Source: an uncultured Caulobacteraceae bacterium (GTDB lineage Bacteria; Pseudomonadota; Alphaproteobacteria; Caulobacterales; Aquidulcibacteraceae). Taken from it: a stretch of 64,000 nt of DNA. A program made the translations under genes and the position numbers. Every line of letters starts with the position of its first letter. The first letter of the stretch is position 1. The notes below the pieces were generated by a model that was not told the DNA's origin, made no database searches, and was given only the letters and a program-made list of their open reading frames with translations. Location of the stretch: NCBI GenBank assembly GCA_964443435.1, contig CAYUCW010000001.1, positions 11,474-75,473 on the forward strand, read 5' to 3'. Below, one piece after another: positions 1 through 64,000 of this stretch.

Positions 1-2
1 AT

Positions 3-701
<699 letters not shown>

Positions 702-743
702 TTATTTATATTGGCAGAATCGTTTTTGCCTTTATACTTAATT

Positions 744-1493
744 ATGAGTTTTCCATTAAATTTACCTTTATTCGGGCAAAATATTCCAAGTCATAGTATT
801 CTTGAAACATTGTCTTATTTTATTGGGTATCGTTTCTATTTATTCTTAAAGCATAAATGGAAAGATGATTATGGCGACGAAGCACGCCTTAATATTTTTG
901 TTGGCGCAATATTAGGTGCGGCTATAGGGTCTAAACTTTTAGGTTTTTTAGAGCATAAAATTTTATGGAGTTTAGCACTAGAAAATATAATTCATATAAT
1001 GGCTGCAAAAACAATTCTTGGCGGATTAATCGGTGGCACAATTGGGGTTGAAATCGTAAAATTCTTTTGCAAGATCAAAAGATCTAGTGGTGATCTATAT
1101 GTTTTTCCAATAATATTGGGAATTATAATTGGTCGCATCGGCTGTTTCTTGGATGGCGTTAATGATGGAACCTGGGGAAATAAAACAAGCTTTATTATGG
1201 GAATAGATGGTGGTGATGGGGTATTGCGCCATCCAACCCCTCTTTATGAAATTATCTTTTTAAGTTTGCTATTTATAAGTTTGTGGAAAATTAAGCCAAA
1301 AATTAAAACTGAAGGTGATTTGTATAAAATCTTTCTTGGTTCTTATTGTTTTTGGCGATTTTCAATTGAGTTTATAAAGCCTATCGAAACTCATACTATT
1401 TTGAATCTTTCTTTTATCCAGATGGCATCAATACTTATGATTGTATATTATTTTTTTGTGTTTATCATGCGAAGAAAAAGAAGGATAATTTAA
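744..1493 (+). CDS. Prolipoprotein diacylglyceryl transferase (Lgt)-family membrane protein, divergent paralog
   Basis: GRIGCFLDG, RHPTPLYE and YCFWRFSIEFIK correspond to Lgt GRLGNFING, RHPSQLYE and RxxxEFxR; multiple TM segments. ATG 744 preferred over 711. Confidence 0.85.
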   Translation: MSFPLNLPLFGQNIPSHSILETLSYFIGYRFYLFLKHKWKDDYGDEARLNIFVGAILGAAIGSKLLGFLEHKILWSLALENIIHIMAAKTILGGLIGGTIGVEIVKFFCKIKRSSGDLYVFPIILGIIIGRIGCFLDGVNDGTWGNKTSFIMGIDGGDGVLRHPTPLYEIIFLSLLFISLWKIKPKIKTEGDLYKIFLGSYCFWRFSIEFIKPIETHTILNLSFIQMASILMIVYYFFVFIMRRKRRII

Positions 1494-2878
1494 TGCCAGT
1501 TCGTGATTATGTTTTTTATGAATTAACGAATAGCATTTGTCCTGATTGCTTCAAAAAATTAGAAGCAAAAATAATTATACAAGACAATAAAGTATATTTG
1601 GTGAAGCAATGCCCAGATCATGGGAAGTTTAAAGTCCTCATTTCTGATGATGCCGAATATTATAAAAAGACCAGAGATTTCCTTAAGCCTGGTGATATCC
1701 CTATTAAATTTAGTAAAAAAGTTGAACTTGGCTGCCCTTATGATTGTGGGCTCTGCACAGATCATGAACAACATTCATGTGTTTCAATCATAGAACTTAC
1801 CGATAGATGCAATCTTACCTGTCCTGTTTGCTATGCATCTTCTTCACCTTCGAGTGGAAGCCATAGGAAGCTTGAAGAAGTCAAAGCAATGATTGATATT
1901 ATTGTCAAAGCCGAAGGCGAGCCAGACGTAGTGCAATTGTCAGGAGGAGAACCAACGCTTCATCCAGATTTTTTTGAAATTCTCGATTATTGCAAAACAA
2001 AGCCTATTCGCCATTTAATGATTAATACAAATGGCTATAGAATTGCCAATGAGCCAGATTTTGTAAAAAGACTTAGCATGTATATGCCATCTTTGGAAAT
2101 TTATCTTCAATTTGATAGTTTTGAAAAAGAAACTCTAATTAAATTACGTGGGCAAGATGTTACAATTTGGCGTGAAAATGCGATTAAACATCTTAATCAA
2201 TATAATATTTCTACGACTTTAGTTGTTACTTTACAAAAAGGCCTAAATGACAGTGAAATTGGTAAAATAACTGATTTTGCAAAAGATCAAAAATGCATAA
2301 GAGGGGTAACATTTCAACCAACCCAATACGCAGGTAGAATTGAAAATTTTGATCCTGAACTTGATAGGCTTACATTAAGCGCGGTACGAAATGAAATTTT
2401 AAAACAATCTGAAATTTTTAATGCCGAAGATTTAATTCCTGTTCCATGCCACCCTGATGCAATTATGATGGGCTATGCATTGAAGCTTGGCGATGAAATA
2501 TTGCCACTAACAAGATATTTTAGTCCTGAAGACCTTTTAAGTGCCACTCGAAACACAATAAACTTTGAAACTCTTCCTGAAATTCAATCAAAGCTTTTTG
2601 AATTATTTTCGACCTCTAATTCCCCACAAGATTGCACTGAGAAAATTGCAGAAATTATGTGCTGTTTGCCAAAAATCGAAATAGGGCAGTTAAATTATTC
2701 AAATTTGTTTAGAATTATTATTATGAAATTCTATGATGCTTATGATTTTGATGTGCGCGGTGTTAAAAAATCTTGCGTTCATATTGTGCATAAAGACGGA
2801 CGCATAATTCCTTTTGATACTATGAATTTATTTTATAGAGATCCTAAAGATGAAGCAAAACTTATGGGGGCAAGGTAA
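1493..2878 (+). CDS. Radical SAM protein of the Tes/GDGT-MAS (MJ0619)-like family
   Basis: N-terminal CPDC...CPDHG, GCPYDCGLCTDH, radical SAM CNLTCPVC, SGGEPT, NTNG, YLQFD, C-terminal KKSCVH...DGRIIPF. Confidence 0.85.
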   Translation: MPVRDYVFYELTNSICPDCFKKLEAKIIIQDNKVYLVKQCPDHGKFKVLISDDAEYYKKTRDFLKPGDIPIKFSKKVELGCPYDCGLCTDHEQHSCVSIIELTDRCNLTCPVCYASSSPSSGSHRKLEEVKAMIDIIVKAEGEPDVVQLSGGEPTLHPDFFEILDYCKTKPIRHLMINTNGYRIANEPDFVKRLSMYMPSLEIYLQFDSFEKETLIKLRGQDVTIWRENAIKHLNQYNISTTLVVTLQKGLNDSEIGKITDFAKDQKCIRGVTFQPTQYAGRIENFDPELDRLTLSAVRNEILKQSEIFNAEDLIPVPCHPDAIMMGYALKLGDEILPLTRYFSPEDLLSATRNTINFETLPEIQSKLFELFSTSNSPQDCTEKIAEIMCCLPKIEIGQLNYSNLFRIIIMKFYDAYDFDVRGVKKSCVHIVHKDGRIIPFDTMNLFYRDPKDEAKLMGAR

Positions 2879-3147
2879 TGGATGAGCCAATTAAAAAGTT
2901 TAATTATTTACAATTGAGCGGTATCTATCTTATTATTATAGTTATTGCTAATTTTATTGGAGGTTTAGGGTTAGCCGCTTTTATTCAATTACCTGTAATT
3001 TTAATAACTTTTTTTGTCGCGATCGTGTTAAGTTTTAGTAAACCATTTGATAAACAATACTGGATTTTATTTGGTATAGCTATATTAATAAGTGGGCCAA
3101 GTTGCTTTTTATTAGGAATGTTTAATTTGGCATATAGGTATTATTAA
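2878..3147 (+). CDS. Small membrane protein (about 3 TM), paralog of the next gene
   Basis: Hydrophobic 89 aa; TAATG overlap with the rSAM stop; WILFGIAILISGPSCF motif. Confidence 0.75.
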   Translation: MDEPIKKFNYLQLSGIYLIIIVIANFIGGLGLAAFIQLPVILITFFVAIVLSFSKPFDKQYWILFGIAILISGPSCFLLGMFNLAYRYY

Positions 3148-3470
3148 TGGGTACAATAACACCAAAAAAACTATATATTGGCTTCAGCGCTATATATGTA
3201 ATTATTATACTTATTTTTCATTTATACTTCCGTGATGACCATTTAGGTTTACTAGTAGTATTTGCAGCTCAATTCACTTTTATAGTTCTTGTATTTGCAA
3301 TTGCAATTATTGCGAGCTTAACTTTATTTCTAATAAAACCTGAATTAATAAAACATTTCTGGATATTTTTTGGTCTTACTGTACTTTTAAGCGGTGCTCA
3401 GTGTTTTTATATTTTTGCAATAGAAGCAATTATAACAAATAATGAGTTGTATATTTTGAACGGAAAATAA
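3147..3470 (+). CDS. Small membrane protein (about 3 TM), paralog of the previous gene
   Basis: Hydrophobic 107 aa; TAATG overlap; WIFFGLTVLLSGAQCF motif. Confidence 0.75.
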   Translation: MGTITPKKLYIGFSAIYVIIILIFHLYFRDDHLGLLVVFAAQFTFIVLVFAIAIIASLTLFLIKPELIKHFWIFFGLTVLLSGAQCFYIFAIEAIITNNELYILNGK

Positions 3471-3486
3471 TTTTTCGAAAAAATTA

Positions 3487-4065
3487 CTAAATAACCGTAA
3501 TCAACCAAAAGCCAAAAACAATAAAGAAAGCCACTGCGCCAGTAACCCAATAAAGCTGTTTTTCAATAAATGGCTCTATGCTAGGGCCAAATTTCTGTGC
3601 AAGCCATGCAACACCAAAAAATCTTGCACCTCTTGTAATTGCACATGACATTACAAAAACAAAGAAATTGAATTTCGTCATTCCTGAAAGAATGGTCACA
3701 AGCTTAAAAGGAATTGGCGTAAGGCCTTTAATAAGAATTACTAAAGCACCATATTTTTGGAATTGCTCATTGAAATGAACCATTTTTTCGGCATAGCCAT
3801 AGAATTCCATTAATGGCTTTCCTACTGTATCCATCAAGAATAAACCAATAAAATAGCCAAAAATACCACCTAACACTGAGGCAATTGTTGCAATTAAAGC
3901 GGTTTTCCACCAATTTTTTGGATTTGTTGCCGCCATTGGTAAAATCATAACGTCGGGCGGAATTGGGAAGAAAGAAGCTTCGGCAAAAGAAACGATGGCA
4001 AGTGCTGGATTAGCTTTTTCAGATGCAGCAAGAGTTCTAAGTTTTAAATATAAGTTTTTAAGCAT
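3487..4065 (-). CDS. YqaA/DedA (VTT domain) membrane protein
   Basis: SFAEASFFPIPPDVM, ATIASVLGGIFGY, TPIPFKL. Start taken at ATG 4065. Confidence 0.9.
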   Translation of the reverse strand: MLKNLYLKLRTLAASEKANPALAIVSFAEASFFPIPPDVMILPMAATNPKNWWKTALIATIASVLGGIFGYFIGLFLMDTVGKPLMEFYGYAEKMVHFNEQFQKYGALVILIKGLTPIPFKLVTILSGMTKFNFFVFVMSCAITRGARFFGVAWLAQKFGPSIEPFIEKQLYWVTGAVAFFIVFGFWLITVI

Positions 4066-4197
4066 GAACCCAAATAACCATTTTATGATAAATAATAAAT
4101 TAAGAAATGCATGAAACCTCAATTATTTTGCAAAATAATATGATTTTGCTTGTAAATAATCAATTTTCGTGTCTAATTTAACTATGGAGGGGCTATT

Positions 4198-4611
4198 ATG
4201 AAATTATTTGGTGTAAAATTAGTACCGATTTTAGTTGCGGCGCTTGCGGCATATATCGTTGGAATGGTTATTTATGGGTTGTTATTTTCGGCGCAATGGA
4301 TGGCCTGGAGTGGTAAAACCGCGGAGTCTTTCAAAGGGCTTGAATGGCGAATGGCGCTTAGTCCGATTATGCCACTTGTACTATCTTTTGGCATAGCTAA
4401 AGCAATTAATGCCCGAAATATAGTAAATTGGATATCTGGTCTAAAACTAGGCGTTTTTATCGGCCTATTTTTAACAATTTCGACAAGACTTTATACTTTT
4501 GTCTATGGTACAGAGCCAATAGAATTATACCTTCTTGATAGTGTTCATTTTATATTGATTAGTGCTGTATGTGGTGCAATTCTTGCTAAAATGAAAGTCG
4601 GTGAAGTTTAA
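4198..4611 (+). CDS. DUF1761-like membrane protein
   Basis: 4 TM; N-terminal AALAAYIVGMVIYGLLFSAQWM pattern. Confidence 0.65.
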   Translation: MKLFGVKLVPILVAALAAYIVGMVIYGLLFSAQWMAWSGKTAESFKGLEWRMALSPIMPLVLSFGIAKAINARNIVNWISGLKLGVFIGLFLTISTRLYTFVYGTEPIELYLLDSVHFILISAVCGAILAKMKVGEV

Positions 4612-4686
4612 ACTGCTATTTCAAGAAAACTAACTTGGAATTTTCGGATAATAATGTAAGCCAATTATTATAAATTGGTTTTTAAA

Positions 4687-5472
4687 ATGCGTATTTTACT
4701 TGTAAATGATGATGGAATTAATGCTGAAGGCTTTGCGGTTCTCGAGAAAATTGCAAATGCACTAAGTGATGATGTTTGGGCGGTTGCGCCCGATAAAGAA
4801 AGATCGGCGGTTTCACGCGCAATAACTTTGCATGATCCCATTAAAGTAAAGCAATTAGGACCAAAAAGATTTGCATGCTCTGGTACCCCAACTGATTGCG
4901 TTATTATTGGTGTACTTGACATTCTAAAAGATAAAAAGCCAGATTTAATTTTATCGGGGGTTAATCGTGGGCAAAACTTGGCGGAAGATGTCACGGTTTC
5001 TGGAACGGTTGCGGGCGCAGTGCAAGGTATGCAAATGGGCATTAAATCAATCGCGCTTTCGCAAACTATTGATTTTTCTGACTATGGCCCCGCTTGTTTT
5101 GAAGTTGCAGAAAAATATAGCGTCGAGATTATAAAAAAGCTTTTAAATGCTTTTTGGCCGCCAACAATTGTTATGAATGTTAATTTCCCAATGAAAATTT
5201 GTATGAAAAACATTGATGAAGCAATCATAGAAGCAACTTCACAAGGTGCACGCGAAGAAGATGTTAATCATGTTCACAAGCGTGAAGATTTGCGCGGAAG
5301 TGAATATTATTGGCTTGGCTATAATCAACAAGAACATTTACCGCCATTAGGTACGGATTTACGCGCGGTTATGGATGGTAATATTTCTATAACTCCATTG
5401 CATATTGATTTAACTTCACGAAGCGTATTAAATGAGCTTGCAAAAGATTTTGTAACAAAATTGGAAAATTAA
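4687..5472 (+). CDS. surE: 5'/3'-nucleotidase SurE
   Basis: MRILLVNDDGINAEG, GTPTDCV, SGVNRGQN, SGTVAGA. Confidence 0.97.
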   Translation: MRILLVNDDGINAEGFAVLEKIANALSDDVWAVAPDKERSAVSRAITLHDPIKVKQLGPKRFACSGTPTDCVIIGVLDILKDKKPDLILSGVNRGQNLAEDVTVSGTVAGAVQGMQMGIKSIALSQTIDFSDYGPACFEVAEKYSVEIIKKLLNAFWPPTIVMNVNFPMKICMKNIDEAIIEATSQGAREEDVNHVHKREDLRGSEYYWLGYNQQEHLPPLGTDLRAVMDGNISITPLHIDLTSRSVLNELAKDFVTKLEN

Positions 5473-6107
5473 TGGATTCAACGGCTTCGCGCGCAAAATT
5501 AATTCTGGCATTAAGGCAACAGGGCATAAGAGACCCAAGAGTGCTTACAGTGCTAGAAACAGTGCCGCGTGAACTATTTGTTGCCCCCGAATTTGCACCG
5601 CGCGCTTGGGATAATTCGGCGCTTCCTATAAGTTTTGGACAAACAATTTCACAGCCCTTTGTGGTTGGTGCTATGACTGCGGCACTTGAACTTTCAGGTA
5701 ATGAATTTGTCTTAGAAATTGGAACTGGTTCAGGTTATCAAACCGCAATTCTTTCAAAGCTTGCGCGGCGTGTTTTCACGATTGAGCGCTATCGTCCTTT
5801 AATGAAAGAAGCGCAAAAACGCTTTGAAGCTTTGGGGCTAACTAATATTGTTGCAAAATGTGATGATGGTGCAAATGGCTGGGTAGAGCAGGGGAAGTTT
5901 GACGCAATAATCGCAACTTGTGCTTTTGCCAATCGCCCAGATAGTTTGCTTGCGCAATTAAAAATTGGTGGCCGATTTATTGTACCAGTTGGTCAAGGAA
6001 GCGTGCAAGAGCTTTTAAGATATAGACTACGCGAAGATGGCGTATTCGAAGAAGAAGCTTTGATGGATGTGCGTTTTGTGCCGCAACTTCCTGGGATATC
6101 TGGATAA
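5472..6107 (+). CDS. pcm: Protein-L-isoaspartate O-methyltransferase
   Basis: GQTISQP, VLEIGTGSGYQTAILS; follows surE with a TAATG overlap. Confidence 0.97.
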   Translation: MDSTASRAKLILALRQQGIRDPRVLTVLETVPRELFVAPEFAPRAWDNSALPISFGQTISQPFVVGAMTAALELSGNEFVLEIGTGSGYQTAILSKLARRVFTIERYRPLMKEAQKRFEALGLTNIVAKCDDGANGWVEQGKFDAIIATCAFANRPDSLLAQLKIGGRFIVPVGQGSVQELLRYRLREDGVFEEEALMDVRFVPQLPGISG

Positions 6108-6147
6108 TATTAAGCACCTATAAACCATGTTTTGCCATAATTAGATT

Positions 6148-7305
6148 ATGCGAAATAAAAGAATTATTTTTGGCTTATTTGTTTTCACCCAATTATTATG
6201 TGTGAATGGCTTTGCGCAAACAAAGTTAAATGAAGTTGCCCCGGCTGGGACTGCGAAATTTGATCCGAAAAACCCGCCAACTGAAACTATTGTTAAAAAC
6301 CGTGAAACACTTTTCGATATTGCAGAAAGAACACGCTCACCGCTTGAGGGGATAATCGAAGAAAATAATCTTTCGCCGCCCTATAGCTTGGTAGCAGGGC
6401 AGAAAATCAAGCTTCCTCCTCTAAAGGTTCATATTGTTCAAAAAGGTGAAAAGCTTGAAACCATTGCCGCAAGATATAGTATAAATCTTCGTTCGCTTGC
6501 CGTTTTTAATAATCTTAGTCAACCTTATAATATAAAAAGAGGCCAAAAAATTATAATGCCTGCAATGGTGCAGGATAGCTTAACTGGTAAAGAAGCTATT
6601 GACCTCATAAGTTTGATTACTGGGGAAATTAATAGCGGTAAAAAAGTATCTGGCAATAATGGCGGTGCGATTTCAATCCGTAGAGATAATACAATACCGC
6701 AATTACCAAAGGGGTTTAGCGGTATAGATTCCGTGCCTATCGCGCAGCCGGTTAATCCGGTTCCAAAACCGAAATCTAATGTGCCCAATACTGCCATTAA
6801 TTCACCAAAGCCTAATATTGCAACCAAGCCAAAAGCAATAAGTACCGAAGCTAATACTAATCAGATAAATCCACCAAAAACTAATGTAAATCCAACGCCA
6901 AATAATGCGATTATTAATGTTGTGAATGGTCGTTTTTCTTGGCCTATTAAGGGAAATATCCTTGAAACTTTTGGCGAAAAGCGCAATTTTGTTAAAAATG
7001 ACGGAATTGATATTGCTGCGCCATTAAATACGCCATTCAAAGCTACTGCCGATGGGGAAGTTGCCTTTGTTTCAGATAAGATTACGGGATATGGCTGGCT
7101 TGTTTTGATAAAGCACAAGGATGGATTTCTAAGCACTTACGCTTATGCCAATAAAATTATTGTTAAAGAAGGTGATATAGTCAAAAAAGGTCAAGAAATT
7201 GGCTTAATTGGGCAAACTGGCCGTGCCACAAGCCCAAGGCTTCACTTTCAAATTCGTAATGGACTTAGTCCAATTGATCCTACGCCACATTTAAATAGAG
7301 GCTAA
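6148..7305 (+). CDS. LysM + M23 peptidase-domain protein (NlpD/DipM-like)
   Basis: Signal peptide, two LysM repeats, Pro/Asn-rich linker, C-terminal WPIKG..NDGIDI..LHFQIR; surE-pcm-nlpD synteny. Confidence 0.9.
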   Translation: MRNKRIIFGLFVFTQLLCVNGFAQTKLNEVAPAGTAKFDPKNPPTETIVKNRETLFDIAERTRSPLEGIIEENNLSPPYSLVAGQKIKLPPLKVHIVQKGEKLETIAARYSINLRSLAVFNNLSQPYNIKRGQKIIMPAMVQDSLTGKEAIDLISLITGEINSGKKVSGNNGGAISIRRDNTIPQLPKGFSGIDSVPIAQPVNPVPKPKSNVPNTAINSPKPNIATKPKAISTEANTNQINPPKTNVNPTPNNAIINVVNGRFSWPIKGNILETFGEKRNFVKNDGIDIAAPLNTPFKATADGEVAFVSDKITGYGWLVLIKHKDGFLSTYAYANKIIVKEGDIVKKGQEIGLIGQTGRATSPRLHFQIRNGLSPIDPTPHLNRG

Positions 7306-7306
7306 A

Positions 7307-7774
7307 ATGAAAAATCTTATTATTATTTCCCTTATTGGGCTTTCATTAGCTGCTTGTTCAAAATCAGAAGAAACAAATTCGGGTGAGGCTTTAAAAATTG
7401 AAGCAATGCAGGATAAAAAAGAACCTGAAAACAAAGTCGTTCAAAAGGCTTTTGCCAAGAATTTATTGATTGGAAATTGGGCACAAACCAGTGAAAAATG
7501 TAATTCAAGCGAAGCCATGAGTTTTAAGTCTAATGGCGAATATGACACTTCTGAAATTACTGGAAATTGGTCATTAAAATCCAATATTATAAATGTTAAA
7601 TTACCAAGCGAAGAAGAAAGCCTTGGTCAAGCAGAGCTTAATGAAATTGATCTCAAAATCCTTGCTTTAGATGCGAATACGCTAAAACTAAGGGCTGCGG
7701 ATAACGAAAAAATTACTCTTATTCGTTGCACCATAGAGCCAATCGAACAAGAAGACGAAATTTTGGCAAAATAA
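7307..7774 (+). CDS. Hypothetical lipoprotein
   Basis: Signal peptide with lipobox LAAC. Confidence 0.7.
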   Translation: MKNLIIISLIGLSLAACSKSEETNSGEALKIEAMQDKKEPENKVVQKAFAKNLLIGNWAQTSEKCNSSEAMSFKSNGEYDTSEITGNWSLKSNIINVKLPSEEESLGQAELNEIDLKILALDANTLKLRAADNEKITLIRCTIEPIEQEDEILAK

Positions 7775-7806
7775 AAGCCCCTATCGTTATGGGTCGATAA
7801 GGGCTT
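7775..7806. terminator. Hairpin between convergent genes, probable terminator
   Basis: AAGCCC-CTATCG / CGATAA-GGGCTT inverted repeat. Confidence 0.5.
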
Positions 7807-7829
7807 AGATTTAGTTTAAATTATTAAGA

Positions 7830-8333
7830 TTAAAACTTGCGTGAATAAGCAATAGAGAATAAATCTACGCCATCATTTTTAGTTAAACGAGTATAGTCCA
7901 TACGGATACCATTTTTGCCATCAAAGCTATATTCAGCGCCAACGCCTGCTGCGAAGCTACCATCATCGTCTTTAGCTGTTACGCCGAAAGCTTTTGCTTC
8001 TGCCCAAGTGTGAGCATAGCCCATACGGCCTAATAGACTGAATTTTTCGCTTACTGGTAAAATGCCAACTGCATATGCGCCAAGATTACCTTTTTCTTTA
8101 ACTTCAACGCCAAGAACAGTATCTTCATCTATGCCAAAACCACCTTCAGCTTCAACTGCAAAGTTTTTGTTTACAACGTAACCAACGCGTCCTGTTACAG
8201 ATGCAGTATCTGTTGCATCAGTATGTCTTTGTGTAACGCCAGCGTTTACATAAACATTATCTAAGCCTTGAGCCATTGCACCAGAAGCAATAAGAGCAGA
8301 AGTTGCAATTGTAGCAATAATTAATTTACGCAT
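7830..8333 (-). CDS. Small outer-membrane beta-barrel protein (OmpA/OmpW-like TM domain)
   Basis: Signal peptide, alternating beta strands, GAEYSF, C-terminal YSRKF. Confidence 0.85.
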   Translation of the reverse strand: MRKLIIATIATSALIASGAMAQGLDNVYVNAGVTQRHTDATDTASVTGRVGYVVNKNFAVEAEGGFGIDEDTVLGVEVKEKGNLGAYAVGILPVSEKFSLLGRMGYAHTWAEAKAFGVTAKDDDGSFAAGVGAEYSFDGKNGIRMDYTRLTKNDGVDLFSIAYSRKF

Positions 8334-8680
8334 TTAAATCTCCATTTTAAAAAACCGAACTTAATAAGAATGTTTCGGTGTAGTCTGAAAATAAGTATTG
8401 GCGTAGGTTAATTCAACTGTCTTTTTCGTAATAATATGTTCAAAAAAACAAGTGTGTTCAATGGGTTACACATTATGTTTAAAATGTGTTCTTAAGATGA
8501 ACCTAAGATGAATATTCATAGTTTTTGACATAATTTCGCCTTAAGGGTTGCGCTTTTGTAATTTTTGGAATCTTTATTTTTTTCGCTTTTAATGACTTTA
8601 ATAGATTTTCTTAATGTAGATTCTGTTCTGATTAACTTATTAGCAACTAGATATTAAACTTTTAGCTTTATAATAAGTGT

Positions 8681-9589
8681 ATGTCTGCTGCTCCTGAACC
8701 AGAAATTAAAGAAACTAAAGTCAAAACCCCACTAGCTCTTAAGTTAAAAGCGTGGTGGGGCGGCGTTTCTGTGGAAGAAGTAATAAATCCACCAATTGAT
8801 GCCGAAGCGAAAAATGATTCAGCTCCTAAGTCTTCATTAGAATATATAAATGTATGTGAGATTATGTGGGGTAAGGGCCGGACTTCGCCAATTGAAGACA
8901 AGCTAGATTTATTATTTGCAAGCTCACTTGCCATTACAAAAGATAAAAAACTTTATTTATTTGGGCAAGAAGCAGGGGCCAGGGCCTTTGGGATTATTAA
9001 TGCATTAGATTGTAAAATAGATGCTTATGAAAATAATCCAGAGCTTAAAAAACATATTGATCAGATAGTAAAAAAAGAAAAAATCAAAAATTACTCATCT
9101 CATATTTATGATAATAAACCTGGAAGTCTTCCAAAGAATAAAGCGGATGCACTTGCATTTGCTTATAATTGTGTTTCACAAGAAGCCTTAGAAGCTAATA
9201 TTTTTTCTATTGCCCGTATTTTAAAACCTAATGGATTTTGTGTTTTGGTGGATTTTGTTGCCAGAAGCCAAGCCGAAGATTTTTCAAAATCAATTGGCAA
9301 TGAAATGCGGAGCTTTGTAACTGAGGAAGATATTATAAATTGCATTTCTGCGGCTGGGCTTGTCATTCGTGAAGAAGATGATTGGTCGGCAAATTTTATA
9401 AATATGTATTTTGCAAAGCAAAATAGAATGAAAGATAGCCTAGAAGAAGTAATGGCGAAAATCATTAAATCTGGCGGCATGGGCGCGGCAAATATTGCTT
9501 TAAATGAGATTATTTGTTGGCGCGATAGGGTTGAGGCACTTAAATCTGGTCGCCTTAGTATTAAAAAATACCTTATTTCAAAACAATAA
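8681..9589 (+). CDS. Class I SAM-dependent methyltransferase-like protein
   Basis: MWGKGRTSP, ILKPNGFCVLVDF; SAM glycine loop degenerate. Confidence 0.6.
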   Translation: MSAAPEPEIKETKVKTPLALKLKAWWGGVSVEEVINPPIDAEAKNDSAPKSSLEYINVCEIMWGKGRTSPIEDKLDLLFASSLAITKDKKLYLFGQEAGARAFGIINALDCKIDAYENNPELKKHIDQIVKKEKIKNYSSHIYDNKPGSLPKNKADALAFAYNCVSQEALEANIFSIARILKPNGFCVLVDFVARSQAEDFSKSIGNEMRSFVTEEDIINCISAAGLVIREEDDWSANFINMYFAKQNRMKDSLEEVMAKIIKSGGMGAANIALNEIICWRDRVEALKSGRLSIKKYLISKQ

Positions 9590-9626
9590 TATTTAATATT
9601 TTTGAAAATATGCTTATTAGTTTTTT

Positions 9627-10364
9627 ATGACTAATAAAATTATTATGGCAATAATAAATGCCACTTATAAAATCCATCAAACAAAACCCGAAGGCGGTTT
9701 TACTATAGGTACAAGTTGGCTGATTAATATGACTGAATTAGTCGGTAAGGAAAAATACGCGCTTATCACCGCGCACCATGTTTTGGCGGGGATGCAAAAA
9801 GACTATTTAGAATTAAATTGGCGCAAAAAGACCAAAGATAGCTATGAAGCTAAGATGGTACAAATTAAAATAAGAAATAATGGCGAACAATTATGGTTTA
9901 CCCATCCAAAATACGATGTTTCATGCATTTGGTTATCGCAGAACGATATTATAAGCTTAGACGATTTAAGAGAATGCGCGCTTCCTTATAATTATTTGGC
10001 ATCAGAGCAAGAAATGAAAGCCAATGATATAAGCATAAGCCAAGAATTATTCGCACTTGGCTATCCTAAAGGTCTTAGTTCCAACCATATTGGTTTTCCA
10101 ATCCTAAGATCTGGCAGGATTGCAAGTTATCCATTATGGCCGATGGATAGTTTTGCGTGTTTCCTTATGGATTTTTCTGTATTTTCTGGAAATTCAGGCT
10201 GTCCGGTATTTATGCCTGAATATATTGGCGGAAGCATAAAAATAATCGGCATGCTTACGCAGCAGGTTATTTTAAACAATGAAAGACTTGAAATGGGTAT
10301 TGTCCTTCATGCCGAAGGCGTAAGAGATGCTTTGCAAATCTTTAGTTTTGCTAAGACGGTTTAA
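9627..10364 (+). CDS. Trypsin-like serine protease
   Basis: Catalytic triad motifs TAHHV, YDVS, GNSGCPV. Confidence 0.8.
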   Translation: MTNKIIMAIINATYKIHQTKPEGGFTIGTSWLINMTELVGKEKYALITAHHVLAGMQKDYLELNWRKKTKDSYEAKMVQIKIRNNGEQLWFTHPKYDVSCIWLSQNDIISLDDLRECALPYNYLASEQEMKANDISISQELFALGYPKGLSSNHIGFPILRSGRIASYPLWPMDSFACFLMDFSVFSGNSGCPVFMPEYIGGSIKIIGMLTQQVILNNERLEMGIVLHAEGVRDALQIFSFAKTV

Positions 10365-10713
10365 AATCAAGAACCGCGCCATTAATGCAATATCTTAAGC
10401 CAGTTGGCTCTGGGCCATCTGGGAAAACATGACCAAGATGTGCGCCGCAATTGTCGCAATGAACTTCGATGCGCGTGCTAGAAAGCTTAGTATCGGTTTT
10501 TGTTCCAATTGCATTATCGCTTATAGGTTCAAAATAACTAGGCCAGCCAGAGCCAGAATTATATTTCGCAAGGCTTGAAAATAATGGCGTGTCGCAAACC
10601 GCACAATTATATATACCATCACGCTTTTCATCATTTAAAGGCGAAGAAAAGGGTCTTTCAGTGCCTTCATGCTTGGCAATTCTAATTTGTTCAGGGCTTA
10701 GTTCTTTTGTCAT
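10351..10713 (-). CDS. msrB: Peptide methionine sulfoxide reductase MsrB
   Basis: GTERPF, KYNSGSGWPSY, HLGHVFPDGP, RYCING. Confidence 0.97.
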   Translation of the reverse strand: MTKELSPEQIRIAKHEGTERPFSSPLNDEKRDGIYNCAVCDTPLFSSLAKYNSGSGWPSYFEPISDNAIGTKTDTKLSSTRIEVHCDNCGAHLGHVFPDGPEPTGLRYCINGAVLDFKPS

Positions 10714-11954
10714 TTTTCACCTTTAAAAATATTTTTTCCAAACTTATTATTAAGCTTATCAATTGCTTTTTCTAGTTTGGCATATTTTTGATTATTTGTA
10801 TTAATTAAATCATTTTCATCTGCGCCAATATCTTCTTTTACATTATTAAGTCCAATTCCAATAAGCCTGAATGGGGCTTCTTGCATAATATCTGCTAATA
10901 AAGGTTTTGCCGCTTCGTATATTATACGTCCAGTTTGCGTAGAAGTTACAAGGCTTGTTTGCCTTGTTATATTTTTAAATCTAATAGTTTTTGCTTTTAA
11001 GTGAATTGTATTAGCCGCAAGATTCTTACTTCTGGCTTCTGCGGCAATTTTCATACAAAGCACTCGTAGGATTTTTAGCAATTCTTCTTGGCTACTTATA
11101 TTATTACTAAAAGTAGTTTCTGTGGATATGGATTTTCGGGCATGGGTTTCACCAATTTTTCTATTATCAATTCCCCATGAATATTCATAAAACCTTTGAC
11201 CCGTATTACCAAAGCATTGAATTAAATAATTTTTATCGGCATTCGCAATATCACCAATTTTTTTAAAGCCTAGCTTTTCAAAGTTTTTTACACTTGCACC
11301 GCCTAGGCCATGAATAAAGCTTATTGGTCTTGGCCAGAGAACTTCTTTAATATCATCACTAGTTAAAATATAAAAACCGCGCGGTTTGTCCATATCACTA
11401 GCAGTTTTGGCAAGAAACTTATTATTAGATAGCCCAATTGAAACTGTGATCCCGATTTCTTGTTCAATAGTTTTGGCAATTTTGGCAAGGCTTTGAGCGG
11501 CAATCATTTTATGAAGCTTTTGCGTACCTGAAAGATCTAAATAAGCTTCATCAATTGAAACATTGTCAATAATCGGGGTGTATCTTTGAAATACTTCTTG
11601 AATTCTTTTGGCTTCTTTGCGGTATAAAGCGCCATTAGGTTTTATAATCACTGCCTCTGGGCATAATTTTTGCGCAACAAACATTGGCATTGCCGACTTA
11701 ACGCCTTTTGTTCTTGCAATATAACAAGCAGTAGCTACGACCCCACGCGTACCACCGCCAATAATAACTGGCTTATCCATAAGTTTGGGATCTTCACGTT
11801 TATGAATTGAAGCGAAAAAAGCGTCGCAATCTATATGGGCAATATTAAGGTCTTTTAAGTTTTTATAGTTTATAAGCCTGCGACTATTGCAAGTGGGACA
11901 CTTAGAAAGTGGCTCAAAAAACAAATTAAAGCAGTCACGACACAAAAAATCCAC
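10710..11954 (-). CDS. dinB: DNA polymerase IV
   Basis: [19 protein letters not shown]-terminal Zn ribbon typical of alphaproteobacterial DinB. Confidence 0.95.
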
Positions 11955-11983
11955 TTAGTTTTAACTCGTTTGTTAATATTTAT

Positions 11984-12412
11984 GTGCATAATAAGCAAAA
12001 TTATAAACAGGATACAAGTAATTTGACCGAAGAAGTAAATAATAATCTAAAAAAGAAGGTCATGATCGTTGAAGATAACGAATTAAATATGCGTCTTTTC
12101 CGTGATTTATTAAATGCATTTGGTTATACGACTGTCGAAACAAGGGACGGTTTGCGTGCCTTAGAAATCGCCAAACTTGAAAAACCTGATTTAATTCTGA
12201 TGGATATACAGTTACCACACGTTTCAGGGCTTGACGTAACCCGTTGGATGAAGGCAGAACGCGAAACTGAAAACATTCCTATTATTGCTGTGACTGCATT
12301 TGCGATGCGCGGCGATGAGGAAAGAATAAAAGAGGGTGGGTGCCAAGCCTATCTATCTAAGCCAATTTCGGTGGCTTCATTCATTGGAACCATTAGGGAG
12401 TTTATTGGTTAA
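11984..12412 (+). CDS. divK: Single-domain cell-cycle response regulator DivK
   Basis: [37 protein letters not shown]; directly upstream of pleD. Start uncertain. Confidence 0.95.
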
Positions 12413-13773
12413 TGACTGCTCGAGTCTTAGTTGTAGATGATGTTGAACCAAATATTCGCTTACTTGAAGCAAAGCTTCAGTATGAATATTATTCTGTCTC
12501 TACTGCTATGTCTGGTGAAGCAGCAATCGCCAAAGCTTTAAATGAAAATCCTGATGTTATCTTACTTGATGTTATGATGCCAGGGCTTGATGGCTTCGAA
12601 ACTTGCGCAAGACTTAAAGAAGATAAAAGAACTAGCCATATTCCAGTAATAATGGTTACTGCACTTGATCAAAAAGAAGATAAAATCAGAGGGCTTTCTG
12701 TGGGCGCTGATGACTTCTTGTCAAAGCCAATTGATGACGTTCTTTTATTATCAAGAGTAAAGTCCCTTGCACGTTTTAAAACTATTGCTGATGAGCTTCG
12801 TAACCGTGAAGCCGTAGGTAAAAAATTCGGCGTTATAGATGAGCATATACCAAAAGATACTGGAACAAATGCAAGAATTCTAATTCTTGAAGATGATCCA
12901 AAAAGAGCCGCGCGTTTAAAAAGATTATTAGAGCCAGAGCAAAGACCAATGCTTATGGAAGAAGCTAATAATCTTGGACCACAGGGACAATCAACTGTGG
13001 AGTTGATGATAGTGTCTGCATGTGGAAATTCTTTTGATGGATTAAGGCTTGCCGCTTATTTCAGATCGCAATCAAATACCCGTAATCTTCCAATTCTTGC
13101 GATTGTTGATGATGACGATAGAGAAAAAAGCTTTAAAGCCTTAGAAATCGGTGTGAATGACATTATATCTCGTCCGATTGATGAAGAAGAATTAAGGGCG
13201 CGTGTAAAAACACTTGTTAAAAGAAAACGCTATATTGATGGGCTTCGTAATAGCGTTGACCTTTCAATGGAAAAAGCCGTAACCGATCAGCTTACTGGGC
13301 TACATAATCGTCGATACATGGAAAGCCAGCTAAAATCTTTATTAGAACGTGCAATGCGCGGTGGCCCACAGGTTTCTGTATTAATTGCCGATATTGACCA
13401 TTTTAAACGCGTAAATGATTTATTTGGTCATGATGCTGGTGATGATGTTATTCGTCAATTCTCAGAGCGGCTTGCATCTAATTTTAGACCAAGAGATTTA
13501 GCATGCCGTTTTGGTGGTGAAGAATTCGTAGTAATTATGCCGGAAACCGGAACGGATGATGCGCTTGTAATTGCGGAAAGACTAAGACGTTCTATTTCTA
13601 ACGCGCCTTTTTATATTGGTCGTAATCGCGATAGCTTGGATGTTACTTGCTCCGTTGGGGTAACTGTAAGCACAATTGGAACAGATACCCCAGAGCGTAT
13701 TTTAAAGCGTGCTGACCAAGCTTTATATGCCGCCAAACAAAATGGCAGAAATAAAGTTATGGCCGCCGCCTAG
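12412..13773 (+). CDS. pleD: Diguanylate cyclase response regulator PleD
   Basis: REC-REC-GGDEF; [15 protein letters not shown]-site, GGEEF. Confidence 0.97.
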   Translation: MTARVLVVDDVEPNIRLLEAKLQYEYYSVSTAMSGEAAIAKALNENPDVILLDVMMPGLDGFETCARLKEDKRTSHIPVIMVTALDQKEDKIRGLSVGADDFLSKPIDDVLLLSRVKSLARFKTIADELRNREAVGKKFGVIDEHIPKDTGTNARILILEDDPKRAARLKRLLEPEQRPMLMEEANNLGPQGQSTVELMIVSACGNSFDGLRLAAYFRSQSNTRNLPILAIVDDDDREKSFKALEIGVNDIISRPIDEEELRARVKTLVKRKRYIDGLRNSVDLSMEKAVTDQLTGLHNRRYMESQLKSLLERAMRGGPQVSVLIADIDHFKRVNDLFGHDAGDDVIRQFSERLASNFRPRDLACRFGGEEFVVIMPETGTDDALVIAERLRRSISNAPFYIGRNRDSLDVTCSVGVTVSTIGTDTPERILKRADQALYAAKQNGRNKVMAAA

Positions 13774-14552
13774 CTTATTGCTTTATAGATATTATAAACA
13801 CTTGTAAGAAGTAGTAATGAACCAACAAGTGTCAATAAGGTTTTAGGCTTAATACGCTTTGCAAGAATTGCCCCAAGAGGCGCGGCAAGTAATCCACCTA
13901 TCAAAAGGCCAACAATCATAACACTGAAAGTTTGGAATCCTAAGGTAAATATAAATGTTGCCGAAATTGCGGTAGTTACCAAAAATTCAACTGTATTTAC
14001 TGTGCCAATGGTTTTTCTTGGATCTGTATTTTGAATCAAAAGATTAGAAGTTACGACAGGGCCCCAGCCACCACCACCGGCGGCATCAAGAAAACCACCA
14101 ATTAAACCAAGAGGCGCAGTAATTTTTGCTTTCTTAAACTCTTTTTTGTCATCGTGGTGATAAGCTTTAAATAAAAGATAAGCGCCAATCGCCGCAAGAT
14201 ACGTCATTACAAATGGCTTAGCCACTGATGCATCAACCGATGATAAAACATATGCGCCTAAAACGCCGCCAATCACACCAGGAATTGCAAGGCTTGAAAA
14301 TAGTTTCCAATCAACATTTTTATGCAAAATATGACTTATTCCAGAAGCAGCAGTGGTAAATAGTTCAACAATATGGATTGATGCCGATGCTTGCTTTGGT
14401 TGAACGCCAACTAGCGCAACTAGGATTGTGCTTGAAATAACACCAAAAGCCATACCGAGCGCACCATCAATTAATTGTGCCGCAAACCCTGCCGCGATAA
14501 ACGGCAGGATTTTTTCAAAGGTGTCTATTGTCGGTAATGCGAATAATAACAT
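13770..14552 (-). CDS. Sulfite exporter TauE/SafE family
   Basis: AQLIDGALGMAFG, GGFLDAAGGGGWGPV. Confidence 0.9.
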   Translation of the reverse strand: MLLFALPTIDTFEKILPFIAAGFAAQLIDGALGMAFGVISSTILVALVGVQPKQASASIHIVELFTTAASGISHILHKNVDWKLFSSLAIPGVIGGVLGAYVLSSVDASVAKPFVMTYLAAIGAYLLFKAYHHDDKKEFKKAKITAPLGLIGGFLDAAGGGGWGPVVTSNLLIQNTDPRKTIGTVNTVEFLVTTAISATFIFTLGFQTFSVMIVGLLIGGLLAAPLGAILAKRIKPKTLLTLVGSLLLLTSVYNIYKAIS

Positions 14553-14565
14553 TATATATTCCTTA

Positions 14566-16980
14566 TTAATAAAAAGTTTTGCTAAGGGTTATGCCATAGG
14601 TTAATGGTTCACCTGTTTCGCCAACAATTAAGCCCGTAGAGCCTGATTGTGCGGTTAATTGATTGAAGTATTTCACATCTCCAAGATTTTTTCCCCAAAT
14701 TGCAAAATCCCAATTATTTGCGGTCCTTATCCCTGCTCTTGCATTAAAAAGAGTGTATCCGTCAATATATAAATAATCAGAAGGTGTAGAAGATGATGAA
14801 AATTTACTTCTAGAAACGCCATCAAGACCAAAATAAATCTCGTCATTTGCCGATATAAGTTTGGCGGCTTGTTTATATTCAAAGCCATAAGATGCACTTA
14901 GTTTTGATACACCAGGAAGTACTGCACCTGAAATATTTTCAACAGAAATTGATCCGCCAGAACGCTCAAGAGCAACAGGAGCATTAGGGAAATCGATATA
15001 TCTTGAATCAATACTAGTTACATTCAAATAGAATAACCAATTAGAATTTGGTCTATAAGATGATTCAATCTCTACACCTCTAACTCTTACCTCTGGAACA
15101 CTTGCCAAAACCCCGCGCAAAGTTGAAGAGCCCGAAGCAGCAAGTTGCACGATAGCCTGATAATCTTCTATTTCAGTTAGATAGCCTGCAAAATTTAGTG
15201 TAAGTCTATTGCCTAAGAATTGAGTTTTTAAGCCAATCTCACCATGATTAATTGCTTCAGGCTTAACTGTTGCAAAATCTTTAACCGCTGGCAAACCATC
15301 CACGCCATTTGGAATACCATTTAAGTTTACGCCACCTGATTTAAAGGTATGGGCATAAATTCCGTAAAGAAGAATGTCTTTATCAACTTTATATGAAAGT
15401 GTTATGTCGCCTGAAATATTAGTATCTTCAAAGTCTGCAACATAAAATGAAGATGCAAGTTGATTATCCTTAATAGCTTTTAAAACCGCGTTTGTAGTTT
15501 GTAATCCACCTGTTACCACAGCATCATAATAAGCGTCTTTGGTATCATAATTATATCTTATGCCTGGCTCTATGCTAAATTTGTCAGTAACTTTCCAAGT
15601 AACACGCCCAAATAAAGCGGCACTTTTGGTATCTAGCCTAACATCACTTGTTTGAGTAAGGCCATTTAAAACAGAAGAATAAGCGGCGGCATCATTAGAT
15701 CCAGTCACAGACAATAAAGCGGCATTCGTTGCAGCATTAGCAGGACCATTTAACCAATATGAAGCGGCAGAACCAAGTGCAGTATTGCCAGAAGATCTAA
15801 TTTTTTGGCTAAAATAGAATGCACCAACTAAATAATCAATTTTATCATTGAGTGTTTTGTTAAATCTAAATTCTTGCTGATATTGTTCTGAATCTGAAGG
15901 GTTTGCAGATACAGTTGTAATCGGAATACCAATCCAATCTCTATCATTTGAAGGGCGCCAAGACCATGTACGCCAAGCACTTACACTTGTAAGCTTGCCG
16001 CCTAAAACATTATAATTAACTTTTAGTGATGCACCTGAATTATGTTGAAGACCTCTTGTTTTGCTATCATGGTCAACCAATCTATCAAATGGATTAGTGC
16101 TTGGTACATTATACCCAAAATTTGCTGCAAGAGCAGCATATTGACGTGTAACTGCTCTCTGGGTTGGCGCAACTTTTACATAAACTTGACCTGCACCATT
16201 TGGATTTTGCTCGCTGTAGTCGCCAGAGAAAGTAAGTTTTAAATCATCTGTTGCATTCCATAAGATTTGCCCACGCACACTTAGGTTATTAAGTTCATTT
16301 ACTTTTTCTTTACGTGCAATATTATAAGATAAGCCATCTCTTGAAGTAAAAGATGTTGAAAGTCTTGCGGCAATTTTATCAGTTAGTGGACTAGATACAG
16401 AACCTTTAAACTGCGTGAAATTATAATTTCCATAAGTTAAAGATGCTTTTGCTTCGGGGTCGAAACTTGGTGCTCGGGTAGTTATACTAATAGCCCCAGC
16501 AGTTGTGTTTTTGCCGTATAGAGTACCTTGCGGGCCACGTAATATATCAATCTGAGCAACATCTACAAAGTCTAGAGCAGCAGATGCGGCACGCGCATAA
16601 TAAACATCGTCAATATAGAAACCTACGCCTTGTTCAATGCCGTCATTAGTAAGACCATATGGCGCGCCAAGACCGCGAATATTAACCGTCGTGTTTCTTT
16701 GGTTTTGCGAATAAAATTGAATTGCTGGCTGCACTTGGGTAAGGCGACTTACGTTAAAGTTACCTGAATTTTCCAATTGTTTTCCTGAAATAGTAGAAAC
16801 AGTCAATGCAGAATCTTGTAGTCGTTCGGTTTTGCGTTTTGCAGAAATTATGATTGTGGTGCTTGCAGGGGTAAGATTTTCATTATTCTTAGAATTATCT
16901 ATTGTTTCTGCAAAGCTTGGTGTTGAATAAAGTCCTAGAAGTGTAAATCCAAGAGCTATTTTTGATATTTTATTTGGCAT
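14566..16980 (-). CDS. TonB-dependent receptor (sulfur cassette)
   Basis: Signal peptide, plug IRGLG, LRGPQGTLYGKN, C-terminal YGITLSKTFY. Confidence 0.93.
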   Translation of the reverse strand: MPNKISKIALGFTLLGLYSTPSFAETIDNSKNNENLTPASTTIIISAKRKTERLQDSALTVSTISGKQLENSGNFNVSRLTQVQPAIQFYSQNQRNTTVNIRGLGAPYGLTNDGIEQGVGFYIDDVYYARAASAALDFVDVAQIDILRGPQGTLYGKNTTAGAISITTRAPSFDPEAKASLTYGNYNFTQFKGSVSSPLTDKIAARLSTSFTSRDGLSYNIARKEKVNELNNLSVRGQILWNATDDLKLTFSGDYSEQNPNGAGQVYVKVAPTQRAVTRQYAALAANFGYNVPSTNPFDRLVDHDSKTRGLQHNSGASLKVNYNVLGGKLTSVSAWRTWSWRPSNDRDWIGIPITTVSANPSDSEQYQQEFRFNKTLNDKIDYLVGAFYFSQKIRSSGNTALGSAASYWLNGPANAATNAALLSVTGSNDAAAYSSVLNGLTQTSDVRLDTKSAALFGRVTWKVTDKFSIEPGIRYNYDTKDAYYDAVVTGGLQTTNAVLKAIKDNQLASSFYVADFEDTNISGDITLSYKVDKDILLYGIYAHTFKSGGVNLNGIPNGVDGLPAVKDFATVKPEAINHGEIGLKTQFLGNRLTLNFAGYLTEIEDYQAIVQLAASGSSTLRGVLASVPEVRVRGVEIESSYRPNSNWLFYLNVTSIDSRYIDFPNAPVALERSGGSISVENISGAVLPGVSKLSASYGFEYKQAAKLISANDEIYFGLDGVSRSKFSSSSTPSDYLYIDGYTLFNARAGIRTANNWDFAIWGKNLGDVKYFNQLTAQSGSTGLIVGETGEPLTYGITLSKTFY

Positions 16981-17010
16981 TTCTTATCTTTCGTAAGTTT
17001 AAGAAGAAAT

Positions 17011-17031
17011 GCCTCCAGTTGTCTGGTCGGC
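17011..17031 (-). promoter_or_regulatory. Small GC-rich hairpin between yezD and the TonB receptor (possible RNA element)
   Basis: Minus strand GCC-GA-CCAG-ACAA-CTGG-A-GGC followed by ATTTCTTCTT. Confidence 0.4.
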
Positions 17032-17065
17032 TATAGTGTTTTCAATGTGAGGGGGAGGAATAGAG

Positions 17066-17236
17066 TTAAAATCTGGTTTTTTCAGTAACATCTAATTGCA
17101 CGATTTTATTATCGTGTATAGTCAAAGAAATGGTGCCAAACTTAATTTTACTTAAAGCTTCTTTCACTACTAGTAAGTGGCGTGAAAATTCACCATTTTT
17201 TTGACCGTCGTCATTATTAGTTGCAGATATCGTCAT
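17066..17236 (-). CDS. YezD/DUF2292 family small protein
   Basis: ALSKIKFGTISLTIHDNKIVQLDVTEKTRF; GAAAGGA RBS upstream of ATG 17236. Confidence 0.85.
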   Translation of the reverse strand: MTISATNNDDGQKNGEFSRHLLVVKEALSKIKFGTISLTIHDNKIVQLDVTEKTRF

Positions 17237-17285
17237 ATCAATCCTTTCATGCAAAGCCTGCAATTAAGCTTGGCATGGTCAAGAT

Positions 17286-17310
17286 ATACTCAAGTAATTT
17301 GATTGACAAT
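17286..17310. promoter_or_regulatory. Candidate Rrf2 operator
   Basis: Imperfect palindrome ATACTCAAGT-AATTT-GATTGACAAT resembling IscR-type sites; related copy at 17827-17851. Confidence 0.4.
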
Positions 17311-17377
17311 AGAAAAAAATAGAATTTTTAAGGTAAAATGCGCCTAAAAAGAGAAAATATTTTCTTTAATTTAGTAT

Positions 17378-17815
17378 TTATTCAAAATCAAAGACAAGAT
17401 CATCATATTTAATGCTGTCTGCTAGACTAATTGAGTCGAGAATATGGGCTGTCTCATTGCGAAGTTTTATAAGGACTTTTCTTAAACGGCATTTTTCTTC
17501 ATCTACGCAATTTTTGCATTTTTCAGGTGCATATTTACTGGCGCACGGTACAAGCGCAAGAGAACCACGAGTAAGCCTTAAAATATCACCATAAGAAATG
17601 TCAACAGGTGACAGGGCAAGTTTATAGCCACCATCGGGGCCACGTCTTGAATTTACTAATCCTTCACGGCATACTTCGGAAAGAATAATAGTTAAGAATT
17701 TTATGGGTATATTTTGGCTTTCGGCAATTTGCGATAAATGAATATAATCTTTATCGGCATTATCCGCTAAATATTGAAGTGCCCTGATTGTATATTTGGT
17801 TTTTTGTGAAAGCAT
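17378..17815 (-). CDS. Rrf2-family transcriptional regulator with four C-terminal Cys
   Basis: KTKYTIRAL, IAESQNIP, SRRGPDGGY, CASKYAPEKCKNCVDEEKC. Confidence 0.93.
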   Translation of the reverse strand: MLSQKTKYTIRALQYLADNADKDYIHLSQIAESQNIPIKFLTIILSEVCREGLVNSRRGPDGGYKLALSPVDISYGDILRLTRGSLALVPCASKYAPEKCKNCVDEEKCRLRKVLIKLRNETAHILDSISLADSIKYDDLVFDFE

Positions 17816-17859
17816 TTAATTATTCTATACTCTAATTATTGCTTTATCATAAACAAAAA

Positions 17860-17880
17860 GCGCGCCAAATTATGGCGCGC
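17860..17880 (-). terminator. Intrinsic terminator after rpmG
   Basis: GCGCGCCA-AATTA-TGGCGCGC followed by TTTTT on the minus strand. Confidence 0.65.
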
Positions 17881-17907
17881 ATGTTTAAATAAGCATAAAG
17901 CTTAATT

Positions 17908-18075
17908 TTATTTGATTTTGCCTTCAACAAACTCAACATGTTTACGAACCACAGGATCGTATTTATTCATGCGAAGTTTTTCAGTTTTAGTACGTGCGTT
18001 CTTTTTAGTTACGTAAAAGAAGCCAGTGCCTGCTGACGAATTAAGGCGAATTTTAATTGAGGCTGGTTTAGCCAT
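17908..18075 (-). CDS. rpmG: 50S ribosomal protein L33
   Basis: [26 protein letters not shown]...[18 protein letters not shown]. Confidence 0.98.
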
Positions 18076-18144
18076 TTTAGACCCCTGCGCTAAAAGCTGC
18101 AAAATGAAAACGATGTGCGCCTACACCACGTTTAGAAATTAAAG

Positions 18145-19296
18145 TCAAGGAATGCCTACAGTCTTTTGTCTGTAAAATAGTGCTAAAATTGGTAATAGCC
18201 CTAAAAAAGCTAAACAATACATAAGTCCATTCGGTCCTTGCCATTCCATAAAAGCCCCAGCAGTTAAAGGCGCAATCAATTGTCCTACGCAATATGTTGT
18301 GCCAAAAGTTGCGTTATTACTTGCGATTTCGTCTTTATTATTTAATTCTGCAAAACCTAAAAGGCCAAGTGTATAATAACCCGTTGTTGCGCCTGACCAA
18401 ATGCCTGCAAGAATCAATAATAAATAATCTGGCATTTTTATTGTCATTAAGAATGGAAATGTAACCGCAATGATTCCAATGATAAATAATGTCTTATTTC
18501 TTCCAATTTTATCGGAAAGCGCCCCAATTGGGGTTTGTAAAAGCAAATTACCAAAAGCGCAGGCGGTAATGATTAAGCCTTCAATACTTACATTAAGCTC
18601 AATTCGTCTTACCCATACAGGCAAAAGATTAAATGCCGCCGTTTCAATTGCCCCAATAACAAAAGCCGGTAAAAATAATAAAGGGGTAATTTTCCAATTA
18701 AGGAATACTTTAAAGAATCCTGATGATTCTTTGTTGGGTTTGGTTATAGAAAGGGTAGGGGCAAAATAATAAAGAAGCGGCAATGCTGTTAAGACCATTA
18801 TTATATAAATGCTTTGATTGCTTGCGTGTCCAAATTTGGCAATTAATATTCCGCCAATCCCTGCGCCAAATGAAAAAAGGGTGGCGTATAGGCCAAGAAC
18901 CCTACCGCGATATTTTTCAGGTGCAAGCTCAAGTATCCAGCTTTCCGAAGCAACAAACATTAAAGTCACAATTACCGAAAAAAAGAATCTTATAAGTGTC
19001 CAAATATATGGGCCATTTGTTATTGTGAATAAATAATAGCAAACTAATATTAAAACTATTGAAGCCGCCAAAAACTCTTTGATTGGGATTATTCTTAAAA
19101 GTCTTGGTATAAAAGGCGTGAATAATAATGGCGCAAACCCTACAATACTTATTAAACCGCCAATCTGGGTGTTTAAAAGGCCATAATCATCCATTCTTAG
19201 GGAAAATATAGGGCCTATTAAACCAAAACCTAATGCCGATATAAACCCATAGGAAACCGCAATAATAAGTGTAAACCAGAGTTTAGAGATTTTCAT
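18145..19296 (-). CDS. MFS transporter
   Basis: About 12 TM; ESWILELAPEKYRGRVLGLY, LSDKIGR. Confidence 0.9.
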   Translation of the reverse strand: MKISKLWFTLIIAVSYGFISALGFGLIGPIFSLRMDDYGLLNTQIGGLISIVGFAPLLFTPFIPRLLRIIPIKEFLAASIVLILVCYYLFTITNGPYIWTLIRFFFSVIVTLMFVASESWILELAPEKYRGRVLGLYATLFSFGAGIGGILIAKFGHASNQSIYIIMVLTALPLLYYFAPTLSITKPNKESSGFFKVFLNWKITPLLFLPAFVIGAIETAAFNLLPVWVRRIELNVSIEGLIITACAFGNLLLQTPIGALSDKIGRNKTLFIIGIIAVTFPFLMTIKMPDYLLLILAGIWSGATTGYYTLGLLGFAELNNKDEIASNNATFGTTYCVGQLIAPLTAGAFMEWQGPNGLMYCLAFLGLLPILALFYRQKTVGIP

Positions 19297-20222
19297 TACG
19301 CAAGGTTAATTTCTCTTAAGCGCTGCATAAGGAAATCTTGGGCACTGATTGGTTCAAATTTTGAGGTGCCACAATTTGGCAAAGTCTCAATTATATAATC
19401 GGGATTAAAATGCAAAAAGAATGGCATTGAATATCTTGAAAATTTAGAACGTTCAGGATTTGGATTAATCACCCTATGAATTGTCGAAGGAAGTTTATTA
19501 TTAGTAAGTCTTGAAAGCATATCGCCAATATTAACCGCAATACTTCCTTTTGGGGCGGTAACATTCTGCCATTCATTATTGCGGTCTAATAATTGAAGGC
19601 CTGGCTCATCTGCGCCTAGTAGGAGGGTGATTACATTTATATCGCCATGTGCGCCTGCACGAATTGCGCCCGCCGGTATATCGCCTATTACAGGCGGATA
19701 ATGTAAAAGCCTTAGTATTGAATTGCCTTGATTAACGGTATTATCAAAAAAGTCTGGTTCAAGCTTAAGATAGATTGCAATTGCTTTTAAAATATTCTTT
19801 CCCAATAAATCAAAAGCTTCAAACATTTCGTTTATATTGGAATTAAAGTCTTTAATATGGCTTACTTCAATATTATCTCGCATAAATTCTTTATATTTGT
19901 GATTTTGAGGAAGAATGCGACCATGATGCCAAAATTCTTTTAAATCGGCGATTTTATGATCTTTTGCGGTTTCAACACCAAAAGAAGTATAACCGCGCTG
20001 TCCGCCATGCCCAATATCAATATATGATTTTTTAATTTCTTCATCCAAAGCAAAAAATGCTTTTGCAGAATTTTCCACATTATCAATAATATTTTGATCT
20101 ACGCCATGATTAGAAATAATGGCAAAGCCATAGGTTTCAAACCATTTCCCGATTTCTTGTGAAAATGCATCTGGACTTGCAGAAAAAGTTTCCATTGAGA
20201 CAGAGTGTATAATTGAGTCCAT
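19296..20222 (-). CDS. 2OG-Fe(II) oxygenase, isopenicillin N synthase family
   Basis: GFAIISNHG, LRLLHYPP, AHGDIN, NIGDML, HRV, RYS. Confidence 0.92.
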   Translation of the reverse strand: MDSIIHSVSMETFSASPDAFSQEIGKWFETYGFAIISNHGVDQNIIDNVENSAKAFFALDEEIKKSYIDIGHGGQRGYTSFGVETAKDHKIADLKEFWHHGRILPQNHKYKEFMRDNIEVSHIKDFNSNINEMFEAFDLLGKNILKAIAIYLKLEPDFFDNTVNQGNSILRLLHYPPVIGDIPAGAIRAGAHGDINVITLLLGADEPGLQLLDRNNEWQNVTAPKGSIAVNIGDMLSRLTNNKLPSTIHRVINPNPERSKFSRYSMPFFLHFNPDYIIETLPNCGTSKFEPISAQDFLMQRLREINLA

Positions 20223-20230
20223 AATTGCCT

Positions 20231-20539
20231 CTATTTTGAATTTAGTCTTGCAATCCAACCACCGCCGGCAATTGGCATAGCGCGTTTAATATTTCCAGAT
20301 TTAAGTTCTTCTTTTAAAAGATTTCCAATCGGCGCGAAAAGGCTTGGTGTGCCTTCGCCTGCACTTAAAGAGAATTTGAATAGAATTTTGACCTCTTTGT
20401 CGCTTTTATTATCAATAATTGCCTTTTTAACAATTGCCAAAGCTTCGACATGTTCAATATTTTCTAAATTAATAGTTAAATCAGTGTCTAAGTTTTGACT
20501 AAAAATTTCTAATTCTTGTGAATTTTCGTCGTTAACCAT
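20231..20539 (-). CDS. Hypothetical protein, weak Smr-like pattern
   Basis: 102 aa ORF in operon orientation; AGEG and GGGW elements loosely Smr-like. Confidence 0.5.
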   Translation of the reverse strand: MVNDENSQELEIFSQNLDTDLTINLENIEHVEALAIVKKAIIDNKSDKEVKILFKFSLSAGEGTPSLFAPIGNLLKEELKSGNIKRAMPIAGGGWIARLNSK

Positions 20540-20809
20540 TTGTATTGGTCTTTCTCCAGTTTGTTAAGCCTTTGGCAATTCTTTGGTAAGGTTTGCATAA
20601 TAATCATTTACATTAAGTTATCACGCCACAGTTTGTAAACCAAATCTTCACTGAAAACATACTGAAATTAATAGTTTTGAAATCTTTTGGAAACCAACGA
20701 TTTACTTTTAGGTTTCATTGTAGGTTCATCAGAGTAAATATCTGTAATTTTAAATATTAATAATTTGCCTAAGAAGTATTGGCAAAAATGGTGGTAAAAA
20801 GGATAAGAA

Positions 20810-21058
20810 ATGTCAGTAGCTGTTGTTTTAAATGAAATTGAAAATATAGATTATTTTTCTAAAGGTCTTTCACATTCAACTGGTGTTGGTGCTGCACTTG
20901 ATTTAGTAGAAGCACATAAATGGTTTAATATTGCTGCAATGAAAGGCAATAATGAAGCTAAAATTCGTCGTAAAGAACTTTCAGAAGTTATGTCTGAATT
21001 CCAAATCTCTGCGGCGCAACGTGCGGCTCGTGATTATTTAACTAAAGGCGTAAATTAA
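20810..21058 (+). CDS. Small Sel1-repeat protein
   Basis: DLVEAHKWFNIAAMKGN; AAGGA RBS. Confidence 0.8.
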   Translation: MSVAVVLNEIENIDYFSKGLSHSTGVGAALDLVEAHKWFNIAAMKGNNEAKIRRKELSEVMSEFQISAAQRAARDYLTKGVN

Positions 21059-21074
21059 ACTATTGTGTTGGCCG

Positions 21075-21833
21075 CTAATATGTGCGGCCGCCAATGGAAT
21101 AATTAAAGCCAATTGTTACAGGCAATGCATCCCTTATGAATTGCTGTGTGAATAGTCCGGCTTCAGCAATTTTTGATTTAGGAACCCAAATTACGTCAAA
21201 GCGTCTTAATCTTGGTAAAGCCGCATAATAATTTGGATCTGATAATATAGTTCGCATATTATATGTACGCATAAAAGGTTGGCCGCCAGCGCCACGCCTT
21301 AAGACTACTAAATCATCGCGCTTAGCAGAGTTTAAAAACCCGCCGGCAATGGTAATTGCTTGAAGTGGGTCAATTTCCCCTGGTAAATCATAGATTCCAG
21401 GCTTGGCGACTTCGCCACCAATAAAGATTTTTTGTGATGCAAAAGCTTTTGGCGCAATACTTATTTTAGGGTTTCTTAATTGTGCCGAATATGCGCCCTC
21501 AAGCATAGCTTGCAATTCATAAGCATTTCTATCAGCTATCATTATATTGCCGATTAAGTTCGGTGCAATGCGTCCATCTGGCGCTACTATAACTGTTTTT
21601 GATAATTCAGGCGCACCAAGCACATTAATCTCTATCTCATCACCTGGATAGAATCTATAACCTTCATCTGCATCAGTCCAACTAGGGAAGGCGGGTTGTG
21701 TAGGGAAGTATTGTGTTTGTGCAGGTGAGGGAGTGCGATAATTACGCGCTTCATTGCCCAGCCCTTTAATATTATTAAATGAGCACGCACTTAAACCTAT
21801 CACTGATATTAAGATTAGATATTTACTAACCAT
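21075..21833 (-). CDS. hfsD: Holdfast polysaccharide export lipoprotein (Wza-like)
   Basis: Lipobox LSAC, YRFYPGDEIEI, DGRI, GGEVAKPGIY; divergent from hfsA. Confidence 0.85.
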   Translation of the reverse strand: MVSKYLILISVIGLSACSFNNIKGLGNEARNYRTPSPAQTQYFPTQPAFPSWTDADEGYRFYPGDEIEINVLGAPELSKTVIVAPDGRIAPNLIGNIMIADRNAYELQAMLEGAYSAQLRNPKISIAPKAFASQKIFIGGEVAKPGIYDLPGEIDPLQAITIAGGFLNSAKRDDLVVLRRGAGGQPFMRTYNMRTILSDPNYYAALPRLRRFDVIWVPKSKIAEAGLFTQQFIRDALPVTIGFNYSIGGRTY

Positions 21834-21952
21834 TGAAAAAACTTCCCTTTTTATAGCTAAAAATCAGTTAACACCAAAATATGAAATAGTTTATTAATAA
21901 ATTTAAAGCAATTTCCTATTTATAAGAATCAAATGCGAAAATATTTTTTATT

Positions 21953-23425
21953 ATGAATCTAGGTAATTCTACAAATCAAAATAATATAAGCGGGTCATCA
22001 AATGGCAGGCCGGTTTATGGTATTGGTGATTGGATAAATTTATTATTGCGTGAATTCTGGCTTATGCTTGCGGTTTTCTTGCTTATTTGTTTGCTTGGCC
22101 TTGCTTATGCCATGACTTTGCAAAAAAAATATACTGCCCAAGCAAGGATATCTGTCTTAGTTGGTGATGAATATGTATACTCTCCGCGCGTTGGTGCCGC
22201 AGGGGTTGGCGCTTCACCTAAACAAGAACAAATAGTTCAGTCAGAAGTAGAGGTTATAACTTCGGCTCAAGTTTCAGATAGGGTTGTAGCGCATATTGGC
22301 CCTAAAAATTTATATTCGTCAAAAGAATTAGTTACGCATGGAACTGGCCCAATTGAAGAGCAATATCAAAGGATTGCGGTGGAAAACTTCCGTAAAGAAT
22401 TTGGCGCTTCAGCAACGCCTAATACTACGGTAATTAAACTTAGCTATGCTAATCATAATCCTAAAATTGCCGCTGATGCACTTAATAAGCTAATTGATGA
22501 GTATTTATTGTACCGTAAAGAAGTTTTATTCGAAAACCGTGCAGGTGTTTTAGGCAAGCAGAAGACTGAATTTAATAATGAATTAGACGCAGTTCAAGCA
22601 CAAATCGAAAGCTTATTAACGCAGAATGGTGTTGCTGATTATGAAAGCGAAAAAAATTCAGTATTTGCGCAATTAAGCCTAAGCCGTCAAGAATTGCTTA
22701 ATACGCAATCGCGCCTTAGTGAAGCAATTGGTAGGTCCAATGCTACTAATTCAAGTTATTCAAGAGAGCCTTCACAAGTAAGGCTATCATTTGAATCAGA
22801 TAATACACGTCGTAAAATTGACCTTGAGCAACAAATGGCTGAATTACTTACCAAATATACTGAGCAAAGTCAGCCTGTTCAAGAATTGCAAAAAAGAATT
22901 AATGCGATTGATAGTGTGATTTCTTCAGAAGCAGGACGCAATGCAGGCTTGGTTAAAACTGGCCCTAATCCAGTACGTGATAGTATTGCAACTGATAGAT
23001 CGCGCAATACTGCAGAGGTGATTGCACTTCGTAATAGAGAGGCAGTATTAATAAGCCAATTACAACAAGTTCAAGGCCGAGCTGAGCAAATTGCGCAAAT
23101 GCGCCCTCAATACGAAGATTTATTACGTAAAAAGCTTGTTTTAGAAGAGCAAGTCAAACAATTTGCTAGCAAAGAAGCAGAGGCACTTGCATTAAATAAC
23201 CTTCAAAGCAATTTAAATGAAAACATCAGAGTGATTGAACGTGCAATTCCGCCTTCAAAAGGTACAAGCATGAAAAGCCTAATAATGTTGGGTTCAATTT
23301 TATTTGGTGGATTTACTGCATTAGTGGCTGGGGCAATGCGTGCCTTAACAAGATCTAGATTTCCTTCAAAAAGCTCGATTTCAAGAACTCTTGGTTTGCC
23401 AATTCTTGCTACGGTTTCAAGATAA
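21953..23425 (+). CDS. hfsA: Holdfast polysaccharide co-polymerase (Wzc/GumC-like)
   Basis: N- and C-terminal TM, long coiled coil, RTLGLPILA end; hfsDABC layout. Confidence 0.85.
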   Translation: MNLGNSTNQNNISGSSNGRPVYGIGDWINLLLREFWLMLAVFLLICLLGLAYAMTLQKKYTAQARISVLVGDEYVYSPRVGAAGVGASPKQEQIVQSEVEVITSAQVSDRVVAHIGPKNLYSSKELVTHGTGPIEEQYQRIAVENFRKEFGASATPNTTVIKLSYANHNPKIAADALNKLIDEYLLYRKEVLFENRAGVLGKQKTEFNNELDAVQAQIESLLTQNGVADYESEKNSVFAQLSLSRQELLNTQSRLSEAIGRSNATNSSYSREPSQVRLSFESDNTRRKIDLEQQMAELLTKYTEQSQPVQELQKRINAIDSVISSEAGRNAGLVKTGPNPVRDSIATDRSRNTAEVIALRNREAVLISQLQQVQGRAEQIAQMRPQYEDLLRKKLVLEEQVKQFASKEAEALALNNLQSNLNENIRVIERAIPPSKGTSMKSLIMLGSILFGGFTALVAGAMRALTRSRFPSKSSISRTLGLPILATVSR

Positions 23426-23475
23426 GAAGCATAATTCTAATTGTCAGAATCAATATTAAGTTTTACGCTTAAAAA

Positions 23476-24165
23476 ATGAAAGATATAACAGGTGATATGC
23501 AAATCATATGGTCATCACTTGCCAGTGTTGCTGGCAATAAAGGTGCGACTGTTATGTTTATTGGTGCAAGGGCGGGGGACGGGATTTCTTCTTGTGCGCG
23601 TTCATTTGCAAAACTTTCATCATTAAGATCTACTAAATCGGTTTGGCTTATAGATCTTGATTTCTATTCTAATGGTCAATTTAATGCACTTGGTGGCAAT
23701 GAAAATGGCAATTGGAGTGGGCCATTTGACATGAGCTTTGGGCAAAATCCATTTTGGTGGACTGTTCCAAGGGGTAAATATAATGGTAAAAATGCTTTGG
23801 TCGGCTATCGTGTTGGGGCAACAAAACTTTATGTAAGTAAGTTTAGGCGTGAAGAATTAGAAGAAAACCAAGTAATTCAAATTGGCCCTGCACCTGAATT
23901 TTGGCAAACTATAAGAGAAAATCTAGACATTACAATTATAGACGCACCTCCACTTGAAAATTCTCACGCTGGTTTGGCATTAGCAAGCGAAATGGATGGC
24001 GTAGTATTAGTTATTGATGCGGAAAATACCAATCCAAAAGATGCAATTGATTTAAAAGACGAAGTTATTGCGCGTGGTGGCAATTGTCTTGGCATTGTTT
24101 TGGTTACAAAAGAAAATCAAAGCCGTGCTTCTTCTAAAAAAAATCTATTTAATTTCGCGCTTTAA
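23476..24165 (+). CDS. hfsB: Holdfast tyrosine-kinase-like protein
   Basis: P-loop-like GARAGDGIS (no Lys), LIDLD, IIDAPP, DGVVLV. Confidence 0.8.
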   Translation: MKDITGDMQIIWSSLASVAGNKGATVMFIGARAGDGISSCARSFAKLSSLRSTKSVWLIDLDFYSNGQFNALGGNENGNWSGPFDMSFGQNPFWWTVPRGKYNGKNALVGYRVGATKLYVSKFRREELEENQVIQIGPAPEFWQTIRENLDITIIDAPPLENSHAGLALASEMDGVVLVIDAENTNPKDAIDLKDEVIARGGNCLGIVLVTKENQSRASSKKNLFNFAL

Positions 24166-24180
24166 AGGATTGTAACAGCT

Positions 24181-25260
24181 TTGGTTAATAACCAACCAAA
24201 ACCCTTAGAGAACAACTCAAGCTATTTATTATTCCTAATATTTGCATTTTTTGCGATTTCAGGGAGTGATTTTGCACATCTATTTGAAATTAAATCTGAG
24301 AATATTAAAAATTTTTGGGACTTAGCAAAGCTTATTTTTCTTGCGCTTGGTTTCGTTTTAATCGCCTTAAGATGGGAAGATTTAGCAAAGAATAATATTT
24401 ATCTTATACCGATTATAATAAGCGCAACCATATTTCTTACAAGTGTATTTTGGTCTTTAAGCCCATTATTAACAATACAAGCAAGTATAATTCATCTTGT
24501 GATATGGGTTTTTGCTTTGTCTATAAGTCTTAATTATAATATTAAGACATTTATATTGGGCGTTAGTGCCTTTGCATTATTTGCCTTTATTCTAAGCTTA
24601 ATTCAATATTTTAACGGAAGCACGCAGCCATATAATTTTATTTATTTTCAAATCCTAATTGGCGCGGCTTTATGGTTTAATAAATCAAGCATAAACATAG
24701 CTTGCTCATTGGCTTTAATAATTATTCTTCTTTTTGGGATTGCAACAAATAACCCTTATGCACTTAATATATTTATAGCTTTTGCAATTATATCTTTGAA
24801 TTTATTTGCCCAAAAATACATGGAAAAATCGAATTTTGTTCAATTATTATGTGCGGTTTTTATAATTTTATATGCCATAATTTTATTTGCATTCGCACTT
24901 AAAAATAATTCAGGATTAGTAAGTGAACTTATTAAATCAAATATACAGAATAATATAACGGGTATTGGATTTGGTCTTTCTGATGGAATAATTCTAAAAG
25001 AATTTATCTTAGGTCTTGGGTTTTTAGGGCTATTTTATTCTCTGTTTATTTTTTCATTTGTACTTTTGAAATTTATACTTTTCAAAACTAATCGAATTGA
25101 TTTTTTATTATTACCGCTATTTGGGCAATTATTTTTAAATCCAAATGAATATAGATTAAATGGAATAGTATTTGTTATTTTACTTATTGCTGGCTTTTTT
25201 AGTTTTAAAAATGCAAGAAATTATGATTTCAAAGACTCTGCTGCGAAAATTGCACGATAA
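24181..25260 (+). CDS. hfsC: Polysaccharide polymerase / O-antigen ligase-like membrane protein (HfsC position)
   Basis: Multi-TM, SVFWSLSPLLT motif, position after hfsB; TTG start; highly diverged. Confidence 0.6.
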   Translation: MVNNQPKPLENNSSYLLFLIFAFFAISGSDFAHLFEIKSENIKNFWDLAKLIFLALGFVLIALRWEDLAKNNIYLIPIIISATIFLTSVFWSLSPLLTIQASIIHLVIWVFALSISLNYNIKTFILGVSAFALFAFILSLIQYFNGSTQPYNFIYFQILIGAALWFNKSSINIACSLALIIILLFGIATNNPYALNIFIAFAIISLNLFAQKYMEKSNFVQLLCAVFIILYAIILFAFALKNNSGLVSELIKSNIQNNITGIGFGLSDGIILKEFILGLGFLGLFYSLFIFSFVLLKFILFKTNRIDFLLLPLFGQLFLNPNEYRLNGIVFVILLIAGFFSFKNARNYDFKDSAAKIAR

Positions 25261-26171
25261 ACCCTTGCCGCAAAAGCTCTAAGCTTTATTGGCATTATAT
25301 TGGAAATGGCAATAGATCCGAAAATATTTGCTATTAGTTTTAAGAATGGAAATTTTGAAATAAAATAAGCAAGTTTTGTACTATTTAGTAATTTCATTTC
25401 ACTATATTTATTTAATATAAGCGCAAAATTAGGGCCTGCAAGGCGATATTTTTTCAAGATTATTTCGGCTTCATCAAGCCCTAAATGAGTTGCGCCATTA
25501 TCAATATGAGTTACTGGGAAATTATTTTTTGATGCCCTAAGTGCCCATTCAACATCTTCCCAACCCCAACCAATAAATCCAGTATCAAAAGGAACAAGTT
25601 TAGTAATTTCGCTTTTTACCAAAAGATTTGATGTGGCAACCGATAATGCGCCCTTTGCACTTCTTGTGGCGGCGTCAACACAATCGGTTTGTTTTGCAAG
25701 ATAATAAGCAAGCTTATTATTTTCATTCACAATTATTTGTTCAACTGTAAAGCCGCCAAATGCGATAGAAGGTTTTGAATTATCAATATAATTAATCCAT
25801 TTTTCGATAAAATCTTTATCATCAGGAAGCATATCTGAATCTAAAAATAAAATATATTCGCCGTTTGAGTTATTAATAAGATTATTTCGCGCTAAGGCAC
25901 GGCCTGAATTTTTTTTCAAAAATATTAGCTTAGTGTAGCAATTAATATCTTTTATTAGATTAATCATTAATTGCTTAAGGCTCTCATCCGCAGAGCCATC
26001 ATCAATAATTATAATCTCACAGCTAAGACTTTTACGGTTTATTTCTTGCTTTAAAGCATTAATTAAAGGCGAGGGGTCATTCTTATAAACAGGTGTAACA
26101 ATAGAAATTTTTATATCTGATTTCTTTTCACCAATTGTATAAATAATTCTATCTTCTAGGTTTTCAATCAT
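25221..26171 (-). CDS. hfsG: GT2 glycosyltransferase (HfsG position)
   Basis: ISIVTPVY, IIDDGS, GRALARN, LFLDSDM, GWGWEDVEW. Confidence 0.8.
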   Translation of the reverse strand: MIENLEDRIIYTIGEKKSDIKISIVTPVYKNDPSPLINALKQEINRKSLSCEIIIIDDGSADESLKQLMINLIKDINCYTKLIFLKKNSGRALARNNLINNSNGEYILFLDSDMLPDDKDFIEKWINYIDNSKPSIAFGGFTVEQIIVNENNKLAYYLAKQTDCVDAATRSAKGALSVATSNLLVKSEITKLVPFDTGFIGWGWEDVEWALRASKNNFPVTHIDNGATHLGLDEAEIILKKYRLAGPNFALILNKYSEMKLLNSTKLAYFISKFPFLKLIANIFGSIAISNIMPIKLRAFAARVYRAIFAAESLKS

Positions 26172-27595
26172 TTATTTATAACCTGATTAATACGGCCTCT
26201 TATGCCGCTTATATTAAAATAATAGGCGCAAGCAATATAAGCCAAGCCGCCCACAGATGCTTTTAGACAAAGCTCTAGGAAGCCGCCAAGCTTAGGAAGA
26301 TAAATCACGCTGGCAATCATTATCATGCAAGAAACAGTGATTTGCAGTGTGTCCTTAATAGGAATACTTAGCTTTAAATATCGTCTTCCAATTATTGCAA
26401 GTAAAAGCATGCCTATGAAATATGAAATCAAAGTTGCATAAACCGCCCCAAAAAGTCCAATTTTAGGCAAAAGAATTATATTAAGTGCGATACTAAGAAC
26501 CGTAGGCACAAGCATAATAATAACCCGTATTCTTACATGCTTGGTTATTATAAATGCATCTGAAAAATAATCTGACATACCCATTATTAAACCTGCAACC
26601 GCAATCCAAGGGGCGATTTGTGCGGCTTCATTTCTAAATTCAGGGCCTATTAAAATCTCACATAATGGAACGGCAACTAAGGCAATGCCAACTGCTGCCG
26701 GTGCACCAAGTCCAAATCTTATTGCAAATGAGTTTTTTGAAGCTTCAATAATTAAATTCTTATCCTTATTATCATAGGCATTAAGTAATAATGGAAAAGT
26801 AGCAGAACTTAGCCAAGCAAAAATAATCTCTAAGATTCGCGCCGCGGTTTGATAGCCCGCTGAATAAATTCCAACTTCTTTATCGCCAAGAAAATAGGCA
26901 ATTAAAAACCTATCCCCAGAACTTAGCGTGATTGCAAAAATAAGACCAAGCGAAATTGGATAACCAAATTTAAAATATTCTTTTAATCTTTCTGTTTCTA
27001 ATTTTCCGCCTTTTGCTTCTTTTAAAAGGCTTGGTAGTTCAAATGCTAAAGCAAGCGCCGAAGCGATTAATGTTGCAATAAAAGCTGCTTCTTCTTTAAA
27101 GGCATAAAGAATAACTAAGACCGCGCTTATAACAAAACCGATTATAACGTGCGAAGCTTCAACAATTGCAAACCTCACAGATTCAAGCTTCATTCTTCGG
27201 GTTTCAAGTATTATTTTTAATAATGATCTTATAATTGAACCCGCAAAAGCAGCCGCCAAGGCAATTTTCATACTGCCCTCAGCAGGATAGAAAATTATAA
27301 TAATTGCCGAAAGAATTGCAAAAATAACGCTATTTAAAACGAAAGCAAATATAAGACTTGTGAAATGATTTTGAATCTCATTCTTTGACTTAGCTTCTGT
27401 ATAAAACCTATTTGCCGCCGATTCCGCCCAGTTTAATACAAAATAATGCGCAATAGTCATTATTGAGAAAGCAAGCGAAAATCGCCCATATTCTTCGGGG
27501 CTTAGAAATCTAGTAAGAATTGCAACCGTTCCAAAGCTTGCAATTGCTTGTGCAAGGTTTGGTATAGCATATGATATGAGCTGTTTTTTTAACAT
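26168..27595 (-). CDS. hfsF: Wzx-type flippase
   Basis: LTRFLSPEEYG, DRFLI, GIYSAGY; lies between the priming GT and the GT2. Confidence 0.85.
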   Translation of the reverse strand: MLKKQLISYAIPNLAQAIASFGTVAILTRFLSPEEYGRFSLAFSIMTIAHYFVLNWAESAANRFYTEAKSKNEIQNHFTSLIFAFVLNSVIFAILSAIIIIFYPAEGSMKIALAAAFAGSIIRSLLKIILETRRMKLESVRFAIVEASHVIIGFVISAVLVILYAFKEEAAFIATLIASALALAFELPSLLKEAKGGKLETERLKEYFKFGYPISLGLIFAITLSSGDRFLIAYFLGDKEVGIYSAGYQTAARILEIIFAWLSSATFPLLLNAYDNKDKNLIIEASKNSFAIRFGLGAPAAVGIALVAVPLCEILIGPEFRNEAAQIAPWIAVAGLIMGMSDYFSDAFIITKHVRIRVIIMLVPTVLSIALNIILLPKIGLFGAVYATLISYFIGMLLLAIIGRRYLKLSIPIKDTLQITVSCMIMIASVIYLPKLGGFLELCLKASVGGLAYIACAYYFNISGIRGRINQVINK

Positions 27596-29109
27596 TATCT
27601 AATGTTCGTTTTATCGCCTAATAAAGAAGGTATGGTCATAAAGATAATGTATAAATCCATCCAGAAATTTGCTTTATCAATATATTCAGTATCAAGCCTT
27701 ACACGCTCTTCAACTTCTTCTGGAGTATGAACTGGCCCGCGTGAGCCATGAATAGCCGCCCAACCAGTTATGCCTGGTTTAATTCTATGTCTGTGGGCAT
27801 AGTCGCGAACGATTTTCTCACTTTCGACTTCACCGGTTTTCATGCCAATCGCATGTGGACGTGGGCCAACCAAAGACATTGCACCCGATATTACATTAAT
27901 TAATTGCGGCAATTCATCAATTGAAGTCTTGCGAATAAACTTACCTACTTTGGTGACGCGCGGATCATCTTTAACAACTTGTTGCGCCGCTTTATGGTCG
28001 GTCTTTTCAGTAAACATAGAACGGAATTTCCAACATTTAAAAGGTTGGTTATTAAATCCATGTCTTGTTTGTCTGAATAAAATTGGGCCTTTGGATTCAA
28101 GCTTTATGGCGATTGCCACAATAAGCAATAATGGAGACAATAAAACAAGCGCAATAGACGCGATTATTATATCCTGTAGTCTTTTCCAAAATGCACGCTT
28201 TGCATCTTCTGGCGTACCAGAAACATAAGCAACAGGCAGTTTGCCAAGTCTTCCGAAAGTTGTTCCATCGCTTTCAAAACCTTGCATATCAATCGCAAGA
28301 ACAATCTTATTGGGCATACCTCTTAGTTTTTCAACTAATTGTAAGATTCTTGCCTGTGCTGCGCTTGAAACCGTAATAATAACCCTATCAACACTAGGTA
28401 ATAAAGGCCATTCCATTAAATTGGTTAAGTCACCAATAACTGGTACATCACCAATTTTTGAGGGCGCTCTATCAAGTCTATCATCAAAAATACCTAAAAA
28501 GCATATATCGTTTTGATCGGCTTGGTCTTTTATTAAATCTGCGGCACATTTAGTTGCGCCAACAATAACCACATTTGTTGAAAATGCGCCACGATTACTA
28601 AGGATTTTTACAATTTTTGCGGCAATAAAATGAACAATACTTAGGATGCCGCCGATTAATATTGTTATAAAAACAGACTCAGCTACACATTCAGACATCG
28701 GGCGGCCAGTAATCGTCGAAAGCATAATCCCTGTAAAAGTCACAACCGGCAAAGCTATAATAGTTGATCCAACTAATTTTACAAAATGAATAAATGGCCT
28801 TGGGCAAGATGAATAATGATAAAGATCATTTTCTCTTAAAATCCACCAGAATACAAGCGTTGCAACGCCCATAGGCATTGAAATCGCAAGTGATGCGCTT
28901 AATAATCGGTCATGTGTATAGATTCTAAGGCTTATACTTACTATGAGTATAACTAAAAAAATGTCGAAAAGTTCAACAGCTTTTGCAAAACTAGAACGAT
29001 AGAATCTAGCCCCACGTGCACCCTTTTTATTTGTTGTCTTTTCGTTATTTCCTAATTTAGTTTTCACCGCAGTGATTGGTAGCATTATAATTCTCCGAAG
29101 CCTCATCAT
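27595..29109 (-). CDS. hfsE: Priming undecaprenyl-phosphate glycosylphosphotransferase
   Basis: KRLQD, KFRSM, DDPRVT, SIDELPQL, LVGPRP, KPGITGWA. Confidence 0.88.
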   Translation of the reverse strand: MMRLRRIIMLPITAVKTKLGNNEKTTNKKGARGARFYRSSFAKAVELFDIFLVILIVSISLRIYTHDRLLSASLAISMPMGVATLVFWWILRENDLYHYSSCPRPFIHFVKLVGSTIIALPVVTFTGIMLSTITGRPMSECVAESVFITILIGGILSIVHFIAAKIVKILSNRGAFSTNVVIVGATKCAADLIKDQADQNDICFLGIFDDRLDRAPSKIGDVPVIGDLTNLMEWPLLPSVDRVIITVSSAAQARILQLVEKLRGMPNKIVLAIDMQGFESDGTTFGRLGKLPVAYVSGTPEDAKRAFWKRLQDIIIASIALVLLSPLLLIVAIAIKLESKGPILFRQTRHGFNNQPFKCWKFRSMFTEKTDHKAAQQVVKDDPRVTKVGKFIRKTSIDELPQLINVISGAMSLVGPRPHAIGMKTGEVESEKIVRDYAHRHRIKPGITGWAAIHGSRGPVHTPEEVEERVRLDTEYIDKANFWMDLYIIFMTIPSLLGDKTNIR

Positions 29110-29251
29110 AAGCTAAACAAGTAGATTTAATGTTAATTTTTATAAAATTATCATAATATTTTGCATAAATGTTTTTCTGCTAAAATCTCTGCATTCGAAT
29201 GATTTTTTGACTTGGCTTATTGTATGGCATCGTATAACAACAAGGCGCGGG

Positions 29252-29342
29252 GGAGACGTGGCCGAGAGGCTGAAGGCACTCGTTTGCTAAATGAGCGTAC
29301 TCCAAAAGGGTACCGAGGGTTCGAATCCCTCCGTCTCCGCCA
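29252..29342 (+). tRNA. tRNA-Ser(GCT)
   Basis: Acceptor stem GGAGACG/CGTCTCC, anticodon loop TTGCTAA, long variable arm, GGTTCGAATCC, encoded CCA. Confidence 0.97.
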
Positions 29343-29350
29343 GTTTATAA

Positions 29351-29375
29351 ACAAAGCCCCAATAGGGGCTTTTTT
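29351..29375 (+). terminator. Intrinsic terminator after the tRNA
   Basis: AAAGCCCC-AATA-GGGGCTTT followed by a T run. Confidence 0.8.
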
Positions 29376-29391
29376 TATAAACTGCTGTTGA

Positions 29392-29478
29392 GTTTCGTAC
29401 CCGAGAAGAGGGTAGGGCGAAACATGTATGTTTTGGCCTTAGCGGCGTAGCCGAGCGTGCGAAAGCAGAAAAATTTTC
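29392..29478 (+). other. GC-rich structured non-coding element downstream of the tRNA
   Basis: GTTTCG-TACCC/GGGTA-CGAAAC hairpin, CGGC/GCCG hairpin, TGC-GAAA-GCA tetraloop. Confidence 0.4.
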
Positions 29479-29549
29479 AGGGTGTGAGATTTTTTAACAA
29501 TCGCTCTATACTTTACCTATTAGTACAATTGATCCCCAAAAAAACAAAA

Positions 29550-29577
29550 AAGGCATAATTATTTCTAATTATGCCTT
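29550..29577 (-). terminator. Terminator after LRA1
   Basis: AAGGCATAATTA-TTTC-TAATTATGCCTT followed by a T run on the minus strand. Confidence 0.7.
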
Positions 29578-29599
29578 AAACTATAGGATGTTTATTAAA

Positions 29600-30361
29600 T
29601 TATTGAAGGTTTACAAACATGCCGCCATCAACAAGAAGTGATGCGCCGGTAACATATTTTGCAAGATCAGAAGCTAGGAATACTGCTGGCCCTGCCATGT
29701 CGTCTGGCTGCCCAAGGCGACCAAGCGGAATGCGGTTTTCCATATATTCGCGTTTTTTTACGTCCGCTAAATCTTCTTTATTAATATCTGTAAGAATTGT
29801 GCCAGGAAGAAGGGCATTACATCTGATTTTATGTTTACCAAGCGCAATTGCCGTTGATTGCATTAAAGATAATACGCCCGCTTTTGTTGGGGTATAATGC
29901 GTTTGGAATTCACCGCCAACCAAAGCTGAAATAGAGCTTACGGCGATAATAGAGCCGCCATTGCCTTGGGCAACCATTTGTCTCGCTGCGGCTTGGCACA
30001 TATAATATGCGCCATGAAGATTTACGCGCATAGTTCTTTCAAGAACTTCTTGTGGCATTTCTAAGAAACTGTGAAAGGGACAAATTCCGGCATTAGAAAC
30101 GAAACTATCTAATTTTCCAAAATGTTTCACACCTTCTTTGATGAAAGCCTCAGCAGATGAAAATTCGCTTACATCACCTTTAAGGGCGAAAGCATTTCTG
30201 CCCATTGATTTTATGATTTCCACAACTTCAAGAGCGTCAGATTCGCTGCCATTATAATTTATACCAACGTCAGCACCATGTTCAGCAGCACCAATAGCAA
30301 TAGCACGCCCAATACCTTTTGAGCCACCAGTTACTAATACAGATTTCCCCTTTAACAGCAT
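29600..30361 (-). CDS. L-rhamnose 1-dehydrogenase (LRA1, SDR)
   Basis: TGGSKGIG, NAGICPFHSFLE, ALVGGEFQTHYTPTK; divergent from rhamnonate dehydratase. Confidence 0.85.
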   Translation of the reverse strand: MLLKGKSVLVTGGSKGIGRAIAIGAAEHGADVGINYNGSESDALEVVEIIKSMGRNAFALKGDVSEFSSAEAFIKEGVKHFGKLDSFVSNAGICPFHSFLEMPQEVLERTMRVNLHGAYYMCQAAARQMVAQGNGGSIIAVSSISALVGGEFQTHYTPTKAGVLSLMQSTAIALGKHKIRCNALLPGTILTDINKEDLADVKKREYMENRIPLGRLGQPDDMAGPAVFLASDLAKYVTGASLLVDGGMFVNLQ

Positions 30362-30634
30362 TTACCAGCCCTTTTAAAATTGTTTGACTATAAAAATATA
30401 GTAATAAAACTCACAAATGATAAAATTTGATTATAACATGGTTTAAGTAGCTTGCAATGCCACTTGTTTTTGATTAATCAATTCTCTTATTATGTTTTTT
30501 TGATAATATATGCGTGTTTTTGTGTTTGCAATAGCTAATAGGAGTAGCTTGTGAAATTGTTTAAGCTTTATCGCTCAATTTCAAGCATAAATGACGATTG
30601 CAGAGTGTAATTTACAGTTATTGAGGTTGAATTG

Positions 30635-31819
30635 ATGAAATTTCCAAAAATTAAACATGTTCGTGCTTTTGTGATGAGGGGCGCTGGGGCTGATTATCAT
30701 GACCAAGGTGAAGGCCATTGGATTGATAACCATATTGCTACACCTATGGCAAAATATCCTGAATATCGTCAAAGCCGTCAATCATTTGGCATTAATGTTC
30801 TTGGCACTTTAGTTGTTGAAATCGAAGCCGAAGATGGAACAATTGGCTTTGCGGTTACAACAGGTGGTGAGCCGGCGGCATATATGGTTGAAAAACATTT
30901 TGCACGTTTCTTAGAAGGGCGTTGTCCTTCTGAATATGAGAAAATTTGGGATCAAATGTATTTTGGTTCTCAATATTATGGCCGTAAAGGTATTGTTGTT
31001 AATGCAATATCTGGTGTTGACCTTGCGCTTTGGGATTTATTGGGTCGCTTGCGGGGGGAGCCAGTACACGCAATGCTTGGCGGTGCGGTTCGTGATGAGC
31101 TTCAATTCTATGCAACTGGTGCACGTCCTGACTTGGCAAAAGAAATGGGCTTTATAGGTGGTAAAGTTCCGCTTTATCATGGCCCTGCTGAAGGCGAAGA
31201 AGGCTTAAAGAAAAATATTGCTTTAATGGCTGATTTCCGTTCAAAAGTTGGTGATGACTTCTGGCTTATGTATGATTGCTGGATGTCATTAGACCTTAAT
31301 TATGCAACTAAGCTTGCGCTTGGCTGCCATGAGCATGGTCTTAAATGGATAGAAGAAGCTTTATCGCCTGATGATTATTGGGGATATGCGCAATTAAAGA
31401 AAAATGTTCCAACAGGCATGTTGGTTACAACCGGAGAGCATGAAGCAACGCGTTGGGGCTTTAGAATGCTTATGGAAATGGAATGTTGCGATATTATTCA
31501 GCCAGATGTTGGTTGGTGCGGTGGCGTAACTGAGTTATTGAAAATCTCTGCAATGGCGGATAGCCGCAGCATTATGGTAATTCCTCATGGTTCATCGGTT
31601 TATTCATACCATTTTGTAGCGACTCGTCATAATTCACCTTTTGCTGAATTCTTGATGATGGCACCAAAAGCTGACCATGTCGCGCCAATGTTCCATCCTC
31701 AATTATTAGGTGAACCAGTTCCACAAAACGGCCGCTTGAAAATTAGTGCGCTTGACAAACCAGGCTTTGGTGTAGAGCTTAACCCAGACGTTAAACTTCA
31801 CCGCCCTTATGTAAGATAA
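30635..31819 (+). CDS. rhmD: L-rhamnonate dehydratase (LRA3, enolase superfamily)
   Basis: [48 protein letters not shown]. Confidence 0.93.
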
Positions 31820-31841
31820 TATAAGATAAAAGGAATTAAAA

Positions 31842-32714
31842 ATGAAACTAGTAAGATATGGCGCAAAAGGCCAAGCAAAACCAGGTGTTATAGATGCAGA
31901 TGGTAAAATCCGCGATCTTTCATCTGTCGTTAGCGATATTACTTCAAATGAAGTTCGTATTTCAGTTTTAGAAAAATTAAAAGCTACAGACATTAACTCA
32001 CTTCCAGTAGTAGAAGGTGAGCAAAGATATGATGTGCCAGTAAGCAATATTGGTAAAATCATTGCGGTTGGTCTTAATTATGCTGACCATGCTGCGGAAT
32101 CTAATCTTCCTGTCCCTCCAGAGCCTATTTTCTTTACAAAAGCAATCACTTCACTTTGCGGTGCAAATGATGATGTAATGAAGCCACGCGATGCTACTAA
32201 AATGGATTGGGAAGTAGAGCTTGGAATTATTATCGGCAAAACTATGCGTTATGTTGAAGTTGAAGATGCGCTTAACCATGTAGCAGGCTATGTTTTGGTA
32301 AATGACGTTTCAGAACGTAAATTCCAAAAAGAACATGGAACTCAATGGGTTAAAGGCAAAGGTTGCGACACTTTCTGCCCAACTGGTCCTTGGCTTGTTA
32401 CTGCTGATGAAGTGGGTAATCCGCAAGAATTAGATATGTTCTTAGACGTAAATGGCGTTCGTATGCAAACAGGTAATACTAGAACTATGATTTTCCCAGT
32501 TGCTGAAGCGCTTTCTTACATAAGCCGTTTCATCACTCTGCAACCGGGCGATTTGGTTATTACTGGAACTCCTCCAGGTGTTGGCGAAGGTAAAAAGCCT
32601 AATCCAATTTTCTTAAATGCAGGTGATAAAATGCATCTTGGTGTTTCAAAATTAGGTGAGCAAAGACAAACAGTTGTTCCATTCTCACTTGAAGGCTTGG
32701 AGATTTTAGGTTGA
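31842..32714 (+). CDS. FAH-family hydrolase, probable 2,4-diketo-3-deoxy-L-rhamnonate hydrolase (LRA6)
   Basis: GLNYADH, DWEVELG, NDVSER, TGTPPGVG; pathway context. Confidence 0.8.
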   Translation: MKLVRYGAKGQAKPGVIDADGKIRDLSSVVSDITSNEVRISVLEKLKATDINSLPVVEGEQRYDVPVSNIGKIIAVGLNYADHAAESNLPVPPEPIFFTKAITSLCGANDDVMKPRDATKMDWEVELGIIIGKTMRYVEVEDALNHVAGYVLVNDVSERKFQKEHGTQWVKGKGCDTFCPTGPWLVTADEVGNPQELDMFLDVNGVRMQTGNTRTMIFPVAEALSYISRFITLQPGDLVITGTPPGVGEGKKPNPIFLNAGDKMHLGVSKLGEQRQTVVPFSLEGLEILG

Positions 32715-33457
32715 TCTATGAAAATCGTTTTAAAGACCAAACGGCTGTATTAACTGGTGCGGCTGGTGGTCTTGGTAAAGCAGTAGCACAAAGAATAATT
32801 GCCGAAGGTGGTCAAGTTTATCTTCTTGATTATAATGAAGAATTATTAAAAACAACCGCAGAAGAAATCGGTGCAAAAGGTTATTTTGCATTAGATGTTG
32901 CAAATTATGAAGCAGTTAAATTGGCTGCTTCTGCTGCAAAAGAAGCCTTGGGAACAATTGATATTCTTGTTAATTCGGCTGGTATTACTGGTGCTACTGG
33001 TACTGTATGGGAATATCCTGTTGATTCTTGGCAAAGAGTGATTGATGTAAACCTTAATGGTTTATTCTATTGTTGCCGCGAAATAATACCATTCATGCTT
33101 GAAAATGGTTATGGACGTATCGTAAATCTTGCATCGGTTGCCGGCAAAGAAGGTAATCCAAATGCTTCAGCATATTCGGCATCAAAAGCGGGTGTTATTG
33201 GCCTTACTAAATCATTGGGTAAAGAGCTTGCTACTAAAGGTGTAATTGCCAATGCGCTTACTCCTGCAACTTTTGAAAGCCCAATTTTGGCGCAATTACC
33301 TGCTTCTCAAGTTGAATATATGCGTTCAAAAATCCCAATGGGTCGCTTGGGTATTATCGAAGAATCTGTTGCTATGGTATGTTTTATGGCGTCAAAAGAA
33401 TGCTCATTTACCACTGCATCAACATTCGATACCTCTGGGGGCCGTACTACTTTCTAA
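32711..33457 (+). CDS. SDR, probable 2-keto-3-deoxy-L-rhamnonate 4-dehydrogenase (LRA5)
   Basis: TGAAGGLG, NSAGITG, AGKEGNPNASAYSASK, FDTSGGRTTF; TTG start. Confidence 0.8.
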   Translation: MIYENRFKDQTAVLTGAAGGLGKAVAQRIIAEGGQVYLLDYNEELLKTTAEEIGAKGYFALDVANYEAVKLAASAAKEALGTIDILVNSAGITGATGTVWEYPVDSWQRVIDVNLNGLFYCCREIIPFMLENGYGRIVNLASVAGKEGNPNASAYSASKAGVIGLTKSLGKELATKGVIANALTPATFESPILAQLPASQVEYMRSKIPMGRLGIIEESVAMVCFMASKECSFTTASTFDTSGGRTTF

Positions 33458-33480
33458 AATAAATATAATCGGAGGGGCTT

Positions 33481-34386
33481 ATGACAATAAAAAGAATTAT
33501 AGATCCGCATATTCATTTATGGGATTTAAATCATATTAAATATCATTGGCTAAGCCCCCCATTTGATGACTCTGGAGTAAATGGAAGTACTGAGGCAATT
33601 GCTAAAGACTATTATTTTCAAGATTATTTAAAAGATGCCAAGGACTATCGTCCGCAAGGCGTAGTTCATATTGATGCTGGCGCGGATGCAAATGATTGCC
33701 TTCGTGAAACCGAATGGCTTGATAGTCTTGATACTGATGACGTAAAAATGGCAATTATAGGCTATGCCGCACTCCATGAAAAAAATGTCGATGAAATCTT
33801 AGCGGCGCATTCAAAAACTGATAAAATGCGCGGTATTCGCCAAATTATGAATTGGCACCCAAATTCTTATTATTCTTATACTCCTGAAAATTATTTTGAA
33901 AATCCAGATTGGGAAAAAGGTTATAGTCTTTTAGAAAAATATAACATGAGCTTTGATTTGCAATTATATCCATTGCAAATGTTACAAGCCGCCAAGATCT
34001 GTTCTAAATATCCAAATATTCCAGTTATGATTAATCACACAGGTATGCCTATAAATGATAGCCCTGATACTTTGAATTTATGGAAAGAAGGCATAAAAAC
34101 GCTTTCGCAAAATCCAAATGTTTCGATAAAATTATCTGGCTTTGGGTTTGTTAAAAGGGATTGGGATGAAGATTTCATCCGCCCTTTAATTCTTAACGCT
34201 ATTGAAAGTTTTGGAATTGATAGATGCATGTTTGCATCTGATTTCCCTACCGATAAATTATTTTCAGATTTCAATAAAATCTATGAAGCGTTTGATAATA
34301 TTACTAAAGATTTTAGTGAAGATGAGCGCGATAAATTATTCTATAAGAATGCAAATAAAATATATAAAATGAACCTAAATGATTAG
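33481..34386 (+). CDS. Amidohydrolase-2, probable L-rhamnono-lactonase (LRA2)
   Basis: IDPHIHLWD, RGIRQ, NHTGMP, KLSG, MFASDFP. Confidence 0.8.
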   Translation: MTIKRIIDPHIHLWDLNHIKYHWLSPPFDDSGVNGSTEAIAKDYYFQDYLKDAKDYRPQGVVHIDAGADANDCLRETEWLDSLDTDDVKMAIIGYAALHEKNVDEILAAHSKTDKMRGIRQIMNWHPNSYYSYTPENYFENPDWEKGYSLLEKYNMSFDLQLYPLQMLQAAKICSKYPNIPVMINHTGMPINDSPDTLNLWKEGIKTLSQNPNVSIKLSGFGFVKRDWDEDFIRPLILNAIESFGIDRCMFASDFPTDKLFSDFNKIYEAFDNITKDFSEDERDKLFYKNANKIYKMNLND

Positions 34387-34403
34387 GCAAGGGGAGAAGA
34401 AAA

Positions 34404-35465
34404 ATGGGAAATCCATTATTAGGGGTATTATTCCACTGGCTTGGCGGCCTCGCATCTGCAAGCTTTTATGTGCCTTATCGTAAGGTTCGTGGTTGGTCTT
34501 GGGAAATTTATTGGCTTATAGGTGGCTTATTTTCTTGGATAATTGCGCCTTGGATTTTTGCCTATTTTCGCACCGAAAACCTATTTGAAGTAATTGGTTC
34601 GGTCGATCCTTCAATTATTGGATATTGCATTATGTTCGGGTTATTGTGGGGTCTTGGCGGCTTAACTTTTGGCCTTACAATGCGCTATCTTGGGCTTTCT
34701 TTGGGTATGGCAGTGGCACTTGGCCTCTGTGCTTTTTTTGGAACAATTGTACCGCCTATTGTAAAAGGTACGTTCTTAAATGAAGTTTTAATGACTTCAC
34801 ACGGTCAAATAGTTTTAGTGGGCCTTTTAATGTGCCTTATCGGTATTTCAGTAATTGGACTTGGTGGTAATTCAAAAGAAAAAGAAACCCCCGAAGCGGA
34901 AAGAAAATCTAATATAGCTGAGTTTGACCTTAAAAAAGGTATTTTAGTAGCAATTTTTTGCGGTTTAATGTCATCTTGTTTTGCATTTGGAATTTCAGCA
35001 GGTGAACCAATTGCTGTACTTTCTGCGGCAGCAGGCACAGATCCATTATTTAAAGGGCTACCTGTAATTTGCGTTGTTTTAATTGGTGGCGCAACAACTA
35101 ATATAATTTGGTGTGGCTATTTAATATTCAAAAACAAAACTGCCTCTGAAATTACAAAACCAATTGTAAAAGAGGGTGAAAAAGCCCCTCTAAGTCTTGT
35201 AAATCTTTTATGGTGCGCACTTGCGGGCACAACATGGTATTTCCAATTCTTCTTTTATGTAATGGGTGAAAGCCAGATGGGAAAATTTGGTTTCTCATCT
35301 TGGACACTGCACATGGCATCAATCATAATCTTCTCATCGCTATGGGGTTTTGCACTTAAAGAATGGAAAGGCTCAAGTAAGAAGACTTTACTTTATGTAT
35401 TTACCGGACTTGCATTCCTTATTGGCTCAACAATTGTTATAGGAATTGGTAATTCAATGGCTTAA
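34404..35465 (+). CDS. rhaT: L-rhamnose/proton symporter
   Basis: [42 protein letters not shown]. Confidence 0.93.
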
Positions 35466-35490
35466 TGCCATAAGCTTAATAGAGAGAAAA

Positions 35491-36621
35491 ATGAATATAG
35501 CTTGTACAAATGATTTTAGGAATCAAGCCAAAAAGAAGCTCCCCCGCTTTTTGTTTGATTATATTGATGGTGGTTCTTATTCTGAAAAAACCTTAAGAGA
35601 TAATTGCGATGATTTATCCAAAGTTGCACTTCGCCAAAGGGTTTTAAAAGATGTTTCCGCGCTTGATTTACAAACTAAAATCTTTGACCAAGATTTAAGA
35701 ATACCAACTATACTTGCGCCCGTTGGCCTTACAGGTATGTATCGCCGCCGTGGTGAAGTTCAAGCAACAAATGCGGCATATAATTTTGGCGTTCCTTTTA
35801 CGCTATCAACCGTAAGCGTATGTTCGATGGAAGAAGTAGTTGCCAAAACCAATAAGAAAATCTGGTTTCAGCTTTATGTATTAAAAGATAGAGGCTTTAT
35901 GAAAAATGCCCTCGAGCGGGCAAAAGCGCAAGGAATTGAAACTTTGGTATTCACGGTTGATATGCCTGTTCCTGGCGCAAGATACCGCGATATGCATTCG
36001 GGCATGTCTGGGCAATTTGCCGAAATTAATCGTATTCTTCAAGCTATGATGCACCCTGAATGGGCGCTTGATGTTGGTGTTTTAGGGCTTCCGCATGATT
36101 TGGGCAATGTCTCTAAATATCTTGGAAAAGCAACAGGGCTAAAAGATTATATGGGCTGGCTTGCGAATAATTTTGATCAATCAATTTCATGGTCAGATCT
36201 TGAATGGATACGAGATTTTTGGAAAGGCCCAATGATTATCAAAGGTATTCTTGACGCGGAAGACGCAAAAGATGCCGTTAAATTTGGTGCCGATGGCATT
36301 GTGGTTTCTAACCATGGTGGTCGCCAATTAGATGGTGTCTTATCATCTGCGCGTGCCTTACCTGAAATTGCTTCTGCGGTTAAAGGACAGATAAAGATAT
36401 TTGCGGATTCTGGCGTTAGATCTGGTCTTGATATTTTGCGTATGCTTGCGCTTGGTGCCGATGCAACCCTTATTGGTCGCGCTTATATTTATGCCTTAGC
36501 CGCAGGTGGAGAGACAGGCGTTGCAAAACTTCTCAATATCCTAGAGTCAGAGCTTAGGGTGGCAATGGTTCTTACAGGCACAAAATCAATTAAAGAAGTA
36601 AGCGCTTCATTATTGGCTTAA
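35491..36621 (+). CDS. lldD: FMN-dependent L-lactate dehydrogenase
   Basis: [45 protein letters not shown]. Confidence 0.93.
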
Positions 36622-36636
36622 ATATACAATAGATAC

Positions 36637-36670
36637 AAAAAAGGCGTGGGTTTCATCCACGCCTTTTTTT
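36637..36670. terminator. Bidirectional intrinsic terminator
   Basis: AAAAAAGGCGTGG-GTTTCAT-CCACGCCTTTTTT. Confidence 0.85.
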
Positions 36671-36680
36671 GTTCATTGTG

Positions 36681-38339
36681 TTAACGCATGAATTGCTTCA
36701 CTGCCGAATAAATGAAATATGCAAAAGCAACTAATATTGAAATACCTATACCATTTATAATCGCTTTAGTTTTAGCATCGCCTTCAGTATTTCTGCCCCA
36801 AAGGTCTGCATATTTATAGCCAGTTAGATCTTCAACAATTGCACCATTTTCAGGGGTTGAAGGCAAGGTTTCACCACTACGAAGTCTTTCTACTTCATTT
36901 ACTAATACACCGTGTGTAGTGGCATTTAGATTAAACTTAAGTGAAATAAGAACCCCAAGCCCCATAACAATAATTGGACCAAGAACCATAATGAATAATA
37001 GCGTATGAATTTCATCTGTACCATGTGTTGTGGCTTTTGCGTTAAAGCCACCAAATTGTAGAAGTGCACCAGTTGCCGCCAAAGCACAAGCTTGCGCAAT
37101 TTTTCTTACAAAGGTCATAACACCTGCGAAAATACCTTCACGTCTTTGCCCAGTAAGCGCTTCATCAATATCAGGAAGATAGTTATAAACACTCCATGGC
37201 ACAAAGTTTAGAGTGCCGCGACCAAGACCAGCAAGTAAAATAGGTACGAATAGCCAGAATAAAACTATCGGGCTTGTGCCATTAAATAGTGCCATCCAAA
37301 TTTTGCCCTCAATTGGTTTAATTGCTGTGCTAAAGCCTTCTGGTTTAATAAGATAAAACGCGAAGAATAATAAACAACCGATTGTAAATAGACCGCAAGC
37401 AACACGGAATGCATAGGTTGGACCAATTTTAATAACAATATTAATCGCAAGCATTACTGAAACGAATTGCGCAATATACATGAATGTCATTAATTGCGAC
37501 GTAAGCAAAGTCGCGCCAAGCATTATAGCCGTCACAAAGAATGGTAAAACAGTGTTGAAAATATCTTGTGAAATATAACCGCCAAGATAAATACTTAAAT
37601 GCTGACGGAATGCTTTAATTCTTAATGTAGAGAATAGATCACCAAACATTTTAGCGGGTATTGCCAATATATCCTTAAGCTTTGGTGCTTCTGGTTTATG
37701 GTTTAATTCATCCTCAGTATATGGTCTTTCCCAAGTGAATATAACCACTAAAAGAACCATTAAAGAGAAAATCACGCCAAATATAGCACCCATAATAAAG
37801 AATGTATCGGCATTATCTTTGCCGCCCAAACGCTCAATAATAAGGGTAGGGAGGTATGAAGCAAGTACTGCTGATGCTTGCGCTACAAGCATTCTTGCGC
37901 CCGCAAATTTTGCTTTTTCCTTATAGTCTTTGGTCATTTCTGCGGCCAAAGTTTCCCAAGGGATAAGCACTGCGGCATATACAATTTCAAAGAAAATAAA
38001 TGTTGTTAAATAATATGCAAAATCATGACCAGATTGCCAAATAAGCGCAAATGAAGGCAATAATGGAATTGCAATTATAAGGAAAATTTTGCGTCGCCCA
38101 ATTTTCTTACCTATCCAAGTATGTCTAAGATTATCTGAAACATAGCCAATAATTGGGCAAGTAATAGCATCAACAATTCGCGGTAAAGCAAGAATTAATG
38201 CGGCTTGTGCAACATCTAAATCACAAAAAGTAGTTAGAAAATAGATAAGCCATCCTGAAATAACGGCCATTGCGCCGGCACCAAGCATATCGCCTGAACC
38301 CCATGCCCAATAATTTAATGTATTAGGTTTCCTATCCAT
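36681..38339 (-). CDS. GPH-family MFS transporter, RhiT-like rhamnogalacturonide importer
   Basis: WGSGDMLGAG, GRRKIF, PWETLAAEMT, RREGIFAG; coupled to GH105. Confidence 0.8.
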   Translation of the reverse strand: MDRKPNTLNYWAWGSGDMLGAGAMAVISGWLIYFLTTFCDLDVAQAALILALPRIVDAITCPIIGYVSDNLRHTWIGKKIGRRKIFLIIAIPLLPSFALIWQSGHDFAYYLTTFIFFEIVYAAVLIPWETLAAEMTKDYKEKAKFAGARMLVAQASAVLASYLPTLIIERLGGKDNADTFFIMGAIFGVIFSLMVLLVVIFTWERPYTEDELNHKPEAPKLKDILAIPAKMFGDLFSTLRIKAFRQHLSIYLGGYISQDIFNTVLPFFVTAIMLGATLLTSQLMTFMYIAQFVSVMLAINIVIKIGPTYAFRVACGLFTIGCLLFFAFYLIKPEGFSTAIKPIEGKIWMALFNGTSPIVLFWLFVPILLAGLGRGTLNFVPWSVYNYLPDIDEALTGQRREGIFAGVMTFVRKIAQACALAATGALLQFGGFNAKATTHGTDEIHTLLFIMVLGPIIVMGLGVLISLKFNLNATTHGVLVNEVERLRSGETLPSTPENGAIVEDLTGYKYADLWGRNTEGDAKTKAIINGIGISILVAFAYFIYSAVKQFMR

Positions 38340-38369
38340 TCTCTAAACTCCCTATTTATATTTTTTTTA

Positions 38370-39497
38370 TTATATGAAACGATACATAAACTCACCTAAG
38401 CAAAGAATGGCCATAGCCTGACCAAACGGCATAGAGGTAAGTGGAATATCTTTATATTCTTGTATTGAATTAAAAACAGGTGTTCCAAAAGAAACCTGTG
38501 TTAATTCACCCGCATCATTAATATGCGCGCGCACTGCTTTACCAGCTCTTATACCCATATCTTCGTATAATTCTTTTGAAATATAGCCTTTACGGGTTGC
38601 TTTAAGAATACCTGCGGCAAAGCCTGCTGAGGCTGATGCTTCTTCATAAGAAGTTTCATCATCAAGAATTGTACGCCATAAGCCTGACGGGGCTTGGTAT
38701 TTTTTCAAAGCTTTGATTTGTGCTTCTAAGGTTTCTATTAAGAAAATTCTAGTTGCATCATGTGCTGGTAAATCAAGTAATTCAATAAATTCAGGTATAG
38801 CAATTGTAACCCAAGAATTGCCACGTGCCCATAATGCTTCGGCAAAATTATGCTTACCATCAAATGTCCAGCCATGGAACCAAAGACCAGATTTTCTATC
38901 AGTAAGATATTTAATGTGAAGCATAAATTGACGTTTTGCTTCTTCTACATAATGCGGGCGATTTAATAAAAGGCCGATTTTAGCAAGCGGTAAAACCGAC
39001 ATCATTAATGTATCATCCCATAATTGCTGATTATTCACAGAATTATAAACAATATGTTGGAAGCCATTTTCTTCAGTTCTTGGTAGGCCATTCATTACCC
39101 ATTCCGCCCATACATCAAGATATGGAAGATAGGTTCTATTGCCTGTACGCTCAAATAAATAAGCAAGGGTCAAGAATGGTGCAACAGTATTAATATTCCT
39201 TGATGGAGAGCCTTCTTTAAATCGTGCCTCGAACCAATCAATCATAATATCCCAAGCTTTTTTATCGCCTGTTAATTCCCAATGCTTGTAGATTCCATAA
39301 AGACCGACACCATGTGTCCATTCCCAACCATTCCAGCCTTTAGTATCAATAACACGACCATCTTCAAGTCTTAGTAGGAATTCACCAGTTTCGTCTTTAA
39401 TATTAACAAGATTATTAATCACACGATTCATGGCGTCATGATAATCTTCACGATTTGCGCCAAGAATATTTGCGTGATGTTGTAATAGGGGATGCAT
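38370..39497 (-). CDS. GH105 unsaturated rhamnogalacturonyl hydrolase (RhiN/YteR-like), no signal peptide
   Basis: WEWTHGVGLYG, QLWDDTLMM, FHGW, WARGNSW, EASASAG. Confidence 0.92.
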   Translation of the reverse strand: MHPLLQHHANILGANREDYHDAMNRVINNLVNIKDETGEFLLRLEDGRVIDTKGWNGWEWTHGVGLYGIYKHWELTGDKKAWDIMIDWFEARFKEGSPSRNINTVAPFLTLAYLFERTGNRTYLPYLDVWAEWVMNGLPRTEENGFQHIVYNSVNNQQLWDDTLMMSVLPLAKIGLLLNRPHYVEEAKRQFMLHIKYLTDRKSGLWFHGWTFDGKHNFAEALWARGNSWVTIAIPEFIELLDLPAHDATRIFLIETLEAQIKALKKYQAPSGLWRTILDDETSYEEASASAGFAAGILKATRKGYISKELYEDMGIRAGKAVRAHINDAGELTQVSFGTPVFNSIQEYKDIPLTSMPFGQAMAILCLGEFMYRFI

Positions 39498-39511
39498 ATA
39501 TAACTCCAGAT

Positions 39512-42500
39512 TTATCTTTGTAAATTTTTTGGTTGTGGTACGGGTTCAATCTTTACACCGCCTCGAACGGAATTAAGATTAAGTAATTGAATTTTTTCCA
39601 ATGAATTATTTTCTTTTCCATCAGATGTAACCGCAAGGGCAATAGTATTATCACCATTATGATTAATTATGCCAGGCGGAATAATAAATACTCTTTGTGG
39701 TCCAATATGTGATATGAATTGTCCCATATTCCATCCATTAATAAAGATAAGTACTCTATTCTCATTAATAGATCTTGGAACATTTATATCACCAAAACCA
39801 AGTCCTAATTGAACATCATGATCTTTTGGTAAGTCTAATTTAAAATTAGTTTTTAACCAATGAGTACCAGCAGCAATAGGTGCAGCATCAGGCTTAGTTT
39901 TTTCCCAATTCGCATCTAATTCTTTATTCACTGGTAAGTGCCATCCTTCACGTTCACCATAAAGACCACCATTATTATGTGGGCCTCTAACTAAATCGGC
40001 AATATCTTCGCCCCCTTTATTGCCTTGGATTTTCCAATCAATTGGGGTTTGGAATCTTTTTATACCATTTGAACTTAGTGAAGCCGCAACAAGGCCACGA
40101 CCTTCTTTGTGTTGATCATCAGCAAATAAGTTCCAATTATGTGAGTTGTTTCTTACCATTACCGATATTGTATGCTCACCTGGTTTTAAGTCAGGAAGCT
40201 TAATTTTGAAATTATCGGTGGTTTCAGGGAAAGGCCTTCCGGTATCATGTTCTTGTTGGCCTATGAATTTACCATCAATCCAAACTTGAATAAGGCCAGC
40301 GCCGCCGCCGCCCCAGAATAGGTCCAGATTTTGAGTAGCATTGTCAGTTACTTTAAACTTGCCGCGATACCATACATCCCCATGGTGGAAACCATAATCA
40401 GACATAGTCAATACTGGCTGTCCTCTATCAAATTGGGTTGCAATGCCCGCGCTAGAGCTTTTTAAGTCAGCTTTAAGCCATTTAGAATCATCAAAATCAG
40501 GCTTAGATTCAAGGCTATCAAAGCGGCGTTTCCAATTAAGTCCCATTAAATCTGGAAGTATAATTTTTTCAGCCCCTCTAATATCCGCTGTTTTAAAGCT
40601 TCCATCTTTTGATTTTGTGAAGGCAATAGTTTCATTATTGAATTTTACGCCTTTAATATTCTTATCAGTATAGAATTCGATATTTGTTTTATCTTTAATA
40701 TCGCCAGTTATTTCAAGAATATCATTTTTAAGAATTGCATCTCTTACAAATGCTTTTGATTTTGTAAGTATTTTGTCTTTGTTTTTAACAATTGTATAAT
40801 CTTGCCCAACTAGGTCCGTAGTAATGATTAATAATAATTCTGGTCTTCCGCCACCAGTTATTTTTACTTTATTAGTTTGCTTATGATCATAACTTAGAGT
40901 TAATATGCCATCTTTAAATTTATGCTTTGCATTACCTTCAAGAATTTCAATTTTTGGCATGCTATTATATTTAAGAGCAGTTTCGCCAGTTTCCCCCGCA
41001 CGACCATAGAATAAAGCAATATCGCGGTTTGAATGGCTAAAGTGAGTTTGAATTTCACTTGTTGAATAAACAAGATATTGTCTTTCAAACTCATAAGCGG
41101 CCAATAGTGTTTTACCATCTTGGCCATTAATGGTCATATTACCTTCAGAAGGTAAAGTAAATCTTCCGTCTTTAGTCGTAATATTAAAATTAAAGTCTTC
41201 GCGATGTGTTTTGTCGCTTTGCGCGTGATTTACAAAATAAATATGAGTTTGCTTTTCATTATTCACATTATGATAAATTTGTATATTTTCATTTGAAGCT
41301 TTTATTGGGTCACCTTTGTCCATTTTCGACAATACAGGTGTAGCGGCTTGAATAAAGTCACCTAATTGCTTCATTACAAATGCTTTATCACGCATTATAC
41401 GGGCTTCTGAAATTGGCGCACCATAATCATATGAAGTATAAACCATCGGGCCTGGTAACCAGCCCCATGAAGTTCCCCCAAACATCATATAAGCATTATG
41501 AATTGAAATTCTGTTTATAAGATTTTTACCATAAAATAATCTTGTATAACCTGCGCCTTGTCTTTTTGCGGTACATTCATAAGTACCATTTGATCCCCAA
41601 TAATCAAACCAACCTGCACCAATTTCGGCTACGAATCCCGGTGTATTAGGAGATGCCAAGCTTCCAACCCTTGGAATATTAGTCCCATAAATTCCCCAGT
41701 CAGGCGCTCTATTAGGTACACCAGTTGTACCATCAACTAAACAAGTGCCACCAGGATAGCCATCAAATGCATAAATATCAGTTGGGCCAGGGTTAGCAAA
41801 TGGGGCAGTAGAGTTTTTAGGTGTCCAATCAGGTCTTCTTGAAGCTGCATTATGGAATAAAGGGACAGTAATGCCGTCTTTTATCGCTTTTTCCCTAAGG
41901 TGGTTCATATATCTTATATTTTGAGGCTCAAGGCGACCAAGCTCATTCTCAAGTTGATAAAGGATTACATTACCTGTACCATTTGTAATTTGGTGACGCT
42001 TAATAATTGCGTTAATTTGCGTCATCCATTCATCTGAAGCTTCTTTATAATCTTTTGCGTCGGTTCTTGCTTCGGCTCTATTGCGGAACATCCATCCAGG
42101 ATAGCCACCGCCTGACAATTCGGCATTAACATATGGCCCCATACGAGCAATTACATAGAGACCTTCTTCTTTTGCCATTTCTAATGCTTTTTCAACATTT
42201 CTTATGCCGGTAAAGTCATAATGCCCAGGTTTTGCAGAATGATATCCCCAATCGAAGTAAAAGCTTACAGTATTTAAGCCCGAACGTTTCATTTTTTGTA
42301 GAATATCACGCCATAAATCAGGGGAAGGTAGGCGGAAAGGGTGCATCTCACCCGCGAAAAACATTTCGCGCTTGCCATTAATCATCAAAGAATATTTATC
42401 AAAACTTATAGTCGCTGGCGGCGCCTTAGGCTTTGTAACGGCTTCAAACTGTTTGGTGGTTTCTTTTAAAACAGTGAAGTGACGAACTGTACCAGAAACA

Positions 42501-43417
42501 CCACCTATTTCTTGTTTAGGTGTCCATGTTTTAAAATTATCAGTTGAGTCAGAATAATAATATTTTTTGTTTCTGTAATCATCAAAATAAATGCGCCAAG
42601 TTTTATCATCTAATTGAACAAGGCTTTGCCCTTCAATCCAATTACCCCAACCAGCCCAATCACCAGTTTTTTCAAAAACCCAATCGCCGTCAAGCTTGTC
42701 ACTTGTAGCTAGTTCAACGTCTTTTGTGGTTTCATTTTTGGTGAATGCATAATATTTATTATTATTTTTAACGATAAAAGTATCTATAAAATTGTTTTGT
42801 AAACCTTTTAATGGCTCAGGATTTGAAAACTTAGTATAAGAATTATCAAGTAATTCTAATTTATATGCGCCAAATGGGCCTTTAGTGCCATTTTTTGATA
42901 ATGAAACAATAATATAAGTTTTACCATTATCATCTTTAAACCATTCTGGCGCCCAAACATTTGTAAGATTATCAATAGGAAGGGTGACATCTTTTAAATG
43001 TGTCCAGTCTCTTAAGTTAGAAGACTTTGCAACACCAAATGTCTTTCCGTCCCAATTTGTTGTATAAACTATATAATAAAAGCCATCTTCGCCACGTATT
43101 AAAGACGGATCTCTTAGTAAATTTGCTGGTGGTGTATAATTTTCGGACGCAAGACTTGTATATGTTTTGCCATCATTAGATGTGAATATTGATAATGTGT
43201 TTTGCGAAGTTGCCATGAATGACGACATAATAAAAATATTGTCACTCTTGATTTCTTTTGAAACAGATGTGTAGCTAGTTTTTTCACTATCTGGAATAAT
43301 TACTTGCCCTGGTAAATCTTGAGCATTTGCAAAGCCAGCGGTTAAGCATAAGCTTAGAGCAGTACTAAATAAAAATTGAAATTTTTTCGATTTTTTAAAA
43401 TTTAGATAAGAATGCAT
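39512..43417 (-). CDS. Secreted bimodular glycosidase: GH43-like propeller + GH35 beta-galactosidase
   Basis: N-module RDPS, WAPEW, IDT, IEG; GH35 GEMHPFRLP, QLENE, AEIGAGWFD, TSYDYGAPI. Confidence 0.88.
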   Translation of the reverse strand: MHSYLNFKKSKKFQFLFSTALSLCLTAGFANAQDLPGQVIIPDSEKTSYTSVSKEIKSDNIFIMSSFMATSQNTLSIFTSNDGKTYTSLASENYTPPANLLRDPSLIRGEDGFYYIVYTTNWDGKTFGVAKSSNLRDWTHLKDVTLPIDNLTNVWAPEWFKDDNGKTYIIVSLSKNGTKGPFGAYKLELLDNSYTKFSNPEPLKGLQNNFIDTFIVKNNNKYYAFTKNETTKDVELATSDKLDGDWVFEKTGDWAGWGNWIEGQSLVQLDDKTWRIYFDDYRNKKYYYSDSTDNFKTWTPKQEIGGVSGTVRHFTVLKETTKQFEAVTKPKAPPATISFDKYSLMINGKREMFFAGEMHPFRLPSPDLWRDILQKMKRSGLNTVSFYFDWGYHSAKPGHYDFTGIRNVEKALEMAKEEGLYVIARMGPYVNAELSGGGYPGWMFRNRAEARTDAKDYKEASDEWMTQINAIIKRHQITNGTGNVILYQLENELGRLEPQNIRYMNHLREKAIKDGITVPLFHNAASRRPDWTPKNSTAPFANPGPTDIYAFDGYPGGTCLVDGTTGVPNRAPDWGIYGTNIPRVGSLASPNTPGFVAEIGAGWFDYWGSNGTYECTAKRQGAGYTRLFYGKNLINRISIHNAYMMFGGTSWGWLPGPMVYTSYDYGAPISEARIMRDKAFVMKQLGDFIQAATPVLSKMDKGDPIKASNENIQIYHNVNNEKQTHIYFVNHAQSDKTHREDFNFNITTKDGRFTLPSEGNMTINGQDGKTLLAAYEFERQYLVYSTSEIQTHFSHSNRDIALFYGRAGETGETALKYNSMPKIEILEGNAKHKFKDGILTLSYDHKQTNKVKITGGGRPELLLIITTDLVGQDYTIVKNKDKILTKSKAFVRDAILKNDILEITGDIKDKTNIEFYTDKNIKGVKFNNETIAFTKSKDGSFKTADIRGAEKIILPDLMGLNWKRRFDSLESKPDFDDSKWLKADLKSSSAGIATQFDRGQPVLTMSDYGFHHGDVWYRGKFKVTDNATQNLDLFWGGGGAGLIQVWIDGKFIGQQEHDTGRPFPETTDNFKIKLPDLKPGEHTISVMVRNNSHNWNLFADDQHKEGRGLVAASLSSNGIKRFQTPIDWKIQGNKGGEDIADLVRGPHNNGGLYGEREGWHLPVNKELDANWEKTKPDAAPIAAGTHWLKTNFKLDLPKDHDVQLGLGFGDINVPRSINENRVLIFINGWNMGQFISHIGPQRVFIIPPGIINHNGDNTIALAVTSDGKENNSLEKIQLLNLNSVRGGVKIEPVPQPKNLQR

Positions 43418-43610
43418 TAATTTTCCCTAGTAAAAAATGATTTAAAATACAAAGTGATTTTTATTTTTTATATTTTGTAATAATATTGACATTTACCATA
43501 AGATATTTCAATAAAAAAAATCGTTATTGAGCAAAAATAGCTGCATAATGCTTGCAAATGGCTTAAATGCTCAGTTTCACTAATTATTTATCAAATTCAA
43601 TCAGGTGCAT

Positions 43611-44924
43611 ATGCGGTATAATTTTAATTTATGTTTAGTGATAATGCTTGCGTCACTTGTTTCGTTTAGCGCTTGTAATACAAGCACTGATAATATTGTA
43701 TCTAAAGAAAATGTTTTAAATAATATGGATGGAAACACATTTAATTTTGATTTCGAAACTAAGTTTGTACCTAAATATAGTGATGAATTAGGCTATGGCG
43801 ATGATTCATTCTTAAACGGAAATGAGCAAGCATTTAGTGTAAAGCTGCCGGAAGGTGACTATAAAATTGAAATAAAAGTCAAAGCTTTAGAAGATACTAA
43901 AGCAACTATCTGGAGCGAAGAGAGAAGATTAATGCTTCCTGTTCTTAATCTTAAAAAGGGTAAAAATTATAATTATAGTATTTTGGCAAGCACAAGAAAT
44001 ACAAATGTCAAAATTAATAACAATAATAAATTTATTGATTCTGAAGTGAATTTACGTGGAGATGATAATAAAAGCCGAATTTGGGATGATAAATTAACAA
44101 TTTCGCTTTCGGGTGAAAATGTAAAATTCCAAAACATTAAATTCACACCAATTAATCAAAGACGCATCTTACTTGCTGGAGATTCAACGGTCACAGATCA
44201 GCCATCTTCAGATTTTGCATCTTGGGGGCAAATGCTTCCGGCATTTTTTGGAACTGAAGTAATTATTAATCATGCAAGATCTGGCGAAGCTATGCGAAGC
44301 TTTATAGCTTCAAAAAGATGGGCGAAATTATTAGAGCAAACCAGAAAAGACGATATTGTGGTTATTCAGTTTGGGCATAATGACGAAAAAGCACAATGGC
44401 CAGATTCTTATGCCGATCCCGAAATTGTCTATCCAAATCTTTTAAAACAATTATCAGATGAAGTTAAAGGTAAAGGTGCGTTTCCTGTATTAGTTACGCC
44501 TGTGGCAAGGCGTAATTTCACCAATGGCAAAATTAATAATACGCATAAGGGTTATGATGAAGCGGTAAGAAGAATTGCTAAGCAAGAAAATATTCCACTT
44601 ATTGATTTAACTTTGAAAACCACCGAAATGTATGAGGCTTTGGGGCCTCAAATTTCTCCGCAGGCTTTTGGAAATAAAGGCAAAGATGGAACTCACCATA
44701 ATGCTTATGGCGCTTATAATATTGCATGTTATGTAGCTTCTTCATTGGTTGAATTTAAAGATTTTAATTTAAAGCCTACCATGAAACTAATATGTGATAG
44801 TAAAAAGCCTTTGCCGCCTTCAGAGTTTCCGATAAAAGGAAATATATGGCCTAATATGCGTCCGCCAGAAATTATAACGCAGGGCAATGAGCCTGTTCCA
44901 GTAAATAAAACTAAAACAAATTAA
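43611..44924 (+). CDS. Rhamnogalacturonan acetylesterase (CE12, SGNH), lipoprotein
   Basis: [27 protein letters not shown]; FSAC lipobox-like. Confidence 0.88.
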
Positions 44925-44937
44925 AAAGGGAAGTAAA

Positions 44938-45258
44938 ATGAAAACAGAAAAATATGCCTTTAAAATGCAATTAAAAGCTGGCTTTGAAGCTGAGTATAAA
45001 AAAAGACATGATGAAATCTGGCCTGAGCTTGCGGATATGCTTCGTGAAGCAGGCGTAAGCGATTATTCAATTTTCCTTGATGAAGAAACTTTGATTTTAT
45101 TTGGTGTTTTAAGGCGCACCGAAAACCATACTATGGATGCTTTGCCTGAAACCGCAATTGTCAAAAAATGGTGGGCATATATGGCGGATATTATGGATAC
45201 TAATCCTGATAATTCGCCAATTGCAAAACCATTAAAAGATGTTTTTTATCTGGAATAA
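44938..45258 (+). CDS. rhaM: L-rhamnose mutarotase
   Basis: [29 protein letters not shown]. Confidence 0.95.
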
Positions 45259-46068
45259 TTATTTTTTAGCTGCGAAAGGCACGATTATTAAATTTATTCC
45301 TGCATCTTCAAGCATTTTAACTGTTTCAGAATCTATTCCTGTATCTGTAATAATAACGTCAATTTCACTTAATGAGCAAACTGAAAGTGAACCTTGAGAG
45401 TGGAATTTTGATGAATCGGCAAGAACAACAATTTGTTCGGCGCGCTCAAGTAATCTTCTTTCAGATTGCACTAAAAGACCATCTGTTTGCATTAAGCCAT
45501 TCTTAGTAATGGCTTGGCAGCCAATAAAATAATGACTTGCAAAGAAATTATCGGTTACTTTATCTTCAAAAGTATTTAAAAGTATCTTTTGCTCTCTGAA
45601 TAATTCCCCGCCCGGTAAAGTAATTTTTATTTTTGATTGGTTCAAAAGGCATTGCAAAATTGGAATTGAATTTGTTAAAACTTGCAACGGCTCATTGGGA
45701 ATTAATGATGCCATTAAATAAGCAGTTGTACCGCCATCAATAATAATTGATTGTCCAGGTTTAATAAAGCTTATGGCTTTTGCCGCAATCGCATTTTTTT
45801 GCTCTGAATTTGTAATAAGGCTATCTACAAACTCTGATTGCCCTTGAAGAAAATTAGTATTGGTTTCGCTTGAGTTATAAAACCCATTTTCAAGCCTAGT
45901 TGCACCACCACGAACACGTCTTAATCTGCCAAGTTTTTGAAGCTCTGTTAGGTCGCGGCGAATTGTAGCGGGAGATCCACCAGTTTTTTCAATTAATGCT
46001 TCGACTGAAGTGACTTTATCGGATTTAATTTCATCCAAAATTATACGCCAGCGATCTTGTAAATGCAT
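45259..46068 (-). CDS. rhaR: DeoR-family regulator, probable RhaR
   Basis: SPATIRRDL, RVRGGA, IDGGTT, LADSSK; rhamnose context. Confidence 0.85.
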   Translation of the reverse strand: MHLQDRWRIILDEIKSDKVTSVEALIEKTGGSPATIRRDLTELQKLGRLRRVRGGATRLENGFYNSSETNTNFLQGQSEFVDSLITNSEQKNAIAAKAISFIKPGQSIIIDGGTTAYLMASLIPNEPLQVLTNSIPILQCLLNQSKIKITLPGGELFREQKILLNTFEDKVTDNFFASHYFIGCQAITKNGLMQTDGLLVQSERRLLERAEQIVVLADSSKFHSQGSLSVCSLSEIDVIITDTGIDSETVKMLEDAGINLIIVPFAAKK

Positions 46069-46200
46069 AAAAATTAATCCTAATCAGTCATCGAATTCTA
46101 TTAATAGCTACATTTAATATTTCAATTTTACTAAATGCGCAATAGCCGTGATTGAAAATGCTTAAAACTCTTGATGTAAAAGTCAAGTTTAAGTTTAATT

Positions 46201-47643
46201 TTATGCTACTAGTTCTGAATAAATGGCTTCATACCATGAATTTTTATAATTTCTAATTTGCTCTCTAAAGATTGGTTCTATAAGCTTACATGGCAGTGAA
46301 GCAGGGGGGAAATCGCCATAAAAACCAATCATAGCGCCACCAAGTGCAACCGCGTCAATTCCTTCGATTACGTAAGTTGGTCCATCATATAATGAAGCAA
46401 TCATTTGGCATAATAAATTATTAGAAGCTGCTTTTCCTTCTATGATAAGTGGATTTTTAGATCTTATATTATCAAGGCAAGTAATGCTCATTGCCGCCAA
46501 ATAAAGTGTGCCAACCGCCGCCCTAAGCTGCAGATCTTCGCATTTTAAGTTTCGTATCTCTGATTTAGTGTGGGAAATTGGACCGCCCATGTCGACGAAA
46601 CTAGGAATCGCCAAAGTTTTATCTCTTATAACTTCTAAAATATGGTCAATTTTAATTTGTATGTCAGGGTGACCATTTGTAATAAGGCTAAAAGCTCTAC
46701 CGCCCATAAATCTTGAGCTTGGAACTGGTCTTGCAAAAATATCGTAATTTACAAGTGTGTCATTAATCGATTTTAATTGATCATACTGCCTTTCTTGTGC
46801 CATGGCGATGAACCATGTACCAGTTGAAAGAACCGACGCTCTAGAGCTTCCAATGTTATTTGGTGGCGATAATATAACCGCGCTTAAAGCCGCATTTGAA
46901 TCGTGAAGCCCAGTACAAACATTTATTTCATTTTCAATATTATAAGTTTGTTTTAAAGACGGCTTTAAATAACCAATTTTTTCCCATGCTTTTTTGAATT
47001 TAGGAAATTTCAAATCCCATCCTTGCGCATATACCATACTTGAAAAATCATTTTCATTTGGCGACCATAAATCAGTATGGCAACCAAATGAAGTAACCTC
47101 AGATGCGTAGCGACCTGTAAGCAACCATGTGAAATATTGTGGTAAGTTTAATATAGCTTTAGTGCGTGAAAATAGGGTTTCATCGAGTGAAAATTGCCAA
47201 AAAATCTGTAATCCCAAATTTAAGCCTTTAGGTAAGCTTGGCGAATATGTTTCCTGATATTGCGGTCTTATTTTACGGTATTCATTTTTAATTTCAAACG
47301 GTATTTCGCTATCATAATCTTGAATTGGTAATAATAAATCATCTTTGAAGCCAATGAATGCACAAGTTGCGCCATGCGCGATTGGGATAATTCTATCAAT
47401 ATGATATTTTGTAGAAAATTTCGCAAGTTCTTTAAGGAACCAATCTAAGATACTATCAATATCAATAATATTATATAATTTAGCTTGATGAGTGGGTCTT
47501 AAAAAGGTTTTCTTTTCATGTACCATGCCCATTGTATCAATGACACTGATTTTTGTATGCGTTCTTCCCATATCAATAACAACACACATTGGTTCATGTG
47601 GGCTACCAATTTTGTTTCTATTTATCTTTGACTTAAAAGGCAT
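46201..47643 (-). CDS. rhaK: FGGY-family sugar kinase, Rhizobium RhaK-like
   Basis: IDMGRTHTK, HGAT, LGLQIFWQ, GCHTDLW, GLHDSNAAL, STGTW. Confidence 0.75.
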   Translation of the reverse strand: MPFKSKINRNKIGSPHEPMCVVIDMGRTHTKISVIDTMGMVHEKKTFLRPTHQAKLYNIIDIDSILDWFLKELAKFSTKYHIDRIIPIAHGATCAFIGFKDDLLLPIQDYDSEIPFEIKNEYRKIRPQYQETYSPSLPKGLNLGLQIFWQFSLDETLFSRTKAILNLPQYFTWLLTGRYASEVTSFGCHTDLWSPNENDFSSMVYAQGWDLKFPKFKKAWEKIGYLKPSLKQTYNIENEINVCTGLHDSNAALSAVILSPPNNIGSSRASVLSTGTWFIAMAQERQYDQLKSINDTLVNYDIFARPVPSSRFMGGRAFSLITNGHPDIQIKIDHILEVIRDKTLAIPSFVDMGGPISHTKSEIRNLKCEDLQLRAAVGTLYLAAMSITCLDNIRSKNPLIIEGKAASNNLLCQMIASLYDGPTYVIEGIDAVALGGAMIGFYGDFPPASLPCKLIEPIFREQIRNYKNSWYEAIYSELVA

Positions 47644-47768
47644 TGCGCGTACTGTTGAAAATCCCTATATTATATATATATTGAAAAAAATAAAATTGCT
47701 ATATATAATATGTAATACATAACATATAAAGCAAAATAATAAAAGTTACAAATCGTTAGGATAACTTA

Positions 47769-49025
47769 GTGAGCTTAGTCTATAATACCCATGATATACA
47801 AAGCTTTAATAATGAGGTTTCGCAAACTCATTCTCGTGATTTTGCCTATGTGAAAGCTAAGCTTGAAGCCAATAATTTGTATATTGACGAAATTTTCAAA
47901 AAGCTTGATGAATTTGATCTTGAAATTCCTTCATGGGGATTAAGTATTGGTGGTACAAGGTTTGCACGCTTTGCTGAAAAATATGAGCCTAAGAATATTC
48001 AAGAAAAGCTTGAAGATTATGCGGTTTTAAAATCTATAAGCGGATTTACTAAGAAAATTTCCTTGCATTTTCCTTGGGATTTTTGTGATGATTACACAAA
48101 ATTAAAATCCTTTGCCGATGAAAATGATTTTGGATTTGGCGCGATTAATTCAAATAGTTTCCAAGACCAAAAAAATCAAAAATTATCTTATAAATATGGC
48201 TCTCTTACTAATGCAGATCCTGAGATTAGGACCCAAGCTATAAATCATAATATTGATTGTATAAAAATTGGTGAGATTTTGGGCGCAAATATGCTTAGCG
48301 TATGGATTGGCGACGGCAGTAATTTCCCTGGACAGATAGATTATAATCAAACTTTAAATCGCTATATTGAAAGTATGAAAGAAATTTATGCGGTACTTCC
48401 AAAAGGCTGGAACTTATTACTTGAGCATAAATTTTATGAACCTGCTTTTTACTCAACCGTTATAAATGATTGGGGTACAAGTTTAATGTGCGCCAATTTA
48501 ATCGGTGAAAAAGCGCTTTGTTTGCTTGATTTAGGCCATCACGCGCCAAATACAAATATTGAACAAATTGCTTCGCGTTTAGGTTCGGCTAAAAAATTAG
48601 GTGGTGTTCATTTCAACGATTCAAAATATGGTGATGATGATTTAGATGCCGGAAGTATAAATCCTTATCAATTATTCTTGCTGTTTCATCAATTTAGAGA
48701 AATTGAAATTTTCTGGCCTGAATTTAATCCGACAATGTTAATTGATCAATCGCATAATATAACAGATCCTATGGAAAGTCTGATTGCTTCAATTGATGCC
48801 ATTATTGCGTCATATATAAAATCATTACTTATCGATACAGATTTGCTTCATGAGCATCAAAATAAAAATGATGTGATTATGGCAAGGCGTATTCTGGAGA
48901 ATGCATATGAAACTGATGTTAAGCCAATTATTGCCGAATATAGACTTTCTAAAAACAAGCCAATTGACCCAATAGCATTTTTAAGAAAAATTGATTATCG
49001 CGCAAAGCATTGTGCATCACGTTAA
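47769..49025 (+). CDS. rhaI: L-rhamnose isomerase (Pseudomonas stutzeri / Rhizobium RhaI type)
   Basis: PSWG..GGTRFARF, EHKFYEPAFY, DLGHH, HFNDSKYGDDDL, DQSHN. Confidence 0.9.
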   Translation: MSLVYNTHDIQSFNNEVSQTHSRDFAYVKAKLEANNLYIDEIFKKLDEFDLEIPSWGLSIGGTRFARFAEKYEPKNIQEKLEDYAVLKSISGFTKKISLHFPWDFCDDYTKLKSFADENDFGFGAINSNSFQDQKNQKLSYKYGSLTNADPEIRTQAINHNIDCIKIGEILGANMLSVWIGDGSNFPGQIDYNQTLNRYIESMKEIYAVLPKGWNLLLEHKFYEPAFYSTVINDWGTSLMCANLIGEKALCLLDLGHHAPNTNIEQIASRLGSAKKLGGVHFNDSKYGDDDLDAGSINPYQLFLLFHQFREIEIFWPEFNPTMLIDQSHNITDPMESLIASIDAIIASYIKSLLIDTDLLHEHQNKNDVIMARRILENAYETDVKPIIAEYRLSKNKPIDPIAFLRKIDYRAKHCASR

Positions 49026-49029
49026 TAAT

Positions 49030-49791
49030 ATGTCTTTAAGCCGAAGAAATATTTGTACTAGCTTTGTTTCATTTGCGGCCATATATCCGAATTTTTCAAA
49101 TGCCTTTGCATTTAATAAGAAAACTGAATTGGGTTTAGGTAAAATAATCTATGAAAATAAGCTTGAAAGCCAAAAAGATATAGCGAATTTCAAACTTGAA
49201 GGCCAAGCCAAAATAAGCTTTATAAACAATAGACTACGTCTTGAAAATGCCTTGAGTTCTGAACTTGGTCAAAAATCAAACTTTGTATTTTGGTGCGATA
49301 AAATATTCCCAGATAATATAGAAATTTCTTGGGATTTTTACCCAATTAAAGAGCCAGGTTTATGTGTTGCTTTTTTTGCCGCAAATGGCATTGGGCAAGA
49401 TCTATTTTCAAAAAACCTAAAACCAAGAAATGGTGAATATGAGCAATATGTAAATTCAGACATCTCAGCACTTCAAGTTTCATATTTTAGAAGGCGTTGG
49501 GAAGATGAAAGGGCGTTTCATCTTGTAAACTTGCGTTCTGCCCCAGGTTTTAGGCTTTTGTCACAAGGCGCGGATCCAATTCCAGATGTTGAAGATGCAA
49601 AGCCGCCCTATAAAATAAAAATCAGAAAATTTAAAAATCTTACGCAATTTTTTATAAATGATTTATTGATACTGGAGCATTTAGAAAAAAATACGAAAAC
49701 CCCAAGTTCAGGCTATTTAGGGTTTAGGCAAATGGCGCCATTAATTGCAGAATATAGCAATTTAAAAGTCCAAGAATTAATAAAATTATAG
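49030..49791 (+). CDS. YesU/DUF1961-family protein with twin-arginine signal
   Basis: SRRNIC signal; EPGLCVAFFAA, SYFRR, GFRQMAPL. Confidence 0.75.
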   Translation: MSLSRRNICTSFVSFAAIYPNFSNAFAFNKKTELGLGKIIYENKLESQKDIANFKLEGQAKISFINNRLRLENALSSELGQKSNFVFWCDKIFPDNIEISWDFYPIKEPGLCVAFFAANGIGQDLFSKNLKPRNGEYEQYVNSDISALQVSYFRRRWEDERAFHLVNLRSAPGFRLLSQGADPIPDVEDAKPPYKIKIRKFKNLTQFFINDLLILEHLEKNTKTPSSGYLGFRQMAPLIAEYSNLKVQELIKL

Positions 49792-49874
49792 GCAGTTTTT
49801 TAATTTACAAATATGCACCTTTGTGATTATTATTGATTATATTTGAAAATATAAAAATAAGACAAGGGTAAATA

Positions 49875-51863
49875 ATGGGTGGAATTTCAAAATCTATAAT
49901 TGCTATAGGTTTCGCATTAATGGCAAATAATGCTTTTGCGCAAATTGCAACTGATGCCCCTAAAATTGGGATGCTTCATCCGATTTTTCAAGATTATTCC
50001 GTTTTGCAGCGCGGTGAGGGAACAAGCCTTTATGGCAAAGTAAATCCTAATTCTGAGGTTAATATAAGCTTTCTTGATGTAAATTATAAAACAAAATCCG
50101 ATAAGGATGGAAATTGGAAAATTATATTAAACACTCTTAAGCAAGGTGGGCCTTATAATTTAATAGTAACTTCAAATGGAATGAAAGATATTGAATATAA
50201 AAATATTCTTGTCGGCGATGTTTATTTTTGTTCAGGTCAATCAAATATGCAATTCACTGTTTCGCAAAGTCGAAATTTTGGTGATGAGCTTTCAAAAGCA
50301 AAAAATCCAAATATAAGATTATTGAATTTCGAAAGAAGAAGTAGCGCAGTTCCACAAGAAAGTTTTGCGTCAATTACAAATTGGAAAGAAGCAGATTCAA
50401 AAACTGTGGCTGATTTTTCAGCGGTTTGTTATTTTATGGGCCGTGATTTAAATAAAAAATATAATGTGCCTATTGGATTAATTAATTCAAGTTGGGGTGG
50501 CTCTATTATTCAAGATTGGCTTCCTGCAAGCGCATTAAAGAAAATTGGCGGATACGACCAAAGTCTAAAATTATTATCTGAATACGCGATAAATAAAGAA
50601 CAAGCATTAATTAGTTTAAGTGCTGGAACAGATAAATGGGCGCAAGAAAACGATATAGGTCAGCAAGCAAAAATAAAATTTTCTGATTTTGAATATAATG
50701 ATGAAGCTTGGAATAGTATTAATTTCCCTGGGGTATGGGAAGGCTCTGGTCAAAAAGACTTAGCAGGCCTTGATGGCGTTGTTTATTTTAGAAAAACTAT
50801 TGAATTAAACTCTGAGCAAATTAAAAATGATGCAATCATAAAACTTGGGACAATTGATGAAAGAGATGATACTTGGTTTAATGGTGCGAAAATTGGAAGC
50901 ACGGTCGATCATAGAGATGAGAGAGCTTATAAAGTACCAAAAGAATTACTTAAAGTGGGTAAGAATATCCTTACATTTAGGGTGATTGATGAAAACGGGG
51001 GCGGCGGCATGCGCTCTTCACCTGATATTATTAAAATGGAACTTGGCGATGGTTCGATTATACCTTTATCTGGAAGTTATAAATACAAAATTATTGGTGA
51101 TTTTAATAAAAAATTTCCAAAAGCTCCATTTGTTCCTTGGGTAGGTTCTAAAGGGAATACAAGTATTTATAATGCGATGATAAAGCCAATAATGCCTTAT
51201 AATATTTCAGGCATAATTTGGTATCAAGGGGAGCAAAATATTTTTGAGCCCGATAAATATTATCCGCTTTTGAAAAACCTTATTTTATCATGGCGTGAGG
51301 GCTTTAATAAGAATGTTCCTTTTGTAGTTGTTCAATTATCAAATTATGGTGGGCTGGTTTCAAAGCCTGTTAATAATGGCTTTTCTTCAATAAGAAATGT
51401 GCAAAGACAAATAGTGAATGATGTCGAAAATACAGGTCTTGTAGTAACTATTGATGTTGGAAATCCGCGCGATATTCATCCAACAGAAAAGCAAGAAGTA
51501 GCTTTAAGGGCAAAATCAGAAATAGAAAAACTTGTCTATAAAGAAGCAAATGCGCCAATTGCGCCTTTGCCCGATAAAGCAATTATGCTTGAAAAAAATA
51601 TCAAAATTACATTTAAAAACTTGGTTGGAAATTTAAAAAGCCTTTCAAGTGATAATTTAATTGGATTTGAAATTTGTGATGCAAAATATGTTTGTAAATT
51701 TGCCAATGCAAAAATTGCTAATAATGAAATTATCATAGAAAACCAAAATAAAAACAAAGTGAAGTATATTCGCTATGCTTGGGGTGGTTCACCTATTGTC
51801 AATTTATACACTGAAAATTTTGTAGCAGTCACACCATTTGAATTAGAATTGGGAGTAAAATAA
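49875..51863 (+). CDS. Sialate O-acetylesterase-like (SASA) carbohydrate acetylesterase
   Basis: GDVYFCSGQSNM, WYQGE, DIHP; signal peptide. Confidence 0.88.
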   Translation: MGGISKSIIAIGFALMANNAFAQIATDAPKIGMLHPIFQDYSVLQRGEGTSLYGKVNPNSEVNISFLDVNYKTKSDKDGNWKIILNTLKQGGPYNLIVTSNGMKDIEYKNILVGDVYFCSGQSNMQFTVSQSRNFGDELSKAKNPNIRLLNFERRSSAVPQESFASITNWKEADSKTVADFSAVCYFMGRDLNKKYNVPIGLINSSWGGSIIQDWLPASALKKIGGYDQSLKLLSEYAINKEQALISLSAGTDKWAQENDIGQQAKIKFSDFEYNDEAWNSINFPGVWEGSGQKDLAGLDGVVYFRKTIELNSEQIKNDAIIKLGTIDERDDTWFNGAKIGSTVDHRDERAYKVPKELLKVGKNILTFRVIDENGGGGMRSSPDIIKMELGDGSIIPLSGSYKYKIIGDFNKKFPKAPFVPWVGSKGNTSIYNAMIKPIMPYNISGIIWYQGEQNIFEPDKYYPLLKNLILSWREGFNKNVPFVVVQLSNYGGLVSKPVNNGFSSIRNVQRQIVNDVENTGLVVTIDVGNPRDIHPTEKQEVALRAKSEIEKLVYKEANAPIAPLPDKAIMLEKNIKITFKNLVGNLKSLSSDNLIGFEICDAKYVCKFANAKIANNEIIIENQNKNKVKYIRYAWGGSPIVNLYTENFVAVTPFELELGVK

Positions 51864-53191
51864 TGAATCGCCGTAATCTTTTAATAGGTGTCGCAAGCTT
51901 AAGTGTTTTGGCTAAGTCTGCGAATGCACAAGCATTAAATGCTCAGAATAAATCTAAAACTAAAATTCCAAAAAAATGGATAGATAAAACTACTGGTCAT
52001 GAAATTACAAGAATTTCGAGTATTGATAATTCAAAATCACTATATTTCCATGATAATGCTTTTACTAAAGATGGTCAGTATATGGTTATGGACACACCTG
52101 AGGGTATAGCCGTTTATGATTTTAAGAACCAAAAGGAAATTAAGCTTACAAGTTCTGGATTTACTACTATTATGGTTTCAAGGACAAAGAATATTGTTTA
52201 TGCCCGAAAGTTTAAAGGTGAAATCACCACAAAAGATAATAATAATATTTTCAAAGGCCTTGAATATTTTGCAATCGAAATTCCTTCTGGAAAATTGCGT
52301 TCTTTAGGTGTAGTTGAAAATGGCTTTATAACAACAATTAATGCCGATGATACTTTAATGGCAGGTGCATTTGCTTCAAGATTTTATGCGCTTCAACCTG
52401 GACCTAAAATAGCAAATACTGATGGTGGCTATAATGCAATTGGCCCTGATGGTAAGCCCATGAGTTTTGCCGCCGCAAAAGAGCTTAGAATGGCGGATAG
52501 ACTTAATCAAAATATTCCAATGGAAATTTTCACAATTAATATTGAAACTGGGGAGCGTAAGACCGTTTGCGCATCTAATGATTGGCTTAATCATATTCAA
52601 TTTTCGCCAACGGATCCAAATGAAATTATGTATTGCCATGAAGGGCCTTGGCATAGTGTTGATAGGATTTGGAAAATAAAGACTGATGGCACTGGTCAAG
52701 AAAAAATCCATACCAGAACAATGAATATGGAAATTGCTGGTCATGAATTTTATTCATTTGACGGCAAATCGATTTATTATGATTTACAAACACCAAGAGG
52801 CGAAAAATTCTGGCTTGTTAAACATGATATTGCATCCAAGAAAAATATTTATTATCATTTAGAGCGAAATGAATGGTCGGTTCATTATCAAATTTCTCAT
52901 GATGGAAAAATTATTGCAGGTGATGGCGGCGATGATCAAATGGTCGCAAAAGCACCTGATGGAAAATATATTTATATTTTTGAACCTGAACTTATTGAGG
53001 ATTTAGGTGTAAGTGCACCAAATGCCGCCGATCTTATAAAACCAGGAAGGCTTAAATCAAAGAAAATAGTTGATATGGCAAAACATGATTATAGAGTAGA
53101 GCCAAATATCCACATTAGCCCTGATAATAAATATATTGTATTTAGGTCTAATATGCATGGCCCAATCCATACATATATGGTTAAGCTTTAA
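51863..53191 (+). CDS. Oligogalacturonate lyase (PL22)-like beta-propeller with Tat signal
   Basis: DKTTGHEITR, LYFHDNAFT, YCHEGPWHSVDRIW, GHEF. Confidence 0.8.
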   Translation: MNRRNLLIGVASLSVLAKSANAQALNAQNKSKTKIPKKWIDKTTGHEITRISSIDNSKSLYFHDNAFTKDGQYMVMDTPEGIAVYDFKNQKEIKLTSSGFTTIMVSRTKNIVYARKFKGEITTKDNNNIFKGLEYFAIEIPSGKLRSLGVVENGFITTINADDTLMAGAFASRFYALQPGPKIANTDGGYNAIGPDGKPMSFAAAKELRMADRLNQNIPMEIFTINIETGERKTVCASNDWLNHIQFSPTDPNEIMYCHEGPWHSVDRIWKIKTDGTGQEKIHTRTMNMEIAGHEFYSFDGKSIYYDLQTPRGEKFWLVKHDIASKKNIYYHLERNEWSVHYQISHDGKIIAGDGGDDQMVAKAPDGKYIYIFEPELIEDLGVSAPNAADLIKPGRLKSKKIVDMAKHDYRVEPNIHISPDNKYIVFRSNMHGPIHTYMVKL

Positions 53192-53199
53192 TATAAATG

Positions 53200-53230
53200 A
53201 AAATGCCCTTCGTAAAGAAGGGCATTTTTT
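53200..53230. terminator. Bidirectional intrinsic terminator
   Basis: AAAATGCCCTTC-GTAAA-GAAGGGCATTTT. Confidence 0.8.
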
Positions 53231-55185
53231 TATTTCTTATATTTCACAATATTTATAGGTTTGGATTTAAGCTTTTCCATGCCCTCGCCTATATAGAAGC
53301 TCGGATGCGGTGGTTGATTATATGCGCTATTCTGCCATGAAATTGCCACTCTATATTGTGGGTCTTCCATTAAGCTTGGCATGCTAATCTTTGTAGGAAA
53401 ATTGGTTGCATAAATTCTTAGTGATTTATTGTCTGTTGTACGTAAAATAACTTCTTCACGCCAATCACCCAAAATATCGCCTGATAAAGCAGGGTTTGAT
53501 TTTGTACCATTATTACTTGTTGTGCCATCAGCAACTAAAATAGGGTTTGTTTTGTTTTCATTCCAATCCCATTTTGATATTGTATTGCCATCAAGGATTT
53601 CACGTAATAAGTCGCCGTCCCACCAAACTGCAAAATTCATTTGTTTTGGGCGCACAGGCGCAATTTCTTCGCCTTTAATATTGAATAGAGCAGGGGAGTT
53701 TGAGGCCCATATTTCTGTCCCTTTGTGTCTAGGGTCAATATCAATAGCAACACCGCGCCCAGTGTCTTTTTCGGCGCGTTTTGTCCAAAGTAATTTGCCA
53801 TCTTTAAGATTAATGAGAGCGGATCCAATATTGCCATTTGCCATATTTTCATGAACGCCGAATTTTTCTAAACCAGGGTTAGTTGGATCAAGGTCTGAAA
53901 CATGCATAGCGTCACCATGCCCTAAGCCAGTAGTCCACATTGGTTTGCCATCATTATCAATAGCCATCGCGCCAAATATGATTTCTTGTTTTCCGTCATC
54001 ATCAATATCAGCTACAGAGACTTGATGATTTCCTTGATGGCTATAATTATCAGCAATTCCATCAGCTTTGGAATCGAAAACCCATTTTTTGACTAATTTA
54101 TTATTCACTAAATCATAAGCAGCAATCACGGTTTTATCGTAATAACCGCGAGAGAAAACCATGCTTGGTTTTGAACCATCAAGATAGGCAACAGTCGCAT
54201 TATATCTTTCCATACGATTGCCATAACCATCGCCCCAGATTCTCTTCATTTCATCATTGGTTGGATTGTCATTATTCAAAGCTCTTTGTGGTTCATAACG
54301 CACAGTATCAATTGCTTTTCCCGTAAGTCCTTCAAATACAGTAAGATATTCTGGCCCTTTAAGGATTCTTCCCTTTAGTTGCGCCATTAATTTGCCGTCA
54401 GCTGCAACAACAGAGCCAGTTCTATCTTTTGCTTCTAACTCGCCACCCGTTTCAACATAATTGGCATTAATATCGCCAATTACTTTACCTGTGCCATCAA
54501 TAGTTCCATCCGCAGTTTTAAACGCAATTTCAGAAACTCCATTGCCATCAAAATCAAAAACCAAGAATTGCGTATAATGTGCGCCTGCACGTATATTTTT
54601 ACCTAAGTCTATTCTCCAAAGTTTTTTGCCTTCAAGCGTATAAGCATCGATGAATACATTTCCAGTGAAGCCAGCCTGCGAATTATCGCGGGCATTGGTT
54701 GGATCCCATTTTAAAATGACTTCATACTTGCCATCACCATCAAGATCGCCAACGCTTGCGTCATTGGCTGTGTAAGAATAAGTTTGGCCTTCGGGTGTAA
54801 TTCCATCTTTTGGCACATCTAATGGTATCTCAAGATAGTTTTTAGACCAAGTCTTTACCGAACCCAAGGCTATATTTGATTTACTATTTCGAATTTCATA
54901 TACGGAATCTATAGTGCCATCCTTATCAAGAAAGTTGGTAACACCACTTATTGGGCTTTTGGTTATTTTTTCACCATTACGAAAAATATTATACTTTATG
55001 TCTTTTGGCTCTAGATTTGATTTACGCCAAGAAATTAGATTGCCTTTTTCCGCAGGTACACTAATTAAGCCTAGATCTAAAAATTCAATATTACTATTTT
55101 GCGCTAATGCATTATTATTTGATAAGCTGAGTATTGCTAAGCCAGAATAAATGCTTGCCAATAATAATTTTTTATAAAATTTCAT
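53230..55185 (-). CDS. Rhamnogalacturonan endolyase PL11 (YesW-like)
   Basis: YTANDASVGDLDGDGKYE, NIRAGAHYTQF, FSRGYY, HGDAMH, YNQPPHPSFY. Confidence 0.95.
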   Translation of the reverse strand: MKFYKKLLLASIYSGLAILSLSNNNALAQNSNIEFLDLGLISVPAEKGNLISWRKSNLEPKDIKYNIFRNGEKITKSPISGVTNFLDKDGTIDSVYEIRNSKSNIALGSVKTWSKNYLEIPLDVPKDGITPEGQTYSYTANDASVGDLDGDGKYEVILKWDPTNARDNSQAGFTGNVFIDAYTLEGKKLWRIDLGKNIRAGAHYTQFLVFDFDGNGVSEIAFKTADGTIDGTGKVIGDINANYVETGGELEAKDRTGSVVAADGKLMAQLKGRILKGPEYLTVFEGLTGKAIDTVRYEPQRALNNDNPTNDEMKRIWGDGYGNRMERYNATVAYLDGSKPSMVFSRGYYDKTVIAAYDLVNNKLVKKWVFDSKADGIADNYSHQGNHQVSVADIDDDGKQEIIFGAMAIDNDGKPMWTTGLGHGDAMHVSDLDPTNPGLEKFGVHENMANGNIGSALINLKDGKLLWTKRAEKDTGRGVAIDIDPRHKGTEIWASNSPALFNIKGEEIAPVRPKQMNFAVWWDGDLLREILDGNTISKWDWNENKTNPILVADGTTSNNGTKSNPALSGDILGDWREEVILRTTDNKSLRIYATNFPTKISMPSLMEDPQYRVAISWQNSAYNQPPHPSFYIGEGMEKLKSKPINIVKYKK

Positions 55186-55644
55186 ATTCTTCCCAATTCT
55201 GTTTTAGTTTATTTATTGCATTCATTCGTATATTTGTAAACATAATTGTGTAGATTTTTGATTGAATATGCTTGCATGTGAGTATTTAAGCCAAAATTTC
55301 TAAGAAAAATAGCTAAATCCATAGATGTGAAACGATTGCTCAATAAGTTATATGTAATACAAATAAAATATAGGGTAATTTAAAATAAATTGTTATTAAA
55401 ATGCAACACTCGAAGAAATTTTTTTAAAAATGCAATATAATCAGTATCTTAAAAGAGGCATTTTTTATATTTTTCGATTTATAAAATAATCTAAAGCTAA
55501 AATTTTACAATTTATTTTTTGTTTATAGCCTTTTTACTCATAAAAATACTTGACTTGTCATAATCAATCATAGAAATTGTATGAGTTAAGATCGCGAGAT
55601 ATATATCTAATCAGCGATTAATTATTGATTCTGGGAGGAATAGA

Positions 55645-58600
55645 ATGTCAATTTTAAAACAAGACTCGAAAAGTACCTTGTTAGCCAGTGCTGCTGCACT
55701 ATCAATTATTATAGCTTCTGTTGGTGGAAGTGCTTTTGCGCAAACTGCAACAAAAGAAGAAGCGGAAAAAGCAAAAACTACTACTGCTACGGCTGCTGCA
55801 TCTGAAACTATTGTTGTGAAAGGTATTCGTGCATCTAACCAATCGGCTATCGCGCGTCAGAAAAACTCAAATACAGCAATGGATTCAATTGTTGCTGAGG
55901 ATGTTGGTTCGTTTCCAGATAGAAACGTAGCTGAAGCTATTTCAAGGGTTGCAGGTATTTCAATCGATAGAGGTGAAGCTGCTGATGGCGGAGAGCTTTC
56001 AGTTCGTGGTCAAGCAAATGATTTTACACGTATTGAGATTGACGGCATCGGTGCGGCAACTACATCTTTTAGCGGTGCGCCTAATAATAATGATGCTGCA
56101 AGAAACGTAGACTTACGCTATTTAAACTCAGATTTGATTAAGAGTATTGATGTTTACAAAGGTGCAACTGCTGAGCTTACTCAAGGTGGTTCTTCTGGAA
56201 CTGTTCTTATTCAAACAAGAACTGGTCTTGATTTTACTAAACCATATTTCTTCTTAAGGGTTGGTGGTCAAAAAGTTTCATTATTTGATGAATTTAATCC
56301 TGACGTAAGCTCTACTTACACAAGAAAATTCTTTAATAATAAAGTAGGTATGGTTTTAAATGGTTCTTATGTTAAATCATTTACAGGTAATGATAACGTA
56401 AGAAATAATAATGAAAACGCAAGTGGCGGTGGTAACTTCGGTGCTGGTTACGGACGTATGCTTGATATTGATAATAGCTTAGAAAAAACTATTACTCATT
56501 CTGCTGCTGGTCTAGGAAGTGCAGCAGATGTTGCGCTTGCATCAATTACAAGAACAAATAATAGTGTTTTTGCTTATACGCCTAGAGAAATTATTACTGC
56601 TTCTGGTGCTGCAACCACTAAAGAGCAATGTTTAGCATTATATCCTACCTTAACTACTACTGATTTAAACGCATTTACTGGAACAACAAATCGTAATAAT
56701 GCGGCATCGTTGCAATCTTTTGCGCAAAGAACTTGTCTTGCGCAATGGTATGATTACACGCCTACACTTTTGAGATTATCGCAAAATGAATTTAGAGAAG
56801 ATAGATTTAACGCAGATGTTAGATTTGATTATAAACCTTTCGATAGCTTAAATTTATATGTAAAATATGCAGTAGCTAATAATAATAGACAACATGAGTT
56901 CCAAAACTTAAATATTGATACAGCTGCTACTTTTAGTACTGCAACATATACTGGTACTCTAAATGCACTTCCTGGAAGTGTTGTTGTAGATAAAAACCAC
57001 TTTGTAACAGGTTGGACGAACCCTGCTACTGCTGGTATTGGTCTTGATTCTGCTGACTATAGATGGTCTTCTGATACAACAACTATTACTTCTGGATTTA
57101 ATTTCAAAAAAGGTCCTTGGAAAGCTGATTTTGTTTATGGTAATGTTGATTCAGGTGTTCAATTTAACTTCAACCGTATAGGTTACTTTGGTTCAATCGG
57201 CTCTTATAAAGTAGCAAGAAATGCGGAAGGCTTATATTTACCTGATTTCACAGGAGTTGTTGATTTAACTAACCCAAGTGATCTTGCTACTAAATTTAGT
57301 ACTCCAAATGCAGCTGCTCCTAACACTAGGCAGTTTACTAATACATTCACTTATAGATATGATCCTATTGAGAATGAAAGCAATACTGAGACATTTAGAC
57401 TTGATGTAAGCAGAAGAATTACTGAAATTCCATTCATAACACGTATTGCAACTGGTGCGAGTCAGATAAATTATTCTTATACAAACTATACAGGTGGCGG
57501 ATTTAATGCTGACAATGGCGCAGGAGGTATAGTTGCTGTTCCTGCCGTTAACGTAAGATCTACAGTTGTAGGTTGTCAAAGCGTAGGTACAAGCTTGTGT
57601 ACTTATGGGGTTGTTCCATCAGGACAAAATACTGCAACTACATTAACTCCTGCTGATTTAAAATATATTATTGAAAATTCTTTATATTTTAATGGAAATT
57701 TCTTAGGCGGTAGTGTTGCTAATGTACCTGAGGGTTGGTTAGGAATTGACGTTAATAAAGCACTTACATTCCTAGATGCATCTAAATTCAATAATGATTG
57801 TTTAAGAGTATGTACTGGAGCTGATGGAAAGGTTTATGAAAAACCAAAAACTAATGTTGATGAGACTGTAACTTCATTATATATTCATGGTGAGTTTTCT
57901 CAGAAATTACCTTTAGGCGTTGTACTTGATGGTAATATGGGTACTCGTTATGTTCAAACCGAGCGCCAAGCAACTGGTTCTCTTGGTTATACTATCATTG
58001 AAAAAACAGCATTATTTGATCCATTAAATCCAGGTGCTGCAGCTGGCATAACTTCTAGAACTTTTGTTAGAAACACTTCTTATGATGGTGATACTAAGAG
58101 TTGGACTCCTTCGTATAATTTAGCGTTGAAATTCCTTGATGGTAAGCTTATTACTAGATGGAATAATTCTAAAGTTATTACACAGCCAAGAGTTGGTCAG
58201 TTATTCCCATCTGGAAACTGTACTTTCGATGAAAGAATCATAGATTTACAAGATCAGTTTTTTGAAGGTGGTGAGCAAGGTGACGAACCAGCGGATCTAA
58301 GATGTACTGGTAACTTTGGTAACCCTGCTTTAAAACCATTTAATGCATTAAACCGTAACTATACTTTAGAATATTATCATAGCCGTGATACATATATTAA
58401 ATTATCACGTTATGTTAATACAATTCGTGTTGCAGGTGTACGTACCGTTACTTTAAATAATGTTGACATTTTTGGTGATGGAAGAGAATGGACTTATAAT
58501 ACATATGAAAATGTATTAGGCGGTAAATATTCTGGTTGGGAATTAGCCGGTAAATTAGGTTTTGATTTCCTTCCTTGGAAGCTAAAATATTTTGGATTTG

Positions 58601-59103
58601 ATGGTAACATAACCAAAGCAGATCCTGGTGCTGCGCTTCAGTTTAAAGAAACTTACACTGGTGATTTATTGCCTGCGCAAGGTGTTCCTGATTATTCATT
58701 GAATGCTTCGCTTTGGTATGATGATGGTAAATTAAATGCCCGCTTATCTTATCAAAGAATTACCGAGCGTTTCTCAACTATTACTGGACAGACTGGATCT
58801 GGTATTATGAATTACCCAATGGATTTCCATGGTCAATGGGCATTCTTTAGAGCAGGTACTACAAGCAGCCCTTATTACAGCCCAGGATTACAAACTTGGA
58901 CTCCTGAGGTTGAATACTTGGACTTTAAAGCTAGTTATAAATTCAATCAGAATTATGAAGTATTTATAGAAGCAAGAAATGTAACTGAAACTACAGCTGG
59001 ATTATTCCAAAAAGGTGCAAGTTTTGAAGATGGTGCACCTGTAAGAAATAATTATGCTTATGGTGGTTCAAGATTGAATATGGGTGTCAACCTTAGATTC
59101 TAG
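55645..59103 (+). CDS. TonB-dependent receptor of the pectin/RG-I locus
   Basis: Signal peptide, TonB box-like ETIVVKG, FPDRNVAEAISRVAG plug, C-terminal GVNLRF. Confidence 0.93.
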   Translation: MSILKQDSKSTLLASAAALSIIIASVGGSAFAQTATKEEAEKAKTTTATAAASETIVVKGIRASNQSAIARQKNSNTAMDSIVAEDVGSFPDRNVAEAISRVAGISIDRGEAADGGELSVRGQANDFTRIEIDGIGAATTSFSGAPNNNDAARNVDLRYLNSDLIKSIDVYKGATAELTQGGSSGTVLIQTRTGLDFTKPYFFLRVGGQKVSLFDEFNPDVSSTYTRKFFNNKVGMVLNGSYVKSFTGNDNVRNNNENASGGGNFGAGYGRMLDIDNSLEKTITHSAAGLGSAADVALASITRTNNSVFAYTPREIITASGAATTKEQCLALYPTLTTTDLNAFTGTTNRNNAASLQSFAQRTCLAQWYDYTPTLLRLSQNEFREDRFNADVRFDYKPFDSLNLYVKYAVANNNRQHEFQNLNIDTAATFSTATYTGTLNALPGSVVVDKNHFVTGWTNPATAGIGLDSADYRWSSDTTTITSGFNFKKGPWKADFVYGNVDSGVQFNFNRIGYFGSIGSYKVARNAEGLYLPDFTGVVDLTNPSDLATKFSTPNAAAPNTRQFTNTFTYRYDPIENESNTETFRLDVSRRITEIPFITRIATGASQINYSYTNYTGGGFNADNGAGGIVAVPAVNVRSTVVGCQSVGTSLCTYGVVPSGQNTATTLTPADLKYIIENSLYFNGNFLGGSVANVPEGWLGIDVNKALTFLDASKFNNDCLRVCTGADGKVYEKPKTNVDETVTSLYIHGEFSQKLPLGVVLDGNMGTRYVQTERQATGSLGYTIIEKTALFDPLNPGAAAGITSRTFVRNTSYDGDTKSWTPSYNLALKFLDGKLITRWNNSKVITQPRVGQLFPSGNCTFDERIIDLQDQFFEGGEQGDEPADLRCTGNFGNPALKPFNALNRNYTLEYYHSRDTYIKLSRYVNTIRVAGVRTVTLNNVDIFGDGREWTYNTYENVLGGKYSGWELAGKLGFDFLPWKLKYFGFDGNITKADPGAALQFKETYTGDLLPAQGVPDYSLNASLWYDDGKLNARLSYQRITERFSTITGQTGSGIMNYPMDFHGQWAFFRAGTTSSPYYSPGLQTWTPEVEYLDFKASYKFNQNYEVFIEARNVTETTAGLFQKGASFEDGAPVRNNYAYGGSRLNMGVNLRF

Positions 59104-59116
59104 TATAAAAAAGATA

Positions 59117-59143
59117 AAGGCGGTCATTTTGACCGCCTTTTTT
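59117..59143. terminator. Bidirectional intrinsic terminator
   Basis: AAAGGCGGTC-ATTTT-GACCGCCTTTTTT. Confidence 0.8.
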
Positions 59144-59184
59144 ATGCTTGTATTGTTTTTCTTTTTTATGCTTGTATTGTTTTT
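59137..59184. repeat. Exact 24-bp tandem duplication
   Basis: CTTTTTTATGCTTGTATTGTTTTT at 59137-59160 and 59161-59184. Confidence 0.9.
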
Positions 59185-61562
59185 GTTTCGCCTGCTTTAA
59201 AGACCAAATTTTGAATATTATTATTATATTTGACCTTAACTTTTGCATTTAATTTAGATTTTATAATTGCTTGTTTTATCTTGCCATTTTCCCATTCAAA
59301 GCTAACTTCAAAGCCACCACGTGCTAGCATTCCTTTAATTTTGCCATTCTTCCATTCATTCGGGAGTGCGGGAAGGAACTCAATAATACCTGAATGACTT
59401 TGCAAAAGCATTTCAAGAATGCCAGAAGCACCGCCAAAATTTCCGTCAATTTGGAATGGAGGATGCGCATCAAAAAGATTATTATATGAACGTTTAGGGC
59501 TTAAAAGTCTTTTAATAACTGATAATGTTTGATCACCATCTTTTAAACGCGCCCATAGATTAATTCGCCAACCAATAGCCCATCCAGTTGAATCATCGCC
59601 TCTAATTAAAAGCGTCTTTTTTGCAGCATTTGCAAGCGCAGGTGTCTTTTCTATAGTTATCTGTTCAGATGGATATAAACCATAAAGATGAGAAACATGT
59701 CTATGTTGTTGATCTGGTGCGTCATTATCCCAATCTTCCTGCCATTCTTGCAATTGGCCTGACTTTCCAATTTTATCAGGCGGGAGTTTTGACATCATAT
59801 TTGCAAATTCTTTTGATAAAGATTTATCCTGATTAAGAAGTTTAGATGCAAGAATTGTTCTTGAAAATAAATCACGTAAGATTTGATTATCCATTGCAGG
59901 GCCGGCGCAAATCGAAGTTCCAAAACCATGATTATTTTCAGGTGAAATTGAAGGATTTGTAACCATAAAGCCAGACTTTGGATCTTTTTGTAAAGTATCT
60001 AGGAAGAATAAGCTTGCACCTTTCATTAATGGGTAAAGTCTCTTTAAATAATTATTATCTGGATTAAATTCGTAAATATCCCATAGATTCTGCACGAGCC
60101 ATGCACCTCCCATAGCCCACATACCCCATTTTGCACCATCAGTAGGCATCGGAACACGCCATAAATCAGTATTATGATGAGCAACCCAGCCACGCGCATT
60201 ATATACTTCTTTTGCAAATTTCGCACCGGTTGCCGAAAGTTCTTCAACCATTTCAAATAATGGATCTATGGTTTCAATAATATTTCCGACACCTGCAATC
60301 CAATAATTCATTTCGGTATTTATATTAATTGTCCATTTAGAACCCCAAGGCGGATTGGTTTTATCATTCCAAATCCCTTGCAGATTTGCAGGTTGCCCTC
60401 CTTTTCTTGAAGAAGTTAATAATAAATATCTTCCATATTGTACATATAAAGCACACAAATCTGGATCTGGCTTTGAATTAAATTCTGCAATTCGTGTATT
60501 AGTGGGTAGTTCAGCTTGAGGTGTTTTTCCTAAATTAATTTGCAATCTATTATATTTTGATTGATAATTTTTAATATGATCAGCTTTGATGCTTTCAAAA
60601 CCTTTTGCAACAGCCTTTGAAATTATTTCTTTATTTATTGAAATTGGGTCTGCCGTTAGAGTTTTATAATCCACAAAATTAGTCGCAATTGAAGTATAAA
60701 TAACTACAGATTCTGCGCCTGTTACTAAGATGCTATTCCCAGTAATTTTTGCTTTGCCACCGGTTTGTATGATTTTTACACTTAATTCAAATTCCAAAGC
60801 GCCTGTATATTTGTCATGATTTGGATTTTTTCCTCTTATAATTATTGTTTCATTGTCTGGAATTATTAAATTTGCAGTTTGAGGTGAAGAAACAATTAAT
60901 TCTGCATTAATTCCTTTTGGATATTCTGAACTAAGTTTTGTAACAATTACATCATCAATTTCAGAGGCAAAAGTTTCTCTTTTATATTGTCTTGCAGCGT
61001 TAAAGCTTGTTGTTGCAATTGCACTAGATAAATCAAGCTCTCTTCTATAATCTTTTGAATTATCTATGCCCGGAGATAATATTAATAAATCCCCAATAGG
61101 TTGATAAGATGATTGACGTTTTAAATCTGCGAAGAAATCGCTATTAATTAAAGCTTCTGCCTCTGTATATTTACCATTAAAAACTAACTCCCTTATTTTT
61201 GGAAGTGAGTCTTTTGCCTTTGGGTTAACTGGAAAATAAGGACCGCCCGAAAAAAAGTTACATTCATTGAATTGAATTCTATCGGTTGATATGCCTCCAA
61301 ATACCATTGCGCCTAATCTGCCATTGCCAATAGGCAAAGCTTCTACCCATTCTGATGCAGGCGTATTATAGTATAGTTTTTGATTGTTATTATATTTGAT
61401 GTTTAAACTTGGTTCATTTACGGCTTTCCCGTAATTTATTTCCTGTGCATTTGCATGCGATCCATTTGCTCCAAATGAAGATAAAAGGGCGTAATTAACC
61501 GAATTTTTTAAAATGGAGCGTCGCGAAATCCATTTTTTTACCTTTAATGTATTTATATTCAT
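59166..61562 (-). CDS. GH95 alpha-L-fucosidase / alpha-L-galactosidase with Tat signal
   Basis: ALPIGNGRLGAM, YGRYLL, ININTEMNYW, HRHVSHLYGL, PPFQIDGNFG; SRRSIL signal. Confidence 0.93.
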   Translation of the reverse strand: MNINTLKVKKWISRRSILKNSVNYALLSSFGANGSHANAQEINYGKAVNEPSLNIKYNNNQKLYYNTPASEWVEALPIGNGRLGAMVFGGISTDRIQFNECNFFSGGPYFPVNPKAKDSLPKIRELVFNGKYTEAEALINSDFFADLKRQSSYQPIGDLLILSPGIDNSKDYRRELDLSSAIATTSFNAARQYKRETFASEIDDVIVTKLSSEYPKGINAELIVSSPQTANLIIPDNETIIIRGKNPNHDKYTGALEFELSVKIIQTGGKAKITGNSILVTGAESVVIYTSIATNFVDYKTLTADPISINKEIISKAVAKGFESIKADHIKNYQSKYNRLQINLGKTPQAELPTNTRIAEFNSKPDPDLCALYVQYGRYLLLTSSRKGGQPANLQGIWNDKTNPPWGSKWTININTEMNYWIAGVGNIIETIDPLFEMVEELSATGAKFAKEVYNARGWVAHHNTDLWRVPMPTDGAKWGMWAMGGAWLVQNLWDIYEFNPDNNYLKRLYPLMKGASLFFLDTLQKDPKSGFMVTNPSISPENNHGFGTSICAGPAMDNQILRDLFSRTILASKLLNQDKSLSKEFANMMSKLPPDKIGKSGQLQEWQEDWDNDAPDQQHRHVSHLYGLYPSEQITIEKTPALANAAKKTLLIRGDDSTGWAIGWRINLWARLKDGDQTLSVIKRLLSPKRSYNNLFDAHPPFQIDGNFGGASGILEMLLQSHSGIIEFLPALPNEWKNGKIKGMLARGGFEVSFEWENGKIKQAIIKSKLNAKVKVKYNNNIQNLVFKAGETKTIQA

Positions 61563-61694
61563 TTGTATTAAATTCTCCCTTGATTGTTTTTGACAATATG
61601 TGATTAATGTTTAATATATCTGATAAATATTTGGAAAATGCATATTTCATATATAAAAATATTAATTACATATAAAAATATCTTAGAGGAAAAT

Positions 61695-64000
61695 ATGAAA
61701 ACATCAAGACGTAGTTTTTTACTTGCAGCATCTTGTTCAGCAATAAGTCTGAATACAATTGGTATTAATTCTAGCTTATTCGCCGCAAGTTTAAATAATA
61801 CTGATTTAAAATGGCTTGATGGTGAAAAGCCGAATAATTTTAATGGAACAAGCTTTGGTATTCCTTTTCCAAAAGGCAGTTTAAATTCAAAATCAAAGCT
61901 TAAAATTATTTCAAAATCAGGTGAGATTGCTTCGCAAACATGGCCAATTGCCTATTGGCCGGATAAATCGGTTAAATGGCTTGCGGTTGCAACTGAAGCA
62001 ACTGAAAATCCTCAAGAAACCTATAGTCTTGTTGAAGGCGTTGCGGCACCGCCAAAAAATCCAATTTCACTAACTGAAACTTCGGAAGATATTCAGATAA
62101 AAAGCGGAAAAATTATTTGGACCGTTCCAAAATCTGGATCCGCTATTATTAAATCCGCGAAAATTGATTCCAATGAAGTGGTAAGTAATGTTGAACTTAT
62201 CGCGCTTTCGCAATCAAACCCGTCAATTGATGAAAGTGATACATCGGAAGTTAAACGCTTTAAAAGCAAAATTGAAAATGTTGTAATTGAACAAAATGGA
62301 CAAGTTCGTAGCGTAATTAAAATTACGGGAAAGCATGCTTCGGAACAAAAATCTTGGCTCCCTTTTTCTTTGCGCTTGTATTTCTATGCAGGGGCAAAAA
62401 ATGTTCGTGTAATGCATAGTTTTATTTATGATGGCGATGAAACCAAAGACTTTATTCGTGGCCTAGGATTAACCCTAAATATACCTCTAAAAGATGAATT
62501 ATATAATCGCCATATAAGAATTGCCGGCTCGGATAATGGAATATTCGCCGAAAGCGTAAGACCACTTACAGGCCTAAGAAGGGATCCTGGTAAAGCTTTC
62601 AAAGACGCGCAAATTAAAGGCAAAGCTGTCCCTGCTTTGACTAGTATGTCTCCTGCGGTAAGAAATACTCTTCAATATATTCCAACTTGGGGTGATTATA
62701 AATTATCACAATTATCATCGGACGGTTTCACAATAACTAAACGAACTGAAAAAGGTCATCCTTGGATTGATGCAAGTGCTTCAACTAAATCAAATGGTTT
62801 TGCTTATGTTGGAGGCTCTATGGGCGGTGCGGCAATCTCAATGACCGATTTCTGGCAAAGATGCCCATCGGCGCTTGATATAAGAAATGCCGCGACTGAT
62901 AAGGCAAGTCTAACAGCTTGGATGTGGTCACCTGATGCTGAGCCTATGGATTTAAGGCCATATCGCCCAAGCATGGGTGTGGATACTACCCAAGAAGAAA
63001 TTGAAACTTTAAACATAACCTATGAAGATTATGAAATAGGTTGGGGCAGGGCATATGGTATTGCACGCACTACGGAATTTAACATCTGGGCATTAGAAAC
63101 TACTGCTGAAAATAGTGAATTTGCAAAAATGGCAAATAGCGCAAGCAAAGCGCCAAGGCTTATTGTTTCACCTGAAAGGATTAAGCTTGCAAATGTTTTT
63201 GGTGCCTGGAGTTTACCTGATAAATCAGGGCCAATAAAAGCAAAAATCGAAAACCGCTTAGATTATCAATTAGATTTTTATATAAATCAACAAAAGCAAC
63301 ATAAATGGTATGGCTTCTGGAATTATGGCGATGTGATGCATACTTATGACGAAGATAGGCATATGTGGCGCTATGATATTGGCGGCTATGCATGGGCCAA
63401 TTCCGAATTATCACCAGACTTATGGCTATGGTATTCATATTTAAGAACAGGTCGTGCCGATGTCTTTAGATTTGCAGAGGCAATGACAAGGCAAACCGGT
63501 GAAGTTGATATTTACCATATTGGCCCTTGGAAAGGTTTTGGAACGCGCCATGGCGTGCAACCTTTTGCAGATTCTTCAAAGCAACCAAGAGTATCAAATG
63601 CGGCTTATAGAAGGATATATTATTATCTAACCGCAGATGAAAGAGTTGGCGATTTAATGCGGGATTTAAATGATTCAGATTATACGCTTAAGAATGTCAA
63701 TATTTCACGTAAACTTGCCAATCAAGCGCCAAAAAATCCAGATCCTAATATTGTTGATTGTGGTTTTGGAACTTCTTGGGGTTCATTTATTGCTGCTTGG
63801 TTAACTGAATGGGAAAGAACTGGCGATATTAAATGGCGTGATAGAATTTTAAATGGAATGCAATCAATTGCCAAATTAAAAAATGGCTGGTTTGTTGGTG
63901 GTACTCAATATGACTTAAGAACTGGCAAGTTTTTAGGTACAGGAGATAGTGTCGCAATATCCCATTTGAATTGCGTGTTTGGCGTTTTCGAAATCCAAAG
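61695..64000 (+). CDS. Probable exo-rhamnogalacturonan lyase (PL26, RGLX-like) with Tat signal; runs off the window end and is absent from the ORF track
   Basis: ATG after a GAGGA RBS; SRRSFLL signal; WLDG..SFGIPFPKG, WPIAYWPD..KW, YGFWNYGDVMHTYDEDRHMWRYDIGGYAWANSE; no stop seen to 64000. Confidence 0.82.
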   Translation, partial: MKTSRRSFLLAASCSAISLNTIGINSSLFAASLNNTDLKWLDGEKPNNFNGTSFGIPFPKGSLNSKSKLKIISKSGEIASQTWPIAYWPDKSVKWLAVATEATENPQETYSLVEGVAAPPKNPISLTETSEDIQIKSGKIIWTVPKSGSAIIKSAKIDSNEVVSNVELIALSQSNPSIDESDTSEVKRFKSKIENVVIEQNGQVRSVIKITGKHASEQKSWLPFSLRLYFYAGAKNVRVMHSFIYDGDETKDFIRGLGLTLNIPLKDELYNRHIRIAGSDNGIFAESVRPLTGLRRDPGKAFKDAQIKGKAVPALTSMSPAVRNTLQYIPTWGDYKLSQLSSDGFTITKRTEKGHPWIDASASTKSNGFAYVGGSMGGAAISMTDFWQRCPSALDIRNAATDKASLTAWMWSPDAEPMDLRPYRPSMGVDTTQEEIETLNITYEDYEIGWGRAYGIARTTEFNIWALETTAENSEFAKMANSASKAPRLIVSPERIKLANVFGAWSLPDKSGPIKAKIENRLDYQLDFYINQQKQHKWYGFWNYGDVMHTYDEDRHMWRYDIGGYAWANSELSPDLWLWYSYLRTGRADVFRFAEAMTRQTGEVDIYHIGPWKGFGTRHGVQPFADSSKQPRVSNAAYRRIYYYLTADERVGDLMRDLNDSDYTLKNVNISRKLANQAPKNPDPNIVDCGFGTSWGSFIAAWLTEWERTGDIKWRDRILNGMQSIAKLKNGWFVGGTQYDLRTGKFLGTGDSVAISHLNCVFGVFEIQ

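Follow-up and report, generated by a model that had tools for sequence, protein, structure and literature searches.

The question raised by this locus is what membrane product would call for a relative of the diacylglyceryl transferase Lgt, a radical SAM enzyme of the kind that couples lipid tails, and a pair of very small membrane proteins, each with a single cysteine, all encoded in one run of genes. Within the 64,000-nucleotide stretch of DNA that was analyzed (the window), positions 744 to 3470 carry four plus-strand ORFs, and each stop codon overlaps the following ATG by one base. The first-pass annotation had described them as one translationally coupled unit, and the three TAATG overlaps on which this description was based are all present in the sequence.

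744 to 1493, plus strand: LgtL, a divergent seven-TM membrane protein of the Lgt family, 249 amino acids (Pfam LGT, profile match to 5AZB, AF2/Foldseek)
1491 to 1495, plus strand: TAATG stop/start overlap of the LgtL gene and the radical SAM gene (sequence)
1493 to 2878, plus strand: radical SAM enzyme of the GDGT-MAS/Tes type, 461 amino acids (PF23545 and PF04055, matches to 7TOL and 7TOM)
2876 to 2880, plus strand: TAATG stop/start overlap of the radical SAM gene and smA (sequence)
2878 to 3147, plus strand: smA, a small three-helix membrane protein, 89 amino acids (jackhmmer family)
3145 to 3149, plus strand: TAATG stop/start overlap of smA and smB (sequence)
3147 to 3470, plus strand: smB, a paralogue of smA, 107 amino acids (37% identity to smA, jackhmmer)

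Upstream, the unit is preceded by a seryl-tRNA-synthetase-like ORF whose stop lies at 701; downstream, it meets a convergent DedA/VTT gene on the minus strand (3487 to 4122). The start of LgtL is placed at the ATG at 744 according to the N-termini of its orthologues (MxFP...); the ORF lister gives a TTG at 711.

Linkage of the four genes across bacteria

Hundreds of bacterial species, spread over about ten phyla, carry the module. Linkage counts are based on 142 non-redundant loci containing an orthologue of the radical SAM gene, with denominators of 135, 137, and 130. Of 135 loci, 128 (about 95%) have an LgtL gene in the flanking DNA examined, and in 118 it directly abuts the radical SAM gene; a small Cys protein accompanies the pair in 128 of 137 loci (about 93%), with one to five such proteins per locus, and all three parts are found together in 116 of 130. 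Both the pairing of the two larger genes and the small Cys membrane proteins traveling with it, which the first-pass annotation had picked out at this one locus, hold elsewhere as well. LgtL is missing from the flank examined at about 5% of the loci and a recognizable small protein from the vicinity at about 7%; gaps of this kind weigh against the pathway proposed below.

Gene content is kept while gene order varies. Two small genes precede LgtL in an Omnitrophota MAG, and LgtL is divergently oriented in locus L050; in many orthologous loci the LgtL ORF extends a few bases beyond the start of the radical SAM gene. The reverse search, starting from LgtL, yielded two Flavobacteriia loci, both of which contain the radical SAM gene and two small Cys proteins. 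The two larger genes are sometimes joined; a clear natural fusion of 733 amino acids (P0284) has the order LGT, linker, Zn ribbon, and Radical_SAM, and a possible second one (L065) reads as an LgtL-radical SAM protein of 716 amino acids. From these fusions it would follow that the C-terminus of LgtL and the N-terminus of the radical SAM enzyme share one side of the membrane, namely the cytoplasmic one. The four parts are genetically linked, and since the same arrangement recurs across phyla it is far more than a product of chance. The literature search turned up no study of a combination of an Lgt-like protein, a GDGT-MAS-like radical SAM enzyme, and Cys miniproteins, in agreement with the earlier statement that no characterized system is known to have such a gene set.

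The Lgt-like protein and the radical SAM enzyme

Lgt (phosphatidylglycerol:prolipoprotein diacylglyceryl transferase, EC 2.5.1.145) moves a diacylglyceryl group from phosphatidylglycerol onto a Cys thiol. As regards the fold, the designation of the first gene product as an Lgt-like transferase is well founded. LgtL matches the Pfam family LGT (PF01790) at 83.4 bits, against a gathering score of 24.9, over residues 22 to 241, and a profile of its orthologues matches E. coli Lgt (5AZB) with E = 7e-12. For its AF2 model (pLDDT 90.4, pTM 0.87), 5AZB is the sole significant PDB match in Foldseek (E = 9.9e-6, TM 0.63 for the query). The seven-TM fold and the predicted topology, with the N-terminus outside and the Arg/Lys-rich C-terminus inside, are shared with the E. 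coli enzyme (5AZB/5AZC). Among 37 aligned orthologues, R131 and R205 never vary, and at least 90% keep E209; these residues align with R143, R239, and E243 of 5AZB, and the RHP motif (RHPxxLYE) is likewise retained. Arg143 and Arg239 are essential for transfer by E. coli Lgt (PMC4728403).

In other respects, LgtL departs from Lgt. It scores far below the Lgt equivalog cutoffs (46.4 versus 118.9 bits for TIGR00544, 47.6 versus 334 for NF000778), and an orthologue from Neobacillus reaches 53.6 bits against the same 118.9. The protein has about 250 amino acids versus 291, and the periplasmic loop after the signature is shortened to 19 positions versus about 40 residues of the E. coli protein in the 5AZB alignment. 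The signature itself is altered.

1131 to 1145, plus strand: GRIGC motif of LgtL, corresponding to G142-R-L-G-N146 in the signature of Lgt (5AZB; 25 and 37 aligned orthologues)

LgtL reads G-R-I-G-C-F-L-x-G and does not match the Lgt motif G142-RLGNFINGELW-G154; Arg131 is kept, and the invariant Cys134 (nucleotides 1143 to 1145) replaces Asn146 in the orthologue alignments. At the His103 position of the HGGL motif, each of the 25 orthologues aligned has either Leu or Val (T-I-L/V-G-G-L). In E. coli Lgt, the variants H103A/N/Q/R/Y are all non-complementing, and His103 is the proposed site of the lipobox peptide (PMC4728403). Lacking His103 and having Cys for Asn146, LgtL may thus have another way of binding its acceptor, or it may not be a Cys-alkylating transferase at all, a point against the pathway proposed below. 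The family is sporadic and not universal, comprising 340 clusters (50% identity, E <= 1e-30) versus 8,506 for the Lgt family overall, and it is almost always coupled, sometimes fused, to the radical SAM enzyme. Judged from alignments and from the model, LgtL is a distinct paralogue with the predicted fold of Lgt and not a standard Lgt.

Tes, or GDGT-MAS, joins two phytanyl chains of archaeal ether lipids at their ends. The second gene product had been called Tes/GDGT-MAS-like, and it is a true homologue, albeit one with a slightly better score against another family, TrsS. In a phmmer comparison with 7TOL, E = 5.9e-67 is obtained over residues 11 to 454; the AF2 model, whose confidence is low at residues 344 to 397 and in the cluster loops, matches 7TOM in Foldseek with E = 2.6e-35 (TMq 0.77, 490 aligned columns), and the next matches are generic radical SAM cores with a TM of about 0.38. 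The enzyme contains the Pfam domains Zn_ribbon_HMPTM (PF23545) and Radical_SAM (PF04055) and is homologous over its whole length to M. jannaschii MJ0619 (7TOL/7TOM), with the same four-domain architecture, that is, a rubredoxin-like Zn/Fe ribbon, an N-terminal auxiliary cluster site, the radical SAM core, and a C-terminal domain. The spacing of the metal-binding motifs is identical; the rubredoxin motif C16X2C19X20C40X2H43 and the N-terminal site C81X3C85X2C88, with H91/H94, are invariant and match those published for GDGT-MAS, and the same applies to the cluster motif of the core.

1808 to 1831, plus strand: CX3CX2C radical SAM cluster motif, C106/C110/C113 (sequence; invariant; aligned with the GDGT-MAS motif)

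Residues aligned with the SAM-contacting Gln268 and Arg275 of GDGT-MAS are kept, and M411 aligns with Met439, the one ligand of the C-terminal [4Fe-4S] cluster that is named in the published account (PMC9433317). The neighboring Cys of GDGT-MAS aligns with Ile, a loss that weighs against the mechanism proposed below, and the C-terminal domain carries a different invariant Cys set of its own (C319, C390, C391, and C428). Overall identity to GDGT-MAS is 29%. Neither NCBIfam cutoff is reached, with 324.4 of 490 bits for TrsS (NF045646) and 283.3 of 450 for Tes (NF045702), the latter model giving 291 to 295 for orthologues; the higher score to TrsS likewise speaks against that mechanism. The module is hosted not by archaea but, for the most part, by aerobic bacteria whose lipids are esters, and a linkage to LgtL and Cys miniproteins was not found reported for Tes.

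The small Cys-bearing proteins and a possible pathway

The two small proteins had been claimed to be paralogous, Cys-bearing membrane proteins, which is borne out by 37% identity over 78 amino acids (pairwise E = 1e-9) and by one Cys in each, namely Cys76 of smA (nucleotides 3103 to 3105), near the end of the last helix, and Cys86 of smB (nucleotides 3402 to 3404), near the C-terminus. No Pfam or NCBIfam family covers either, and a word-index search with smB gave no close relative. Starting from smA, jackhmmer collects 161 matches in 121 loci, exclusively small ORFs beside orthologous radical SAM genes and all on the strand of the latter; matches of the same sort are obtained from smB. The aligned Cys is kept in 159 of the 161 members, which were collected without any Cys filter. 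The SGxxC motif proposed as common to such proteins turned out to be local; the pattern kept throughout the family is [small][small/aliphatic]-Cys, placed where a hydrophobic helix ends. In a Cys-anchored profile, the underlying set of which was partly selected by hydrophobicity and a K/R filter (the count of 159 of 161 is free of this selection), K/R amounts to 43-57% at three of the positions -23 to -19 and to 20-36% at the other two, and is absent between -14 and -2. A small residue (Pro and Gly included) fills position -2 in 89% of cases, and Ala fills -1 in 52%, with Leu, Val, or Ile in others; at -3, the profile shows Phe, Asn, Val, or Leu. Of the layout of Lgt substrates, in which a positively charged n-region and a hydrophobic h-region precede [LVI][ASTVI][GAS]-Cys, both regions are thus present.

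A pathway uniting these components in one dedicated membrane machine, in which LgtL lipidates the small proteins and the radical SAM enzyme then modifies the attached tails, is put forward tentatively, by analogy and with somewhat less than even confidence. LgtL would transfer a diacylglyceryl group from a glycerophospholipid, by analogy phosphatidylglycerol, onto the Cys of smA and smB. This presumed acceptor would be placed like the Cys of a lipobox, following a Lys/Arg-rich cytoplasmic stretch, an uncharged helix of about 16 residues, and two small residues. Unlike in Lgt substrates, however, it lies at the C-terminal end of a dedicated integral miniprotein (residue 76 of 89 and 86 of 107, respectively) and not in an N-terminal signal peptide, that is, within the first 40 or so residues of a lipoprotein precursor. 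The occurrence of tandem, fast-diverging copies, as with precursor peptides, speaks for a role of the small proteins as substrates. The radical SAM enzyme, which is translationally coupled to LgtL and fused to it in some lineages, would dock on the cytoplasmic face of the latter and apply 5'-deoxyadenosyl-radical chemistry, together with its auxiliary clusters, to the hydrocarbon tails of the anchor. The tail ends might be joined within the anchor, to a second lipid, or to a second lipidated miniprotein. The outcome would be a conjugate of lipid and protein that is covalently cross-linked and possibly spans the membrane. The geometry weighs against this mechanism; by analogy with Lgt, the active site of LgtL and the Cys of the miniproteins would face the outer leaflet, and a SAM-dependent Fe-S enzyme must be cytoplasmic.

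Two known bacterial systems invite comparison. In Mss of Thermotoga and Thermoanaerobacter, reportedly described by Sahonero-Canavesi in 2022 as a bacterial membrane-spanning lipid synthase, a radical SAM enzyme couples fatty-acyl tails tail to tail, which is the reaction type proposed here. Mss bears only a remote relationship to Tes and is known so far from anaerobes (PMC13159169); unlike the module, it works on the bulk lipid of the membrane, and the same paper reports neither an Lgt-like protein nor a miniprotein as its partner. The MYXO-CTERM tags of the myxosortase system and related C-terminal sorting tags also present an invariant Cys beside a C-terminal TM helix, and "Lgt-like" lipidation is proposed for them (PMC11980579). 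These tags belong to large secreted proteins, which a CPBP protease cleaves, and run from Cys through helix to a cytoplasmic Arg cluster; the miniproteins of the module show the reverse order, with charged stretch, helix, and Cys, and are linked to a radical SAM enzyme and not to a protease.

Other readings of the module

It is possible, though doubtful, that LgtL and the radical SAM enzyme act on free membrane lipid. LgtL would hold a lipid such as phosphatidylglycerol for coupling or other modification of its tails, and the small proteins would serve as anchors, assembly factors, or regulators, with their Cys as a metal or redox ligand. GDGT-MAS acts on free lipids and, when purified from E. 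coli, held bacterial diacyl lipids in its pockets (PMC9433317); for bacterial Tes homologues, lipid coupling is openly discussed as a function, the activity being unconfirmed (PMC8941075, PMC11868695). The loss of His103 from the proposed peptide-binding motif and the loci with no small protein nearby would suit this role as well. Tes homologues were, however, not found in the bacteria known for making diabolic or iso-diabolic acids (PMC13159169). Stoichiometric subunits, moreover, are rarely encoded as one to five tandem, diverging paralogues that keep just a helix and one Cys, and the context of this Cys is reminiscent of the n-region, h-region, and lipobox layout of Lgt substrates.

Distinctly unlikely is a RiPP-like route, in which the radical SAM enzyme would modify a precursor at or near the Cys (e.g., by a thioether or C-C bond), LgtL would lipidate it, and a cut of the signal-peptidase-II type before the Cys would free a lipopeptide of 3-25 residues. 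The module shows the classic layout of such clusters, as known from sactipeptides, in that hypervariable small genes with a single fixed Cys stand in tandem beside a radical SAM gene, and just 2-24 residues (median 10) follow the Cys. The match of the radical SAM core to peptide maturases such as SkfB and AlbA is weak and generic (22-57 bits versus cutoffs of 265-850), though, and the enzyme has the whole architecture of GDGT-MAS, with no match to the SPASM Pfam domain and neither a SPASM/twitch domain nor a RiPP recognition element. The supposed precursors are integral membrane proteins in which the Cys is followed mostly by hydrophobic helix and not by a recognizable core peptide. When flanking ORFs were clustered across the loci, nothing was conserved beyond genus level, and no conserved protease or exporter appeared.

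A quite improbable reading has the radical SAM enzyme perform C-S, C-Se, or C-As chemistry, as TrsS may, perhaps on the Cys of the small proteins or on Cys134 of LgtL, the Lgt-like protein being a membrane platform only. The name TrsS reportedly goes back to Haft and Tolstoy in 2025. Both enzymes belong to a common superfamily with Zn ribbon and radical SAM domains, and TrsS is the best curated match, over the full length. GDGT-MAS itself passes through a bond between substrate carbon and cluster sulfur, and the invariant extra Cys of LgtL and the near-invariant one of the small proteins would offer targets. In a related clade, the partner is an ArsM-like methyltransferase of the DVU_1556 family, as seen with a sub-threshold homologue of 37% identity that is encoded on a Mycolicibacterium plasmid and, unlike the module, has no LGT gene beside it. 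The chemistry of the superfamily is therefore not confined to lipid tails, which also weighs against the pathway preferred here. But the TrsS score stays below its cutoff, the ORF has no in-frame TGA and hence no selenocysteine, unlike TrsS, which is a radical SAM (seleno)protein, and none of the 142 loci yielded a gene for a methyltransferase or for selenium use when the flanking ORFs were clustered. The lipid-binding arginines are kept in LgtL.

That gene 1 is the housekeeping Lgt of the genome, merely adjoining unrelated genes, is hardly credible: the Pfam match, the label "prolipoprotein diacylglyceryl transferase" on several database records of orthologues, and the finding of no other Lgt in the 64-kb window, or of a canonical lgt in 1.4 Mb of orthologous loci, would fit, but the equivalog score, the replaced His103 and Asn146, the sporadic distribution, and the location on a 162-kb plasmid in Chondrinema (where the RefSeq name is only "family protein") speak indirectly against a sole Lgt of the genome, and the synteny with the radical SAM gene across phyla contradicts a merely accidental neighborhood.

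Lipidation of the small-protein Cys by LgtL, followed by modification of the attached tails by the radical SAM enzyme, is the reading tentatively preferred here. A lipid-modified membrane protein of a new kind is the probable product of the four-gene module.

The coupled unit and its surroundings

The genes for LgtL, a divergent Lgt-family membrane protein, for the radical SAM enzyme rSAM, and for the small membrane proteins smA and smB had been described in the first-pass annotation as one translationally coupled unit. This is confirmed by the four ORFs and by the TAATG sequence at three junctions, where each stop codon shares one base with the ATG that follows.

Features of the operon and its boundaries
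Stop at 701: seryl-tRNA-synthetase-like ORF, upstream neighbour of the operon
744-3470, + strand: LgtL, rSAM, smA, and smB, four ORFs of 249, 461, 89, and 107 codons, respectively
1491-1495, 2876-2880, and 3145-3149, + strand: TAATG stop/start overlaps, read from the sequence
3487-4122, - strand: DedA/VTT gene, convergent, downstream boundary of the operon

The start of LgtL was placed at ATG 744, with which the N-termini of the orthologues (MxFP...) align, and not at TTG 711 as given by the ORF lister. Downstream of the seryl-tRNA-synthetase-like ORF lies a terminator-like hairpin (713-730); the best promoter-like hexamer pair (711-738) overlaps this hairpin and ends 6 nt ahead of the LgtL ATG, with match counts in the promoter and terminator scan not above those of shuffled sequence. 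The Rfam scan for riboswitches and other RNAs gave a tRNA-Ser elsewhere in the window as its sole match. The G+C content of the window is about 36%. The DedA/VTT-domain membrane protein is weakly similar, below threshold, to UptA, a transporter of undecaprenyl phosphate, and its gene is followed by that of a DUF1761 membrane protein (4198-4611, + strand); according to clustering of flanking ORFs, neither recurs beside the module in other genomes. The stretch 4675-7305, judged from translations only, looks like an ordinary row of surE, pcm, and a LysM/M23 peptidase (nlpD-like) gene.

Linkage of the module across genomes

Two genome scans for rSAM yielded 67 and at least 80 loci, the second confirming a clade of 51-84% identity across phyla in at least 581 species-level genomes. 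Linkage was counted on 142 non-redundant loci with an rSAM orthologue of at least 50% identity.

Occurrence of the module genes around rSAM
LgtL abutting the rSAM gene: 118/135 loci
LgtL within the 4-5 kb flank examined: 128/135 loci
Small Cys protein present: 128/137 loci (119 by jackhmmer alone)
LgtL, rSAM, and small Cys protein all present: 116/130 loci

The neighbourhood test proposed in the first-pass annotation thus came out in favour of linkage for the Lgt-like gene (128 of 135 loci) as well as for the small Cys proteins (128 of 137). Since an Lgt gene is met about once in several megabases of genome, the linkage of LgtL and rSAM is not due to chance. In the reverse test, starting from LgtL, both of two Flavobacteriia loci proved to carry rSAM together with a pair of small 'LGICG' proteins.

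According to record titles, the module is found in Alpha- and Gammaproteobacteria and one 'Deltaproteobacteria' MAG, in many families of Bacteroidota, in Bacillota (Neobacillus, Paenibacillus, Brevibacillus, Cohnella, and others), in Cyanobacteriota (Fischerella, Cylindrospermum), Sericytochromatia, and Obscuribacterales, and in Planctomycetota, Omnitrophota, and one Holophagaceae (Acidobacteriota) MAG. The closest relatives of both enzymes come from MAGs labelled Hyphomonadaceae, Pseudomonadota, or Rickettsiales, which makes it plausible that the window is of alphaproteobacterial origin. Among the carriers are named species available in culture, including Asticcacaulis excentricus, Fischerella, and species of Pedobacter, Chitinophaga, Paenibacillus, and Neobacillus, which makes experiments feasible. 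In Chondrinema litorale, the module resides on a 162-kb plasmid, where its genes carry the RefSeq labels 'prolipoprotein diacylglyceryl transferase family protein', 'radical SAM protein', and 'hypothetical protein'.

Gene order can vary while the module content is retained; LgtL is divergently oriented in one locus (L050), and the LgtL of an Omnitrophota MAG has two small genes upstream of it. The genes intervening between LgtL and rSAM in Hymenobacter, Saprospiraceae, and a flavobacterial MAG are lineage-specific. All-against-all clustering of the flanking ORFs revealed genus-level synteny only and no fourth conserved gene. In a Hymenobacter locus (L096), a TPR-like gene separates LgtL from rSAM, and the LgtL ORF (1722-2981) extends by about 170 extra C-terminal residues; the extension is lineage-specific, or else two separate genes run together in one ORF.

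The three components

LgtL shares the fold of Lgt without being a standard Lgt. With 83 bits it passes the Pfam LGT model, a profile of 25 orthologues retrieves 5AZB (E. coli Lgt; E = 7e-12), and for its AlphaFold model (pLDDT 90.4) 5AZB is the only significant PDB match (E = 1e-5, TM 0.63). On the Lgt equivalog model TIGR00544, it scores 46 bits against a cutoff of 118.9. The equivalents of Arg143 and Arg239, which are essential for transfer in E. coli Lgt (PMC4728403), are invariant among the orthologues; that of Glu243 is kept in at least 90% of them, and the RHPxxLYE motif is retained. In contrast, the His of the HGGL motif is changed to Leu or Val in all orthologues, and the signature GRLGN reads GRIGC, with an invariant Cys134 replacing Asn146. 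In the E. coli enzyme, His103 is essential and has been proposed to hold the lipobox peptide (PMC4728403). Positive-inside counting on the sequence predicts the topology of Lgt, with the N-terminus outside and the Arg/Lys-rich C-terminus inside.

Neither the window nor any of the compared loci contains a canonical lgt beside LgtL. The database relatives of LgtL number 882. When 1.84 billion cluster representatives were searched with a profile, 340 (E ≤ 1e-30) of the 8,506 clusters of the Lgt family were of the LgtL type. Some LgtL genes are labelled 'prolipoprotein diacylglyceryl transferase' in public records, which is probably wrong; Lgt is both an antibiotic target and an annotation anchor. 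Canonical lgt was seen on 501 records of a plasmid collection, 242 of them from Enterococcus, with some 'plasmid' records being chromosomes of 4-5 Mb.

Fusion of the two enzymes places rSAM at the predicted cytoplasmic C-terminus of LgtL. The 733-aa protein P0284, belonging to one of the 340 LgtL-type clusters, is composed of an LGT domain, a 45-aa Ala/Pro linker, a Zn ribbon, and a Radical_SAM domain; it is encoded at 803-3004 of a 3-kb, high-GC metagenome contig (L155), and the next gene overlaps its stop and leaves the contig end. In Neobacillus pocheonensis KCTC 13943 (L065, 4266-6413), LgtL and rSAM form one 716-codon ORF, a genuine fusion or, alternatively, the result of a single-base error in the assembly; in another strain of this species (L030) they are separate and in different frames.

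The rSAM protein is a GDGT-MAS/Tes-type enzyme of a separate clade. Its residues 11-454 match 7TOL at E = 5.9e-67 (phmmer), and its AF2 model fits 7TOM with a TM of 0.77, while all other rSAM structures reach about 0.38. The rubredoxin motif C16X2C19X20C40X2H43 and the sites C81X3C85X2C88 and C106X3C110X2C113 agree exactly with the published motifs of GDGT-MAS, and M411 aligns with the labile Met439. In contrast to GDGT-MAS, the clade possesses a C-terminal domain with its own invariant C319, C390, C391, and C428. The NCBIfam scores are below both cutoffs (TrsS, 324 versus 490; Tes, 283 versus 450), as are those of the Bacillota and Bacteroidota orthologues. More than 8,000 database relatives were found, the best 120 of which share 61-84% identity and represent several phyla. 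With regard to a defence function, PADLOC yields generic viperin-core matches only, and this candidate was rejected.

A more distant, 37%-identical Tes/TrsS-like gene occurs without an LGT gene on the Mycolicibacterium vanbaalenii plasmid NZ_CP126902.1 (L154), next to genes for a DVU_1556-family (ArsM-like) methyltransferase, a second rSAM protein, CcdA, and a protein disulfide oxidoreductase. Here the same superfamily has another, likewise uncharacterised setting, from which it follows that the LGT linkage is clade-specific and the superfamily chemically diverse.

The small proteins smA and smB (conserved Cys76 and Cys86, respectively) are paralogous (37% identity) and match no Pfam or NCBIfam family. 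A word-index search with smB returned only itself; family membership is therefore based on jackhmmer, seeded with smA and run without a Cys filter against all 8,295 ORFs (40 codons or longer, both strands) from 146 sources. It recovered 161 ORFs in 121 loci, all on the rSAM strand; among those in loci with mapped rSAM coordinates, 152 start at most 1.7 kb downstream of rSAM, three upstream, and one further downstream. The Cys76 column holds Cys in 159 of the 161 ORFs; one of the only two exceptions is a member of four tandem paralogues in a Hyphomonadaceae MAG (L004, 6212-6514), with Thr at this position.

In the Cys-anchored profile, whose input set was partly chosen by a hydrophobicity and K/R filter, Lys/Arg account for 20-57% across -23 to -19 (43-57% at -23, -21, and -20) and are absent from -14 to -2. 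A small residue occupies -2 in 89% and Ala occupies -1 in 52%, followed by Phe at +1 (52%) and Gly or Ala at +2 (72%). After the Cys, 2-24 residues remain (median 10), and each locus has one to five copies. The small proteins make up one family, defined by helix and cysteine. The layout resembles the n-region, h-region, and lipobox of Lgt substrates, relocated here to the C-terminal helix of the miniprotein. Of the earlier description, the 'SGxxC' motif turned out to be a local form only, while small Cys membrane proteins do accompany the enzyme pair (128/137 loci). In an alphaproteobacterial MAG (L057, 6388-7219; partly N-masked), tandemly duplicated small proteins after rSAM carry the hydrophobic helix and 'LLLSGGC' at the N-terminus instead of the C-terminus.

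Proposed pathway and implications

That LgtL, rSAM, and the small proteins work together is very probable. In the proposed pathway, LgtL would transfer a diacylglyceryl group to the miniprotein Cys, and rSAM would then perform radical coupling on the tails of the Cys-bound anchor; the product would be a cross-linked, perhaps membrane-spanning, lipid-protein conjugate. As far as sequence analysis reaches, namely linkage, Lgt fold, and GDGT-MAS architecture, the first-pass interpretation is supported. This specific chain of Cys lipidation and tail coupling is a serious, if tentative, candidate. Against it speak the loss of His103 and the replacement of Asn146 in LgtL, the outer-leaflet geometry of Lgt chemistry, awkward for a cytoplasmic rSAM, the slightly higher score of rSAM for TrsS than for Tes, its C-terminal cysteine set unlike that of GDGT-MAS, and the 37%-identical homologue located beside an ArsM-like methyltransferase without an LGT gene. 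In its fullest form, which is possible if doubtful, the module would be a new post-translational modification system of ordinary aerobic bacteria, in which a dedicated Lgt paralogue lipidates the miniprotein Cys and the bound rSAM links the tail ends of this Cys-bound lipid by C-C bonds to a second lipid, giving protein-anchored membrane-spanning (bolaform) lipids.

Modification of free lipids, with the miniproteins as accessory subunits, is rather unlikely, and a RiPP-like lipopeptide route is clearly more so; carbon-heteroatom chemistry has very little to recommend it. A RiPP maturase and a housekeeping Lgt were both considered and ranked low, the latter being hardly credible. All readings left by the evidence would amount to something new.

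Each part is a member of a known superfamily, and for the three-part system no characterised counterpart could be found in the literature searched; a search on Lgt, radical SAM, Tes, and lipobox gave nothing on the module, in agreement with the first-pass statement that no characterised system with this gene combination is known. A review published in 2026 on radical SAM enzymes that modify lipids, covering Tes, Mss, Gms, GrsA/B, Gmm, Cds, HpnH/J/P/R, Jaw5, and the ladderane enzymes, does not mention Lgt or lipoproteins. Zeng et al. found 456 homologues of Tes in bacteria, which they proposed to take part in brGDGT synthesis (PMC8941075), and such homologues have been counted in metagenomes as brGDGT synthases (PMC8941075, PMC11868695), their activity still being called unconfirmed in a 2025 metagenomic study (PMC11868695). 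According to Sahonero-Canavesi et al., Tes homologues are present in 3 of 14 iso-diabolic-acid-producing acidobacterial genomes and absent from those of diabolic-acid producers outside the Acidobacteria (PMC13159169).

For bacterial Tes homologues, the LgtL-linked clade offers a concrete, testable alternative to a function in brGDGT synthesis, and it speaks against relying on plain Tes homology as a lipid biomarker gene. If the doubtful proposal of protein-anchored bolaform lipids were true, a substantial fraction of the 'bacterial Tes homologues' counted as brGDGT markers would do something else. Should the Cys be lipidated and the tails radical-coupled, this would constitute a new class of protein lipidation.

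Follow-up and report, generated by a model that had tools for sequence, protein, structure and literature searches.

Among the described systems closest to the locus reported here is the archaeal radical SAM enzyme MJ0619, which was first assigned otherwise and then established, through its structure and through assays, as a tetraether synthase ('Tes'; PMC9433317); the ligands of its rubredoxin site and N-terminal cluster, as given in that work, are used below as the reference. Bacterial homologues of Tes have been hypothesised to make membrane-spanning lipids of the iso-diabolic acid or branched GDGT type (PMC8941075), and surveys of genomes and metagenomes currently count them as potential makers of branched tetraethers, lipids that serve as palaeoclimate proxies. 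Sahonero-Canavesi et al. encountered Tes homologues in none of the producers of diabolic or iso-diabolic acid outside the Acidobacteria, and in only three of 14 acidobacteria that produce iso-diabolic acid. A second system of relevance is the prolipoprotein diacylglyceryl transferase (Lgt) of Escherichia coli, in which a network of Arg, Tyr and Glu residues activates the phospholipid donor, and in which Asn146 and His103 (the latter being the proposed binder of the lipobox peptide) are both essential (PMC4728403).

In the window (that is, the whole stretch of 64,000 nucleotides that was analysed, from an uncultured Caulobacteraceae bacterium), relatives of both of these enzymes are encoded side by side, and are followed by two genes for small membrane proteins:

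744..1493, + strand: Lgt paralog (prolipoprotein diacylglyceryl transferase family), 249 aa from the ATG at 744
1493..2878, + strand: Tes-fold radical SAM protein, a single ATG reading frame in the ORF listing, 461 aa
2878..3147, + strand: small membrane protein 1, 89 aa, with C76 (nt 3103-3105) in the tail ...ILISGPSC-FLLGMFNLAYRYY
3147..3470, + strand: small membrane protein 2, 107 aa, with C86 (nt 3402-3404) in ...VLLSGAQC-FYIF...

The mechanically called reading frame of the Lgt paralog begins at a TTG at 711, which lies within a terminator-like hairpin of serS. An earlier, sequence-only reading of this DNA was concerned with 1493..2878, and the genes that furnish the main finding, those for the Lgt paralog and the small Cys-containing membrane proteins, lie outside that interval.

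The four genes, in the order Lgt paralog, radical SAM protein, small protein 1 and small protein 2, are joined by TAATG stop/start overlaps (at 1491-1495, 2876-2880 and 3145-3149), and the sequence of these junctions indicates that they are translationally coupled. An Lgt-like reading frame is present in 79 of 85 loci that encode the radical SAM protein (directly upstream in 65 of the 85), and a small reading frame with a cysteine-bearing tail is found downstream in 76 of 85, versus 22 of 238 control genes (9%). The same trio was present in all five representatives examined outside the clade of the window protein that carry only the alternative cysteine set described below (P0121, P0122, P0134, P0133 and P0144; 36-56% identity), and was absent from the two examined that carry both cysteine sets (P0127 and the TrsS protein P0170). 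One branch of the cassette carries an additional ICMT/PEMT-like methyltransferase. The neighbouring DedA/VTT and DUF1761 genes were considered as cassette members and discarded, as they occur in none of the 84 other loci. A scan for promoters and terminators did no better than on shuffled sequences, and an Rfam search returned nothing but a distant tRNA. No published account of the cassette was found in the literature on TrsS, on 'lipo-invert', on Lgt paralogs with radical SAM proteins or under the pterin-methylase name, nor did C-terminal, inverted or lipobox-like signals in the literature match it; the 'lipobox-like GS' system known as Lipocone is distinct from it.

The recurrence, across phyla, of the radical SAM gene beside an Lgt paralog and genes for one-cysteine membrane proteins suggests a pathway of lipid synthesis or protein lipidation that has so far not been described. 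In the reading preferred here, for which we put the chances of its being right or wrong at about even, the radical SAM protein would be a functional Tes-fold enzyme of a separate and widespread bacterial clade, which works only with a dedicated Lgt paralog and with one or more very hydrophobic mini membrane proteins in which a single cysteine is conserved.

The radical SAM protein matches the Pfam families Zn_ribbon_HMPTM (residues 8-51, E 1e-20) and Radical_SAM (residues 100-263), and its AF2 model (pLDDT 89, pTM 0.88) contains a sole stretch of low confidence, at residues 373-396, within which the loop bearing C390 and C391 falls below a pLDDT of 50. That the protein is Tes-like, as the sequence-only reading had proposed, was borne out by sequence search against PDB entry 7tol (E 6e-67) and by Foldseek, which aligned the model over its full length with 7tom and 7tol (TMq 0.83; 488-492 aligned columns). 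No grouping with SPASM proteins of the MoaA/PqqE type was observed: models of MoaA, NirJ and the mycofactocin maturase score 46-56 bits on the protein, over its core only, versus 283-324 bits for the Tes and TrsS models, and for MoaA, SkfB and viperin TMq did not exceed 0.43. Assignment as a SPASM/twitch enzyme (of the MoaA, PqqE or SkfB type) was rejected, at roughly 50 bits and a TMq of 0.39-0.43 versus 0.83 for Tes. Two assignments within the superfamily were not supported either: that of Tes orthologue, with 283.3 bits against a cut-off of 450 for the NCBIfam equivalog NF045702 and with three cysteines of the C-terminal cluster replaced; and that of TrsS, with 324.4 bits against a cut-off of 490 for NF045646 and with a cysteine pattern and gene context that differ from those of the exemplar P0170. 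On these same models, the true Tes exemplars P0246 and P0249 score 556 and 480 and the true TrsS exemplar 502, and the Lgt-linked relatives score 227-324.

A further identity is offered by some JGI annotations, in which relatives P0034 and P0040 are named '7,8-dihydro-6-hydroxymethylpterin dimethyltransferase', in keeping with the Pfam name Zn_ribbon_HMPTM. That name stems from the first, since superseded, assignment of MJ0619; no pterin or methanopterin genes are found near the radical SAM gene, and its conserved partners are lipid and membrane proteins, so that a pterin methylase can scarcely be entertained.

Three metal-binding sites of Tes are retained:

1538..1621, + strand: rubredoxin-like Fe site, C16-x2-C19 ... 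C40-x2-H43, aligned with C9, C12, C33 and H36 of MJ0619
1733..1780, + strand: N-terminal auxiliary [4Fe-4S] motif, C81-x3-C85-x2-C88 with H91, H94 and C96, aligned with C73, C77, C80 and the conserved His of MJ0619
1808..1831, + strand: radical SAM cluster motif, C106-x3-C110-x2-C113, invariant in 90 of 90 superfamily sequences

The GGE motif is likewise kept, as are R219, Q275 and R282, the equivalents of the 5'-dA-binding residues R210, Q268 and R275 of MJ0619. Two residues of the N-terminal motif, H94 and C96, are not present in true Tes; the column of C96 is Cys in most bacterial relatives and Val in the Tes exemplars P0246 and P0249. The motifs quoted by the sequence-only reading are all found in the reading frame, as C16PDC19, C40PDH43, GC81PYDC85GLC88, C106NLTC110PVC113, PVPC319HPD, MC390C391LP and KKSC428VH...DGRIIPFD442TM444N. 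Their cysteines are not there by chance, being invariant in 17 relatives, which are drawn from Alphaproteobacteria, Gammaproteobacteria, Bacteroidota and Planctomycetota (61-84% identity); the invariant set comprises C16, C19, C40, H43, C81, C85, C88, H91, H94, C96, C106, C110, C113, C268, C319, C390, C391 and C428. The nearest named relative is a protein from a Hyphomonadaceae MAG (80% identity), and the clade matched more than 585 species representatives in one scan, with about 60% identity between phyla. The sequencing runs that contain the region are metagenomes, and the labelled ones include drinking-water, freshwater, wastewater and pond samples.

At the C-terminal site, the cysteines found in true Tes have been lost and an alternative set is present:

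2447..2461, + strand: PVPC319-HPD-A323, in which C319 is an alternative Cys and A323 occupies the position of the 'HPxC' Cys of true Tes
2660..2665, + strand: C390-C391 (MCCLP), an invariant Cys pair not found in true Tes
2723..2824, + strand: C-terminal site region, M411 to M444, from HMMER alignment to 7tol and column analysis

The sequence-only reading had described a full Tes-like metal-site layout with an altered C-terminal site, a description that is correct for the alteration and for the three sites listed earlier, and that fails for the C-terminal site itself. Its rendering of the archaeal C-terminus as CCIH...IPFCxYN was accurate (MJ0619 reads CCIHY...IPFCTYN), and its suggestion that a Cys and a Tyr may be replaced was right in kind and too modest in extent. 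With the Tes ligands deduced from conservation in MJ0619, P0246 and P0249 (the text of the structural paper reads '3 Cys + Met439'), the three Tes-conserved cysteines correspond to A323, S427 (MJ0619 C455, the first Cys of CC) and D442 (C470, the Cys of PFC), leaving of that site only M411, the counterpart of Met439; in addition, C456 aligns with C428, Tyr459, a strictly conserved residue of the Tes active site, is replaced by I431, and the Tyr of the MJ0619 TYN sequence by M444. Tyr459 is not essential, because the Y459F and Y459L variants of MJ0619 are still active. The alternative invariant set consists of C319, C390, C391 and C428, in an alignment that is gappy between residues 372 and 404; these cysteines could act as substitute ligands of that same cluster, and the enzyme may then still carry out Tes-like chemistry. 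The sequence-only reading had proposed related chemistry on a different substrate, such as ester fatty-acyl chains, which may be regarded as one candidate. Among 90 superfamily representatives, 15 combine the Tes set with no more than one alternative Cys, both sets occur in 42 (27 of them complete), 25 carry the alternative set only, and eight have neither set complete. In a rough neighbour-joining tree, all sequences that lack every Tes Cys fall to one side together with P0141 (which has one of the three), and are thereby separated from Tes and TrsS.

These observations bear directly on the suggestion that the protein is a bacterial Tes orthologue, joining fatty-acyl tails into membrane-spanning lipids of the iso-diabolic acid or branched GDGT type, with the Lgt paralog and small proteins as accessory or unrelated genes. 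Such an activity would accord with the full-length Tes fold, with the intact SAM, rubredoxin and N-terminal cluster sites, and with the retention of M411 at the position of the labile Met439 ligand. It would also accord with the hosts, many of which are Bacteroidota with a high content of iso-C15:0 acids. However, the protein scores under the Tes equivalog cut-off and occupies a separate region of the tree, none of the three Tes-type cysteines is present for the cluster on which Tes stores its first substrate radical and forms the C-S intermediate, and the linkage to Lgt and small Cys proteins is left without explanation. The hosts are, moreover, mostly aerobic Flavobacteriia, Chitinophagia, Sphingobacteriia and Caulobacterales, groups not known for lipids that span the membrane. 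The distribution of homologues reported by Sahonero-Canavesi et al. also counts against this activity, and a Tes orthologue is judged to be improbable.

The second small membrane protein is a paralog of the first (phmmer E 4e-7), and each contains a single Cys. Across loci, where homology of the small reading frames is based on position, composition and one motif, the Cys-tail proteins are multi-pass membrane proteins of 42-140 aa that vary widely in length and in the number of TM helices, and searches of Pfam and NCBIfam returned no family above threshold. The motif reads L-L-I-[GS]-[FL]-[GS]-x-C and is followed by 4-9 residues, mostly placing it at the C-terminal end; in more distant branches it instead follows the first TM helix. 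Around the Cys the consensus is [GS]-[FL]-[GS]-[IVTSA]-C, and the proteins do not conform to a canonical N-terminal lipobox ([LVI][ASTVI][GAS]C) with a mature domain behind it. The last Lys or Arg precedes the Cys by a median of 17 residues, neither residue occurs in 80 of 96 tails, and the net charge upstream is positive. About 17 residues past a positive patch, the Cys lies where an in-to-out helix reaches the outer side, which is the geometry of a signal peptide and its lipobox.

Small reading frames positioned directly 3' of a radical SAM gene, translationally coupled to it and often in tandem, are also reminiscent of precursor peptides. The radical SAM protein might accordingly be a RiPP-like maturase that modifies the small protein at or near its Cys (for example, by forming a thioether) before membrane insertion, with the hydrophobic Cys tail filling the Tes-type lipid pocket and the Lgt paralog then lipidating or processing the product. 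The Cys motif is the sole conserved feature of the small peptides, the peptide maturases SkfB, SuiB and EpeE are the next fold matches after Tes, and loss of the Tes cluster cysteines could open a site for a substrate thiolate. Yet it is only in the radical SAM core that the protein resembles those maturases (TMq 0.33-0.39), while it retains the complete four-domain architecture of Tes; a RiPP recognition element, protease or exporter is not conserved near these loci; and the small proteins, being multi-pass and as long as 140 aa, are unlike leader-core peptides. Maturation of this type is considered unlikely.

The Lgt paralog scores 83 bits on the Pfam LGT family (cut-off 24.9) and 46.8 bits on the NCBIfam Lgt equivalogs, the cut-offs for which are 119-334 (TIGR00544: 118.9). 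The sole significant PDB fold match to its AF2 model (pLDDT 93) is E. coli Lgt (5azb; TMq 0.67, E 2e-6), and phmmer found no real match among PDB sequences. When residues were mapped through the family HMM onto E. coli Lgt from NC_000913.3 (n=36 sequences), the equivalents of R143, E202, Y235, R239, E243 and G154 were found to be kept in the paralog: R131, Y201 and R205 (R143, Y235 and R239 in E. coli) are present in 36 of 36 sequences and E209 (E243) in 33. Asn146 is replaced by Cys in all 36, His103 of the HGGL sequence by Leu, Val or Met, and R246 by Lys.

The absence from the paralog of both the proposed lipobox-binding His and the essential Asn146 would be in keeping with a role that stops short of transfer. 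The small proteins could be anchors or scaffold subunits that hold the radical SAM and Lgt-like proteins together, rather than substrates, with a structural Cys and with an Lgt paralog that merely extracts phospholipid and presents it to the radical SAM enzyme; the variable length and TM number of the small proteins, in which one short motif is kept, would suit such a role. The Cys, however, is single and invariant, lies at a fixed depth past the positive patch, and is embedded in a lipobox-like Gly/Ser pattern, all of which give it the look of an acceptor site; the transfer network (R143/Y235/R239/E243) is retained; and the ICMT-like enzyme in one branch belongs to a family whose substrates are C-terminal Cys residues that carry a lipid. 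A purely structural role for the small proteins thus appears quite doubtful.

For the preferred reading, of a Tes-fold enzyme partnered with an Lgt paralog and single-Cys proteins, the following pathway can be envisaged. At the periplasmic face, the Lgt paralog would modify the Cys of the small protein with a diacylglyceryl group, or a related one, taken from a phospholipid; as lipidation would not be followed by cleavage, the small proteins may be dedicated lipid acceptors or carriers. At the cytoplasmic face, the radical SAM enzyme would bind hydrocarbon chains of the same lipid pool (those of the phospholipid donor or those of the product of lipidation) in hydrophobic pockets like the two that lead to the 5'-dA site in Tes; there it would use its 5'-dA radical to remove a hydrogen atom from an unactivated chain carbon, and would finish a C-C or C-S bond with the aid of an alternative iron-sulfur site formed by C319, C390, C391 and C428. 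Topology counts against this scheme: since the Lgt-type active site and the small-protein Cys are periplasmic and an Fe-S/SAM enzyme has to be cytoplasmic, both enzymes cannot touch the same atom simultaneously, and the order of the two steps and their shared intermediate are guesses. In its most specific form (S-lipidation by the Lgt paralog of uncleaved mini membrane proteins at a lipobox-like, C-terminal Cys, and cross-linking of hydrocarbon tails through a C-C or C-S bond by the Tes-derived radical SAM enzyme with its altered iron-sulfur site), a previously unrecognised pathway would yield a macrocyclic or membrane-spanning lipid anchored to protein, in ordinary aerobic bacteria of at least three phyla; this detailed version is put forward tentatively, as a possibility that may well prove wrong.

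The clade that includes the window protein passes the usual BLAST thresholds for a 'Tes homologue' (as noted above, the window protein itself matches 7tol at E 6e-67), and surveys of such homologues therefore probably over-count, because a large clade satisfies those thresholds without the cluster ligands on which the Tes mechanism centres and is tied to an enzyme of the protein-lipidation type. As a three- or four-gene system found in culturable aerobes (Flavobacterium, Mucilaginibacter and Asticcacaulis), the cassette could reveal a function of the Tes scaffold with a different auxiliary cluster, as well as whether Lgt-family enzymes accept substrates other than classical lipoproteins.

In comparison with known systems, the radical SAM protein has in common with Tes (GDGT-MAS; MJ0619; PDB 7TOL and 7TOM) a four-domain fold at 29% identity, the CxxC...CxxH Fe site, the N-terminal CX3CX2C cluster with its His, the CX3CX2C SAM cluster, the residues that bind SAM and 5'-dA, and the equivalent of the labile Met439. 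It is unlike Tes in its extra invariant cysteines (C96, C319, C390, C391 and C428), in the replacement of Tyr459 by Ile, in its bacterial and mostly aerobic hosts, and in the adjoining genes for an Lgt paralog and small Cys membrane proteins. TrsS (NF045646), of the same superfamily, is the top-scoring curated family (alignment 12-447); a literature search for its function found no published description, the sole mention of the name being a table entry in a review of selenoproteomes. Its exemplar P0170 keeps the Tes-type cysteines (xxHC, KCCIH and PFC) in addition to extra CC pairs, whereas the window protein is without the Tes-type set, and P0170 lies on an archaeal contig beside genes for a URO-D-type methyltransferase, RACo and MCR, with no Lgt gene. 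A possible functional analogue is Mss (Sahonero-Canavesi et al. 2022), the bacterial membrane-spanning lipid synthase, for which the joining of fatty-acyl tails has been proposed or shown and which is likewise a radical SAM enzyme; it is described as no more than a remote relative of Tes, occurs in anaerobes (Thermotogales and Clostridia), and has no reported Lgt or small-protein partners.

For the small proteins, the only curated model that recurrently matches is NCBIfam NF058595 ('invert_tail'), which does so weakly (6 of 40; best E 0.0076) and far under its 37-bit cut-off, being a model of a 113-position domain of larger proteins. To judge by its name (lipo-invert putative C-terminal anchoring domain), the model may describe an anchoring signal that resembles that of lipoproteins and lies at the C-terminus, and a literature search for the 'lipo-invert' system found no paper. 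Finally, the Lgt paralog and E. coli Lgt (5AZB) have in common the seven-helix Lgt fold and predicted topology, and differ in their acceptors: those of Lgt carry N-terminal lipoboxes, whereas the presumed acceptors of the paralog are small membrane proteins that stay uncleaved and have their motif, a non-canonical one, close to the C-terminus.

The radical SAM (rSAM) gene of the window lies in a conserved, translationally coupled cassette of three components, in which an Lgt-family gene precedes it, small membrane proteins follow it, and a TAATG stop/start overlap is found at all three junctions. The features of the region are as follows.

713-730 (within 699..746): terminator-like hairpin, GGCAGAATCGTTTTTGCC then a T-rich stretch, following the serS stop
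744..1493, + strand: Lgt-family gene, directly upstream of the rSAM gene (Pfam LGT, 83 bits)
1493..2878, + strand: rSAM gene, the sole ATG-initiated ORF there, 461 amino acids
2878..3470: two paralogous small hydrophobic ORFs (89 and 107 amino acids), downstream of the rSAM gene, exactly one Cys each
3487..4122, - strand: DedA/VTT-domain protein, weakly matching the undecaprenyl-phosphate transporter UptA
4198..4611, + strand: DUF1761 protein, flanking the cassette
4675..7305: surE-pcm-nlpD-like row (5'-nucleotidase SurE, protein-L-isoaspartate methyltransferase, LysM/M23 lipoprotein; translations, by eye)
10351..10713, - strand: MsrB-like gene
10710..11954, - strand: DinB/Pol IV-like gene

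The mechanically called TTG start of the Lgt paralog at 711 is overlapped by the hairpin 3' of serS, so that translation more likely begins at the in-frame ATG at 744. The DedA/VTT and DUF1761 genes were considered as cassette members and are probably unrelated to it, because they occur in none of 84 other loci; the surE-pcm-nlpD-like, MsrB-like and DinB/Pol IV-like genes are ordinary housekeeping context. The region is alphaproteobacterium-like, with a GC content of about 36%, and occurs in water-associated metagenomes.

The Lgt-rSAM pair was first found also in Asticcacaulis, Flavobacterium and the planctomycete Uabimicrobium, and a scan of GTDB species representatives placed an rSAM relative in at least 585 species, from which 80 loci, mostly of Bacteroidota, were retained. 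At least one small ORF stands immediately 3' of the rSAM gene in 76 of 85 loci (two to four in 29 of the 76), typically at an offset of -3 to +15 nt; under the same permissive filter, such an ORF stood behind 22 of 238 unrelated genes (9%) of the same loci. Tandem copies, two to four, recur in many loci. This adjacency would also suit a RiPP-like action of the rSAM on the peptide itself, a reading judged unlikely. An Lgt-like ORF is present in 79/85 loci and directly upstream on the same strand in 65/85, the remainder being mostly contig ends. A MAG labelled Candidatus Woesearchaeota archaeon (JBLINR010000012.1) has a copy whose identity to the window protein, 62%, is on a level with that of the Bacteroidota loci; the small-ORF filter found no Cys-tail ORF behind this copy, which looks like mis-binning or recent transfer.

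The motifs quoted by the sequence-only reading were all found in place in the 461-residue ORF, both N-terminal (C16PDC19, C40PDH43, GC81PYDC85GLC88, C106NLTC110PVC113) and C-terminal (PVPC319HPD, MC390C391LP, KKSC428VH...IPFD442TM444N). Their Cys and His residues, together with H91, H94, C96 and C268, are invariant among 17 aligned relatives of 61-84% identity from Alpha- and Gammaproteobacteria, Bacteroidota and one planctomycete; the pattern is genuine and very unlikely to be accidental. A Hyphomonadaceae MAG protein, 80% identical, is the closest named relative. Pfam places an HMPTM-type zinc ribbon at residues 8-51 and the Radical_SAM domain at 100-263. Among solved structures the only strong match is the Methanocaldococcus jannaschii lipid synthase GDGT-MAS/Tes, MJ0619 (7tol; E 6e-67; stretches 11-320 and 336-454). 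The reading as a pterin methylase, an obsolete name echoed by that of the zinc ribbon, has practically no probability. An AlphaFold2 model built from 90 superfamily sequences (pLDDT 89, pTM 0.88; below 50 only at residues 373-396) was matched by Foldseek to 7tom/7tol over about 490 columns at a TMq of 0.83. The protein does not group with MoaA/PqqE-type SPASM proteins, the outcome that the sequence-only reading had named as its refutation, because its match to Tes is full-length whereas the next matches (SkfB, viperins, SuiB, MoaA, EpeE; TMq 0.33-0.43) cover the rSAM core alone.

In Tes, a rubredoxin site (C9-x2-C12...C33-x2-H36), a [4Fe-4S]N cluster (C73, C77, C80 and a His), a CX3CX2C SAM cluster and a [4Fe-4S]C cluster bound by three Cys and a labile Met439, adjoining the conserved Tyr459, have been described (Lloyd et al., PMC9433317). 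The HMMER alignment carries the first three sites over to C16/C19/C40/H43, C81/C85/C88/H91 and C106/C110/C113 of the window protein. At the C-terminal site C456 and Met439 persist as C428 and M411, but unlike in Tes, C455 is replaced by S427, C470 by D442 and Tyr459 by I431. The earlier description of a full Tes-like layout with an altered C-terminal site is therefore upheld as to three sites and the alteration itself; the fourth does not map, so the layout is not full. Because the published text leaves the three [4Fe-4S]C Cys unnamed, they were picked by conservation among bona fide Tes (MJ0619 and two relatives, P0246 and P0249, that pass the Tes cut-off). All three share the first Cys of 'CC'/'CV', the Cys of 'PFC' and the Met of 'MHFMD'; the 'HPxC' Cys is shared by P0246 and P0249, and is not visible in MJ0619, whose residues 335-371 lie outside the alignment. 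The corresponding positions in the window protein, with ligand identity judged by conservation, are A323, S427 and D442, and it instead carries invariant C319, C390, C391 and C428 (gaps are frequent in the alignment around residues 372-404). The protein thus combines a Tes fold and an intact SAM site with a re-wired C-terminal Cys set.

When 1.84 billion representatives were searched exhaustively with HMMER, 12,207 matches had E<1e-3 and 670 of them E<1e-30. When both Cys sets were scored across 90 aligned full-length superfamily sequences, 15 carried the Tes set with at most one alternative Cys (true Tes exemplars included), 42 carried both (27 complete, among them P0170, the TrsS exemplar), 25 the alternative set only, and eight neither set complete. 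Both sets, as PxPC-x3-4-C, a CxxC/CC pair, KCC and PFC, are carried by P0127, P0132, P0137, P0143, P0146, P0150, P0170 and others. About eight Cys thus stand in the C-terminal domain of many bacterial Tes/TrsS-type relatives, which would suffice for two clusters, against the single one of the archaeal Tes structure. Archaeal Tes would appear to have retained one set, and the window protein's clade the complementary one. In a rough neighbour-joining tree, with no support values, all sequences devoid of Tes Cys, and also P0141, which keeps one of the three, fall on one side, separated from Tes and TrsS. NCBIfam scores agree with the tree: the window protein (TrsS 324 against a cut-off of 490; Tes 283 against 450) is assigned to neither curated family, and the two models give its Lgt-linked relatives 227-324; that it is a plain bacterial Tes, as fold and three metal sites would permit, is accordingly improbable.

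The Lgt/small-protein linkage tracks this Cys pattern, not taxonomy. Outside the window clade five alternative-set representatives were checked, and each has, in varying gene order, a neighbouring Lgt gene and a gene for a small TM protein bearing a G-x-x-C motif (P0121, 56% identity; P0122, 45%; P0134, 40%; P0133, 42%; P0144, 36%). Neither both-set representative checked has an Lgt neighbour: P0127 is flanked by DsbD-like and methyltransferase genes, and P0170, on an archaeal contig, by URO-D, RACo and MCR genes. The P0144 cassette adds an ICMT/PEMT-like methyltransferase and a DUF4395 protein; on this distant branch (36% identity) both lie between rSAM and Lgt paralog (L090 5406..6439, L091 3601..4634).

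The Lgt paralog, named in public sources merely 'prolipoprotein diacylglyceryl transferase (family protein)', was modeled at pLDDT 93 with E. coli Lgt (5azb, TMq 0.67) as its only significant PDB match; terminal charges point to an Lgt-like topology, and canonical lgt is absent from the 64,000-nt window. Alignment of its family HMM to MG1655 Lgt indicated that R143, G154, Y235 and R239 are kept in 36/36 sequences, E202 in 35, and E243 in 33 (Asp in three), that R246 is always Lys, and that the His of the HGGL motif is L, V or M. In Lgt itself R143, R239, E243, R246 and H103 are intolerant to mutation and Y235 nearly so, R143 and R239 being assigned to activation of the phosphatidylglycerol donor and HGGL proposed as the peptide-binding site (Mao et al., PMC4728403). 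Because the donor-activating residues are kept and the HGGL His is changed, the paralog appears to be an active lipid transferase whose acceptor site has changed, in keeping with the unusual motif of the small proteins. The essential Asn146 of the Lgt signature motif, beside the catalytic Arg, is invariably Cys (36/36; C145 of the 260-residue window ORF, C134 from ATG 744, nt 1143..1145); this Cys may contribute to the mechanism, for instance by forming a covalent intermediate or contacting a metal.

The small proteins present one Cys in lipobox-like geometry. Across 85 loci the tail carries the pattern L-L-I-[G/S]-[F/L]-[G/S]-[I/V/T/S/A]-C, with 4-9 residues beyond it; the distance from the last K/R to the Cys has a median of 17 residues, K/R is missing from 80 of 96 tails, and the upstream region is net positive. 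By the positive-inside rule the Cys should lie at the outer end of an in-to-out helix, an arrangement like that of a signal peptide plus lipobox, but placed C-terminally and with a non-canonical box. At two loci (of P0121 and P0122) a second TM helix follows the motif and the protein does not end there. Some copies are unannotated (e.g. Asticcacaulis L001 7451..7741, no called gene), and in those of Flavobacteriia an N-terminal 'LEVGNLDGL' motif recurs. Among curated models NCBIfam NF058595 ('lipo-invert putative C-terminal anchoring domain') alone leaves a trace; its recurrent sub-threshold matches (6/40 small ORFs, best E 0.0076) suggest that a related C-terminal signal may already have come to the notice of curators.

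In the proposed mechanism, the Lgt paralog, its donor-activating residues intact, would lipidate the small-protein Cys, the rSAM would abstract hydrogen from a hydrocarbon chain drawn from the same pool of lipid, and the alternative Fe-S site would help to complete a C-C or C-S bond. Topology is its weak point: because the Lgt active site and the Cys would be periplasmic and the rSAM cytoplasmic, the scheme has to assume a lipid intermediate that is flipped or shared, such as a donor phospholipid modified before transfer. That the small proteins are mere anchors seems improbable in view of the conserved Cys motif.

Synthesis of brGDGTs by bacterial Tes homologues has been proposed, without proof (PMC8941075, PMC11868695), and a 2026 review of lipid-modifying rSAM enzymes, which treats Tes, Mss, Gms, Grs, Gmm, Cds, the Hpn enzymes, Jaw5 and the ladderane enzymes, contains nothing resembling the Lgt-rSAM-small-protein cassette; no description of an rSAM-coupled Lgt paralog, of TrsS function or of 'lipo-invert' was found in the literature searched. 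The ICMT/PEMT-like gene of the distant branch, a member of the isoprenylcysteine carboxyl methyltransferase family, brings to mind the CaaX-type processing of a C-terminal Cys that carries a lipid. Tes-superfamily rSAM enzymes and Lgt-family transferases are each of a known kind, their combination is apparently undescribed, and a protein-anchored, radical-modified lipid would, if confirmed, be categorically new beside both.

Follow-up and report, generated by a model that had tools for sequence, protein, structure and literature searches.

The 64-kb stretch of DNA analysed here (the window) contains a four-gene operon on the forward strand that ends with two very small membrane proteins. The genes and their junctions are as follows:

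744..1493 (+), an Lgt-like integral membrane protein of 249 aa counted from the ATG at 744 (the mechanical ORF starts at TTG 711), a divergent member of the prolipoprotein diacylglyceryl transferase fold in which the invariant family Cys replacing Lgt N146 is TGT 1143-1145.
1493..2878 (+), a radical SAM (rSAM) enzyme of the Tes/GDGT-MAS (tetraether lipid synthase) clade, 461 aa.
2878..3147 (+), small membrane protein 1, 89 aa with 3 predicted TM helices; shared motif W62-F77 at nt 3061-3108 and a single Cys, C76 (TGC 3103-3105).
3147..3470 (+), small membrane protein 2, 107 aa with 3 TM helices, a paralog of protein 1; shared motif W72-F87 at nt 3360-3407 and a single Cys, C86 (TGT 3402-3404).
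1491..1495 (+), a TAATG stop/start overlap between the Lgt-like and rSAM genes; the same overlap occurs at 2876-2880 (rSAM/small 1) and 3145-3149 (small 1/small 2), so all four genes are translationally coupled.

Scans for promoters and terminators gave results no better than those for shuffled sequences.

A preliminary description had proposed that the two small proteins are diverged tandem paralogs that share WIxFGxxxLxSGxxCF and each carry one Cys, and this observation was confirmed: the ORFs, peptides, motif and single Cys residues are exactly as described. BLASTP gave 37% identity with an E-value of 1e-9. The paralogy is more than composition, since the Smith-Waterman score of 109 compares with 35.6 +/- 6.4 for full shuffles (z 11.4, 0/2000) and 46.4 +/- 9.3 for shuffles within 8-residue windows that keep the hydropathy profile (z 6.7, 0/2000). 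The earlier placement of the Cys at the end of the last hydrophobic helix needs a slight correction, as 13 and 21 more residues follow it, the first ten or so of which are hydrophobic. An AF2 model of protein 2 (helices 6-27, 32-60 and 65-106) puts the Cys inside a long third helix (H65-106, pLDDT 79). The earlier remark that SGxxC is not a canonical lipobox was correct.

We next examined the two enzymes. The Lgt-like protein matches Pfam LGT (PF01790) at 2.4e-23 but scores far below equivalog level, with 46.8 bits against a cut-off of 118.9 for TIGR00544 and 47.4 against 334 for NF000778. A phmmer search of PDB sequences found nothing, and fold comparison was needed to show the relationship: the AF2 model (pLDDT 93.3) has E. 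coli Lgt 5AZB as its only significant PDB match (prob 1.0, TM 0.67). Residues whose mutation inactivates E. coli Lgt are Y26, H103, R143, G142, G145 and E151, with N146 and R239 also part of the conserved signature, and R143/R239 are the proposed catalytic centre facing the periplasm (PMC4728403). The Lgt-like protein keeps G142, R143, G145, G154, Y235, R239 and E243, but has Y26->H (58/60), H103->V/L, N146->C (59/59) and E151->L/V, and may therefore do different chemistry. It belongs to a separate paralog family and has a much reduced periplasmic head.

The rSAM enzyme is a clear homologue of GDGT-MAS (MJ0619, PDB 7TOL/7TOM), matching 7TOL at E 5.9e-67 over residues 11-454, with the same domain order (rubredoxin-like, [4Fe-4S]N, radical SAM core, C-terminal cluster domain). 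Pfam assigns Radical_SAM plus Zn_ribbon_HMPTM. It shares with GDGT-MAS the rubredoxin-like CxxC...CxxH, the CPYDCGLC [4Fe-4S]N motif and the CxxxCxxC radical SAM motif, and the metal ligands (C16/C19/C40/H43, C81/C85/C88 plus His, and C106/C110/C113) are invariant in 63 family members. The Met439 equivalent is kept in 58/63 sequences, whereas the equivalent of Tyr459, strictly conserved in Tes, is Ile in 60/63. The enzyme also falls below the NCBIfam Tes cut-off (283 bits against 450). The best-scoring NCBIfam model is the TrsS radical SAM (seleno)protein (NF045646), whose function is not described in the literature consulted; the score of 324 bits is below the cut-off of 490, and no selenocysteine is involved here.

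To determine whether this gene arrangement is conserved, we fetched 64 related loci with the rSAM, 7 with the Lgt-like protein and 12 with a small protein, and found the same module in at least seven phyla. Of the 62 loci fetched with the rSAM that have a full-length rSAM ORF, 58 have the Lgt-like gene directly upstream and about 55 have one or more small hydrophobic ORFs adjacent. In agreement, 7 of 7 places fetched with Lgt-like homologues show Lgt-like, then rSAM, then 1-2 small ORFs, all with the Cys motif. No other gene is conserved across phyla. There were exceptions: four loci (L014, L016, L042 and L046 in our numbering of the fetched loci) have both enzymes but no small ORF within 6 kb, and two (L010, L011) have rSAM plus small ORF but no Lgt-like gene nearby. 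Extra genes in the loci lacking the Lgt-like gene (TerD-DnaJ, RlmN-like, an epimerase, SAM synthetase) gave no functional clue. An apparent Lgt-rSAM fusion in another locus, L062, results from one missing A in an A-run, is probably an error, and was not used as evidence of physical coupling.

The preliminary description had named two findings that would count against its interpretation, a Cys not conserved in homologues and homologues occurring independently of the enzyme genes, and neither was observed. A profile iterated from the two window proteins converged on 66 of 4570 background ORFs, all of which lie directly beside the enzyme pair, and within the 64-kb window it hits only the two ORFs. 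In a metagenome scan with a small-protein alignment, 11 of 11 testable loci have the rSAM directly upstream. Database-wide searches with the small proteins, however, are too insensitive to prove that family members never occur alone, because the family is too short and too divergent for database-wide E-values. A word-index search with protein 1 found only itself, an exhaustive HMMER search of 1.84 billion representatives with the two-paralog profile found only the two proteins, and a 52-sequence family profile against 5.8 billion proteins gave only 6 hits at E<=1e-3, all already in our loci or the window. The alphaproteobacterial alignment had no stretch conserved enough to scan metagenomes with, and a scan with protein 2 alone found nothing. 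Pfam and NCBIfam have no family for 12 small proteins from 6 phyla.

The family members have 2-3 TM helices and 58-127 aa, and occur in 1-4 copies per locus. The Cys column is the most conserved in the family, being Cys in 64/68 sequences against 0.8% Cys elsewhere in these proteins. All 51 loci with members retain a Cys-bearing copy, and Cys-less copies occur only in multi-copy loci. In a 52-sequence alignment, with a mean column identity of 18%, it is the only near-invariant column besides Met1; the next most conserved columns after the Cys are the two Leu just upstream. The distance from the last K/R to the Cys has a median of 18 aa, and small residues occupy -2/-1 (P/S/A/T/G, then A/T/S). 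This is lipoprotein-signal-like geometry, but only 3 of 74 members fit the lipobox [LVI][ASTVI][GAS]C (the window proteins have ISGPSC and LSGAQC), and only 0-33 residues (median 10) follow the Cys.

Comparison with canonical prolipoproteins, the substrates of Lgt and Lsp, showed further differences. As in prolipoproteins, a basic segment is followed by a hydrophobic helix, small residues and a Cys at outer-leaflet level. However, the Cys-bearing helix is the last of 2-3 TM helices rather than an N-terminal signal peptide (the one exception is locus L054, where the Cys is near the N-terminus), there is no mature domain after the Cys, the motif is LLx[small][small]C[F/G]G, and the putative substrates are encoded in the same operon as the enzyme. 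RiPP precursor peptides with rSAM maturases (e.g. the sactipeptide pairs SkfA/SkfB and SboA/AlbA) are likewise encoded by short, fast-evolving, sometimes tandemly duplicated genes next to an rSAM gene, with a Cys as the conserved site. The small proteins here are instead polytopic membrane proteins, their rSAM belongs to a lipid-modifying clade with no SPASM, twitch or peptide-recognition (RRE) domain detected by Pfam at E<=1, and no protease or exporter is present. Therefore, 'precursor-peptide-like', as first suggested, fits only loosely.

Taken together, the earlier interpretation of the small proteins as dedicated substrates, or accessory or immunity subunits, of the Lgt-rSAM pair is partly supported: a dedicated partnership is well supported, the data do not decide between substrates and accessory subunits, and an immunity role has no support. 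We tentatively favour the view that they are acceptors S-lipidated by the Lgt-like enzyme, with the rSAM remodelling the lipid tails. The sequence data establish that the module is conserved, that the proteins form one homologous family, and that the single Cys is its only near-invariant residue, lying about 18 residues after a positively charged loop. By the positive-inside rule this loop is cytoplasmic, placing the Cys at outer-leaflet level, where the Lgt catalytic centre (R143/R239, both retained here) works. The rest is inferred, without biochemical evidence: that the last helix acts as an internal, uncleaved or minimally tailed 'signal peptide plus lipobox-like' element, that the Lgt-like enzyme transfers a glycerolipid moiety to the Cys thiol, and that the cytoplasmic Tes-like rSAM acts on lipid hydrocarbon tail ends (C-C coupling or related radical chemistry). 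The rSAM would act either on the donor lipid or on the lipid attached to the protein, giving a lipid-protein conjugate not made by the housekeeping lipoprotein pathway. Several points count against this view: the motif is not a lipobox, the Lgt-like enzyme lacks residues indispensable in E. coli Lgt, some loci lack a small ORF or the Lgt-like gene, and the rSAM is cytoplasmic while the Cys is at outer-leaflet level, so any rSAM link to the Cys must be indirect, via lipid tails. In this view, the tandem paralogs in the window are alternative or paired acceptors. Consistent with substrate-like evolution, identity between related loci falls in the order rSAM > Lgt-like > small protein (90/67/44, 96/90/71 and 81/56/29%), and copy number varies.

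A bolder and, on present evidence, unlikely version of this model is a new kind of bacterial protein lipidation. Here, a dedicated Lgt paralog, with a His/Cys pair replacing Y26/N146, would attach a glycerolipid to the single Cys of the operon-encoded mini-proteins, and the Tes-like rSAM would then C-C couple the lipid's tail end to another lipid or to a second lipidated mini-protein. The product would be a protein-tethered membrane-spanning or cross-linked lipid, in bacteria from at least seven phyla that are not known to make membrane-spanning lipids.

Hundreds of bacterial Tes homologues have been reported, but their function is unverified and has been discussed only in terms of brGDGT biomarker lipids (PMC8941075). 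Our analysis shows that one large bacterial clade of them is locked to an Lgt paralog and to Cys-bearing mini-proteins, across Alphaproteobacteria, Bacillota, Bacteroidota, Planctomycetota, Cyanobacteriota/Sericytochromatia, Omnitrophota and Acidobacteriota. This points to a protein-linked lipid product rather than a bulk membrane lipid, and warns against reading every bacterial Tes homologue as a brGDGT synthase. The link is not mentioned in the Tes papers or the 2026 review that we read, and literature searches found no paper connecting Tes-like rSAM enzymes with Lgt-like genes or these small proteins. The family of small proteins and the Lgt variant with changed cavity residues, which current annotation names 'hypothetical' and 'prolipoprotein diacylglyceryl transferase', are thereby newly defined, and culturable hosts (Neobacillus, Paenibacillus, Asticcacaulis, Tenacibaculum, Mucilaginibacter) make the system directly testable.

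Other explanations were considered. The strongest, although we regard it as less likely, is that the small proteins are accessory subunits: membrane adaptors that hold the soluble rSAM at the membrane or at the Lgt-like enzyme through their basic cytoplasmic loop, or that shape a lipid-access site. The Cys would then have a structural, redox or metal-binding role, for example pairing with the invariant Cys/His of the Lgt-like cavity. In support, the rSAM and small ORF are tightly and often translationally coupled even where no Lgt-like gene is nearby (L010, L011), the basic loop is conserved in character, the Lgt-like family has an invariant Cys (at the N146 position) and His (at the Y26 position) at the same membrane level, and some loci work without any adjacent small ORF. 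However, a stoichiometric subunit would normally keep more than one residue, and the small proteins diverge far faster than either enzyme. The variation in copy number, with Cys-less copies tolerated only beside Cys-bearing ones, is also more typical of substrates.

Alternatively, but improbably, the rSAM could act directly on the small protein before or during membrane insertion, coupling the Cys sulfur to a carbon radical on either a lipid tail end or a side chain such as the conserved Leu at -5/-6, with the Lgt-like enzyme acting before or after this step. This would parallel thioether formation in sactipeptides and the S-C intermediate of GDGT-MAS, which forms an S-C bond between the lipid terminal carbon and a cluster sulfide and has an open or labile coordination site at [4Fe-4S]C (PMC9433317). 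Retention of the Met439 equivalent, the conserved Leu columns and the rSAM and small ORF being the tightest pair in the module are in agreement. In contrast, no peptide-recognition domain was detected, the closest solved relative of the enzyme binds lipids, the Cys is about 18 residues from the cytoplasmic face, and this reading leaves the near-constant Lgt-like partner unexplained.

It is less likely still that the proteins are precursors of exported mini-lipopeptides, in which the first one or two helices plus TM3 would act as a leader and, after lipidation, a signal-peptidase-II-like cut before the Cys would release a lipidated peptide of 4-34 residues. The layout is signal-peptide-like (a basic n-region, a hydrophobic h-region, small residues at -2/-1, then Cys), the tails can be very short, for example CGSMVG and CNSV in Flavobacteriaceae, and the tail is well conserved within Bacillota (CFGI[IL]ISNLGG). 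However, no peptidase or exporter gene is conserved in the module, the -3 to -1 residues rarely fit the Lsp/lipobox rule, and the tails are hydrophobic and would stay in the membrane. Finally, small hydrophobic immunity proteins are common next to peptide-modifying rSAM enzymes, but an immunity role or chance hydrophobic ORFs are very unlikely here, since homology across phyla and a fixed position exclude chance, the loci showed no toxin or bacteriocin precursor and no transporter, PADLOC gave only generic viperin-like rSAM similarity (and a defence system was therefore rejected), and a single invariant Cys is not a feature of known immunity proteins.

To establish what lies at this locus, we first examined the gene order on the + strand, where four genes follow in a row after the 3′ end of serS, and a gene converges from the other strand 17 bases downstream:
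711-1493 (+), Lgt-like gene (mechanical ORF; the likely start is ATG 744, because homologues begin M-x-F-P, giving 744-1493)
1493-2878 (+), radical SAM (rSAM) gene
2878-3147 (+), small ORF 1 (89 aa)
3147-3470 (+), small ORF 2 (107 aa)
3487-4122 (-), convergent gene for a DedA/VTT-domain membrane protein

All three junctions between the four genes are TAATG one-base stop/start overlaps, each preceded by a purine-rich stretch, and the four genes therefore look translationally coupled. The preliminary description of two tandem small membrane proteins as diverged paralogs was confirmed: the peptides it gave are exact, the motif WIxFGxxxLxSGxxCF is present in both proteins, and each protein has one Cys (C76 and C86). 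The paralogy itself is clear, with BLASTP giving 37% identity over 78 columns (E 1e-9). The local alignment score of 109 was never reached in 2000 full shuffles (mean 35.6, sd 6.4), nor in 2000 shuffles restricted to 8-residue windows, which keep the hydropathy profile (mean 46.4, sd 9.3).

We next examined the neighbours of the small ORFs. The upstream membrane protein hits Pfam LGT (2.4e-23) but is far below the NCBIfam Lgt equivalog cut-offs. Its AF2 model (pLDDT 93.3) matches only E. coli Lgt 5AZB in the PDB (prob 1.0, TM 0.67). Alignment with E. coli Lgt and 59 family members showed that G142, R143, G145, G154, Y235, R239 and E243 (as D/E) are kept. In contrast, Y26 is His in 58/60, H103 is Val/Leu, N146 is Cys in 59/59 (codon 1143-1145 in the window) and E151 is Leu/Val, and the periplasmic head is much shorter. 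The His and Cys are also invariant in 30 further homologues. In E. coli, Y26, H103, R143, G142, G145 and E151 mutants are inactive, and R143/R239 form the proposed catalytic centre facing the periplasm (PMC4728403). Two polar residues of the E. coli Lgt central cavity, Y26 and N146, are replaced in concert in this family, and the resulting His/Cys pair at outer-leaflet level may signal thiol-based chemistry different from canonical Lgt.

The rSAM protein is a clear homologue of the tetraether lipid synthase GDGT-MAS (7TOL, E 5.9e-67). The rubredoxin-like ligands, the CPYDCGLC motif of the N-terminal [4Fe-4S] cluster and the CxxxCxxC motif are invariant. The equivalent of the labile Met439 is kept in 58/63 sequences, but the Tyr459 that is strictly conserved in archaea is Ile in 60/63. 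The protein scores below the NCBIfam cut-offs of both TrsS (324 vs 490) and Tes (283 vs 450) and is therefore a separate bacterial clade of the Tes superfamily.

Direct searches with the small proteins did not reveal relatives: a word-index search returned only the query, and an exhaustive search of 1.84 billion representatives with the two-paralog profile returned only the two proteins. Therefore, we approached the question through the enzymes. A scan of one genome per species with the rSAM gave 64 close loci (numbered L001-L064 here), from Alphaproteobacteria (Hyphomonadaceae, Asticcacaulis, Phycosocius), Bacillota (Neobacillus, Paenibacillus, Brevibacillus, Aeribacillus, Shimazuella and others), Bacteroidota, Planctomycetota, Cyanobacteriota/Sericytochromatia, Omnitrophota, Acidobacteriota and a ‘Deltaproteobacteria’ MAG. 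In 58 of the 62 loci with a full-length rSAM ORF, the Lgt-like gene lies directly upstream. In about 55 loci, one to four hydrophobic ORFs of roughly 60-125 aa lie directly downstream, although in the Omnitrophota MAG they lie upstream. No other gene is conserved across phyla. In Neobacillus pocheonensis KCTC 13943 (L062:5230-7416), the Lgt-like and rSAM genes read as one 728-aa ORF. However, alignment with loci L027 and L055 shows one A missing from an A-run at the junction, so this is probably a sequencing error rather than a true fusion.

The arrangement also has exceptions. Four loci (L014, L016, L042 and L046, from Ectobacillus, two Microcoleaceae MAGs and Gottfriedia; rSAM at about 6001-7400 or 1063-2517) have the Lgt-like and rSAM genes but no recognisable small ORF within the fetched flanks, even at 30 aa and relaxed thresholds. 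Conversely, two Sericytochromatia/Cyanobacteriota MAGs (L010:6001-8470 and L011:6001-8465) have the rSAM plus a Cys-bearing small ORF but no Lgt-like gene within 6 kb, and a TerD-DnaJ fusion gene follows instead.

To test whether the small ORFs form one family, a profile search started from the two window proteins was iterated against all 4570 ORFs of at least 40 aa in these loci. It converged in 8 rounds on 66 ORFs, every one of which is adjacent to the enzyme pair. The final profile hits only the two small ORFs in the whole 64-kb window and does not hit other membrane proteins there. A search with the Lgt-like protein found 504 homologues at E<=1e-10, many from marine Flavobacteriaceae. All 7 genomic places inspected show Lgt-like, then rSAM, then 1-2 small ORFs without Pfam hits, and all of those small ORFs carry the Cys motif. 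Finally, a metagenome scan with a Bacillota-type small-protein alignment returned 12 loci: all 11 that have upstream DNA carry the rSAM directly upstream, and all 6 that are long enough have the Lgt-like gene. Because the small proteins cannot be detected database-wide, these results are only a limited test of whether family members occur independently of the enzymes.

Almost nothing is conserved in the small proteins except architecture and one residue. Mean column identity is 18%, and the only near-invariant columns are the start Met and the Cys. In the 68-sequence alignment, the Cys column is Cys in 64 sequences, against a Cys frequency of 0.8% elsewhere. The four exceptions are extra copies in multi-copy loci, and all 51 loci with members keep at least one Cys-bearing copy. 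Copy number is 1 in 41 loci, 2 in 6, 3 in 1 and 4 in 3. The order is a short polar N-terminus, TM1, TM2, a basic loop (e.g. GKKRLGQG) and then TM3 containing LLx[small][small]-C-[F]-[G]. By the positive-inside rule, the basic loop is predicted to be cytoplasmic and the C-terminus outside. The Cys lies a median of 18 residues after the last Lys/Arg, with a median of 10 residues following it, which puts it at outer-leaflet or interface level, the level of the Lgt active site. Only 3 of 74 members fit the canonical lipobox. Between related loci, identity falls steeply from rSAM to Lgt-like to small protein (90/67/44, 96/90/71 and 81/56/29%).

Bacteroidota carry a shorter 2-TM version of the small protein (58-69 aa), which ends 3-8 residues after the Cys (e.g. 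...IGLG[VIL]CGSM.., or ...II G[YF]S[IV]C.. in Fluviicola) and is often present in two tandem copies (L069:6137-6334, L070:8088-8505, L086:5125-5544, L087:5136-5333, L009:7395-7601 and L021/L022 about 7388-7582). Among these, the flavobacterial versions lack TM1 and end only 3-6 residues after the Cys, e.g. ...IGLGVCGSMVG. In one alphaproteobacterial MAG (L054:7388-7708), the ORF after the rSAM (106 aa) carries its only Cys near the N-terminus, in a signal-peptide-like LLLSGGC context, which is the opposite arrangement from all other loci. The Lgt-like gene there is also the most divergent (E 5e-25).

Together, these results demonstrate that the two ORFs are real paralogous genes, that they belong to a previously unnamed family with no Pfam or NCBIfam model, that this family is a fixed third component of a widespread Lgt-like/Tes-like module, and that its single Cys is the selected residue. 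What the module does is inferred only, from sequence, predicted structure and gene context. Our best reading, which remains tentative, is that the Cys is the acceptor site for a lipid moiety transferred by the Lgt-like enzyme. The Tes-like enzyme, whose solved relative works on the terminal carbons of lipid tails (PMC9433317), would remodel the lipid. This is supported by the signal-peptide-like geometry, the retained R143/R239 centre, the fast, substrate-like evolution with variable copy number, and the tolerance of Cys-less copies only beside Cys-bearing ones. However, the motif is not a lipobox, and several residues essential in E. coli Lgt are replaced. In addition, the rSAM is cytoplasmic while the Cys is on the outer side, four loci have both enzymes and no nearby small ORF, and two have the rSAM and a small ORF but no nearby Lgt-like gene. 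The proposal in the preliminary description that these proteins are dedicated substrates, or accessory or immunity subunits, of the Lgt-rSAM pair is supported in part, with no support for an immunity role.

Of the alternatives, a role as accessory membrane subunits is the strongest, although we consider it less likely than the acceptor model. Direct rSAM substrates forming a Cys thioether are unlikely, and cleaved mini-lipopeptide precursors somewhat more so. Immunity proteins or chance ORFs are very improbable.

In our reading, the system would work most like lipoprotein S-lipidation by Lgt, but the small proteins differ from canonical prolipoproteins in the position of the signal element, the lipobox and the mature domain, and the enzyme does not fulfil the criteria for a housekeeping Lgt. 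Similarly, the rSAM is a Tes/GDGT-MAS relative but not an equivalog. Bacterial Tes homologues have been noted only as candidates for brGDGT synthesis (PMC8941075), a 2026 review of lipid-modifying radical SAM enzymes mentions neither Lgt nor lipoproteins, and our literature searches found nothing on this module. If the lipid cross-linking idea holds, it would be a new class of lipid-protein conjugate.

Near-identical copies of the operon segment searched (711-3470) were found only in metagenome runs, from fresh or drinking water. The surroundings of the operon are ordinary, and besides the convergent DedA/VTT gene they include the following features, with no Rfam family found other than the tRNA:
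4198-4611 (+), DUF1761 protein
4675-7305 (+), surE-pcm-nlpD-like cluster
29252-29342 (+), tRNA-Ser(GCT)
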